Positions 1 through 64,000 of a stretch of 64,000 nt of DNA are shown here, piece by piece (the first letter of the stretch is position 1; every line of letters starts with the position of its first letter). The position numbers were made by a program, and so were the translations under genes. This stretch comes from Octopus vulgaris (lineage: Eukaryota): NCBI GenBank assembly GCA_951406725.2, contig OX597820.1:5208001-5272000 (forward strand), given 5' to 3'. The notes under the pieces are model-generated. The model searched no databases. It was not told the origin of the DNA and worked only from the letters and a program-made list of their open reading frames with translations.

Positions 1-336
1 CATACATACATACATACATACATACATACATACATACATACATACATACATACGTACGTACTTACACACACACTCATAAAGGGAGGGTCAGTTTAAGTGT
101 ATGAAACATGAATTTGTGTGTTTGTCTGTAGATATGCATGCTCACATACACACACACAAACACTCACACATACATACACATACACATAAACACACACCTA
201 CACACACTCACACGCATCCGTTTTCTCTCTTCTTTCTGTCATTCTTAATAACCTTCTTCAATTCCTTTAAATCTTTCATTCTCTTTTACTTGTGTCCTTC
301 TGTCTTCGTTTTTGCGTTCAATATTTCCCCACTCTA

Positions 337-757
337 CTTCTTCTTCATCTTCTTCTTCTTCTTCTTCTTCTTCTTCTTCTTCTGCTTCTTCTTCTTCTTC
401 TTCTTCTTCTTCTTCTTCTTCTTCTTCTCCTCCTTCTTCTTCTTCTTCTTCTTCTTCTCCTTCTCCTTCTTCTTCTTCTTCTTCTTCTTCTTCTCCTCCT
501 CCTCCTCCTTCTTCTTCTTCTTCTTCTTCTCCTCCTCCTTCTTCTCCTCCTTCTTCTTCTTCTTCTTCTTCTTCTTCTCCTTCTTCTTTTCCTCCTCCTT
601 CTTCTTCTTCTTCTCCTTCTTCTTCTTCTTCTTCTTCTTCTTCTTCTTCTTCTTCTTCTTCTTCTACATCTTCTTCTTCTACATCTTCTTCTTCTTCTCC
701 TTCTTCTTCTTCTCCTTCTTCTTCTTCTCCTTCTCCTTCTCCTTCTTCTTCTTCTTC
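337..757. repeat. (CTT)n/(CCT)n trinucleotide microsatellite
   Basis: Direct reading; explains the poly-F/L/S/E ORFs at 101-960. Confidence 0.97.
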
Positions 758-762
758 GTCCC

Positions 763-799
<37 letters not shown>

Positions 800-1885
800 G
801 TTTCCTCGTTCCCAGTACAACTCATTCCCTGCCTTCATTCTTGCCACTTTCGTCTCCCTCACATCGTTATCTTATCTCATCTCTCTCACACAAAACCCCC
901 TCCATCCACATCCACCACCTTCATCCGCCACCATCGTCAGTTGAAATTCCCTTGAGTTAAATATTGTCTTTTCATCTAGATATGGAATGACATACAACCA
1001 ATTTACTCACACAGCATCAACAATCCCGCCCTCTCCGACTGACATTATAAACTGGCACATAAATGTGTGACACAGTGTTTCTGTGAAGGTCACTGTGCCT
1101 TGTCTTGCATCTCTTCTTTAAACTGACAATTAGAGCAAAAGAGGCTGACCTCAACAATTGTCGGTCTCCCTGGACTAGTAAAACTGTTGTGGTTGGTCTT
1201 TAGAATTAGCATGTGTAAGGACGTATTTACAGATCATCGAAGTCTTTCCATAGCCTGGGAGATCTTGATAATGAGGGCAGTGCACGAAGTAATTACTGAT
1301 GTGTGTGAGAGATAAGGGTGGGAACGGGAGAAAGGAGAGGAACCTATGAACTTCAGTGGAAAAGATACATACGGACCTAACAAAGAAGAACAGTGGATGT
1401 TGTAGTAGAAGTTCAGACGAGGAGACACAGCGAGTCTTTGAACCAGAAGCTGTATTGTGTTGGTGAATAAATAAATGTCTGTTGTTTGAGTGAACCTCTT
1501 TTCTGTTTGATCAGGCGCAGGGGTTCAAGAGTTCACTCGGCAATCGTGAGATTCGGGTTCGTTTCTGTAGCGTGGCACGTTTGACTAGTGTTTTTGTCAT
1601 AGCCCCGGATTGATCCAATCCCTGTGAGTGAAGCGGCTGAAAGGGAAACTGTGTCGAAGCCCATCGGATGAACTGTTTTTCTACTTGAAACGTCTAGCTT
1701 TGTACAAATTGTGCCATGTAGACTTCTACATGTGTCTGAGCGATACTCATCGAGTTACATTATCATGTTATAGCTAGCAGGTGGAACGGTTACACAGGGC
1801 CTCCATGGTTGTGGGTGGGATTAGGCGTGGTGGCGCTGGGTGTGGTGGCGTTAGTGTGATGATAGTAGTGCTGGTGGTGGTAGTG

Positions 1886-2178
1886 AAGGCGAATGGCTCA
1901 GTGGTTAGGGTGCATTCGGCTGACGATCGTAAGGTGGTGGGTTCGATTCTCGACGTGCGTTGTGTCCTTGAGCAAGACACTTCATTTTACACTGTTCCAT
2001 TCCACTCAGCTGGTAACATTGAGTTCTACTTGTATTACGAACGACCAGCCTTGTCACATTCTCTGTTCCTCATGAGAAATACGTTAAGAGTAGACGTGTC
2101 TGCGGAGTACTCAGCCATTTGCACGTTAAATTCACGAGCAGCCTGTTCCGTTGATCACCGTCGTAACTGACGAAGTGC
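1886..2178 (+). mobile_element. Diverged tRNA-headed SINE (family S3-related)
   Basis: A-box-like TGGCTCAGTGG and B-box-like GGTTCGATTC; tail (ttcacgagcagcctgttccgttgatc) matches the 3815-4203 copy. Confidence 0.75.
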
Positions 2179-2179
2179 C

Positions 2180-3150
2180 AGTTGTTGTTGTTGTTGGTGG
2201 TAGTAGTGGCGCTAGGTGTAGTGCTGGTAATGATGGTGGTGGCAGTAGTTGTGGTGGTGGTAGGGATGTCGATTGAGGTTGTGTTGATGAGGACAAAGGT
2301 GACGGTATAGACTGTAGTATTGAAAGTGGTAGCAGCGCTGACAGTGGCGGTGGTAGTATTGAGCCTTACCTTAATGGTTGTCGTGGTGTCGGTGTTAGTT
2401 TTAGGTGGTGGTGACGGCGGCGATGGTAATGAGGCGGCGGCGGTGGTGGTGGTGGTGGTGTTGGTAATCACGATTGGTTGTGAAAGAAGTTGCGGTGGCG
2501 GCGGTGGAAATTGTGGTAGGGCGCATGGGGCAGCTGTGGCGGCGGTGGAGGTGGTGAGTGTAGCGGCGGTAGTGGCGCTGCTGGTGGTGGTGGTGGTGTT
2601 GGTGATGGTGGTGGCGATGGTGGAGGTGGTGACTGTGTCGGTGGTAGTGGCGGTAATGGTGGTGGTGGCTGTGGCAGCGGTAGTGACGCTGGTGGTGGTG
2701 GTGGTGGTGGTGGTTATGGTGATGGTGGTGGTAGCGGTGGTGGTGACTGTGTCGGTGGTAGTGGCGCTGGTGGTGGTGGTGGTGATGGTGGTGGTGGTGG
2801 TTGTGGTGGTGGTGATGGTGGTGGCGGTGGTGGAGGAGGTGGTGACTGTGTCGGTGGTAGTGGCGCTGGTGGTGGTGGTGGTGGTGATGTTGGTGGTGGT
2901 GATGGTGGAGGAGGTGGTGACTGTGTCGGTGGTAGTGGCGCTGGTGGTGGTGGTGGTGGTGATGGTGGTGGTGGTGGTTGTGGTGGTGGTGATGGTGGTG
3001 GCGGTGGTTGGAGGAGGTGGTGACTGTGTCGGTGGTAGTGGCGGTAATGGTGGTGGTGGTGGTGGTGGTGGCTGGCTGTGGCAGCGGTAGCGGCGCTGGT
3101 GGCGCTGGTGGCGCTGGTGGTGGTGGTGGTGGTGGTGGTGGTGGCGGTGC
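2180..3150. repeat. Composite (GGT)n low-complexity tract with internal higher-order units
   Basis: GGT/GTG runs; the motif GTGACTGTGTCGGTGGTAGTGGCG recurs at about 2629, 2743, 2842, 2917 and 3020. Confidence 0.92.
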
Positions 3151-3814
3151 AACGCGTACTTTCTCTCTCACCATGATGCCTATTTGCTCTATGTGAAATA
3201 TTCTTCTCGCATTAAAACTAATAATTGTCATTTAATTTCTGTAGAAAACGGTAAAAATCGCAAGAATTCTGACAGATGTGTCTTCGAGTCAATACAGCAT
3301 TCTATATTTCTATATTTATAGTGGAGGATATACACTCACCGAGGGGTGTAGAATTTCAGGCTGTCTTTCAAAACGTGTCTTGGTAAATCACACTGATCCG
3401 CAAACACACACATACTCAGACACACACACACATGCCCGCTCGCATACATATACTCACAGATCCACTTACGCTGAGACACCCATATACATACACACACTCA
3501 TCCGCACACGCACACAAATACAAAGATTCACACACACATACACTCACATACATACAAAGACCCCCCACACACACACAGATCCGCACATATACAGATCCAC
3601 ATACACTTACACACACAGATCCATATACACGCACATACCATTTGTTGTTCCCGTTTAGCCCCAGGTCAACACTTATTAATCAGACTTATCACCAAAGACA
3701 TTCCGCTTGTGACCATCACTTCATCACTTCCCTTTATGTTTCTAGAGGACTATATCATTCATTTGTCTAAACGTGTCCTTCTTTTCCTTATGGTGCTAGG
3801 ATACTGTTGAAAGT

Positions 3815-4203
3815 GTGGAGGCGCAATGGCCCAGTGGTTAGGGTAGCGAACTCGCGGTCGTAGGATCGCGGTTTCAATTCCCAGACCGGGCGTTGTGAGC
3901 GTTTATTGAGCGAAAACACCTAAAAAAGCTCCACGAGGCTCCGGCAGGGGATGGTGGTGATCCCTGCTGTACTCTTTCACCACAACTTTCTCTCACTCTT
4001 ACTTCCTGTTTCTGTTGTACCTGTATTTCAAGGGGCCGGCCTTGTCACTCTCTGTGTCACGCTGAATATCCCCGAGAACTGCGTTAAGGGTACACGTGTC
4101 TGTGGAGTGCTCAACCACTTACACGTTAATTTCACGAGCAGGCTGTTCCGTTGATCGGATCACCTGAAACCCTTGTCGTCGTAACCGACGGAGTGCTTCC
4201 ACC
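3815..4203 (+). mobile_element. tRNA-headed SINE, family S3
   Basis: Head GGAGGCGCAATGGCCCAGTGGTTAGG...GGTTTCAATTCCC with pol III A/B boxes; near-identical heads at 53099 (+) and 62951 (-). Confidence 0.88.
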
Positions 4204-4663
4204 ACACACTGTTGAAAGTAATTAGGTTGCTATTTCTAGCAGAACGAGAAACCATGCTGAAGCATACATGTTTCTATGCATCAATTGTTATCATTTATAA
4301 TGCTGGTGGGTGGCGGAATTGGTAGAGTGTCGCACAAAATACCATTTCCTTTTGTATCAACCCGAGGTCGATTTAAGGCGCACAGGTGGTTATGTGCTAA
4401 GAAGCTTGATTCTCAACCACATAGTCCCGGGTTCCGATCCACTACGTGGATCCTCGGGCGAGTGTCTTCTAATATAGAACTGGGCCAACCAAAGCTTTGT
4501 GAGTGGATGTGTTAGATGGAAAATGAAAAAACCCTGCCATTTTCATATATATATATAAGAATGAAATTAACCTCTCTGTCTATATATCTACCCTCTTTAT
4601 AATGTTGGCAAATGAAATAGGGATAAAAATGTGCATTGTCCGTTTAATTGGAAAATTCTATAT

Positions 4664-4749
4664 GTGGCTGAAGATTGCTCGACATTTTAAAACTGATGTA
4701 ATACTTACAGTGTTTAATAAAATGAAGTAGCATGAAACGATTGTACTAC
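4664..4749 (+). ncRNA. Type I hammerhead ribozyme-like motif with extended stem II
   Basis: GTGG-CTGAAGA-tTGCT...AGCAt-GAAA-CGATTG-TA-CTAC; second copy at 32131-32213. Confidence 0.65.
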
Positions 4750-4884
4750 TCTACCTTCGATATCCTTGTTGCTTACTTTTATTATAATCACCCCCATTTC
4801 ATTTATATGGATAATACCATACAAAATTCTGGTGCCTTTAACTTAAGTACCATAGTCCTCTGAATCTAAATTTTGCTGAACTTG

Positions 4885-5078
4885 GAATTTACAAAAAAAA
4901 ACAACCAAAAGGTGAAGACACGTGTGTAAACAACAAACGAGTGCATTAGTTTTACGCTCGGGAAAGTGAGAAAGTCGTTTACGTTTCGAGCCTACGCTCT
5001 TCAGCAGAAAGGAACACGAAATAATAAACAGAGAAAATAAAAAAACGAAAGCTTTAGTAGCTAGCGGTCAATCATGGT
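4885..5078 (-). mobile_element. Short non-coding PLE-like terminal fragment with minimal hammerhead-like motif
   Basis: Homologous to 43757-43958 (+); abuts a TA/TATG microsatellite; minus strand reads CTGCTGA-A-GAGC-gtag-GCTC-GAAACGTA. Confidence 0.55.
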
Positions 5079-5094
5079 AATATGTGTATGTATG

Positions 5095-5136
<42 letters not shown>

Positions 5137-8129
5137 TATATATATGTATGTACATATGTATGTGTGTGTGTATGCGTTGTGTGTGTGTGTGCTTGTCCCT
5201 GCCACCTGATAACCGGTGTTGGTGTGTTTGCGTTCCTTTAATTTAACGCTTTGGCAAAAGACTGATAGAATAAGTGGCAGGCTTAAAAAAGAAGTACTGT
5301 GATTGATTCATTCGGCTAAAAATTCATCAAAGCGGTGCTCCAGCAAGGCCGCAAAACTAGTGACTGAAACAAGTGGAAGATAAAGGCTAAAAGATATATA
5401 TATGTTCTCGTAGGTAGCATGCAGGAAGATCGAGCCAGCGCCCACGCGATCGTGAACCACACTCCTCGGCACGCACACACACACACACACACATCTGTGC
5501 GCATCGTGATAGTACTATTTGTATGTATGACATTTTACTTGTTTGAGTAGTATGTGTTTGTGTGTGTGTTTATATACATGCAGGTATGAGTGTCTTGCTG
5601 TATCTGTGTGTATTCATATATACACATATATCTCCACTCGCATTCCCACGCATCTGTAGATACACAAACTGCTAATCCTCATATATCCATATATTTATGC
5701 AATACATAGTCTCTCAACTACTGTATCGTATTACATGCATATACATATGTATACACACACACGCTCAAGTATATATATATATATATATACATATCAATGT
5801 TTTTTTTCACGGTATCGTGAAATCAACCTTCGCGTATAAGTAGCATGATTAATCGAAGAATGTAAACCTCTAACTTGGCGTTCCTGAATCAGTGACACGA
5901 ATAAATGAATGATTCAAAATATGTAAATAATAGACCATGTATCATACATCATTTAATTCAGTATTTAATTAGTCTTAAGAGTAAACGAATTCGGGAATTG
6001 GGTTGCAAGTATGAGAAAGTGCATAGTATATAAAATCGGAACACTTTCGTGTGTCACATGAGCAAGCGTTATAAGATGAGACGGTTTGCGTCGATGTACG
6101 TGGCGGTGGGTATATGTCACTGACAAGACATAAGTGGACCGAAATGCATTTGGTGTTCCCGATTGCTGCCGCTGGGGCAATTTTCCTCTCCCTTTGTTAC
6201 TAATTATATTTTTAACACTCCACGTCCATAAGAGATGATACCTCAGGATTAATACCGCAGCAACTGGTTAGCCTATTAACAGTGTATATAACTCAAGTAT
6301 GGTACCCAGGTAGATGAATAAAGATATTTTGAAGTCTATTTTACGGTCGAATTCTTCAATGGTCAATAGTCGGTTATCAAGTGACTCCTGTAAAAAATAC
6401 AAGAATATATTATTAAATATCTATCCATTTTTACTCATTCAAGTGACATTGGTTTTTATATTATGTATTACAGTTCCGCGTCATACTTCAAATACTTGCA
6501 ACAAATAACTGAACACCTAACTTTGCATTCCTTTAGATTGAATGCATGCAATATTTTAGCTCTAGTCTATGATATTGAGGAGAATGTAATTATTAGTTTA
6601 AATCATAAAACATTGAACTGTATTGGCAAATACTTGCAAATGTATACCTATATGTATAGATACGTGTGTGTATATATACGTGTGTGTGTATATGCATGTG
6701 TATATATACATGTGTGTGTGTCTGTGTGTGTATATGTGTGTCTGTGTGTAAACATTTACGTAGTTTGTGAAAGAGAGTGGCAGAGAGAGGAAATATGAGA
6801 TCAAAAATGTATGCGGTATGTACAGATGGGAATTAGAATATGGCGGAGCTAAACAAGCGTCTGTAATATTGATCAACTCAGAACGCTGTCAAATCGGAAT
6901 GTTGACTGTAAATCTCACTGATGTCTTTTTGCTATGGTTGCTGTTGTTTTTGTCATTTTTTTGTATTGTTGTTTTAAAATTCTGTAATTAATGTACGTAA
7001 TAGATGGATATTGTAAGTGACAACAGCTGTTTACCAACACTTTAAGAGACAGATAAACAACAATATTTTGTTATAAATCCCCTACAAAATTCGTGAAGGT
7101 TCATCAATGGGTAATTTCTGTTGCAAGTATAGTTTATAATACCATGGTTCTTGGCATTCTCGGAATACATTGGTAGAGAGATTGAATTGTAAGAACACAA
7201 GAATGCCATGAATGATGTCCTTTCGGTTATCTAATCCTTTACAAGCAAACTTCTTCTTCCTCCCCACCCCTGTTGACATTCCAATCTCGAAGCAACTTAT
7301 ATTTCCTTAGAATATTTTCACTGTTTTTCCTATTTTTCTCTCCTTCCTCTTCAGTATAAACATATATTTCGAACTTCGTACCCTGATATGAGATGAAACT
7401 TCTGATATCTTTTTTCGCAATGTCCTCTGTCAGAGTAAAAAAGAAATTCGCGCCGTTCAGCTATCAAAACCTGATAAGCAATTATCATATCATTCACCGA
7501 TGAAGCACTCATTACAAAACATCAAAACTTTCTCCTCCAAACGACGTCTTCACTTCAAAATGTCTCTGCTTTACTATAAAAGTTCTTTTTTGCCGCCATA
7601 AACCACGACTAGTTCTCTTCCTTACATCTGATTCACGACAAAGTTTGTTAGATTAAATTGTAGATCAACATCTTACATAATAGCAATCAGAAAACAAACA
7701 AATATATCGCAATTTCTTTTATCTCTCTTCGTTTTCTTTTTTTTTTTCCTTAGAGAAAATATTAATTATACTTTTATAGAAAATTGATTACTTTTTTTAT
7801 ATATATATAATTATATATATCCAAACTACAATGGAGAAGGCTACCCACTGGATTTAGTTAAAAAGAGACGATGAGAGGCGGCTAGAAGAATATTGAGCTT
7901 TATTTTATAACCAGCTGATCTAGCAAGCGGGGCCTCATATCAGTGAGGGGGACCGGTGCGCATTGATGCCGCCGAGAGGTAGGCCCCGAAACGGCGCGCA
8001 TTCTCTCCTGATGACCCCATACACTTACTAGCTTCCGGTATGCGGAGTTTTGACTGGTGGCACTTGCATGTACAAGTTGTTTGCGAGATATTTCTGTCAT
8101 TAGACTGCGACCATCCTAGGGTCCCACCT

Positions 8130-8451
8130 TGAAGTCTTTTAGTCAAAAGATTCGAGTCCACTATTTTTATATAGCCTGATACTTGTTAAGTTATGGTTAT
8201 GTAAACAGGACAACACTAGTTGTCAAGCGGTGGTGAGGACAACCACGCACACACACACGCACATACACACGCAAACACGCACACACACATACACACACAC
8301 ACTTCCGTTTACCAAATCCACTGACATAAGGCTTTGGTCGGTCCAAGGCTACAGTACAAGACTCTTGCCTAAGGTGTCACGCAATGGAACTGATCCCGAA
8401 ACGATGTGGTTGGGAAACAAAGTTTTTGCAACACAGCCACACCTACTCCTA
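8130..8451 (-). mobile_element. Diverged SINE, family S1
   Basis: Reverse complement matches the head and tail of the 32756-33159 copy around an internal CA microsatellite. Confidence 0.75.
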
Positions 8452-8693
8452 TGAACTGACCAAATTCAATATCCGATCGGCGGCCGGGGGTGTTTGTCTC
8501 CCCTTCGTATATGTATATAAGGACACAGGGAAAAAATGTGTCAAAGCTATCAGGAGGCGTTCGATGCTTCCTAGGGCTATACACCGGTGGTGTACCCCCT
8601 ACTGTCACGTTCATGTTAGATTGACAGTATACAACCTTTCTATCGCCCCACCACCGTACATGTCTCTACGAGAGATTTAGAAATTCAATATTT

Positions 8694-8744
<51 letters not shown>

Positions 8745-9605
8745 CTAATTAATTAATTTAAAAACAGAGAAAAAGACAAGAAGAAACAACAACGTGGCTA
8801 CGTAGAACATATAAAGTATTAATAAGTCGCTCAGATGAGGAAAAGAGTGGTTGCTTTACGTTTCGGGCAGTAGCTCTTCTTCGGAAACTGGAAACATAGG
8901 GAAGTTCAAAGGAAAAGAAAAAGGGGAAAAAATCGCGAATAGTTAACGTGTGGTTACGTTTTTGAAATGACCGAAAGTAGAAGGCCAAAAAGAAAGTGCT
9001 TTCTGGGACAGGGGAGTGTGAAGAATGGTTGGTATCTGTGTGTATGTGTGCGTGTGTGTATGTGTCAGAGCGCGTGTGTGTGGTGGCATCGGTTCTATAT
9101 TTGCGCCCTTAAAGATGACATCACTAATAGACCACGAGCCTCCTACAAATCTTTTACGCTCCATCATACAAAGATTTTCAGAAAATAACTCAGAAGTGTT
9201 GACGCATCAGGTTTTTGTGCTGAAGGTTGGGCAGTGTTATCTCCATCCAATATGTCGGCGTGAGACTAAGACGGCTCTCGGCATCGGACAGAATGATTAT
9301 TCTACAAACAAGGAGGAACTCACAACGACAACGCATGATGAATTAGAAAATCTTTGACTAACATCAAATAAGAAGTTTGGTACATGAAAAAATGTTGCCA
9401 AACGTGAGAATAGCCGCAAAGATCTTTTTTTCTTAGATTGCTGACTGCCATCACCGAATGGCAAACCATAAGAAAGGCATATTTGTCCTCATCTTATTTG
9501 TTAACACAACGTTTTGGCTGATATACCCTCCAGCCTTCATCATATGTGTGTGTATGTGTGTGTGTGTGTATGTGAGTGTGTGTGTATGTGAGTGTGTGTG
9601 TGTAT

Positions 9606-9761
9606 ATACGACAGGCTTCTTTCCGTCTACCAAATCCACTCACAAGTCTTTGATCGGTCAAAGGCCATAGTAGAGAACACTCGCCCAAGGTGCCACGTAG
9701 TGGGATTGAACCCAGAACCATGTGGCTGGTAAGCAAGCTACTTACCATACAGCTACTCCTA
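9606..9761 (-). mobile_element. SINE family S1, head only
   Basis: Reverse complement of the S1 head (gtaagtagcttgcttacc...gggttcaatccc...gagtggatttggtagacgg). Confidence 0.82.
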
Positions 9762-9852
9762 TGTATTATACTTGTAGGCATATATGTACATACATACACT
9801 CATACGTACATATATATATATATATATGCACACACACACACACACACACACT

Positions 9853-9914
<62 letters not shown>

Positions 9915-10316
9915 CAAATAAATAAATGCCTAAACATATATTTTAGGTGTATGTCCATATGAAGATTCGAGTGTCTATGTATCAAAGTGTGTGCGTGCGT
10001 GTGTATGTGTGTGTATGTGTGCGTGTGCGCATGTGTTCGTGTGTGTGTGTGTGTATGTGTGTGTGTGTGTGTGTTCTGATTTATTGGAGTCAGATGCAAT
10101 TGTGGCGGGAGGGGAGGTGCGCGGAGGATTTTTTTTTCTAACGATTAATATTTAGACAAACTGTGGGAGATTGGTTTGGAAAAATATATTAAGTGTTGAA
10201 GAAAGAAGTGAAAAAAATAGGGATAGGGTGGGAAACGGGTGGATAAATACTTTATAAAACACTAACAAATGATATAAATAATAATAATAATAATAATAAT
10301 AACAATAATAATAATG

Positions 10317-10349
<33 letters not shown>

Positions 10350-10422
10350 TGTGTATACACGTTTGGTGTTATTTCACGTTTCTTAATGTCTCATGTCTTC
10401 TGACTGTCTCCAGTGTGATAGT

Positions 10423-10910
10423 GGCGGTGGTGGTGGTGGTGGTGGTGGTGTTGTTTGTGTTGGTGGTGGTGGTGGTGGTGGTGGAGGTGGAGGTGGTGGT
10501 GGTGGTGGGGCGCAGTGGTGGTGGTGTTGTTGGTGGAGGTGATGGTGGTGGTGGTGGTGATGGTGGTGGTGGAGGTGGAGGTGGTGGGGTGGGGGTGGCA
10601 GTGGTGGTGGTGGTAGAGGTGGAGGTGGTACTAGTTGTCACAGAGGTGAAGGTGTTGGTGTTGGTGGTGGTGGTGATAGTGGTAGTGTTGTTGTTGTTGT
10701 TGGTGGTGGTGGTGGAGTGGTGGTGGTGGAGGTGGTGGAGGTGGTGGTTGTAGTGGTGGTGGAGGTGGTGGTGGTAGTGGTGGTGTTGGTGTTGGTGTTG
10801 GTGGAGGTGGTGGTGGTGGTGGTGGTGGTGGTGGAGGTGGTGGTGGTGGTGGAGGTGGTGGTGGTGACGGTGGTTGTGGTAGTGGTGGTTTGGTGGTGGT
10901 GGTGGTGGTA
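10423..10910. repeat. (GGT)n-type microsatellite
   Basis: Direct reading. Confidence 0.93.
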
Positions 10911-11442
10911 CTAGTTGTCACAGAGGTAGTACTGTCGGTAACGGTGATGTTGGCGGTGGGTGATGTTAGTGGTACTTGTAGTGACAGTGGTGTTGTCGAT
11001 GGCACTGGGGTTGCGGTGATACTAATGGTGTAAGCGCTGTTGGTATTGAGCACGCATAAAAAAAGTGGTAAAGGTCGTATTAGTGGTATTGGCGGAACTG
11101 ATAGCAGTAGTAACGGTGGTGGTAGAAACAATGGTACTGCTGTTGCTGTTGATGTTGCTGTTGTTGTTGAATGTGGTGGTGGTGGCGGTGGAGGTAGTAG
11201 AGGTAGGCGGTAGCGGTGCCGGTATTGACGAGGTCGTATTAATCGTCGTCTCTTCTTGTTTTGTGAGCCACCAGCTGTCTTCTAATTGCACAGTTAGGAT
11301 CCCACTCTGGCCATAAAGCTTCGCAATAAAACTGACTGTGTAGCTGCCATTAGATACAACAGATTTATTTAGGCACAGATATATATACGTGTGTGTGTGT
11401 GTATGTGTATGTGTGTGTGTGTGTGTGTGTGAGTGTGTGTGT

Positions 11443-11491
<49 letters not shown>

Positions 11492-11713
11492 TGTACACAC
11501 ACACACATATACGTATACACCCATATATATGATGTATATATACATATATACGTATACGCCCATATATATGTACATATATAAAATATATACATAATGTATA
11601 AATTATAATATATAATATATGTATGAATATATGTATATATATACATATACATATACATATATACATACACATATACATATATAAATACATACATACATAC
11701 ATACATACATACA

Positions 11714-11762
<49 letters not shown>

Positions 11763-11812
11763 TTATATATTGTCATATAAAATAAATAAATAAACTTTTA
11801 AGAGAATATGAA

Positions 11813-11865
<53 letters not shown>

Positions 11866-12042
11866 CATATACTGAGGAATATAGTGAGGGGAAGCGGAAA
11901 ATGGAAAGCGAAATGGACAATCAGATAGATACTTAGACACACCCATTCACACACCCCAAACACGCATATTCCTACACACACCCACAAAACACATACACAC
12001 AGGCACACGCATATATATATATATATAAACATGGTGCATAAA

Positions 12043-12082
<40 letters not shown>

Positions 12083-12229
12083 TGTGTGTGTGTGTATGTG
12101 TGTGCGTTCTTTATGATTATGATACGAAAACAACGACAGGGACAAACAGTAACACAAAGACAGACTAGGCACATAGCATACACACAACAGTTACCTAGCA
12201 ACATGTTTCTATCAGTCGATGGCTAAACC

Positions 12230-12279
<50 letters not shown>

Positions 12280-12437
12280 AACATATATAAATATATACAT
12301 ATACACATATGTATGTATGTGTATATATATATGTGTGTGTGTATATATGTGTATATATGCATATATATATACATACATATGTATACATATATATATATAT
12401 ATATGTATATATATATGTATGTATGTATATATATATG

Positions 12438-12468
<31 letters not shown>

Positions 12469-12493
12469 ATATATATATATGTGTGTATATATA

Positions 12494-12542
<49 letters not shown>

Positions 12543-12545
12543 GTA

Positions 12546-12613
<68 letters not shown>

Positions 12614-12849
12614 GATATACACAGCAAGATACGGTAAGAGAAAGAGAGAGGGATCAAAATAGCTTTGCAAACAATCAACTCGTCACATGGCGCTTAAATT
12701 TATTCCAATTAAATTATCTGAGTAGGAATCGAATTCCTTAACTCTTCACAGAAATGGAAAATGAAATTCTACGAAACCTTAAATAATACACATCCCTCTC
12801 CTTTTGTTACGGCAAATCTTTATATGATGACGTACGCATGCACGCACAA

Positions 12850-12924
<75 letters not shown>

Positions 12925-13732
12925 AAATATATGAAGAAACTCAGTATGCTGTGAAAAATGAAAAGACCCGATTAACTGATATGTATAGGCAATATGTATT
13001 TGCAAAAAATCCTACATTCTACTAACATGGAATGAAAACTTGTGATAGCTTGAAATTGTAACATTACCAATAACGTCTTACTCATGATTAATACAAGTGA
13101 AACCGGTCGACTTTGCAAATATATATTTCACACAAACACACTTATATATTGGGTGAAGAGGCACAAGTCCGGGCTATCTTGTTTATAGCAGATAAGCAGC
13201 CTCCATGCATACCAGGGTCCCCTGTCCACGCCACTAGTGTTATCCAAGGGAAAGCAAAGGGGCCGATACAGCTTGGCACCAGTCACGTCGCAACTCAGAA
13301 ATACAGCTGAATGAACTGGAGCAACGTGAAATAAAGGGCCTTGCCCAAGAGTATAACACACAGATTGGTCCAGGAATCGAACTACCTCATGATTGTGTAT
13401 ATATATATCTATGTATGTAGGGTGTGCGCATGTATGCATACATGTGTGTGAGCATGTATGTTTTATTCATATGTATTGTCCAAAATAGAATTTCTGTGCA
13501 TTTTGCTTGTTTTTATATAAGTTGGCTACAATTCACCACGTGCAAAATTTCTCTTTTGCCGAACGTTTTCGCTGTTATACATACATACATACATACATAC
13601 ATACATACATACATACATACATACATACATACATACATACATACATACACATACATACACACATACATACATTCACATACACGCATTCAAACATACATAC
13701 ACACACATATGTACGTATATATATATAAATAA

Positions 13733-13801
<69 letters not shown>

Positions 13802-13942
13802 TTGAAATTAAAATTGAAACTCAGAATTAGTCTCGCGACTCGATTTTGAGTTTGAAAGGAATTGAGAATTTCTGCCCCACCCATCCAACACAAACCAACT
13901 TATGTGTGTGTGTGTGTATGCGTGTGTGTGTGTGCATATACT

Positions 13943-13979
<37 letters not shown>

Positions 13980-14384
13980 ATTATGTGATCACGGGAGTGA
14001 CCAGTCTATATCAGATGTTACAGGTCACCGGCCACAATGAGTTTTGCGTAGTTTTAACCTTCGAATGACACCACCTTACTGGCAAGAGGAATAGGCCAAC
14101 ATACCGCACCCTTCCTGGTCGAAAGGGGCACTGGAGGAACGTGAAACTATCATTTTGATGTCTTTGTTTTTTTGTGCATTAATTATATACTTCGTTGTTA
14201 CTTTTACGTCTCGTATTTCTGAGTTTGATATTTTTTCTATAATTTACCTGACTGTTTTTCATCTAAGGTTAATTTTTTCTTCAGTTATTGTAGATGCCCC
14301 TCATATTAGTCTCATTTTGGGAATATAATGTAGCCGTATAATGTATATACCGTGTACAAACGTATCCACACCCCAGCTCATTTA

Positions 14385-14803
14385 TACCTATTTCTTTACT
14401 ACCCACAAGGGGCTAAATACAGAGGCGACAAACAAGGACAGACAAAGGGATCAAGTCGATTATATCGACCCCAGTACCTCACTGATACTTAATTTATCGA
14501 CCCCGAAAGGATGAAAAGCAAAGTCAACCTCGGCGGAATTTGAACTCAGAACGTAGCGGCGGACGAAATACCTATTTCTTTACTACCCACAAGGGGCTAA
14601 GCACAGAGAGGACAAACAAGGACAGACAAACGGATTAAGTTGATTACATCGACCCCAGTGCGTAACTGGTACTTAATTTATCGACCCCGAAACGATGAAA
14701 AGCAAAGTCAACCTTGGCGGAATTTGAACTCAGAACGTAACGGCAGACGAAATATCATTAAGCATTTCGCCCGGCGTGCTAACGTTTCTGCCAGTCCACC
14801 GCC
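14385..14803 (-). mobile_element. SINE family S2 with tandemly duplicated body
   Basis: Reverse complement of 62011-62427; B-box-like GAGTTCAAATTCC occurs twice. Confidence 0.88.
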
Positions 14804-15285
14804 TTTCAAGCTCATTTGTACCGTTTGTCGGATATGAAGATCCGACAGATAGAAACATGATCCAATTTTCTTAAGGTATCGGTTTATATCTTTCTGACTG
14901 GGCGCTCCATTTTCCTCTTCCGACTGTCGCTTGTATGAAATAGTCTTCATCTGGTTTTAGTGCAAAGTTGTTTCATGGACGAAATCGTTTGGTAGCGATT
15001 TGACTAATCGGTCAGTGTATCTCACTAAGATTAGGTCAAATATCTGAAACCTATTTATAAAGAAAACATTTCAATCACAAGCTAGTGTGTTAATTTAATA
15101 CCCTTCAACGTTTTCGAAATTTACTTTCGATTTTTCTTTGTTATTTCATCAATATCAATGATTATTTAGCCGGCGGTGGTGTGGCGTTACATGTTGTTAT
15201 ACAGCCGGCAGCAACGAACGAATAATACAAATAGTTATTCAACTGTTCAACTGCCAGGAGTGTAAATGCGATAGCTATTTAATAC

Positions 15286-15286
<1 letters not shown>

Positions 15287-15316
<30 letters not shown>

Positions 15317-15635
15317 CTTCTTCTTCTTCTTCTTCTTCTTCTTCTTCTTCTTCTTCTTCTTCTTCTTCTTCTTCTTCTTCTTCTTCTTCTTCTTCTTCTT
15401 CTTCTTCTTCTTCTTCTTCTTCTTCTTCTCCTTCTCCTTCTCCTTCTCCTTCTTCTTCTTCTTCTTCTTCTTCTTCTCCTCCTCCTCTTCTTCTTCTTCT
15501 TCTTCTCCTCCTCCTCCTCCTCTTCTTCTTCTTCTTCTTCTTCTTCTTCTTCTTCTTCACTCCTCCTCCTCCTCCTCCTCTTCTTCTTCTTCTTCTTCTT
15601 CTTCCTCTTCCCACCATCATCATCATCATCATCAA
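15287..15635. repeat. (CTT)n/(CCT)n/(CAT)n microsatellite
   Basis: Direct reading. Confidence 0.96.
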
Positions 15636-16560
15636 CATTGCTTTGCCCTGTAAGCCTAAGTCTCAAGTGTAGGTGAGTGAGTAATTGCTTCCAGCTACGT
15701 CGTACGGTGGAGTGTCGCAAATGATTGCACACACCGATTACAGTGAGAAACGCGTGTTTTGTATCAACAATACACACAAGATGTAGCACCATATAAAGTA
15801 CAATGTCAATTAGTCGACTAAAGACCACTTTTAAACGATATCACACTAACTCACTGCTCTTCGTGTACAATCTAAATTGGTGTCGAACTCATACGAAGTG
15901 CCGACACCTATAGAGTAAAATTAATGGAGGCGACGAAGGCCCACTTGTAAGGCATGTCGCTTCAGTTGAAAGAATTCTTATTAGACAAAATGGTGAGCGG
16001 CGTTTTTTTCTGGCTCTTCCTGTTTTGAGTTGAAATTCTGTCGAGTGTGTTTTACCTTTGGTACGGGATCGATAAAATAAAGTACCAGTCAAGTACTGGG
16101 TGTCGATATAATCGATAAGATTTTTTTTTATTCCTAAGCCGCCCCGCCCCTATGAGGAATAGGGTTGCTTTCCTTCACAGGTACCACATCTTTTCGGTTT
16201 CTATCTCAAAGTCTTTGTATTTCCTTAGTCTTTTAAATACGTTTACGGATAGGTTTTTATCTTATGGAATACTCATATCAATTCATGTATACAACATCTT
16301 ATATTGGGCAGTGTACTGGTTTAAGGTCCCCCCTGTTAGTGAGGAGGAGAGAAACAGTGGAAGAGGGAAGATATTCAAATGCGACACCGACAGATATAGT
16401 TTGAGATAAGGCAGTAAGAATAGTGGAATTCACTCAGGGTTATATGTATGAGGCGTGTCTGAGCGTGTGTGTGCGTGTGTGTGTGAGTGTGTGCGTGTGT
16501 GTGCGTCTCTGAGTGTTTGTGTGTTTCTCTCTCTATGTATGCACATGTGTATGCATATGC

Positions 16561-16650
<90 letters not shown>

Positions 16651-16721
16651 CTTTTGGGAATACTATTCCTAACTTACAGGGAAAAATTCAATTTAGAAAT
16701 ACTAAATCAAATTTCACAAAG

Positions 16722-16755
<34 letters not shown>

Positions 16756-17384
16756 TAGAAAAAAAAACACCCTTTATCAATTCAAAATGAATAATTAAAT
16801 TACACCATCTAGAAAATTACATATAATAGAAATATAAAAAATAAAAATAATAATAATATACCAATGATTAAGTAAATTGCAAAATAATAATAAAAACGTA
16901 TATATTTGGTAGAATAACGACACGTGTTTCGTGGGTATATTTAAGAAATGATTATAGTAAAAAAAATTAATAGTAGTAGTAAAATCACTTTTATCAATTT
17001 GAATTGATAAAAGGTGGGTTTTTTCTAATTTTATATATATATATGTGTGTGTGTGTGTGTATGTATATATATATATATATGTATATATATACATATACGC
17101 GCACACACACTTTCACATACGCAGACACACACCCACATACACACACAGAAAAAATCCACACACACACACACGCATACATACAAACACACACATATGAGCA
17201 TATAGTATATAGATTCTATGTCGCATATATAGATTTCTAATAGAAGATATTTTCCGTGTTTTTCCTTCCTGTACAAGTTTGTAACTACTTTTAGCAAATG
17301 AAACACGTGAAATGGCGAATAAATAATACAAAAAAACCCAGTTCCTGTCTATTAAACATACACATATGCATATGTATATGTATG

Positions 17385-17427
<43 letters not shown>

Positions 17428-17985
17428 ATACATATACATGTATAATTGTCAATATACGATAGCCACGTGATTTTATGGATCCATGTCTTATACTTCAAAT
17501 TGATATGTATGTATGTATGTATGTATGCATGTATGTATGCATGTGTGTATGTGTACTTATATTTACACATACACACACATACGCTCGCACACCCTATACA
17601 TATAATGTATTTTTTTTACAATAAAAAAAGAAACAAACAAAACAAAACCCTTTGATGCGTGTCAGAACATCAATCATCCGATCTACAGATTTATCAGGTT
17701 CACGAAATGATAAACATAATATTTTTCCTTGTACAGAACAAAAGAAATGCATGACGAACAACAACAAGAACAACAACAACAACAGCAGTAGCAGCAGCAG
17801 CAGTAGCAGCTACAACAACAGCAGCAGTAACTACAACAGCAACAGCCACAAAGTACAAGATCGACAGCAACATCAATAAAAGCATTACTATAGCTCTTGC
17901 TTTGGTTCTGCGGCTGCGAGCTGTCGGAATCATTACTGCACCGGACAAAATGCCTAGCGGTGTTTCGTCCGTTTTTATGTTGTGA

Positions 17986-18056
<71 letters not shown>

Positions 18057-18057
<1 letters not shown>

Positions 18058-19245
18058 TTACTTTTAATCTGCATGTTTGTCACAGTTACTTGCCGGAATA
18101 CACCCAGTGTCCTGGGGCGAGTGAAGAATAAGAGATATTACAGTAATACTTGAAAGCATGGGAAGGGAACGTAGTTAGATATCTTCATGTAATACAACAC
18201 AGACATTTAAATGGATAGGATGTTTCTAAGGATATGGGCAGTACTTATCAATACAATATTTTGGATTTCTCTGAGACATGTTTCTCCTGGGATCTTATCT
18301 AGATCTTTCCGACATATCTTTTTTTTTATCATACCTAGGGTACCTACAATAACAGGAACAGTTCCCGTTTTAAGATGCCACATCTTTTGTATTTCAATTT
18401 CCAGGTTCTTATACTTAGTTTGTCAAATTCCTTGACAGATATATTTTTATCAAGGGAGCACTTGCATCTACAAGTATTTTCTTCCCTGTCTTTAATAATT
18501 ATGCCTGGTCGATAGGCCCGGGCCATTCTGTCAGTGTTGACTGGAAAATCCCAGAGGCTAGTGGCATTTTTACCTTCAACGACAGGCTCAGGCTGATGTT
18601 CACAGCAGTGAGCAGGTGGGCTGATTTTGTAGTGTTTACATATTTTCCAATGTAAATACTACCCTATTCTACCGTGGTGATTTTTGAATTCGTTTGGTGT
18701 GATCTCAGGACATCCCGAGACGAGATGGTCCAGTGTGTCGTCAATTGTGTCACAGAATTTGCATTTAGGATCAGATCCATTTTAAAGGACTTTAACCTAG
18801 TAGTTTTTGTGCGAAAACTTTGATCTTGTGCCGCCAATATGAAACCTTCAGTCTCTGCTTTTAGTCCTGAACTTCTCAGCCACTGATGGGTTGTTGCTTG
18901 ATCGACATCAGCATTTCAATTTCGAAGTATATACTCTCCATCCAGAAGCTTCTGACTTCTCCGCTCCTCAATTTGCATCTGCTCGTACATTTTAGTAGCC
19001 AGCTTGATCCATTCTGCTTGTCTTGTGGCAGTGATTTCAGGTTCTACAAATATTTCAGGATTAATGCCAAGTTCCCTTAAGAATTTGCAAGCTTTCTTGA
19101 CAATCGAATGTGATTTTTTGCTGCTTTCGTGTTTGCGCACAAGTCGCAGCGTCCAGGCCTCTCCACTGGATAAGTAACTGTTCATTGCTATTGTGACGGT
19201 CTTATACCACAGTTCTCTCTGCACCACTTATCTTTCCCCATTATC
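18057..19245 (-). pseudogene. 5'-truncated, decayed R4/Dong-like non-LTR retrotransposon (zinc knuckle plus restriction-like endonuclease region)
   Basis: Minus-strand translation across stops and frameshifts gives SGLKAETEGFILAAQDQ, CKFC...DHLVSGC (CCHC knuckle), LHWKIC, LWDFPVNTD...RP and VPVIVGTLG; flanked on both sides by (TAA)n. Confidence 0.82.
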
Positions 19246-19265
19246 AATATTATTATTATTATTAT

Positions 19266-19440
19266 TCTATGTTTGACTTTTGCTTTACATTTGTACAAGT
19301 TGGCTTCAAGTCTCCCCCAGAGACCTCAAGAGACAACAAGTTGGAAGTTCGTGTTGGTGTTATGCCTAGGGTGCTATATATTTGGTTTTGTACTTAGTGT
19401 TGTACTAGTGAATGTCTAAAAAAACCATACGAAAATTATG

Positions 19441-19442
<2 letters not shown>
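19266..19442 (-). mobile_element. Short LINE 3'-end-like fragment between (TAA)n tracts
   Basis: Unique-looking 177-bp block bounded by TAA repeats beside the Dong-like copy; family assignment is inferred from context only. Confidence 0.4.
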
Positions 19443-19492
<50 letters not shown>

Positions 19493-20019
19493 GTTGTTGT
19501 TGTTGTTGTTACTACTACTACTACAACTACTACTACTATTATTATTGTTGTTGTTGTTGTTATTATTATTATCATTATTAATACATTTGATTTTATTTAT
19601 CTCTGCATTTACTTGGCAAAATGTTATGAAGTTTTGCCATTCAGCTGTTGTTGTTGTTGCTATTTTTGTTGATGTTTGGTCACAGGTCAAAAGTGATCCC
19701 AGTTGACTTATGCTTAAAACACTTCTCCTCTCTTCTCATTCACTCCATAATACGTCCACCTTTAAATAGTCTTCGACTTGTTTTAGATAATAATGATTTT
19801 TGAGGTATGTTTAGCTGCTATTCTCATCATGTTGAAAGACTAAGTATATATTTCCTCGTCGATTCCTTTCTGTTTCATTTATATTATTTAAGATTTATGA
19901 AATCTTTCTCCTCTGTCTCACACACCCTCTCCCTCCCTCTCCCTCTCCCCATCTCTCTCCCTCTCCCCCTCTCTCTCTCTCTCCCTATCTATCTACATAC
20001 ACACACACACACACACACA

Positions 20020-20073
<54 letters not shown>

Positions 20074-20265
20074 TAAAATAATGAATTAGGCTATCTACGA
20101 GATACCACCATGCTGAAAATAGCAACCATGAAGCGACTCTAAAACCACCTTAATTTATTATTTTAATAATTATTACCTTTGAAGGTTATTTTTTCCATGC
20201 TGAACACTTGATGAGTTCGTTATTTTATTTTAAATTAACGATCTTATCCTTATTCATATAAACAC

Positions 20266-20338
<73 letters not shown>

Positions 20339-20564
20339 GAGGATAATATCGATATTTAAGTGTCGAAATTATCAAGTGGCCAGCATGAAAGAAATACCTT
20401 ACAAAGGTAAAAAAACTTTTAACAATTAAAAATGAGGGTGTCTAAAAGACACCAACATGCCGAAATAGCAGTCGAAACACTGACTATAGTACCACGTTAA
20501 ATGTTCATATCGCACCATGAGGTAAAGCGGAGGGACAAAACATACAAGCAAAAATTATTGAATA

Positions 20565-20624
20565 ATTCAAGATCCAAGGATTTCTGGTTTTGCTTTAGAT
20601 AAGCTTTACCGTCATCAATTGAAT
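20565..20624 (-). ncRNA. Type I hammerhead-like motif (U3 variant)
   Basis: Minus strand ATTCAA-TTGATGA-cGGT...ACCa-GAAA-TCCttGGA-TC-TTGAAT. Confidence 0.6.
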
Positions 20625-21029
20625 ATATCAAGGGTACATAAATACAGATATATATATGCACAGCAAACGATATACTTACATATACGAGCGTCGCACATAC
20701 ATACATATGCACGTATGGACACAGCCAGTTTGAATCGCCCGCCAAATCACCGCATAAGTACGATATGGTTAAAATAATTTCTTTCATGCTGGCCACTTGA
20801 TAATTTCGACACTTAAATATCGATATTATCCTCATATATAAATTTATATAATTCGTTATTATATTCACTGCGGTGCTTATTTTAACCATATCGTACTTAT
20901 GCGGTGATTTGGCGGGCGATTCAAACTGGCTGTGTCCATACGTGCATATGTATGTATGTGCGACGCTCGTATATGTAAGTATATCGTTTGCTGTGCATAT
21001 ATATATCTGTATTTATGTACCCTTGATAT

Positions 21030-21089
21030 ATTCAATTGATGACGGTAAAGCTTATCTAAAGCAGAACCAGAAATCCTTGGATTTTGAAT
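21030..21089 (+). ncRNA. Type I hammerhead-like motif (U3 variant, AUU triplet), mirror copy
   Basis: ATTCAA-TTGATGA-cGGT...ACCa-GAAA-TCCttGGA-TT-TTGAAT. Confidence 0.55.
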
Positions 21090-21222
21090 TATTCAATAAT
21101 TTTTGCTTGTATGTTTTGTCCCTCCGCTTTACCTCATGGTGCGATGTGAACATTTAACGTGGTTTTATAGTCAGAGTTTCGACTGCTATTTCGGCATGTT
21201 GGTGTCTTTTAGACACCCTCAT

Positions 21223-21258
<36 letters not shown>

Positions 21259-21367
21259 TTATATATGCTTACATACATGTCTATCTACATACATACATTC
21301 ATACATACGTACATACATACATTCATGCATGCATATATACATACAAATATACATTTATACATAAATG

Positions 21368-21433
<66 letters not shown>

Positions 21434-21631
21434 TCATAAATTATATACTTTTAAATTCCGTTTACCCTTATAGGAATCAAAACTTAAATCAGGCCCAAGG
21501 TTGCAAAGTGAAGTGCCCAAGTAAGAACCGGGACAAAAGACAAACTTAGTGGTTAAAAAAATATATATATAATATATGGGGGTGATATGGAATTGTTTGA
21601 CGAATTTTGTTGTTTATTTTTTACCACTAAG

Positions 21632-21701
<70 letters not shown>

Positions 21702-22139
21702 GTACACATGAATGTTTTCTCTGTGACTAGAAAGCAATAATCAATCTCACTCGTTTCAGTGTTTCTTGCCGTTTCATCAGTGACGGATGATTAATTTTGC
21801 CAGCCTCAACGACAATTGTAATTGATGGCTATTTGTAATATGAGACAAACTCTGTTACAATTAAATTGGTGTGTTATAATTTATTTATACAGCAATATTG
21901 AAAGACTAGTAAAAAAAAAATATTTACCGTAGAATTTTCACATGAAAAAAAACTAATTCAGCTGTAGCGGGAAAGGGAAAAGCATAAACGTGTTTTAATT
22001 GCAGCAACTAAACAGCGCATAAATATATAGTTTACTAAAACCACATGCGAGGAAGTATTTTGTATCTCGAGAGAGCATTTCACCATGTTGGATTTCTATT
22101 CGATTTATCATTTAATTCATTCGTATTACCAACAATTGT

Positions 22140-22755
22140 GGCGGCAGCGAACTGGCAGAAACGTTAGCATGCCGGGCGAAATGCGTAGCCGTATTTCGTC
22201 TGCCGTTAGGTTCTGAGTTCAAATTCCGCCGAGGCCGACTTTGCTTTTCATCCTTTCGGGGTCGATTAAATAAGTACCAGTTACGCACTGGGGTCGATGT
22301 AATCGACTTAATTCGTTTGTCTGTCCTTGTATGTTCCTTCTGTGTTTAGCCTCTTGTAGGTAGTATAGAAATAGGTATTTCGCCCGTCAGTATGTTCTGA
22401 GTTCAAATTCCGCCGGGAACGACTTTGCCTTTCGTCCTTTTGAGATCGATAAAATTAGTGCCAGTTAAATACTGGAGTCGATAAATCGACTTAACCCCCG
22501 CCACACCTAAATTTGAGACCTTGTGCTTCCAGTAGAAAGAATTGTGAAGGACACAAGCTGAATCGTTAGCAAATATGCTTGGCGTTATTTCGTCCGTCAG
22601 TACGTTTTCAGTTCAAATTCCAACGGCATCGACTTACATCCTTCCGGGATCGAGAAATTAAGTACCAGTTGCGTTCTGGGGTCGATGTAATCGGCTAGTC
22701 ACCTCCCCACAAATTTCAGGCGTCGTGCCTACTGTAGAAAAGTAGAAAGGATTAT
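22140..22755 (+). mobile_element. Cluster of S2 SINE copies/bodies
   Basis: GGCGGC...GAACTGGCAGAAACGTTAGC head and three GTTCAAATTCC bodies. Confidence 0.85.
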
Positions 22756-22964
22756 TAACGATTATGCTGTTCTGTAGATGAGGACAAACTAATGGAGGTC
22801 AACCAAAGTTTGTCTAAATTAAAGCATCACTATAAATTTGGAATCTGATTCCAAATCTGTGAATTTGCGTCTGTAATCTGGAAATGTATGCAATGAGCTT
22901 CATTGCCCTAGGTGTAAGGAAATCACCCGGCGAGAAACGGAAGAAAATTTGAAGAAAGAAGGAA

Positions 22965-23001
<37 letters not shown>

Positions 23002-23210
23002 GTGATATTTTTTTCTACTTTGCTACAAGGGCAGCAATTTGGAAGAGTGGGTGCCAAAAGTTGATAACATCAATCCTAATAAAGTACCAGTTTGCGATTG
23101 GTACTTTATTGAGATCGATACCGAAAGAATGAATGGCAGGCTTCGATGGGTAAAAATATTATATTTGTTAACAACAACAACAAAAACAACTATAATAATA
23201 GTAATAATTC

Positions 23211-23345
23211 TGTGTCTAGGGAGAGTCATTTTCTTTTTGTGCCTTTTTATTTAACACACTCACCGGTAAAATTCCTGCTGGAAATTTTACCGGGGAGTGT
23301 GTTAAATAATAAGGCAGTAAAAGAAAATGACTCTCCTCAGACACA
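23211..23345. repeat. Near-perfect palindrome/hairpin (MITE- or foldback-like)
   Basis: TGTGTCTAGGGAGAGTCATTTTCTTTT...CCGGTAAAATTCC-tgct-GGAAATTTTACCGG...AAAAGAAAATGACTCTCCTCAGACACA. Confidence 0.8.
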
Positions 23346-23570
23346 ACAGAATATGCTTCAACACACGAACTAATATAAAGAATCTTGCAAACCAAATCAA
23401 AAAACGAAAAATAGTAATAATGATAATGATATAATAATGATTATCATTATAAATATTTTTCATATATACATATATATGCACACATAAATAAGCATGTATG
23501 CATGTATGTATGTATGTATGTATGTATGTATGTATGTATGTATGTATGTATGTATGTATGTATCTATCTA

Positions 23571-23636
<66 letters not shown>

Positions 23637-23679
23637 TGTATGTATGCATACGTGCATTCATACTTAGCATACATAGTTT

Positions 23680-23718
<39 letters not shown>

Positions 23719-24570
23719 AGATGCATATGTGTGTATGTATGTGTACATGTTGCTATGTATGTGAGATGTAAGTTGTGTTTGTGTGTCTCTGTTTAGTATT
23801 GATATTTTGCAGCGAGGGAGGGAGAGAGAGAGAGTGGAAGGGAGAGAGAGATAGAGAGATATAATGAAAGATGTAGAGGGAGAGATGTTGAGATAATAAG
23901 TATTTTGTCCCCATTTCTCTTCTTTTTTTTCTCGTTGAAGTTGTGAGTGAGTGAGGAATCGTCTTCTTTGGTTTGTAGTTGGGGGCAGGAAGGAGGAAAG
24001 GGGTAGGGCTAGGGAGGGGGTGGGGGTGGGGGCAGCTTTAATTTCACAGTAGTGAATTTGTTAAAAGTGCTGCTTAGAGGAAGGCTTACTACGAGCAGGA
24101 GGCAGTCATCGAAAATAGGAGATTCCTGCGTAAATGTCAACATACTGAGCCGAAATAATAGACATAACAACATACAACACGTAAAAACACAACAGAAACA
24201 AAGCAACGAAACGAAAACAACAACAACAATAGCAACAGCAACAGCAACAATGTGAGTAGCAACGACAACAATAATAATAACGACAACAACAACAACAAAA
24301 ACAACAACAACAGGAGAATCATAAAAAAAAGGAAAGGAAAGGAAAGGAAAAGGAGAAACAGAAAGCAATAGAAAGAGAGGCATGTTACCCCAGCAGCGAT
24401 AATAACGAGTCTAGGAAGAAGAAGAGTTGGGTGAGAAGAAAGAAGGAAGGAGAAGCGAGAGGAAGAAAACAACGATGCCGGGTACACACACACTATATAT
24501 ATATTCATATATAGATATATCTATATCTATATCTGTTTGTCTATCTGTTTGTCTGTCTATCTATCTTCTG

Positions 24571-24663
<93 letters not shown>

Positions 24664-24694
24664 ATGTATGTATCTATGTCTGTATGTATGTATG

Positions 24695-24764
<70 letters not shown>

Positions 24765-24878
24765 CATATGTGATTATGTATGTATACAGAGTGTGATGAG
24801 AAAAGATGGCTGAGGAGAAGTAAGTTTGTCTCTATATTTGTATGTGTGTGTATGCATGTATGCGTATATATATATATG

Positions 24879-24933
<55 letters not shown>

Positions 24934-24957
24934 GGTAATATCTATCTATTTATCTTT

Positions 24958-24993
<36 letters not shown>

Positions 24994-25436
24994 TTCTGCA
25001 TATCATACATGCATACATATATAGACACAAATAATTTGTGTGTATGCTTGAGTCTGCGTGCATACAAGTGTGTGTCTGTGTGTGTGTGTGTGAGAAAGAG
25101 AGAGAAAGAGTGAGAGGGAGGGAGAGAGAGAGTATGTGTGCGTGTGTGATCTATGAAAGTACTCAGTCTTTAGTTACCATTCCAATTTGGTTCCGCAAAA
25201 AACGTACCCAAGACTTATTAATTGTTCTGCAGAAAGGCGTCCTCTTCTCATTAAATGTACAGGTAAACCATAAACATCCCCGTTTAATTACTCCTAGTGT
25301 TAATTGATGCAATATTGACATGTATCATTATTCGGATATCAACATGGAACGAAAAACTCGGAGTAGTGACTGGAGTAGTCGGCTGCATTCAAATAAATCT
25401 CCTGGACAAACGAACATAGAAATAAAGAATATATTC

Positions 25437-25647
25437 TTTTCTAATCGAGGCACAAGGCCCGAAATGTTTGGGGAGGAGGCCAGTCGATTACATCGACCTC
25501 AGTAGGTAACTGGTACTTAATTTATCAACCGTGAAAGGATGAAAGGCAAAGTCGACCTCGGCGGAATTTGAACTCAGAACGTAAACACAGACGAAATATC
25601 GCTAGGCATTTCGCCCGGCGTGCTAACGTTTCTGCCAGCTCGCCGCC
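25437..25647 (-). mobile_element. SINE family S2
   Basis: Reverse complement of the S2 head and body. Confidence 0.85.
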
Positions 25648-26440
25648 TTTTACAGAGGATGTATTAACCTCATAAAGCGATGATTACATTCAAAATAAAA
25701 ACACTGGTTCTGTACAAAATATATTTTTCGGAAATATAATTTCCCCAAATCAATAGCTATATATTATGCATATAATCTATATAAAGGCTTAATAGAAGAA
25801 AAGAGGCTGTAGGAAGTATGAAGTATCATTATATTAATAAATAATCATCAACCCTTAACTCTCCATTTTGTTTTCTTTTGTTATGTGAATACGGATTACA
25901 CACACACACACACACACACACATACACACACACACACAAGCATATTATATATATATATATATGTTACACGCACACACACTCGCACACACACATGTACACA
26001 CACTCGCACACACACATGCACACACACTCGCTCACACACACACACGCACATACATTCGCACACACACTCGCGCACACACACGCACACACACGTTTGCGCA
26101 TGCATACTCACACATATGGGAAGACGCGTGGCTCAAAGGTTAGGGAGTCGGGCTCACAATTATAAGTCAATGAGTTCGATTCCCGGACCGGGCTGTATGT
26201 TGTGTTCTTGAGCTTTATTTCACGTTGCACCACTTCACTCAGTTGTAGAAATGAGATGTGACGTCATTGATGCCTTTCCCTTGGAGTGGAGAGGAGAGGT
26301 TGGTATGCATGGCTGACGGCTGGTCTTCCTAAACAACCTTGCCTGGACTTGTGCCTCGGAGGGGAACATTTTAGATATAATTCCAAGGCCAATAATGATC
26401 GAAGGGGGTCTTTATATATATATATATAAATATATATATA

Positions 26441-26879
26441 TATCGGTCACTTTTGTCGAACCGCTAAGTTACGGGGACATAAACACACCAATATCGGTTG
26501 TCAAGCGATGGTGGGGGGACAAACACAGACACTCGAGCATACATACATACGCATATATATATATATATATATATATGTAGGTCCCGGGTTGAGTCGGGGT
26601 TAACCACAGTAAATAAGGTACTCAATACATAGCAGATTAAATTAATTTATTATATAGAAGGAGCTTCTACAGGACAAGAACTGTTTCATTCAAAAGAAAT
26701 CATCAGGAATATATATATATATATACGATGGGCTTCTTTCAGTTTCCGTCTACCAAATCCACTCATTAAGCTTTGGTCGGCCTGATTCTATAGCACCCAA
26801 GGTGCCACGCAGTGACACTGAAAAATGGAACCATGTGGTTGGTAAGCAAGCGACTTATCACACAGCCACTCTTGCGTCT
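26441..26879 (-). mobile_element. SINE family S1 interrupted in its internal (TA)n by a 134-bp insert
   Basis: S1 tail at 26441-26530, head at 26725-26879, foreign block at 26577-26710. Confidence 0.75.
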
Positions 26880-27540
26880 ACACACACACACACATACACA
26901 CACACACATATACATATATATATGTATGCATATACAAATATATATACACGCACATGTGTGTATGTGTACGTTTCTTCTATAGGCAACATTTCAAGTTACG
27001 ATGATTCCAATACGAATACATCTATGTAAACGTAGGGCATTCGTAGACGAAAGATCATAACTTTCTGTGTTGGCTAGAAATTCTATAGAAAATCTATAGA
27101 ACCTCAAAATCGAGAACATCGCACTGCTAACACAAAAGGTAAGGCACAATATTGACCTGTAAACCATTTTCTATGCTTGGTAATATTTTATCGCTGCAAA
27201 ACAAAATATTGTGTCGCTAAAAGCAATTAATATATTTATATTTTCAACATCTGTATATTTTACTTCTTTAGAAGATAGCCTTCACTTTCTCACCTTCAAA
27301 TCAGAAGACGTTTGACCTATATAAAAAGACTGTCCAAGTATACTTTGTATAATTAAAAGCAAGAGGATGTTAGAGAAAAATTGGACAACAGTTTCGTCGG
27401 TGGGGAATGGTGGAGCTGAATTCGGTACAAGATATATTAGCATATAGACACGAATACACACATATGTATATAAGCGGGTATCTACCTAACTATCCATATA
27501 TATATGTATATATATATACATATATATATATCACTATACA

Positions 27541-27658
<118 letters not shown>

Positions 27659-27659
27659 C

Positions 27660-27719
<60 letters not shown>

Positions 27720-27794
27720 CTGTACACACACACATACATATATGGGTGTCTCTCTCTATATATATATATATCTCCCTCTTTCTATATACATATG

Positions 27795-27869
<75 letters not shown>

Positions 27870-28797
27870 GAGGAAATGAATTTCCTTTATTTTCTTCATG
27901 TGTTATGGTTCAAGCAATGCGGCCATGCTGGGGCACTACCATTTATATAAACCCCATAAAATAAATCTAAATGAATCTAATTAAATACTATAAATCCAAT
28001 GAAGACTAATTACAAATTAATCAGGAAAGGGACAACAAGAAATTTAAAATGTGCAAATCTTTGTTTGTACATGGTTGGTCTTCTAAGATGGCATCTGTCT
28101 CCCATTGGCCACTTGTAGATCGATAACATAGCCACATGGGCATATATTGTATGACACGATGTGTGTCACTCTCTAAAAATTCCATTCACTAACCAGGAAG
28201 ACAAAGATGATTGGAAGTTATGTGAAACGTACGACTTGTACCACGTGTCTGACTCCAAGACATTTCCGACTGAAGAATACTAAGAAATCCGTAGTAGGGA
28301 CTTGTTTGCGAATTTCTCATACTCCGAGTGATTTTTCTGCGGCTCCAGATACAACGCTGTATATTTCTGTATAATCCATCCATCCATCCATCCATCCATC
28401 CATGAATCCATCCATCCATCCATCCATCCATCCATCCATCCATGCATCCATGCATCCATCCATCCATCCATCCATCCATCCATCCATCCATCCATCCATC
28501 CATCAATGCATCCATCCATCCATCCGTACATACATATATACGTACGTATCAATACGTATGTACGTACATGTGTATGTATGTATGTATGTATGTATGTATG
28601 TATGTATGTATGTATGTATGTATGTATGTATGTATGTATGTGTGTATATATGTATGTGTGTATATATGTATTTAAGTATGTCTGTATGTGAGTATGTATG
28701 TAGATAGATAGGTAGATAGACAGATAGATAGATAGATATATGATAAAATACTAAGAAGAGGTTGGAAACTTCTCAAAACCTTTTTCATATACATACA

Positions 28798-28897
28798 NNN
28801 NNNNNNNNNNNNNNNNNNNNNNNNNNNNNNNNNNNNNNNNNNNNNNNNNNNNNNNNNNNNNNNNNNNNNNNNNNNNNNNNNNNNNNNNNNNNNNNNN
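28798..28897. other. Assembly gap (100 N)
   Basis: Run of 100 n. Confidence 0.99.
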
Positions 28898-29523
28898 ATA
28901 TTTGCGTGTGTGTGTGTGTGTATGTATGCATGCATATATGTATGTATATATAATATATCCAGAATTATATCGCTTTGTTCAGAGTACCAGGGACTCCAGA
29001 AAGGTAGTTGGTATTTCTAGCAGATTGGTCGAACATGGTGGCTTGTGTAGAAGTAATTGATATTGTTTAACACTAGATCAGCTCTCATCGGACATAAGAA
29101 TGATCTAGGGGCTTTCTATCATAGTAGGGCATGATATTAGCTATGATGGTCTGCTATTTCTTGCAAATGGAGTGTCCACCTAGAGGCTCCTCCCGCTGAA
29201 GAAATCGGTTCTGTCTGACTATCGGCAATAATCCAATAAACCAAGCAAAACTTCAATCAAACGTAGACTGGTTGTTTACCAAACCATTCTTGGTATTCAT
29301 ATCAACATTCCACCACACACACACATACACACATACACACACACACTACACACACACACACACACACACACTACACACACACACACCCGCCAAATACACT
29401 TCACATTGAAGGCCTACCTATACATGTGGTCACACACAGACGTATATATAGGGGCCACTTGTATTTTACACTGAAATTTACTTACACGTATGTAACTATA
29501 TACCAATATATACTCGTACATGC

Positions 29524-29560
<37 letters not shown>

Positions 29561-29621
29561 TACATACATACATACATACATACATACATACATACATACA
29601 TACATACATACATACATACAC

Positions 29622-29664
<43 letters not shown>

Positions 29665-29879
29665 GGTGCAGGTGTGTGGTAAGTAGCTTGCTTACCAACC
29701 AAATGATTCCGGGTTCGGTCCCACTGAACGTAAATATTTGAGTTACAGATATACCTGTATTTAACCATCTCACATCGTCTCTGACGAAGGAATATCCATC
29801 ATATCCCAGAAACAGCTTTTTCCTTATAAATGTCCTCAAAATCCCTCACACCCTTATCTTTGTTATCTCATTTTGTCTT

Positions 29880-29944
<65 letters not shown>

Positions 29945-30021
29945 TTTATATATATATATACATGTATATGAAAAAACAAGTCAAGATAGAAAATGCTAAA
30001 ATAATTTTATAAAGAACATTT

Positions 30022-30059
30022 CAGTACCGGTTTCAGTAATTTTGAGACCTTTTCAACTG
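30022..30059 (-). ncRNA. Degenerate minimal hammerhead-like motif with UUGAAAA core
   Basis: Minus strand CAG-TTGAAAA-GGT...ACT-GAAA-CCGG-TA-CTG; homolog at 33476-33513. Confidence 0.4.
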
Positions 30060-30264
30060 TAACAATTAAAAAATTAAATTTAGAAAAATTAAAAGAAAAG
30101 TTTTTTTAAAGGAATATTTGTATAGTGTTCAAATATAAGTGGCATTTTCCTTGTTTCTGCCTGTCTCTGTCTCTCCTGTTTACACTTTTCCAGGAAATCT
30201 ACGCTCCCAGCTTAGTTTTTCTAATGCTCATTGCTTAGTTTTTCTTGGAGGGCTGGCCGTGATC

Positions 30265-30327
30265 TAGTAATCTCAAGATTAATCAGCCGAAATTACTACG
30301 ATGATCCGGTTCTTGACTGAAGACTGA
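30265..30327 (+). ncRNA. Candidate non-circularly permuted (pseudoknotted) hammerhead
   Basis: TAGTAA-TC-TCAAGA-ttaatcagcc-GAAA-TTACTA-cgatgatccggt-TCTTGA-CTGAAGA. Confidence 0.62.
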
Positions 30328-30712
30328 GGGTTTCGAATGTCCTGTCCGTGTTTATTGTATCGTCTTCTAAGAATTATACGTTCTTGTCTATGTTGTATTT
30401 TTCTACATACCTTAACATATATTCCAGGCGCCACGTACCCTCTTAACATTAATGTGAGCACATATTCTTAATAACTGGTACGACTCTTTGTTTGTCTCTC
30501 TCTCTCTCTCACTTTTACTTGATCTGTCCCCTTCTCTCTCTACTCATCCTCTTTTTCTCTTCTCTTTCCTCTGATTCTTTGGTCTAATCTTCCACTACCC
30601 TCCTAATTCTTTGTCTCGCTCTGCACTCACAGGTCAATCTTCGACACCCATCCCTTCTCCTCTCTGATTCCTTCTTTCTCTCTCTTCTCTCTCTTTGTTG
30701 CGTTTGTCCCTC

Positions 30713-30749
<37 letters not shown>

Positions 30750-31136
30750 TCCGTTGCTTCTCTTTCTTTTCTTTTCTCTCTTCTCTGTCACGTGACTGCT
30801 GGCCGAAATCTGCCTTTCAGCTTCTGACCATCGTCGTGTTAACATCGTTGTTTTTCGTCCGCCGCTATAGGCATCGCCGATAAGGCTCCTTTCCTTGCGC
30901 CAGAGAAAAAATTTGTTTGCTTGTTATCAGTCGTAAGACACTTGTTGTTGTTTTCACCGTTAATGCTTCTGTATTTCATGTTTCTGTATTCCATTATTTT
31001 TTTGTTTTTTTATATTCGTCCCTTTTGCTGTCCTGGTGTCCGTATGCATTCGATCCTTCTTCCAGGAAATCTACGCTCCCAGCTTAGTTTTTCTAATGCT
31101 CGTTGCTTAGTTTTTCTTGGAGGGCTGGCCGTGATC

Positions 31137-31199
31137 TAGTAATCTCAAGATTAATCAGCCGAAATTACTACGATGATCCGGTTCTTGACTGAAGACTGA
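31137..31199 (+). ncRNA. Candidate non-circularly permuted hammerhead, second direct-repeat copy
   Basis: Identical to 30265-30327. Confidence 0.62.
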
Positions 31200-31316
31200 G
31201 GGTTTCAGAATGTCCTGTCCGTGTTTATTGTATCGTCTTCTAAGAGTTATACGTTCTTGTCCATGTTGTATTTTTCTACATACCTTAATATATATACATA
31301 CATATATATATATGTA

Positions 31317-31368
<52 letters not shown>

Positions 31369-31371
<3 letters not shown>

Positions 31372-31935
31372 TTGCGTCGGAAATTAATTAGCACTTCTCA
31401 AATTTCTACATTTTCTTACATTTTCTTAATTTAATTAACTTATTATCAGAAACGAACTCGTTTTTAATCAAAAATTTATTAAAACATATCCCAGCACACC
31501 ACATAATTGTTATTAATCGTGAAATTTAGTCAATATCTTGTTGCACCTCCTTTGGCAGCAATGACAGCTGCTACGCGGGTCGGCATGTTGTCTATGAGTG
31601 CCTGCAGGTACTGTGCAGGGATGGCCCCTCATGCAGCAAGAAGTGCCCCAAACAGCTCGTGTCGGTTCCTGTATTGCTGCACATTCAAATCCCTACCCAA
31701 TCGACTCCAGAGGTTCTCAATAGGGTTCAGGTCAGGTGACTGGCCAGCACGTACTCCTCGCCACCAAAGAGGTATCCCGTACTATCTCAACGTACTTTGC
31801 TGCGTTGATGTTGCCTTCGACGGCATAGAGCCGCCCAACACCACTGTAGCTGAACGCCCCTCACACCATCAGACCACTTCCACCATGCTTCATGGTGAGC
31901 AAATCAAGGGTGCTAATTAATTTCTGACGGTAGTG
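31369..31935 (-). mobile_element. Internally deleted Tc1-family DNA transposon
   Basis: TIRs CACTtgCGTCgGAAATTAATTAGCAC / GTGCTAATTAATTTCtGACGgtAGTG with TA flanks; minus-strand remnants KHGGSGLMV*GAFSYSGVGRL, SPDLNPIENLW and AVIAAKGGATRY*. Confidence 0.88.
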
Positions 31936-32130
31936 TATACATGCACACGCTCATGCAATAATATATAAATATTTATGAGAAAAAATCTACAGAGGGAGAA
32001 GAACATACTACCACCATGTTCTTCATGATGAAATTAACATCTCTGTCTATATATCTATCCTCTTTGTAATGTTGGCAGATGGAATAAGTATAAAAATGTG
32101 CATTGTCCGTTTAATTAAAAAATTCTATAT

Positions 32131-32213
32131 GTGGCTGAAGATTGCTCGACATTTTAAAACTGATGTAATACAGTGTTTAATAAAATTGAAGTAGCATGAA
32201 ACAATTGTACTGC
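32131..32213 (+). ncRNA. Type I hammerhead-like motif with extended stem II
   Basis: GTGG-CTGAAGA-tTGCT...AGCAt-GAAA-CAATTG-TA-CTGC; part of an element (about 32028-32250) homologous to about 4561-4785. Confidence 0.65.
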
Positions 32214-32715
32214 TCTACCTTGGATATCCTTGTTGCTTATTTTGATTAAATATACAAATATATACATATACTACACGCATATATAAATTCATAATTAACA
32301 TATATGCATACATACATATATATGTATATATACATTCACTCATTCATATATATATATACATCCATTATGCGTAACTCTACATCATTCATAATTACATCCA
32401 GTTATATATGCATATATACGTACATTTATACATCATCCCTGTAGACTTCTGAACAATTCAGCGATTATCGTACTAGTTCATATATCTGTTTATCTATCTA
32501 TCAGCCTTCCCGCCTGCCTGACTGCCTGACTGTCTGCCTGGTCGTCCGTTCAGCTCTCTGTCTGCCCGTCCGTCTCTCCGTCTGTCTGTCTTCTGTTAAT
32601 CCATATCTGCATTTCTGTACATATCGTGCGGATGCATACATATATACATTCATATAAACGTGAGGTGGTGTGTATAAAGGTATTTGGTATATATATCTAT
32701 ATATCTATATATCTA

Positions 32716-32755
<40 letters not shown>

Positions 32756-32757
<2 letters not shown>

Positions 32758-33159
32758 CGCAGGAGTGGCTGTGTGGTAAGTAGCTTGCTAACCAACCACA
32801 TGGTTCTGGGTTCAGTCCCACTGCGTGGCATCTTGGGCAAGTGTCTTTTGCTATAGCCCCGGGCCGACCAGTGTCTTGTGAGTGGATTTGGTAGACGGAA
32901 ACTGAAAGAAGCCTGTCGTATATATGTATATATATATGTGTTTGTGTGTCTGTGTTTGTACCCCTAGCATTGCTTGACAACCGATGCTGGTGTGTTTACG
33001 TCCCCATCACTTAGCGTTTCGGCAAAAGAGACTGATAGAATAAGTACTGGGCTTACAAAGAATAAGTCCCGGGGTCGAGTTGCTCGACTAAAGGCGGAGC
33101 TCCAGCATGGCCGCAGTCAAATGACTGAAAGAAGTAAAAGAGAGTAAAAGAGTAAAAGA
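32756..33159 (+). mobile_element. Full-length tRNA-headed SINE, family S1
   Basis: GGCGCAGGAGTGGCTGTGTGG head, GGTTCAGTCCC B-box-like motif, internal TA/TG microsatellite, tail ending (GAGTAAAA)n; several copies in the window. Confidence 0.9.
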
Positions 33160-33475
33160 ATATATATATATATATATATATATATAGGTACATTGTGTAT
33201 ATATAAATATAAATATATCATATAATATATATATATGTGTGTGTGTGTGTGTGTATTCTTCTCCTCCCTCGGATGCTCCTGCTTATACCATCAATTTTCT
33301 GTACCCAAAATATTCCTTCAGGTTTACTACTACCCACCTATTCACAAAGAAAGACAGAGTGTGTGTGTGTGTGAGAGAGAGAGAGACAGATTATATGAAG
33401 ACTATGGAAATATTTACCTATCTAAAGATTACGGAAATATCTACAAAAAAATTAATTGTTTTTCTTGTTTTACTC

Positions 33476-33513
33476 TTAGTTGAATAAGTCTAAAAGTTGG
33501 AAACCGGTACTAA
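33476..33513 (+). ncRNA. Degenerate minimal hammerhead-like motif (UUGAAUA core)
   Basis: TTAG-TTGAATA-...-GAAA-CCGG-TA-CTAA; downstream ATAAAATTATTTTAG shared with the 30022 copy. Confidence 0.35.
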
Positions 33514-33561
33514 AATGTACTCATGATAAAATTATTTTAGTATTTTCTTGTCTTATTTGCC

Positions 33562-33691
<130 letters not shown>

Positions 33692-33747
33692 CGTCTGTGT
33701 GCAGCCCAGTGTGGCTAATAAATAAACATATCTATCTATATCTATCC

Positions 33748-33875
<128 letters not shown>

Positions 33876-34100
33876 GCTAATACGATATATATATGTTTAT
33901 ATGTAATTATATATATAAATAGGCGCAGGAGTGGCTGTGTGGTAAGTAGCTTGCTAACCAACCACATGGTTCCGGTTTCAGTCCCACTGCGTGGCATCTT
34001 GGGCAAGTGTCTTCTGCTATAGCCCCGGGCCGACCAATGCCTTGTGAGTGGATTTGGTAGACGGAAACTGAAAGAAGCCTGTCGTATATATGTATATATA

Positions 34101-35372
34101 CGGGGTCAGGCAAAATGATCTGACACATTTGTAGGCTAAATAAAAGGCATTGTTTTTCGTTTCTTTTTCAGTTGCTGCCATGAATTGGACTGGTGAGCAT
34201 CGCGCTTTCATTGTGGAAACGTTTATCAAAACAAACGATTCTGTAACTGTAACACAAAGAGCGTTCCGTTTGCACTTCAATCTTGGTAGACATGATCCCG
34301 TACCAGCTCGAAACACGATCTTGTTATGGGTTACCAACTTCAGAGCTACTGGATCTGCATTGAAACGAAAATCAACCGGCCGACCTCGCACCGCCAGAAC
34401 TCCAGAAAATGTGGCAGCAGTAAGAGCTTCAGTTCAACAGTCTCCACGCCGTTCCACATTTAAACGCGCCCAGGCTCTTAGACTTTCCGAAAGAAGTTTG
34501 CGAAGAATTCTTCACAATGATCTTCAAATGCATCCATACAAAATGATGTTGGCACAAGAACTCAGCGAAAGAGACATTGAAACTCGCAGAGCATTGTGTT
34601 TGGAAATTCAACAACATGTCCCCCATGCAGCAGTTGTGTTGTTGAGTGACGAGGCACATTTTCACCTGTGTGGCACAGTGAATAAGCAAAACTTCAGATA
34701 CTGGGCCGAGAACAACCCTCGTGAGCTGCATGAACGCCCTTTGCATTGTCCTCGGGTGACTGTATGGTGTGCTGTGGCAGAATTCGGTATATGGGGTCCG
34801 GACTTCTTCGAAGAAGACAACGTTACAGTGACTGTGAACTCTGATCGATATTGTGAGATGCTAGAGACTTTTCTCAGACCAAAATTGAATATGCTCCACG
34901 ATATGGACAATGTTTGGTTTCAACAGGATGGGGCAACAGCCCACACTTCTCGGCGTGCGATGGGGATTTTGAGGAATATGTTCCCTGGTCATTTGATCTC
35001 ATTGCGTGGTGACATCGGTTGGCCCGCCCGTTCACCTGATTTAAATCCTGTGCGATTTTTACTCTGGGGATATCTCAAGTCAAAGGTATACATTAATCGC
35101 CCTCGATCTATTGAACAACTTAAAGATGCAATTCGTCAAGAAATTACTGCCATTCCACATGAAATGACCCGCCGAGTTATTGACAACTTTCGTGAACGTC
35201 TTCGACAGTGTGTGGACAATAATGGATCCCATTTGACTGATTTAATTTTAAAACATAATGAAACAAAATGGCATTATATGTACTTTTCAAAAATAAAAAC
35301 ACTTTTTGTTTCTTTACTTCATTTGCCTTTTACTTAACCTACACATTTGTCAGATCATTTTGCCTGACCCTG
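34101..35372 (+). mobile_element. Tc1/mariner superfamily transposon, DD41D (rosa/Visitor-type)
   Basis: About 49-bp imperfect TIRs (CGGGGTCAGGCAAAATGATCTGACA... / ...TGTCAGATCATTTTGCCTGACCCTG), TA at 34099-34100 and 35373-35374, 1272 bp long. Confidence 0.95.
34180..35337 (+). CDS. DD41D-type transposase, probably defective in this copy
   Basis: ATG at 34180 (MNWTGEHRAF); motifs LSDEAHF, FQQDGATAH, WPARSPDLNP; 41 residues separate D2 from the expected D3 position, which here reads R; C-terminus reads through into the TIR. Confidence 0.88.
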   Translation: MNWTGEHRAFIVETFIKTNDSVTVTQRAFRLHFNLGRHDPVPARNTILLWVTNFRATGSALKRKSTGRPRTARTPENVAAVRASVQQSPRRSTFKRAQALRLSERSLRRILHNDLQMHPYKMMLAQELSERDIETRRALCLEIQQHVPHAAVVLLSDEAHFHLCGTVNKQNFRYWAENNPRELHERPLHCPRVTVWCAVAEFGIWGPDFFEEDNVTVTVNSDRYCEMLETFLRPKLNMLHDMDNVWFQQDGATAHTSRRAMGILRNMFPGHLISLRGDIGWPARSPDLNPVRFLLWGYLKSKVYINRPRSIEQLKDAIRQEITAIPHEMTRRVIDNFRERLRQCVDNNGSHLTDLILKHNETKWHYMYFSKIKTLFVSLLHLPFT

Positions 35373-35729
35373 TATATAAGTGTGTGTGTATATGTTTGTG
35401 TGTCTGTGTTTGTCCCCCTAGCATTGCTTGACAACCGATGCTGGTGTGTTTACGTCCCCATCACTTAGCGGTTCGGCAAAACAAACCGATAGAATAAGTA
35501 CTGGGCTTACAAAGAATAAGTCCCGGAGTCGATTTGCTCGACTAAAGGCGGTGCTCCAGCATGGCCGCAGTCAAATGACTGAAACAAGTAAAAGAGTAAA
35601 AGAGTAAATGTGGAACAAAAACGCAATAGAGTACAATAAAACATTCAGAGAGATAGACGATACATGGCGAGCAAGAGAAACAACAATTAGAATGTTAGGC
35701 AAAGAAAAATATGGGTCATTCGTGGTTTT

Positions 35730-35788
35730 CTTTCCTCAGTCAAGTCCCAGAAGTCATGACCGTTTCGAGCAGTTACACTTGAGACGGT
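35730..35788 (-). ncRNA. Candidate non-circularly permuted hammerhead
   Basis: Minus strand ACCG-TC-TCAAGT-gtaactgctc-GAAA-CGGT-catgacttctggg-ACTTGA-CTGAGGA. Confidence 0.62.
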
Positions 35789-36429
35789 AGCATTTGATTG
35801 CTCCCCGCCAAAAGCCTAATTTAAGAACGTTAGACCCCTTTGTAAAAAAAAGGTAGCGATTGTGTACGGCAACAAAGACTAAAAACTGAGAACTTTGTAC
35901 ACAAAAAGACGAAAAATGGAGAACAAGGTACACAATTACGAAGACAAACAAGTAAATAGCAACGGGTGTCTTTCGATTGAGAACAAATCACATATACACG
36001 TATAGACATATACGTACATACATATATTCATATATATATATATGTGTGTGTGTGTGTGAGTCTATGTATAAAACAAAACAGGAGAATGGAAATATTTTAG
36101 TATTATTTATTCGCCATTATACTAGTTTCATTTGCTCATAAGAATTCCAGATATTTACAGGTTATATAGACACGTAAGGAATTCCCTATTAGAAATTCGA
36201 TAGACTGAAGAAAAAATTTATAATAAAAACTTTTCTATATTGCAATATATAATATTTTTTGTTCCTGTGTGTGGTGAATATCTTATAGGAAATTGTTTAC
36301 ATGTCTACCTAACATGTAAATCTTTGTAATTCCTATTAGCGAATGAAACATATGTAATGGGAAATTGATGATACCACAAATTTCCGCTTTCCTCTTTACA
36401 TATACAATAACTCTGCAAATAATATTTAC

Positions 36430-36473
<44 letters not shown>

Positions 36474-36563
36474 TTAGATACAAAACCACTCTTTTGCAAA
36501 TCAAACAAAGAAAGACTTAATCCAATACATAAAAAAATTTAATATTAAATAAAATAAAATTCG

Positions 36564-36609
36564 CCACTACAATTGTTTCATGTCTCTTCAAAGGACATTC
36601 ATCAGGTGG
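36564..36609 (-). ncRNA. Type I minimal hammerhead ribozyme in PLE 3' region
   Basis: Minus strand CCAC-CTGATGA-ATGTC-ctttgaaga-GACAT-GAAA-CAATTG-TA-GTGG; complete canonical core, same strand as and about 194 nt downstream of the GIY-YIG stop. Confidence 0.85.
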
Positions 36610-36802
36610 ATTTCAGATCAGACTCAATTATATATTAATATACATTACTAATAAATTAATTAATACAAAGAAATACCATTTATAGCCTAACTATAATTAA
36701 AACCTAAACTACATAACTAAAAAATTATAATGGTATTCTAAACACATAAAATTTATATAGAATAACCTTTAATAGGGAGTTATTAATGTTATTAAATAAT
36801 TA

Positions 36803-37635
36803 TTATTTATCATGAAACTTATTATATAGGTAAAGTAACCTATGTCTGCATTTTATTTTGCGCTCTTCACCTGTATTAAGTAAATTATCATACTTATAAA
36901 ATAAAATTTCCTTAAACTCATTAGAGCATAAATAACAAAAATTCGCTCCTATAGTATATGATTTGGTTTTACAAATTATTTCCCAAGATAAATTATAATT
37001 AATATTTTGTGATTTAAGTCTCCAAATGTACTTACTAAGTCCAGTGGAGTTGATTAAGTTTTTATTTTTAAAAGAATTCAGATGTTGTGCGATTCTTAAT
37101 TTTATTTTAGAGGAAGTAGACCCTATATAAATCGCTTTTGGGTAATTATTATTCTTAAAGTTATTATCATGTAATGTAACTATACATTTATACACTACAT
37201 CGTTAATATCGCATTTATTATTTAATTTACATTTAGATTTATCTCTACAAGTACAATTAATATATGTCTTATCTTTATTATCTTTATTATTAGTATTATT
37301 AAATAATTTATTTTTATAAAAATTATTCAGTTTAAATTTATTAAATGAAGAAATAATGTTACCTACATTATTAGTGGTGGAATAATCTACTCCAAAATTA
37401 TTACTAGAGAAAATATTTTTTTATTTACGATTGTCTCTAATAAATAGTTCGATAATATCTAAAATCTCTTTAATAATATTCGTTTTAACTTGATCACCAT
37501 AAGGAACTATTAGCCAAATTTTATTCTTATTTACCTTATTATTATAACTGTCATTATTATTATTATTGTATTTATAATTCTTTATCATATTAAAATTATT
37601 ATCAGAATTATATCTATGTACAGCATTTAAGGAAT
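36803..37635 (-). pseudogene. Penelope-like retroelement (Naiad-like) linker plus GIY-YIG endonuclease remnant, 5'-truncated
   Basis: One frame with a single premature TAA (37421-37423): [16 protein letters not shown]...KNIF...YS..N, CTCRDKSKCKLNNKC, VVYKC...IYIGST...RIAQH..SF, TGLSKYIWRLK, CYLC..E, LLN...CRH. Confidence 0.85.
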
Positions 37636-37667
<32 letters not shown>

Positions 37668-37861
37668 TATACGTATATATATGTAGATATATATATATAT
37701 ACACACATATATATACATATATATATGTATATATATACATATATACATACATATATATATAGATACATATATATATATATATATACATATATATATAATA
37801 TATATATGTATACATATATACATATATATATACATATATACATATACGTATATATATATGC

Positions 37862-37894
<33 letters not shown>

Positions 37895-37904
37895 TATATA
37901 TATG

Positions 37905-37986
<82 letters not shown>

Positions 37987-38233
37987 ATGGATCAGGATTC
38001 AAGGAGCACCAATGGTCATAGAATCACGGAGATGCACATGCTGTTGGCTTTTGAATGTTTTTGAATGTTTTGGTTCATGTATTCACCTGACGATAATATT
38101 CGTTGTAAACAGCAGTAGTGGATTGATACATTATCCGTCTGTTGTTATTGATATATCTATACACACCAACACGCACACACACAAATATATATACATACAT
38201 ATATATACATATATACATACCTATATATACACA

Positions 38234-38396
38234 GGCGCAGGCGTGGTCGTGTGATAAAAAACTTGCTTCTCAACCACATGGCTCCGGGTTCAGTCCCACT
38301 GTGTGACACTCTGGTCAAGTGTGCTCTACTATAGCCTCGGGCCGACCAAAGCCTTGTGAATGGATTTGGTAGACGGAAACTGAAAGAAGCCCGTCG

Positions 38397-38461
<65 letters not shown>

Positions 38462-38630
38462 CTGTTTGTCCTCCACCATCTCTTGACAACTGATGTTGGT
38501 GTGTTTACGTCTCCGTAACTTAGCGGTTCAGCACAAGAGACGGATAGAATAAGTACTAGGCTTCCAAATAATATGTCCTGAGGCCGAATTGATCGACTAA
38601 AGGCGGCGCTCCAGGATGGCTGCAATCAAA
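38234..38630 (+). mobile_element. SINE family S1
   Basis: Colinear with 32756-33159. Confidence 0.87.
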
Positions 38631-39089
38631 TTGTGACATAGAAAGTTTTGTATTTTATTGAAAATATAGCAATACTTATAAGCGTTCCAAATTGTAGCAG
38701 AAGCGCAGAAACCACAGCGCATGCGTGGCTTTGCCGTGTAGGTCGACTCCAGTCCTTCATTGTTACTTTATCGACCCCGATTGGATGAAAAGCTGAGTCA
38801 AACTTAGCACCATTTGAACTTAGAACGCAAAGCCATAATCCATTTTATTTTTTTTATGTTAAACCGATACAGGTTTCACATAAGAAGCTTGTTTCCCAAA
38901 CACATGGTTCCGGGTTCAGTCCCACCGTGTAGCATCTTGGACATGTATCTTCTACTATAGCGTCGGGCTGAACATGAGACTCGAACTCACATTCCTGTGA
39001 TTACGCATCAAGTGCTTTACCATTAAGCTAAACACCCCAACGACAAATTCTTTTGCAAATTTAAGATATATAAATCTAGTATTATAAGA

Positions 39090-39390
39090 CGCTAAATTCA
39101 GACAGAATTACTTCTCCTCAACTGGACCCTGCCCTTTTGAACATCATTCCAAAACACATAAAGGAGGAAAAAGATTTCATAACCTTCAAAAAGTTCCTGG
39201 ATGAATATCTCCAGCAAATTCTAGACAAACAACCTACACCCGGATATACTGCTGCAAACAGCAACTCTTTAATCGAATGGGCAACGGTGCCTAAAAATAA
39301 CTACACAAAAATACATTACTAAATGTCTTTTCCAGGTGGTGCTATTAAGTTAGTTATGGCTTGGACCAATGTGGCCGAAACCTATCTAAG
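39090..39390 (+). pseudogene. 3' fragment of a CR1/L2-group LINE ORF2 plus short tail
   Basis: NYFSSTGP..NIIPKHIKEEKDFITFKKFLDEYLQQILDKQPTPGY resembles the GP-x-L-x-N-x-LP...FK..LD..L..IPD-x-P C-terminus. Confidence 0.6.
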
Positions 39391-39689
39391 TGGTGGTGGT
39401 GGGTTGAATTACTTAAGGAGGCCTTCTGTATATACAGCTATTAGCTAAGTTGGATCTAATATAATGCGAGGAACCAAAACATTTTAATTACTTAAAATGA
39501 CAGCCGTAATTAGGACAAAATATATTAGCTTTCTGATTAATTGGAGATAACCATGAAAGTTTAATGTTATCGTTAAGATTGAGAACGGAGACTGCAGTTT
39601 GGATCGGTAGAGAGATGGGGAAAATGATAAAAGTTTTGAAGCATATTGCAAATGATGATTAACCACTCAGTTTTTCTTACACAAGTCAA

Positions 39690-40400
39690 ATACCAGTTAT
39701 ACAATAGGGTCTTTTCAATCCAGAAGTTACTGTACAAGAGTGTACAAAGGAGCCAGGACTAAGTACAAAGCCATGATAGAGAGTGATGCTAAGGGGATCT
39801 ACCCGCTGTACAGGAGTAAATCCTGGAACAACCGGTAATAAGATAAATAAGTCTTATAGTTGGTATGACAACCCCCCCACCCAAAGGTGTCATGTTTGTT
39901 GATGCTATCCCTGGCAGCAAACTAGAACTTTTTAGAAAAAACATTAAGTAAGGCTAATATACGAATTAAAGTAGTACAGAGGCCTAGTGCCCCTTTAAAA
40001 AATCCCTGATCTGCAATACCTATCCCTTTGGTAAGTACCCCTGTACGGAGAACATTTGTGTTGTATGCAGGATGAACCCACAGGTTAATTGTAAGGTAAG
40101 GACTATTAGTGTATAGCTTACGATGTACTGAAGGACGGTGCAGAAACATGACAATCACTTAAAATGGAGAGACTGCACGCAGCATAGGGGAGCATATAGG
40201 TGAACATCGGTGAGAGCTCAATGAAGGGAAACACTCGTCAGTGCTCTACCAACATGCTCAGGCAGAAACATGGATGCTCCATTAATAGCATAGAGGTTAA
40301 AGTACTATCGGCACAGAACTGACACGACACTTGGACAGTTTCTAGAGGCTACACACAGCAATAGATAGAACGATCCTCCGTAGAAAACATGAATGGAACA
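39690..40400 (+). pseudogene. Heavily decayed Penelope-like RT-thumb/GIY-YIG remnant
   Basis: Fragments across frameshifts: PLYRSKSWN, VMFVDAIPGSKL, IKVVQRP, C....CVVC......C, VYSLRC, GETARSIGEHIGEH. Confidence 0.68.
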
Positions 40401-40894
40401 GTAACACCCACCCCCACACCATATTACTAAAGACAGTAGGGATGAGAAGAGAGATGGAAAAAATAAAAACCGTAAATAATACACAGAAACATGCAGGGTT
40501 ATACACACACAATACACATTTATGCACTTACCTGTGATACTTATGAGAAATAGAGATAGATGTATAAAAAAGATATTAATAATGAGTGAATAAATAAATA
40601 TATAGATACATGAATAGATAAATATATAAATATATCTGTTACATATCTGTGATAGATATAAGACTTAGACATAGATACAGTAGCACAAACACACATGAAA
40701 TTTCATGGACGGCCATAACAATGTCAACAACACAAGTAACAACGTCAGCAGTAACGGCGGTGCCAACGACAGAAATAACAACAACCACGACAAGAACAAC
40801 TACCACGATGGCCACACCGTGGGCGAACACACATACACAGAGGAACATAGGAACTGTACCATTTTTTGGGGGGTGGTCTTAAGACAGCAGCAAC

Positions 40895-41165
40895 AACACC
40901 TAAAGCTCCACGAGGCTCCGGCAGGGGATAGTGGCGACCCCTGTTGTACTCTTTCGCTCCAACTTTCTCTCACTCTTTCTTCCTGTTTCTTGTCCCCGAC
41001 TTCCTACGCAACCGCTGAGCCTGGATGCGCATTCATCCATCCGTCAATGCTCTCGGTGTCGGGGGTTGACCTGCTTTCTCTTCTGCGGGTCTTACAAATA
41101 GCAAAGGATCACGTTTCGGACTTCTCCCATCTTGCGAGCTCTGGGACGAAGACCGTTCGCTCAAC
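40895..41165 (+). mobile_element. SINE family S3, headless body/tail
   Basis: Matches the reverse complement of 62598-62850. Confidence 0.85.
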
Positions 41166-41575
41166 AAACAAACAAACATACAAACAGCAGCAGCACAATG
41201 GGGTGAGAGGATGGGGCTGATGAGGGGAAGGCCATGATGTTGCTAAAAACTATGACACACACAAGCATACACACACATACACACACGCACGGACAAGGAC
41301 ACAAATGCATGCGCACATAAGGATACACATCTTAGAAGAACAGAATGGAGTAAATGTAACAAGAACACACATGAAAACGAAAAATGTTGCTGAAGAGGTC
41401 GCAGATGTGTGACGAAAGAGTTCGAGACAATGGACATAAGTTAAAATAAGAAATGTAATAAACGAGTTGAGAAAAATATATAGTGCGTCTGATTATTTGG
41501 CAATAAAAGACAAAAAATATCTGTTTCAACACACAATTTCACATCAGGAATCTTGCAAAACCAACTGATAAAAAA

Positions 41576-41610
<35 letters not shown>

Positions 41611-41667
41611 TGTATGTATGTATATGTATATGTATATATATATGTATATATATGTTATGTATATATA

Positions 41668-41743
<76 letters not shown>

Positions 41744-41744
41744 T

Positions 41745-41802
<58 letters not shown>

Positions 41803-41803
<1 letters not shown>

Positions 41804-42590
41804 CCAAAAATGGAACAAGAACGCAACAAACGACAATAAGACATCCAGACAGACAACGGGAAGACGGGCAGAAAAAGTAACAAAAGGACGGACAGGACAA
41901 AACAAGATCGGGCTATTCATGGCTTTCTCTCATCAGTCAAGTTTCCAGATTAGTCTTACAGTTTCGGCTTGTTACACTTGAGACTGTTCAAATCTGGCCG
42001 GATCCAAAAACCTAAGCGAAGAGCATGAAATATTTTGGGAGAACGCAAGCGAATGTGGGCGATAACAAAGGCCTAAAATTTAAAAAAACCCTCAAAAATG
42101 AAGAAAATATTACTCAGTTACAAATACAAGCAACGAGAAAATAACAACAGGTGTCTTTGGACTAATCGAGACGAATCAAGTTGAGCTGGTGTGTGTGTGG
42201 AGTGAAGGCCTTGAGGCAGGAACATAGATGAACATATGAGATGAAAGTCAGGAGAAAGGGATAAGGGATGAGTCGTGTCTGGCAGTCGAGCCAAGAAAGT
42301 AAGATCATGCTTGGCCGAACACCGATCACGTGAAAGGAAAGGAGGGTGGTAGGGGGCAGAAGGATTGAAGAATCAGGGGGAAGACGAGAAAGAGAAAAAA
42401 ATCAAGAGGACATGGAGAAGGTACAAGGGAGATAAACGAGGGAAAATAGGTAGATTAAAGAAAGAGAAGGGCAAGAAACGTGAAGGAGGGGAAGCGAGTA
42501 AAAAAGTAGAAAAGAAAGAAGAAAGTATGGGGAGGGAGTACTAAAAGAAGGAATATAAAAAAGTGGTACAGAATTTAGATATATACTTAT
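41803..42590 (-). mobile_element. Non-coding element carrying a permuted hammerhead near its (TA)n-abutting end
   Basis: Shares the CT-rich tract, TCACGTGA, AAGACACCTGTTGTT block and ribozyme motif with 30480-31288 and 35608-35990. Confidence 0.6.
41929..41987 (-). ncRNA. Candidate non-circularly permuted hammerhead (fully canonical core nucleotides)
   Basis: Minus strand ACAG-TC-TCAAGT-gtaacaagcC-GAAA-CTGT-aagactaatctggaa-ACTTGA-CTGATGA-G. Confidence 0.68.
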
Positions 42591-42836
42591 GTACAAGGTG
42601 AGCAAAAGTGTACGTACGCCGCTTTATGTGTTATAAATCCCCCCAAAACGGAACATGAACGCAACAGACGACAATAAAACACCCGGACAGACGATAGAAA
42701 GACGAAGAGGAAAAACAACAAAAGGTTGGACAGGAAAAGCAATGAAAAGATGAACAGGACAAAAAAAGGACGGGCTATTCGTGGCCTTCTATTATCAGTC
42801 AAGTTTCTAGATATACACATATACGTGCATATGCAC

Positions 42837-42887
<51 letters not shown>

Positions 42888-42895
42888 TATATAAT

Positions 42896-43713
42896 ATATA
42901 ATATATTAATAAATAAAATAAAACATATGCATATATATATACATATATGTACGTACCTACCTCTACATGTACATATACACGCATATATGAGTACAGGACA
43001 CCAAAAGGACGTCGAACACAATGAGAAACGAAAACATAGACACAAACCAAAGGAACTGAACATTTATTTAAAAACAGCAAAAAAATAGAGTACAGGACAA
43101 TTAACACAAAGAAAAAAACCCTTCTTCAGTCGCTAAAGGTTTCATCTACTCTACGTTTCGAAGGATAAAAGCGAGACGTATCTTCGACAAGAAAACTTTC
43201 CTTCCTGCGAAAAGCAAATCAATTAAAATTCTGAGATCTTTTCGCAGATGGGTAAAAAATGGTAACAGGACAGTAACGACAGTACAAATTGTAAACAGTA
43301 AAAGACAGGACAAGGAAAAACAAGATAAGAAGGGCTGTTGACGCCGAACGAAAAAAAGTATTGCAAACGCAGAATTTTTTGTGGACGACGAGCGGAGCAA
43401 AAAGAATGTCGTCCATTACCTTGAGAGAGAGAGAGTGAAGAATGAGAGAGAGGAAGAGACAAGTTAAGTAGAGGAAAAGGAAAACAAAGAATGAAGGCTG
43501 AGAAAGGGATGGAACAGAAAGGTTAAGAGTGCGCGTGAGAGTTAATATCAAGAACAAAAAACTTGATATAAAGAACAATCTTAAATAAGTGGGTGCGTGC
43601 GTTTCATCATATAATATATTAATAAATAAAATAAAACATATGCATATATATAAACATATATGTACGTACCTACCTCTACATGTACATATACACGCATATA
43701 TGAGTCCAGGACA

Positions 43714-43717
<4 letters not shown>
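42896..43717 (-). mobile_element. Non-coding element bounded by 109-bp direct repeats
   Basis: 42896-43004 and 43609-43717 are near-identical (offset 713). Confidence 0.75.
43119..43180 (-). ncRNA. Candidate non-circularly permuted hammerhead, divergent subfamily
   Basis: Minus strand TACG-TC-TCGCT-tttatccttc-GAAA-CGTA-gagtagatgaaaccttt-AGCGA-CTGAAGA-AGGG. Confidence 0.68.
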
Positions 43718-43756
<39 letters not shown>

Positions 43757-43826
43757 GTGAGGACGCCATGATAGATCGTTAGCTCCTACTGGCATTTTTT
43801 TCTCTCCTTGTTTTTTTTCTGTGTAT

Positions 43827-43862
43827 CTTTCTGTCGAAGAGCATAGGCTCGAAACGTAAAAG
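43827..43862 (+). ncRNA. Minimal hammerhead-like motif with CUGUCGA core
   Basis: CTTT-CTGTCGA-A-GAGC-atag-GCTC-GAAAC-GTA-AAAG. Confidence 0.45.
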
Positions 43863-43955
43863 ACTTTTTCTATTCTTGAGCGCTATACTAATACATTTGT
43901 GTGTTTGTACTCCACCTGCCTTCGTCTTTTGTTTATTTTTGTAAACTTACTTTCC

Positions 43956-43989
<34 letters not shown>

Positions 43990-46155
43990 GCATATGTATG
44001 CATATACATACGCACAAACTTATACTCACGTACACACACACATATACATAGAAGCGTGGTGTATGTGTGTGTTGTGTGTTTGGCGATTCTTCGTAGTTCG
44101 ACGTCGAGGATTCAGTTGCTTGACCAACTTAATTACCTGTGACTGAATTCACGAGTGAAGTGGTTGTGTATTCCACAGATACGTGTGCCTCTAATATGAC
44201 TCTCAAGCAGAGTCAGCATCATGCAGTGTCTGCCATAGCTGTGCATTTGCATTGCAAGTCTCATCCATCAGATAGGTTTCCGGACAGTTTCCGTCAACAC
44301 AACGACACTGACTCTCGGCGCAGACGCATCAAGTCGATGACCGACTGATTGTGAAACGAATTCCTTAATCTCGTATCCATATTTTTGCCAGGGCCTGCGT
44401 TATTTCTATAAAGGATGAACTTCTTTTAAAAATAGAAACGTGCATGTATTTCTCCATGTTGTCATAATTAATTTATTCATTAATACATGACCACCCCTCC
44501 AGATATTTGAGGAAGGTCCTGGCTTTTCAAATAATATTAGCGTCTCTGAGTGAATCCACCTAGATTTTCTTTCTGTGGTTCTGAATCTGACATCCAAATT
44601 CTACGATGCGTAACATTTCCTGAATTTAAGATAACATTTTATTCTCTTCTGAACGATGCCTGTTAACCATAATTAAGATCTCTGTAAAAGACAAACTGCT
44701 ATAAAGATATCAAACCATTCCACACTATTATGAGCTTTGTCTTTTACAGTTGTTGCACCAGTGTAATCTTGGTGTGCGCGGCGTCAAAAGCCGTTTCGTT
44801 TTTATGGCTTCCTTATTGGCTGTTACAGATCAGGAGACAAACACCCCAAACACTAAAAGAGAATTGAGGAAAAAAAAAGACGAACAACGTAAGACAGGCA
44901 CGTTTTACACCTCCCTGCATTTGCTGCTTGATGAATCTGGAGATAATACTTTCAGAGGCATTGTGTTTCGTGTTCAAGTGTTGCCTTAATTATCCAACCA
45001 AGATATCTCACGTTTATACTATGTACTTTATGTACTCAGTTAGATTACATTTTACGACCTCGCATCGTCTTTTTTCTTGCTTTTCTTCAATATTCTTGCA
45101 TGCAGAAAAACTTTTTGACACTACAGCAATTTCTACACTCTTCTGACGTCATATGCCTCTATGCCACACACACACACACACACACGCACTCACACTTTCT
45201 CTCTGGTGGGCCTCGCCCTCCGTTCTGAGGAATCGGCACGAGCGAGCGACACACATACGTTAGCCGTTATTTGTTCATCTGAATACCAGATGATAACAGA
45301 ACCGAGTTCGTTCCTTCTTCTCATACATCACCACTAGTTAGGTTTCATTGACACGAATACACATCATCATCATCATCATCTTCTTCTTCTTCTTCTTCTT
45401 CTTCTTCTTCTTCTTCTTCTTCTTCTTCTTCTTCTTCTCCTCCTCCTCCTCCTCCTCCTTCTTCTTCTTCTTCTTCTTCTTCTTCTTCTTCTTCTTCTTC
45501 TACACACACACACACATATGCCATCTCGTATATGTACGCTTATACCAACATGCATACAAATACGGACCACACACACACACACGTACACACACACGTACAC
45601 ACACACGTACACACACACGTACACACACACGTACACACACACACACATACACACACACACACGTATACACACACACACGTACACACACATGTTAAAGCGA
45701 TGGCAAGTCAATATAAGATTATATTGTCTCAGTTTTCAAATTTTATTGTTGTTTAGACCATAAAAAACAACTTGGCGTGGAAACTTAGATTTCCTATTTC
45801 GAATCGTTATCGCGCAGCCTGTGATAAAACACCGATTGGTACCAACATTAACAGGCACCCCATATACACCTGCAGACACCCTCTCTCAATCTCTTTACCA
45901 ACCTCACACTAACACCCACGGACACCCTTTCCCTCAGCACGTTTGTTTTTCATTCTCTGCTTCGGTATCTCGTTCACACACAAGCGTCTATGTATGTGTG
46001 CATTTGTATGTGTGTGTGTGTTTGTGTGTATGTATGAGTATGTGTGTATATACATATATATGTGTGTGTGTGTATATATATATATATGTGTGTGTGTATG
46101 TGTGTGTGTGTATGTGTGTGTGTGTGTATGTGTGTGTATTAATAATTATAACGAC

Positions 46156-46483
46156 AGAGAATATGGAGAGTGGTGCATCCTCAGAACTTATTTCCTTTTA
46201 TTTTACGGTTTGTCACACTGCATATTTTTATGGCTACGACGACCGACACGTGTTTCCACAGCACGGAGTATGTGCAGTTGAATATAAAAGCCGATATAAT
46301 ACTCTGTGCAGGTTCGAGACAAGCTGGTTGAAAGACGCTGAACGAAGCTGCACAGAAAATTACGCCCAGTTTTTTTATATATACTACAGCACATGCTCTG
46401 TCGTCGTAACCATAAAAAGTGCTGTGGCAAATCGTAAAATAAAAGGAAGTAATTTCAAGGATGTACCAGTCTTCATATTCTCT
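46156..46483. repeat. Diverged inverted repeat (about 95-bp arms)
   Basis: 46156-46252 vs 46390-46483. Confidence 0.75.
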
Positions 46484-46700
46484 AGATAATATTACCATCT
46501 AGTGAAACAAACATGGAATTACCCATCGATAATTTACAACGTAACAACTCCTTCATAGACATTAAATACTAATGGATGCAGTTAGCCGTAACCTGGAACA
46601 TAACTGAGAGCTACCAAGGTAATCGCCCGGGTAATATGTCGCTTTAAACTCACACTAATATACATATATGTGTGTGTGTGTATGTATATATATACATATG

Positions 46701-46769
<69 letters not shown>

Positions 46770-46888
46770 GAGGGCATTATTACACATAAATGCCTCACGC
46801 TAAGAGGGACATCAGTCATTTCTACCAAAACTTTTACTAATCATACCCAATGCAATTTTTCAAAGCAAGACATTTAAAAAATGAATTT

Positions 46889-46956
46889 AGTCTTACATCA
46901 CCTGTGATTTCGCACTTACCGCAGACGAATTTGCGACCATGCTCATCAGTAACACT
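46889..46956 (-). ncRNA. Type I hammerhead (cleavage triplet mutated to AUG)
   Basis: Minus strand AGTgTTA-CTGATGA-GCA...TGC-GAAA-TCACagGTGA-TG-TAAGACT. Confidence 0.7.
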
Positions 46957-47129
46957 GATTCTGAACATATCATAAATAAACGACCAGTACCGTCAAAGTC
47001 GAACAGCCAACTGCCCTATTCCAACGAAGCACATGGAGAAGTTTACAAATCATATATCCGGTAAATGGCGGGCAGTTGGCTGTTCGACTTTGACGGTACT
47101 GGTCGTTTATTTATGATATGTTCAGAATC

Positions 47130-47197
47130 AGTCTTACTGATGTGCATGGTCGCAAATTCTTCTGCGGTAAGTGCGAAATCACAGGTGATATAAGACT
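47130..47197 (+). ncRNA. Type I hammerhead (A9 mutated to U)
   Basis: AGTCTTA-CTGATGT-GCA...TGC-GAAA-TCACagGTGA-TA-TAAGACT. Confidence 0.7.
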
Positions 47198-47442
47198 AAA
47201 TTCAATTTTTAAATGTCTTGCTTTGAAAAATTGCATTGGGTATGATTAGTAAAATTTTTGGTAGAAATGACTGATGTCCCTCTTAGCGTGAGGCATTTAT
47301 GTGTAATAATGCCCTCTATATATAAATTAATATGTTCAATAAGAAAGAATTATTTTCGAAATTTTTCTCTTATGAGGTTTTTCACGCTATCTACCTGATA
47401 ATTTCTTGTTAAGATTCCTTATTAAGAAGTTATCCTTAATTG

Positions 47443-47508
<66 letters not shown>

Positions 47509-47599
47509 GCATATATGGGTACGACGCCACCAACAATAAGCAACGTGAAATACGAAAACAACGAGGAAACAAATGGAGAAATGGAATACATAAAAAGCG

Positions 47600-47662
47600 A
47601 CCCTTCATCAGTTGTTGGCTGCCTATATACTCCTCACTTCGAGTAATGAACGGCAATACGAG
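47600..47662 (-). ncRNA. Decayed non-circularly permuted hammerhead
   Basis: Minus strand CTCG-TA-TTGCCG-ttcattACTC-GAAG-TGAG-gagtatataggcagc-CAACAA-CTGATGA-A-GGGT. Confidence 0.5.
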
Positions 47663-47934
47663 TCTTGGAAGACAGTTCGTCCCATAAGAATAAATTTGGG
47701 AATTATGGAGGGTCAAAGTTGGGAACAAAAACAGGACAGTGGAGACATACAAAGAAACCGAAGAAAAAAACAAACATGGAGGGGCGTTAGACCAGAACAA
47801 GGTTAAAATAGTGAACACTGCAGAATATTCTCCTTCACGAGAGAAAAGCTATAAGAGAAAGATATGATACGTTCAGCCCTTGGGACAGTTCCTCGTGTGA
47901 GGAAAAGAAAGATGGACGATGGTTACGTGTGAGC

Positions 47935-47973
<39 letters not shown>

Positions 47974-48155
47974 AAGGAGAAAGTGGGACAGAGAGACAGA
48001 TAGAGCACGGTAAAGGAGAGAAAATGGAAATTAGAGAAAGGATGAGAGAGAAAGCGATAGGGGAGAAAACAGTATAGAGTAGAGTCGCATCAAAAAGACT
48101 AAGATAAACTTACTTGGAAATGGATGCGTCGCGTTCAATTAAATAATACTACAAA

Positions 48156-48203
<48 letters not shown>

Positions 48204-48400
48204 ATATGCATATAAATATAAATATTGTTGCAAAATATCGTTATCGGTGTAAATATACCATAAACAATTATTGGAACGTAAACACACCAACGCCTGCTGT
48301 CAAGAGGTGTTGGGGACAAGTACATGCGTACGCGTGCACACACACATACACATCCAACTCTTACAGCGTGGAAGACATATTAGCCACTGCCGTATTTTTA

Positions 48401-48463
48401 CCACTGAGAGCGAAATTTTTACCACTGAGAGCGAAATTTTTACCACTGAGAGCGAAATTTTTA
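48401..48463. repeat. 21-bp tandem repeat x3
   Basis: CCACTGAGAGCGAAATTTTTA three times. Confidence 0.95.
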
Positions 48464-48581
48464 AGTGAAAGGAACAGTTTTTGTGAGTTTTTGAAAGCCT
48501 ACTACATGTTGTCTATACAGTAATTGTTTTAATTTTAACACACTTTTATATCAAATCACTCACCAGCCAAGTACCTCTCCG

Positions 48582-48583
<2 letters not shown>

Positions 48584-48612
<29 letters not shown>

Positions 48613-49105
48613 TGTATGTATGTATGTATGTATGTATGTATGTATGTATGTATGTATGTATGTATGTATGTATGTATGTATGTATGTATGTATGTATGTA
48701 TTTATGTATGTATGTATGTATGTATGTATGTATGTTTGTATGTATGTATGTATGTATGTATGTATGTATGTATGTATGTATGTATGTATGTATGTATGTA
48801 TGTATTTATGTATGTATGTATGTATGTATGTATGTATGTATGTATGTATGTATGTATGTATGCATGTATGAATGTATGTATGTATGTATGTATGTATTTA
48901 TGTATGTATGTATGTATGTATGTATGTATGTATGTATGTATGTATGTATGTATGAATGTATGTATATATGTATGTATGTATACATGTATGTATGTATGTA
49001 TGTATGTATGTATGTATGTATGTATGTATGAATGAATGTATGTATATATGTATGTATACATAAATGTATGTATGTATGTATGTATGTATGTATGTATGTA
49101 TGTAT
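48584..49105. repeat. (TATG)n tetranucleotide microsatellite
   Basis: Direct reading. Confidence 0.97.
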
Positions 49106-49711
49106 GCATCCCAGCAATTAGGAGTAAACGAAATAATAATTATTTTCTTTGGAATATATTTTTGGCTGAAATAAGAATGTAGATTTTGGAATAAAAAATA
49201 GAAACGTTTTGCTATTCTTGTTGATTCTAAAATTCAATGTGGATGTTTAAATAAATATTCCAGATGTTTTTATTTCAGGACGAATTTGGAGAGCTTTAAT
49301 TAGACAGTTTTAAGAGTATGTGATTTGACATTAATTAAACACATAATTAATTGAAAATTTATGATCGAAAAAGTGTTTCCGCTTTATATCACCATCGAAA
49401 TTCTTGGTTGTCGTGGTGCTAATTGAATAGTCTAAAATACTATGGCACCAGATCAAAAGGTTTAAAACTAGAGAGGTCAAATGGTGGTGGCGACGGTGAT
49501 GGCGGTTCTGGTGGTTGTACCGGTGGTGGTGGTGGTGGTGGTAGAATAAGGTAGAATGTTATATATATATATGTTATATATTTTCTTTAGTTAACTAATT
49601 TTGTAACATTTATTTTGGAATGAAACAAAATTAATTACGAAATGTCAGCGACAAGAAATGAACGAATTCACAAAGGAACATATACAGAGTGGACAGCTGA
49701 ATGTGTGTGTT

Positions 49712-49778
<67 letters not shown>

Positions 49779-50037
49779 ATGGTGGAAAAATCCAACATTT
49801 TGGACAGAACATTTCTTCAAGGAAAAGTTGACAGGACAGAAATTAAAAAGACATCTCATCTCAGAGATTATCTGTGTTCTCTTTCCCTTTAATCCTTCTC
49901 TTGATAAATGAATCTGTCCGAAACGTTAAATTTCTCACTCGCCACGGAAAGTTAACTCTACTCGTTTTGATGTGTTCACTAAATAATGAGAAACTTGTTG
50001 ACGCAGAACAACCTGATATTTCCGGAGTCTTTCGATT

Positions 50038-50073
<36 letters not shown>

Positions 50074-50832
50074 CTACTCTCGTCTTATTCGCACTGATTA
50101 TTAATAAGACTTTTAAGTGCTTGATGTAGTGTTTCCATTATTTGTCAATCTCTTGTTTCCCTGCAGTCATCGCTGAGTATTCATAAACCGAAAACATTTC
50201 AAAATTATGCAGGTTCATTCCAGCAAATGTCTCTGTATGTCCACTTAACGGAATTTTTCGAATTATTTCTGTGTCAATATCTTGTCCTTCTTTTCTGTAA
50301 TGATATCCAGACATCTACAATATATCGCATCCATTAGATTCTGTGAGTTTTAACTGCAACAATGTTTTAATTTAAAGGCGTGTCCATCCTTGAACTCCGA
50401 ACCTTCGCTCAAATATAATAATGTAGTACAAGTTGATTATCCGCATTTTGTAAGAGTGGCGTTGGAAACTTGTTTATTAACTTTTCCGATCGTTAAATAT
50501 TTTAAAATATTTGGGGTTTTCTTCTGATTTTCATGATTTGTTGTTTTGCTTGTACATGTTTTAAGAATTCTGTTGATCTTCATTTAAGTTAGGTAAGTTT
50601 TTATACATAACGTAGAATATTTCATAATTTCTAGAGTTAAATATAGATTACATTTTTACTTTGTTCTTGAATATCTTAAATATTTATATGTTTTGCCTGA
50701 AATTATTATAGATTTTGAAATATTATAAGTTTATCGAGGTCTTCTTGCTATAAAAAGAAACAGCCATTTAAATATCTTTTGCAGTTATCGTTCAAATATG
50801 TGTAAAATATCCAAAATTTCGGAAAGATTCAT

Positions 50833-51790
50833 CTTTTGTACAGTCAGCTTGTAATATTGTCCACTCATTGCCCTCTATGCCAGCCCCTTGCTCTACAGCC
50901 CTTTACTCTTCCGTCCAAGATACTACTTTCCAGACTTCTGCTTCTTCGAACATGGCCACAGTAGATGAGCTTTTGTTTATTTCTCAATGTTCGAGAGTTG
51001 CCTTTCCTTTATATGTTGTAACACCTATGTCAACCCATTTATAAATTGGCATAGATGGGTGCAACGATAGTTCCCATCGCAGTCCCTGATATTTGTCGTT
51101 ATACTGGACCACCAATAACATTTTCAATGCGTTCTGGTAGTTCATATTAGTATCAAGTCAATATTGAGCTCCCCACCTGCCGTGCCACTTTTGTACAGTC
51201 AGCTTGTAATATTGTCCACTCATTGCCCTCTATGACAGCCCCTTGCTCTACGGCCCTTTACTCTTCCTTCCAAGATACTACTTTCCAGACTTCTGCTTCT
51301 TCGAACATGGCCACAATAGATGAGATTTTGTTTCTTTCTCATTATTCGAGAGTTTTCTTTCCTCTATAAGTTGTAACACCCATTCATTCGCTGGTGGTCC
51401 TTGTAGGAGGCCCGTAATATTCTCCTGTACACCTACTTTTCGAACGCATTTATTATGTTCTCTCCGAGTTTGTTCAGCTTTCATGATTCGCAAACATAAA
51501 TGCCCATTGTTCGAATGAGAGTTTCCACTGACCTCGTTTTTAACGTAATTGGGACACTTTTGCTGTTCCAGATGATATTAAGCTTTCCATGGACGTTCTT
51601 ACCATGATTAGACTTGTCCTGATTTCTTTCTTACTTGTGACTCCATCAATGATTTGATCTCCAAGATACTTATACAACTCAACATGTCCAGCCTGTCGCT
51701 GCTCAGCTTCAAATTAAGATTTACTTTCACTTTTTTACTACCACAATCTTTGTTTTCACATTGTTGAGATAAGGAACATGGCTATTTGAC
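50833..51790 (-). pseudogene. Decayed RTE-clade LINE 3' portion with duplicated 3' block
   Basis: Minus-strand remnants YKYLGDQI and YCGHVRRSRSLESSILEGRVKGRRARG; about 190-bp block repeated at about 50833-51025 and 51188-51380. Confidence 0.72.
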
Positions 51791-52353
51791 ATTTCCCATA
51801 TCATTTCAATAGAATGTCGAAACAATTACATGATCTGTGTTTATTCGGATGCAGGACCCGCTATAATAAATCTTAATTACAGATCATCGGGAGATGGCAT
51901 CACAAGCATCTCTTATAGACGCTTTTGTATATATTGGAGGGTAAATCAGTGAAATTGCATCTAAAATTTCGTAGGTAATCAAATTCTAACTACTCAAACG
52001 GCACTTATTCAATAAAGACAGTAGATTTTTTTTATTCATTATAGTTGTCTATTTTTCATAGTAATTGATATTTTCTTATAACTTATGCACAACTTGTGCA
52101 TGATATTCCGCATCCATAAACCAAAATGCTTAGCGGCATTTCTGTACGTTCCGAGTTCGAATTCTGCTGAGGTCGTTAAAATAAGCCCTAGATGAGAACT
52201 GGGGTCGATGTAATTGACAAGCCCATTTCTCCGAAATTACTGGCAATGATAACAGCAGAGGAACATTTATTAGCTTCTTTAATAGAAATTTCAACCTCTT
52301 ATTGGAGATTATCGACATTCGATTTTATATTCTTATTTGCACATATTTCCACA

Positions 52354-52385
<32 letters not shown>

Positions 52386-53098
52386 CTGAAAGAGAGAGAG
52401 AAAGAGAGAGAAAGAGAGAGAGACAGAAGGAGAGACAGAGGGAGAGAGAGAGGGGAGAGAGAGAGAGGGAGAAGGAGAGAGGGAGAAGGAGAGAGGGAGA
52501 GAGAGTGAGAGAGAGATAAATGAGAGGAATAACAGTGAAAAAATTGAAAACAGAGAATAAAAAATACCTCAATAATTGTTCTAGAATTATACTTTGCTTT
52601 TCTGTTGAAATTCAAATATTTTGTGGCTAATAGTTCCTCGTTTGACGAAATTTCCAGACTCAGTGAAAAACATGAAGCAATTTTCTCAGTACATTCGGAA
52701 CCAATTACAAAAGCCGTTCATTGAACATTTAACCTCACAAGATAATCGATGTAGACAAAATTTTCGTCACTCGTTCGCTTGTTTTCTTTTTTACATATGA
52801 AGGAAAAAAAAATTAACGAAAACTTTTTCTCAAGTTATCTTATCTTTAGAAAAATGTTTCATCGATGGCTTTATCATGCGAATATATTGATCGTTAAGCT
52901 AAAATGTAATTTAGAATATTTTCCCAAATATTTTGTTTTGTGGCCACGAAACAACATTAATTCTGAACATCTTTTTCAATGTGCAACTATTATAACCTTT
53001 GATCTCAGTTTGATATGTGCCACATTATATCTCAGCCTTGGAGTCACTTTTGTATTAATATAAAGTATGTATGTATGTATGTATGTATGTATGTATGT

Positions 53099-53356
53099 GT
53101 GGAGGCGCAATGGCCTAGTGGTTAGAGCAGCGGACTCGCGGTCGTAGGATCGCGGTTTCGATTCCTAGACCGGGCGTTGTGAGTGTTTATTGAGCGAAAA
53201 CACCTGTACTCTTTCACCACTCTTTCTCCCACTCTTTCTTCTGTTGGCCTGCTCGCTTAACCAGCGGGGTGGCGTCATTTGAAGGCTAAAACAATGCGAG
53301 TGCATTGTGACCAGCGATGTGTAGCAACATCTGATAGTCTGGTCGGACACGGTGAC
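53099..53356 (+). mobile_element. SINE family S3 head with a different tail
   Basis: Head near-identical to the 3815 copy; tail ggcctgctcgcttaaccagcggggtggcg is unrelated. Confidence 0.85.
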
Positions 53357-53733
53357 GTTGACGATGTATGTATGTATGTATGTATGTATGTTTGTATGTA
53401 TGTATGTATGTATGTGTGTATGTATATGTTTATATATATATATGTATATACACTGCTTGTATTAACACCTTTTCAATGGCCGTTCTTTTGCTATTAGCTT
53501 TTGGTGAAGGAGTGATTTCGATATCGCTGGCCTCTTTTGAGTTTCTTGCCGTGGTTGTAGGCTCATCTGGGACTTTGCCCTGCAGAAGGTCAGGTTGCTT
53601 CTTGAAGACATCTACTCCTCTACTCCATGTAGATCTCTCATATGTCTTGGCAAGATATTAAATGGATGTCGACATCTATTTAGTGTCTTGCCAAAACATG
53701 AGAGAGATTCATGTCGACATTTGGATCCCATGC

Positions 53734-53765
<32 letters not shown>

Positions 53766-54696
53766 ATATGTATGTGTGTAAATATCTGCGTACGTATGTA
53801 TATATGTATTGAAAGATGTCTACGGGGGTATATGTATTCGTATGTACGTGTCTACATACACACATGTAAATAGCTGGTGTCAATAAATTTTTAATTGTAT
53901 CTGAACTGATTGCAGCGGGGGTGGGGGGTAAAATAAAAACAAATTAAATTCAAGTAGATAATTACAATCGGATGTAAATACGGCAAAGTGATATATTCTG
54001 TAATTTCTATTATCACAATAGATTAGAAATTAATTAACCTGGAGTTAATGAGGTCATTGTCTGGCGGATGACGTTGAAGTAATTAAGGGGTTCGTTCAGA
54101 AATGTTGAAGCTCCTTGTGAGAAAATTAATACCCAGTTCCACTTTGGTCGATATTTTATAAATTACGCAGAAATAAAATGTCATTTTAATAGAGTTTACA
54201 CCGGTCAGACGAACTACAGTCCGTGGGCCGCATACAGCGTCTGGGCCTCAGGCAGCCTGGGGAATTTTTCTGAAAGGCAAGTCTAAAGAAAAATTACAAT
54301 GAAATAGTATAGTAGTAGAGACACCGCCTCCACGCCTTGATGATGTGCCATATCTTATGCGGCACATTTCTCGAAATCTGATGTCTTGCTTTATACGCAC
54401 AAGTATTCTCTGTCATACACGTGTTTATATGCGTGCGAGTGCGCATTCTTTTATTCTTTTATTCTGTTATTTGATTCAGTTGGCTGCGGCCATGCTGGGA
54501 CTCAGCCATGAAGGGTTTAGTCGAACAAATCAAACCCATTACTTATTTTAAAGCATGTTACTTATTCTACCCGTCTCTTTTCCCGAAACGTTACATTACA
54601 GAAACGTAAACCAACCGACACCGGTCGTCAAGCGATGTTTGGACACACGCAAGCTCGCGTGCACACACAGATGTAGACACACATACACGCACACAT

Positions 54697-54727
<31 letters not shown>

Positions 54728-54786
54728 GTCACCCGCAGAGACAGACAGATAGACACACACACACATACACACGTTTTCTTTTTCTT

Positions 54787-55017
54787 ACCTATTTATTTAC
54801 TACCCATAAGGGGCTAAACACAGAGAGGTCAAACAAGGACAGACAAACGGATTAAGTCGATTATATCGACCCCAGTGCGTAACTGGTCCTTAATTTATCG
54901 ACTTCGAAAGGATGAAAGGCAAAGTGGACCTCGGCGGAATTTGAACTCAGAACGTAACGGCAGACGAAATACCGCTAGGCATTTCGCCCGGCGTGCTAAC
55001 ATTTCTGCCAGCTCACC
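54787..55017 (-). mobile_element. SINE family S2
   Basis: Reverse complement of the 62011 copy. Confidence 0.87.
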
Positions 55018-55273
55018 AGTGCAGTCACTCTTCTTGTTTCTCATCTGATATGGATGACGCCACATCTCTTCCCCACGCCTTTGTGCAAAGTACGATGGAA
55101 TCGCCTGCAATCGAAGGTTCAGGAAAGACAGATCTCGCTTATGATGATTTGTCGCTTGTTAGCACTGAGCTCAGTAGAGGACCACTGAGTGCATAAGACT
55201 CTTAAGAACAGACCTATCCATCCATGCACCCATCCATCCATGCATCCACCCATCTATCTATCTATCTATCTAA

Positions 55274-55310
<37 letters not shown>

Positions 55311-55573
55311 ATGTGGTAACATGTAACATTATTGCTCGAGGTTACCGTGGTCTTTTCCGTAGGTTTTTCTTTCCACAGATAAACTTAATCTGTTTCCCCT
55401 TTTTACACTTTGACGTTTGTGATACACGATCCTTATTGATCGGCTATTTTTTTACGATCCCTATTGATCAAATTCTACTCTTTCTCTTTTTTCCCTCCTC
55501 TTCCCAAAAAGAAAAGCTCTACTTTGTATTTTGTCCCCTCTGTGTCCAGACCTGAGGGGCCAATAAAGAAACA

Positions 55574-55646
<73 letters not shown>

Positions 55647-55796
55647 GTCTATCTCTCTCTCTCTGTCTCTCTCTCTGTCTCTCTCTCTCTCTCTATCTAT
55701 CTATCTGTCTGTCTGTCTGTCTGTCTATGTATCTATACACACATTCACACAAACACGATCATTTATGAAAAAGAAATCAAATCCTACCCAGAATCA

Positions 55797-55829
<33 letters not shown>

Positions 55830-56002
55830 GTATCATTCTTCTCCTCCTTCTTCTTCTTCTTCTTCTTCTTCTTCTTCTTCTTCTTCTTCTTCTTCTTCTT
55901 CTTCTTCTTCTCCTCCTCCTTCTTCTTCTTCTTCTTCTTCTTCTTCTTCTTCTTCTTCTCCTCCTCCTCCTCCTCCTCCTCCTCCTCCTTCTTCTTCTTC
56001 TT

Positions 56003-56033
<31 letters not shown>

Positions 56034-56054
56034 TTCTTCTTCTTCTTCTTCTTA

Positions 56055-56085
<31 letters not shown>

Positions 56086-56601
56086 TTTATTTCCCTTTCT
56101 TTTTATCGTTTCATTTCGCAGTTCTTCTCCAGAAAACGTTGCTTCACTCTGCGTGAGCTGTGTTGCTGGAAACGTTTCAGCTTTCTCCAACCACCACCAC
56201 CACCACTACCACTACCACCACCATCACCACCACCACCACCACCACCATCACCACTACCACTACCACTGAATAACCGTCACTAAATTAAAATCCACTCCTT
56301 CTTTAATAGCTATAATATAGCAACGGTATTATTGCTTCGTCTGCTCATGGCCACCCCCCCCGAACCCTGTCTCCCCTCCCCCTCCAGCTACGCATGCTAC
56401 TGGTGTTAAGGCAGTAATAAACGCCCTTCTCTCTTCTAATTAATGGACATATTCCGCTTTTGAGGTTTTTCATTCAGCGAACCTTATAAAATTATCTTGG
56501 CATAAAAATGTGCACTTATACTAGTGCTTACCGAAGAAATAAAACCATCACCATCACCATCGTTAACATCACCATCATCACAACCATCATTATAATCGCT
56601 G

Positions 56602-56639
<38 letters not shown>

Positions 56640-56931
56640 GTCGTCGTCGTCGTCATATCAACAACATTGTCTTAATTATATTTCGCCGACATCAAAAGTA
56701 TCTTTTCTCTCTCATAACCAACGGTGCGAAACACCCTCTAGATTATCTCCCTTGATACAGTTGAGACGTTTCTTTCGCCATCTTTGCTGGTTTTCGACTT
56801 GTTGCTGTTGTTGTTGTTGCTGTTGTTTTTGTTTCTTCTTCCTTAATTCCTTGTGGCGTCAACGAGACTCTAAACTCCATCACTGTTAATCGTAAGTAGA
56901 ATAGGCTAACAATACAACTTGAAAGAATGTC

Positions 56932-56979
<48 letters not shown>

Positions 56980-57139
56980 CATACATACATACATACACAC
57001 ATACATACATACATACATACATACATACATACATACACACATACACGCACATGTATATATGTATTCACACATTCACACAAACACATATACAAAAACACAG
57101 ACACTCACACACATAAATTTAAATGAATACGTCTATAGA

Positions 57140-57229
57140 TATATAATAATAATGATGATGATGATGATGATGATAATAATAAAAATAATAATTAACATTA
57201 CCATTATTGTTATTATCATTACCGTTATC

Positions 57230-57278
<49 letters not shown>

Positions 57279-57637
57279 GATTTTGCTGTTATTGTTGTTT
57301 TTGTTTCTATCTTCTTCCTTTTACAATCCCTTCTCGTCCTCATTATCGTCACCACCACCACCACCACAACCACCACCACCACAACCACTACCGCCACCGC
57401 CACCGCCGCCGCCGCCGCTCTCCCACCGTAACCTTCCCATCTACTATGATCTCCATAAACATTATCATCACCATCATCATCATCATCACCATCATTATCA
57501 TCATCATCATCATCATCATCATTATCATCATTATCATCATCATCATCACCATCACCATCATCATCATCATCAACATCATCATCATCACCACCACCATCAT
57601 CATCATCATCGTCGTCATCATCATCACCACCATCATC

Positions 57638-57695
<58 letters not shown>

Positions 57696-57720
57696 CCATC
57701 GTCGTCGTCATCGCCATTAA
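57140..57720. repeat. Composite (ATT)n/(CAC)n/(CAT)n microsatellite
   Basis: Direct reading. Confidence 0.93.
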
Positions 57721-58006
57721 TATCGCCCTCATAACGATCATTCCCCCTCCTTTCCGCCTCCCCCCCAATTCTGGTTGCTATTGCCTTCGTTTCTCATTGT
57801 TGTTGCTGCTGTTGTTGTACCTATTAGCTCCGTTGTTGATTTTCCTCGTTAAATGTAAACTCATAGCAGCAGCGTTCTTTAAGTAAGTTGTTGCTAATTT
57901 AAACGTCATCCTCATTAGCACCTCGTTGTTATTGCAGATGGGGGCGCCGTGGGGGTGCAGTGATTGCAAAGATATTATACCTCCCAATTCTCACACTAAC
58001 ATCCTC

Positions 58007-58139
<133 letters not shown>

Positions 58140-58152
58140 CATATATATATAT

Positions 58153-58219
<67 letters not shown>

Positions 58220-58241
58220 CATTTATATATATATATATATA

Positions 58242-58651
58242 GGCGCAGGAGTGACTGTGTGGTAAGTAGCTTGCTAACCAACCACATGGTTCAGGGTTCA
58301 GTCCCGCATCTTGGGCAAGTGTCTTCTGCTATAGCCCCTGGCCGACCAATGCCTTGTGAGTGGATTTGGTAGACGGAAACTGAAAGAAGCCTGTCGTATA
58401 TATGTATATATATATACAAGTGTGTGTGTATATGTTTGTGTGTCTGTGTTTGTCCCTCTAGCATTGCTTGACAACCGATGCTGGTGTGTTTACGTCTCCG
58501 TCACTTAGCGGTTCGGCAAAACAGACCGATAGAATAAGTACTGGGCTTACAAAGAATAAGTCCCGGGGTCGATTTGCTCGACTAAAGGCGGTGCTCCAGC
58601 ATGGCCGCAGTCAAATGACTGAAACAAGTAAAAGAGTAAAAGAGTAAAGAG
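58242..58651 (+). mobile_element. Full-length SINE family S1
   Basis: Colinear with 32756-33159. Confidence 0.9.
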
Positions 58652-58893
58652 TATATGTATATATATACACACACACACACACACACATATCTGTATGTAT
58701 ATACGCATACATATACATTTACATAAAGCTACATACGCAGACAAACACACACATACACACACACATACAGTAATCTGTAGATCTCTCGTAAAGCGAAAAC
58801 TCGTAAAACAGAGCAATAATTTCCCATAGTAGCAACGTTATAAAACGTATTACCTTCCCAGAAAAATATTTTCCCTATAAGATTTATAATATA

Positions 58894-59725
58894 GGCGCAG
58901 GAGCGGGTGTGTGGTAAGACGCTTGCTTACCAACCACACGTCCCGGGTTCAGTCTCATTGCATGCCACCTTCGCCAAGTGTCTTCTGCTATAGCCTCGGG
59001 TCGATCAAAGCCTTGTGAGTGGATTTTAGTAGATGGAAGCTGAAAAAAGGCTGTTGCATATATATTTATATATATATATATATATATATGTATACCAAAA
59101 ATTAATTTGCGAAGGTGTCATTAATTCTATTATTATCCAATGTAACTATTTTTAAAATGCTAATAACAGAATCAATGACACAGGTGATAGCAGGCCAAAA
59201 ATGGCATTAAATAGCCGAGGGATTAAGATTAATCAAAGGACATACTAGGTATGTCAACCTGCTTGAAATAACAGTCAAAACTCTTAATATTAAATCGCCG
59301 AAAAATACACCGGTGAAAAACTACAGAAATCAAACGAAGGCAAAATCAGGTTAAGATAAACTACTAACATACATTTAAGTATTAGGACTCACGTGGATCG
59401 ATTTCTGCATTGGTAAAGACCTTAGCTTCTTCAGCACGTGTTACCATTATTAGAGACTCCCAACCCATCGCATCGAAGTCTGTGCTATAATAAATATATA
59501 TGTATATATATATATATGTATATATGTATGTATTTGTCCCCCATCATCACCTGACAACCGATTTTGGTGTGTCTACGTCCCCGTAACTTAGCGTTTCGGC
59601 AAAAGAGTACCGATAGAATAAGTACCAGTCTTACAAAGAATGAGTCCTGGGACGGGGGGCGTTTTGTTCGACTAAATGCGGTACTCCAGCATGGCCGCAG
59701 TGAAATGACTGAAAGAAGTAAAATA
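58894..59725 (+). mobile_element. S1 SINE interrupted by an approximately 400-bp hammerhead-bearing insert
   Basis: Head 58894-59060, insert about 59089-59490, tail about 59530-59725. Confidence 0.75.
59390..59440 (-). ncRNA. Minimal type I hammerhead-like motif
   Basis: Minus strand CACGTG-CTGAAGA-aGC..GGTctttACC..GCa-GAAA-TCGA-TC-CACGTG. Confidence 0.65.
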
Positions 59726-60296
59726 ATAAAGGAACAAAAGAATGTTCGTAAATAAATAGCAATAAAACAACCGCAGAATGTGAAGAATATTCTATGTAAG
59801 GTGCAAAGAATGACAAGATCATGTAGAATAAAAAATATTATTATAAACGTTTTCTGAATGACTTTCACTCGCACGAGACTCGCGCACACCGATTCACAAG
59901 CACTCGTAGACGGACTTGCGGATTTCTTTTTAAAAAAACCAAGTCTAGAATTGTTTGCTTAGAAGAAGCTTTTTCTTTCGCTCTCTATAAATTGTTTGGT
60001 TACAGGCGGAAGCATTTGTTATGGTTGTAGAAACTTTTGTACTTCGTTCAAAATTTAGATCTTGTGCTTGAAAAATAAACTCATAAACCCCGGGTCTCGT
60101 AAAGTGGAACCTCGTAAAGTGAGGTATTACTCTGTCTGTGTGTTTGTGTGTGTATATATATATATATATATACACGTATAAATATACACGTATGTTTGTA
60201 TATGTATGTATATGTATGTGTATATATATATATATATGTGTGTGTATATATGATATATAGATATATATATATATATTATGTATATATATATATATA

Positions 60297-60346
<50 letters not shown>

Positions 60347-60354
60347 TATATGTA

Positions 60355-60408
<54 letters not shown>

Positions 60409-60414
60409 TATAGG

Positions 60415-61212
60415 TTATAAAATGAGATAGGGGTTGAAAATTCAACCCACCACGGGATAACATATATCCAAATATACTGCTAGATAGGTACCCAACAAGG
60501 CTAATACATAGATGTTAAAAATTGCCAAACAATCAGTTCATCTATTGTATTATATGGGCAAAGGTAATAATATTACCGTAAATTAATACTACAAAATTAG
60601 AAAATGGAGAAACATACTTAAATCAATAAAACATCAACTATCAGATGATACCCAATCAATACTTTATTACACCATTACATAGCAGTAAAGGTATTATACA
60701 AAATATACAGTAAATGTAAATAGACAAGGAAATATAAGTATAAAATATAATATGTAATTAAATCATATCTGACAGCTGTTTCGGCAGCAAGGGCAGTCAT
60801 ACCTCATTTAACCTATAAGCCATAAAGGCAGGTATAAATGAGGCATTAACAAGGATGCCCCACGGCCTCTTCAGAGAATTTAATTTGTTATAATTGTGAA
60901 AAAATTATTTTTCCATATACATATAAATATAAAAATATAAAAATGTAAAATATAAAAACTTGTGCATAAACTTCATAATGCTACACTTATATAATATAAT
61001 ACTCATTGGTACAATAATGCAAGGTAAACAAAACAAAATAAAACAAAATATATATCAGTGTATATATTAATATTAATAAGTACAGTTATTATACATATTT
61101 GGCTAATAGTTTTAAAAAACTAACACATAGGGAGATGAAAAATAATAATTAAAACCATGGTTCAGTTCATAAAATTATAAAGCTATAAAAGTCAATAAAA
61201 ATTACTATTAAT

Positions 61213-61246
<34 letters not shown>

Positions 61247-61516
61247 GATACAGTTATGTTTGCACCAAGTCCATCCTTTCAAGATCGAAATAACTATGAG
61301 TTTAGAAATTCTGACCACTAGGTAATGACAGATATGATTTAATTACATATTATATTTTATATTTTATACTTATATTTCCTTGTCTATTTACATTTACTGT
61401 ATATTTTGTATAATGCCTTTACTGATATGTAATGGTGTAATAAAGTATTGATTGGGTATCATCGGATAGTTGATGTTTTATTGATTTAAGTATGTTTCTC
61501 CATTTTCTAATTTTGT
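60415..61516. mobile_element. Non-coding PLE-like element with inverted repeat
   Basis: Arms 60591-60771 and 61329-61516; long (TA)n on both flanks. Confidence 0.8.
60768..60877 (-). ncRNA. Type I hammerhead with 85-nt stem II domain
   Basis: Minus strand TCT-CTGAAGA-GGC...GCC-GAAA-CAGCTG-TC-AGA; stem II includes GGGCA/TGCCC and CCTCATTTA/TAAATGAGG. Confidence 0.75.
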
Positions 61517-61594
<78 letters not shown>

Positions 61595-62010
61595 TATATA
61601 TAAATATATATATCTTAATATCTTATATACATATATACGTATACAAATCTCTCCATTTTCTTACATAAGAATATCTGACACACGCACACCCCTACATACA
61701 CACATACAGGCCTACACACAACCATGCACATACACATTTAGTACACACGATTGAAGTATATAAATATTTCTATCCGATGAAAATATCGTCCACTTAACAG
61801 TTCCAGCCGTCCTCATTTCTTGTCTTGAATTCTAGAATCCCAGCACGGAGAAACGTAAGTAAAAATCATCTTTCACTCTGTCATTCTTACCTACGCGTGC
61901 AAAAATAAATGCATACATATATGCATACTAATATGTTTGTGTGTGTGTGTATGTGTGTGTGTGTACGCGCGCGTTCGTGTGTATGGGTTACGGTTAATTA
62001 TATCCTATAA

Positions 62011-62427
62011 GGCGGCGAGCTGGCAGAAACGTTAGCACGCCTGGCGAAATGCTTAGCTGTAATTCGTCTGTCGTTACGTTCTGAGTTCAAATTCCGCCGA
62101 GGTAGACTTTGCCTTTCATCCTTTCTGGGTCGATAAATAAAGAACCAGTTTCGCACTGGGGTCGATGTAATCGACTTAATCCCTTGGTCTGTCCTTGTTT
62201 GTCCCCTCCGTGTTTAGCCCCTTGTGGGTAATAAAGAAATAGGTATTTTGTCTGCCTCTACGTTCTGAGTTCAAATTCCGCCGAGGTCGACTTTGCCTTT
62301 TATCCTTTCGGGGTCGATAAATAAAGAACCAGTTTCGCACTGGGGTCGATGTAATCGACTTAATCATTTTGTCTGTCCTTGTTTGTCCCCTCTGTGTTTA
62401 GCCCCTTGTGGGTAGTAAAGAAATAGG
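62011..62427 (+). mobile_element. SINE family S2 with duplicated body
   Basis: GGCGGCGAGCTGGCAGAAACGTTAGC head; body repeated twice. Confidence 0.9.
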
Positions 62428-62597
62428 TTAATTATATCTTATATATTTACCATGGTTCTTTGTCTGTCTTTGTCAAGATGCATCTCAGTGTACGTCTCTC
62501 AGCATCAGGCAATCAAGCAGCGAAATCGAAAGTCCGTCAAACCGATACAGTTTAACACTGACTAAATTGCTGATGATGTTGTTGCTGTTGTTGTTGA

Positions 62598-62951
62598 GCG
62601 TAGTGGTCTTCGTCCAGTGGGAGAAGTCCGAAACGTGGTCCTTTGCTATTCGTAAGACCCGCAGAAGAGAAAGCAGGTCAACCCCCGACACCGAGAGCAT
62701 CAACGGATGGATGAATGCACATCCAGGCTGAGCGGTTGCGTAGGAAGTCGGGGGACAAGAAACAGGAAAAAAGAGTGAGAGAAAGTTGGAGCGAAAGAGT
62801 ACAACTGGGGTCGCCACCCCTCCTTCCGGAGCCTCGTGGAGCTTTAGGTGTTTTCGCTCAATAAACACACACAACGCCCGGTATGGGAATCGAAACCGCG
62901 ATCCTCCAATGCGAGTCCGCTGCCCTAACGATAGGGCCATTGCGCCTCCAC
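62598..62951 (-). mobile_element. SINE family S3
   Basis: Reverse complement head GGAGGCGCAATGGCCC...GGTTTCGATTCCC. Confidence 0.88.
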
Positions 62952-64000
62952 TGCTGATGATGTGGAATCTACGCTGAAATCTCGTGATACAACACCACCA
63001 TCTTCTTATGCTTACGAAGTTTCAACAGCCAATATAATCTGTGTTTTTTTTAATTTTTATATAACACCTAACGTCTGTACAGATGATTTCTCTGGACGAT
63101 TGCCGCAGTCTACGGCTTTTGTTGAAAATACATCCGAATTAGATGTACAAAACAATATTCGCTGCAAAGACTGCTTCCTTCGCTAATAGCTATTTTACAC
63201 AAAGCCCACCAGACATATGCGACATCATTAATTGTTTAATTAGTGTTGAACTATATCAGTTAAATGGATTTTCGATCGGGCATTCGGTGCTTGGGTCCCT
63301 CTGGTTGAGGAAACGCAAATTACGCTGAAATCAAGTGATGCAACAGTTCTATCCACCGCTGCTGACGACTTTTTATCTGATTACATATCTGAGCGTTTTT
63401 AGCTACCAACGCCTGCAGTAAATGACTTCCCAGGCCGATTACCGCAGTTTACAGCGTTCTTAACAAGTTGCGTTGAATGTGTGTGTATGTGTGCGTATAT
63501 GTGTGTGTGTACATACACACACAACCACACCTTACAGCACTGAAAAGGAACGACACATAAGATAAAGCTGTGTCATACATAGTATTTCTAAATAAAAGGA
63601 AAATATGGTCTGTTAGCGTGTGAATCATCTTCGTTCATTTATCTCCTTCCTCATGACTCGTTTAAACGTTAACAACACCAGATTAGATAATGCAATCCTA
63701 GAATAGCTATTTCTGAATAATACACAGCGTTTTTATAATTAGAACATATTTGAGCTTAGGTCAGCAGGATGAGGACCAGTCTGAATTTTTATAGGAACCA
63801 CAACAGCAAACAAACAAAAGCAACAATTATTGGTTGTTGAAGTGTCATTGATATCTCTTTAGTACAGAGGAGGGTTTGATTAATGTCCTTTGAGAGGCGA
63901 CGAGGCTTCAATGACCTGGTCGATGAGGAGGTTATAAGTTCATGTTTTAAAAAGAAGATCTGTTGGTTCGAATCTTGTATTAATTTAGAAACTAGAGAAC

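Follow-up and report, generated by a model that had tools for sequence, protein, structure and literature searches.

The minus strand at positions 43119 to 43180 of the window, by which we mean the whole 64,000-nucleotide stretch of Octopus vulgaris contig OX597820.1 that was analysed, carries the blocks of a hammerhead ribozyme in the order cut site, GAAA, CUGANGA (S-G-C). Judged on its sequence, this motif is a type-SGC, non-circular permutation of the hammerhead, as in Eckert 2023 (PMC10085705); statements on this and the other papers cited by identifier refer to the parts of them that were consulted. The features of the motif, in 5′ to 3′ order, are as follows.

43181 to 43196, minus strand: 5′ arm of the predicted helix III extension, with the GAA loop strand (duplex and fold predictions)
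43175 to 43180, minus strand: 5′ half of block S, with helix III strand UACGU (43180-43176) and C17 at 43175 (GUC)
Between 43175 and 43174, minus strand: predicted cut, placed by analogy and by the pile-up of 5′ ends
43170 to 43174, minus strand: 3′ half of block S, stem I strand UCGCU
43160 to 43169, minus strand: 10-nt linker, whose last 3-4 nt, (C)UUC, form the 11.x strand of stem II
43152 to 43159, minus strand: block G, with GAAA (43159-43156) and helix III strand ACGUA (43156-43152)
43135 to 43151, minus strand: 17-nt G-to-C connector, with the AGUA loop strand and the 3′ arm of the predicted helix III extension
43123 to 43134, minus strand: block C, with stem I strand AGCGA (43134-43130) and core CUGAAGA (43129-43123)
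43119 to 43122, minus strand: extra A (43122) after A9, then GGG (43121-43119), a strand of stem II

All of the elements that a preliminary description had assigned to this site lie on the minus strand where it had placed them. The block order is S, G, C, as in type SGC, and the CUGANGA core, GAAA, and UH with U16.1-A15.1 are all present, their invariance across subfamilies being due in part to pattern selection. Stem II is closed by G10.1-C11.1 and comprises 3 bp, two of which are G.U pairs; most relatives have a fourth G. A competing 7-bp helix (-7.7 kcal/mol) could sequester G8/A9 in this copy.

The preliminary description regarded this copy as covariation evidence against the copy at 41929, with both stems replaced and the core retained. 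Between the two copies three pairs are changed in stem I and three in stem III, all still paired, and their flanks are indeed barely alignable, as BLAST (word 7, E<0.01) gives no match between the flanked copies. GAAA and the core are kept, but the core of the 41929 copy is CUGAUGA rather than CUGAAGA, and the 10-nt linker is retained in length and not in sequence, the length itself being 10 nt at 41929 only if 6 bp are assigned to stem I. With 75-82% identity to its best relatives, the 41929 copy is old. Because the flanks of their groups do not align, the two copies alone do not prove homologous covariation; the claim holds over the 17 subfamilies described below.

Pairing of the stems across 17 subfamilies

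Copies were kept for comparison if they had C before GAAA, at least 6/8 stem pairs and a microsatellite-free upstream region, which left 167. By inspection, 34 of 38 clusters were merged into 17 subfamilies, five of which rest on one or two copies; the singletons L162, L182, L213 and L215 were excluded, L182 having no stem II. Across the 17 subfamilies, 98/102 cells of stem I and 65/68 cells of stem III are paired, whereas the strand-swap null averages 65 and 36; these counts are inflated because the copies were selected for at least 6/8 pairs formed, and the strand-swap and shuffle nulls ignore the relatedness of the subfamilies. The unselected outer pairs of stems I and III form in 14/17 subfamilies each. 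When one natural copy per subfamily was counted, 86.9% were paired (covariation score 0.564, with 0/500 shuffles as high) and slid partners used as a control gave 35-51%, in an alignment of the 17 copies that has misplaced gaps in helix III of B/C/D. Stems I and III of the motif are thus supported by covariation that is partly built in by selection, and the earlier proposal that structure rather than sequence is being conserved now extends from two copies to 17 subfamilies.

Stem II lay outside the selection. With one extra base after A9, pairing holds in 43/44 of its cells across the 11 A/F subfamilies (p=0.003), with a two-sided change at the fourth pair, making the suggested GGG/UUC pairing after an extra A the best of five registers in this group; the rejected registers, with 0, 2 or 5 extra nt or with YC unpaired, gave 29, 33, 12 and 28 of 44. 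The six B/C/D subfamilies require five extra nt before stem II can pair (20/24, p=0.14), and their consensuses show five purine-rich nt between A9 and the GG of stem II. By eye, no conserved stem I-II helix was seen in the 17 subfamily consensuses.

Block spacings are narrow, at 14-16 nt from S to G and mostly 23-26 nt from G to C in the 17 subfamilies. Among 30 copies of family A, conservation of the core does not clearly exceed that of the flanks (5/420 vs 137/7500), a weak contrast that is expected because copies decay after insertion. A G at +3 is invariant in 17/17 subfamily representatives.

Abundance and the repeat that carries the motif

A strict descriptor permitting all six block orders returned six matches in the window, five in S-G-C order (30268+, 31140+, 35732-, 41929- and 43122-) and one in type I order (36564-36609-). 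In 60 randomly placed 10-kb stretches of the genome (600 kb) this descriptor returned 1 SGC, 5 CGS and 1 SCG match, and in 8 shuffles of these 600 kb it returned 0 SGC matches. The four further S-G-C copies are listed here.

41929 to 41986, minus strand: SGC motif of the older subfamily B, with a K-turn-like loop in helix III
35732 to 35787, minus strand: SGC motif of the older subfamily D
30268 to 30324, plus strand: SGC motif of the young subfamily C, first of a tandem pair, in the element at 30188-31295
31140 to 31196, plus strand: SGC motif of subfamily C, second of the tandem pair, a descriptor match

Over the genome searched (2.8 Gb in 227 contigs), a GAAA-then-CUGANGA pattern matched 8,825 times, against 170 for its control; the canonical block order at the same spacing gave 417 matches and its control 126. 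DNA searches with four window copies returned 2,508, 1,837, 1,736 and 2,153 first-look candidates. Rfam gave no hammerhead family among 68 matches at E<=10 for 40800-44200, and microsatellite noise among the matches listed (150 of 275) for the whole window. An exact 23-mer had no match in viral contigs, nor had a degenerate pattern in metagenome contigs.

The copy at 43119-43180 lies in a family A insertion with the following parts.

42898 to 43717, minus strand: whole family A insertion, 820 nt, between (TA)n tracts (monomer, 873 nt)
43611 to 43717, minus strand: terminal direct repeat, first copy, ~107 nt, a partial tandem
42898 to 43004, minus strand: second copy of the direct repeat, ending at the fixed 3′ end of family A (+273/276 from the cut)

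This insertion is ~160 nt shorter than a monomer plus the repeat, and the best 40 relatives of the 43119-43180 copy are 95-98% identical to it. Monomers measure 873 nt in family A and 896 nt in family C; the carrier is a non-coding tandem repeat with one hammerhead per unit, as non-LTR retrozymes are. Copies have variable 5′ ends, partial tandems and (TA)n flanks, and their 3′ ends are fixed relative to the predicted cut, at +273/276 in most family A copies and at +149 in family C. Three family A copies end at +319, resembling the tail described for Penelope-like elements (PLEs; PMC11167929), and two copies (L231 and L290) have inverted 5′ junctions, a PLE feature (bioRxiv 2021.04.23.441226). 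The fixed 3′ end, optional tail, partial tandems, inverted 5′ junctions and microsatellite targets are together the insertion features of a PLE, and the SGC-bearing repeat is likely a jumping element in an animal genome. Contigs from four runs guessed to be RNA cover the element, and are informative on neither its strand nor its ends.

Within the small sample of loci examined there was no autonomous PLE sharing ends or ribozyme with the repeat; PLE peptides occurred in these loci without being linked to an SGC motif, and no ORF adjoins families F3 and F8. Family F3 comprises 1,156 candidates that are 98-100% identical. At two of its loci (L313:400-2000 and L314) the SGC motif, its stem II broken, lies inside a larger young composite repeat without an ORF, and the motif may have been amplified in this family as a passenger.

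Several other elements share the window. A type I-like hammerhead at 36564-36609 on the minus strand (CUGAUGA, 5-bp stem II, GAAAC...GUA) ends on (TA)n and lies ~190 nt downstream, on the same strand, of a 205-aa frame (36803-37420) that by eye is GIY-YIG-like; together they read as the putative 3′ terminus of a Penelope-like element. At ~4975-5004 (minus strand) and ~43830-43860 (plus strand) there is a minimal type I hammerhead repeat whose stem II is very short, the core of the second copy being changed. The broken frame at 39737-40411 (plus strand) is 36% identical to the endonuclease-like frame of locus L127 and is probably a PLE remnant, and a 397-aa frame at 34144-35337 (plus strand) resembles a Tc1/mariner transposase by eye. 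Adjoining the family A element, at 42641-42812 on the minus strand, is a 5′-truncated subfamily B copy with the core CUGAUAA that begins just before stem I. Elsewhere in the genome, two type I hammerheads on the same strand, 3.76 kb apart (G000:C3:64018478 and 64022240), mark a candidate full-length PLE.

Fold, cleavage and alternative readings

In most subfamilies the predicted duplex of helix III continues beyond an internal loop and stops 0-4 nt from stem I; from the known shape of the hammerhead, a monomer would therefore need a sharp bend at this point. In the predicted fold of 3/4 window copies, helix III and its extension are present, closing a local 15-nt loop. For the four window copies, minimum free energy folding, a model without pseudoknots, gave no significant result (z -0.64 to 0.25). 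The internal loop itself differs between groups. In 8/11 A/F subfamilies, including the 43119-43180 copy, it is a GAA/AGUA loop, the signature of loop E or sarcin-ricin motifs. Four of the six B/C/D subfamily consensuses (B, D, C3 and C4), and one C2 copy, have a loop exactly at the end of helix III that fits the K-turn consensus, in which two helices are separated by a 3-nt bulge and the tandem G.A/A.G pairs that follow it (reviewed in PMC4316175); the likeness is a sequence match, with bulges and helices that differ. There was no such fit in family C or in the A/F subfamilies (0/11), the 43119-43180 copy among them.

Very probably the motif is an SGC hammerhead in a PLE-dependent repeat, acting either in cis or as a dimer, and we consider it probable that it cleaves in cis. 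The dimer, which is unlikely in our view, would be domain-swapped and restricted to tandem transcripts, with S and C of one monomer pairing with the G of its neighbour in a classical knot-free topology that would protect monomers or circles from cleavage. The carrier elements do form tandems, an unkinked monomer hardly has room for a predicted helix III extension that stops 0-4 nt from stem I, the A/F loop misses the K-turn consensus, and animal retrozyme and PLE hammerheads often act as dimers (PMC4209133, PMC7229834). Against this, the local loop closed by helix III and its extension and the tight S-G and G-C spacings suit a compact cis fold, and in Eckert 2023 (PMC10085705) five type-SGC candidates cleaved at the predicted site as single constructs in vitro.

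The positions at which genomic copies begin bear on cleavage. For a first sample, a pattern starting at the core was used and 60 consecutive listed places were sampled; 39/60 copies read through the region and 21 begin inside it. Ten of these 21 5′ ends fall 0-13 nt after the predicted cut (p=6e-5), at a rate per 100 nt at risk of 1.44 in 0..+13 vs 0.29 downstream and 0.18 upstream, a contrast that is conservative because two of the six upstream events are, by eye, internal deletions. For family C, where the 5′-most member at each of the first 20 listed sites was taken, 9/20 copies read through and 7/11 5′ ends lie in 0..+15 (p=6e-4; rates of 2.87 vs 0.53 and 0.23), with one further end scored at -3 that is probably at 0. 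The two samples are independent and their pooled p is 6e-8. Since copies tend to begin just after the predicted cut, the RNA of the element likely cuts itself.

These ends would have another origin if the fold were kept for protein binding or as a reverse transcriptase (RT) stop without cleaving, and arose by RT stalling or by (TA)n microhomology. Such a reading would accommodate the weak stem II, the competing 7-bp helix, the spread of 5′ ends across 0-15 nt instead of one base, and the poor cleavage of metazoan PLE minimal hammerheads in vitro (PMC4209133). However, an RT must displace all 3′ partner strands before it reaches the linker, so a structural stall is expected 3′ of GAAA, where ends are 5-fold rarer (p=0.003); the AT-rich upstream region is richer in microhomology, yet has the lowest 5′-end rate; and UH is correctly placed in 17/17 subfamilies, partly through selection. 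Cleavage is thus the simpler reading of the pile-up, and we regard a non-cleaving fold as improbable, slightly more so than the dimer. Least credible by far is the competitor named in the preliminary description, a minimal type I dimer cutting at the GUA after GAAAC, which would use the palindromic ACGU and, as core, the upstream UCGAAGA, and which we rejected: although the 43119-43180 copy has that palindrome and that core-like sequence and minimal type I motifs occur elsewhere in the window, no CUGANGA lies within 30 nt upstream of GAAA in any of the 17 subfamilies, the downstream stem I reaches at most 3/5 pairs in any of them, the palindrome and GUA are lost in most, and 5′ ends cluster upstream of GAAA, not after it.

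With a cis-cleaving SGC hammerhead, the S, G and C blocks would fold into a pseudoknotted ribozyme predicted to cut the repeat's own RNA after GUC (43175/43174), or in family C after AUC, and the purine-rich loop in the extended helix III would bend the strand back to stem I, as the permuted order requires. Tandem or read-through transcripts would be cut into monomers of ~870 nt, some of which probably become circular by ligation. An RT/GIY-YIG protein of Penelope-like type, provided in trans, would then prime at a fixed internal site and copy the RNA into (TA)n; linear cut RNA would yield copies that stop at the cut, and circular or uncut RNA would yield read-through and partial-tandem copies.

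On balance, and with somewhat less assurance than for cis cleavage, we favour the view that these copies form an animal retrozyme lineage whose hammerhead is pseudoknotted and non-circularly permuted, a lineage of at least 17 subfamilies and some 9,000 chromosomal copies or more, in which a kink in helix III routes the strand, the cut is recorded in genomic 5′ ends, and the whole is invisible to type I-III descriptors. Genome surveys that use such descriptors would have overlooked the SGC class, and some Penelope-like clades reported to be hammerhead-free may therefore carry it. The subfamilies also constitute a natural mutational series for the folding of a permuted knot.

Comparison with known hammerhead systems

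Two groups of mobile hammerheads in animals resemble the octopus repeat. The non-LTR retrozymes (PMC7229834; bioRxiv 10.64898/2026.07.22.740005) are likewise non-coding repeats, tandem or partially so, in which each monomer has one hammerhead and for which PLE mobilisation via circular RNA has been proposed; their hammerheads are of type I and their monomers ~300 bp, whereas here the order is SGC and monomers are 873-896 nt. The SGC repeat thus appears to work like a retrozyme but departs in block order from the published type I definition. The minimal hammerheads of PLE pseudo-LTRs (PMC4209133) share the extra nucleotide between A9 and G10.1, the G10.1-C11.1 pair, the many divergent families per genome and the PLE-type insertion features. 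They are of type I, with a tiny palindromic helix III and a need for dimers; in the octopus repeat helix III is 5-6 bp, extended and, in most subfamilies, non-palindromic, and there is no attached ORF. An anole PLE inserted in vitro without needing hammerhead cleavage, and none of the reads terminated at the cut (PMC11167929). The pile-up of 5′ ends at the predicted cut provides in-genome evidence of a hammerhead shaping retrotransposition templates, a point left open by the PLE literature.

The closest relatives in form are the 583 type-SGC sequences of Eckert 2023 (PMC10085705), found in soil, spruce and freshwater metatranscriptome contigs and linked to hairpin ribozymes. Like HRIMA-1 and its variants in that work, the octopus motif has the S-G-C order, an intact core, stems I-III arranged as pseudoknots, a short S-G linker and room for an extra nucleotide after A9. 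It differs in having a variable N7, an extra base that is in most cases A, a weak stem II and a G-C connector that is predicted to fold back into a long, internally looped helix III; SGC-3 required four helices, of which the one between stems I and II was not seen here by eye. The published descriptor required CUGAUGA(U)G and a connector of <=15 nt, with an extra base after A9 allowed, and would therefore miss the 43119-43180 copy (CUGAAGAAG, 17 nt).

Searching the consulted part of the Eckert 2023 supplement (PMC10085705) for the words 'octopus' and 'metazoa' found neither, and no report of an animal SGC ribozyme was found in the literature searched, most subscription papers being beyond its reach. 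Within that literature, SGC hammerheads had been reported only from environmental RNA. Unlike the RNAs of Eckert 2023, the type seen in the octopus window is chromosomal and present in thousands of copies of a likely retroelement in an animal; a permutation that in 2023 was a rare find in environmental RNAs, their hosts unknown, thereby gains a host and a probable role.
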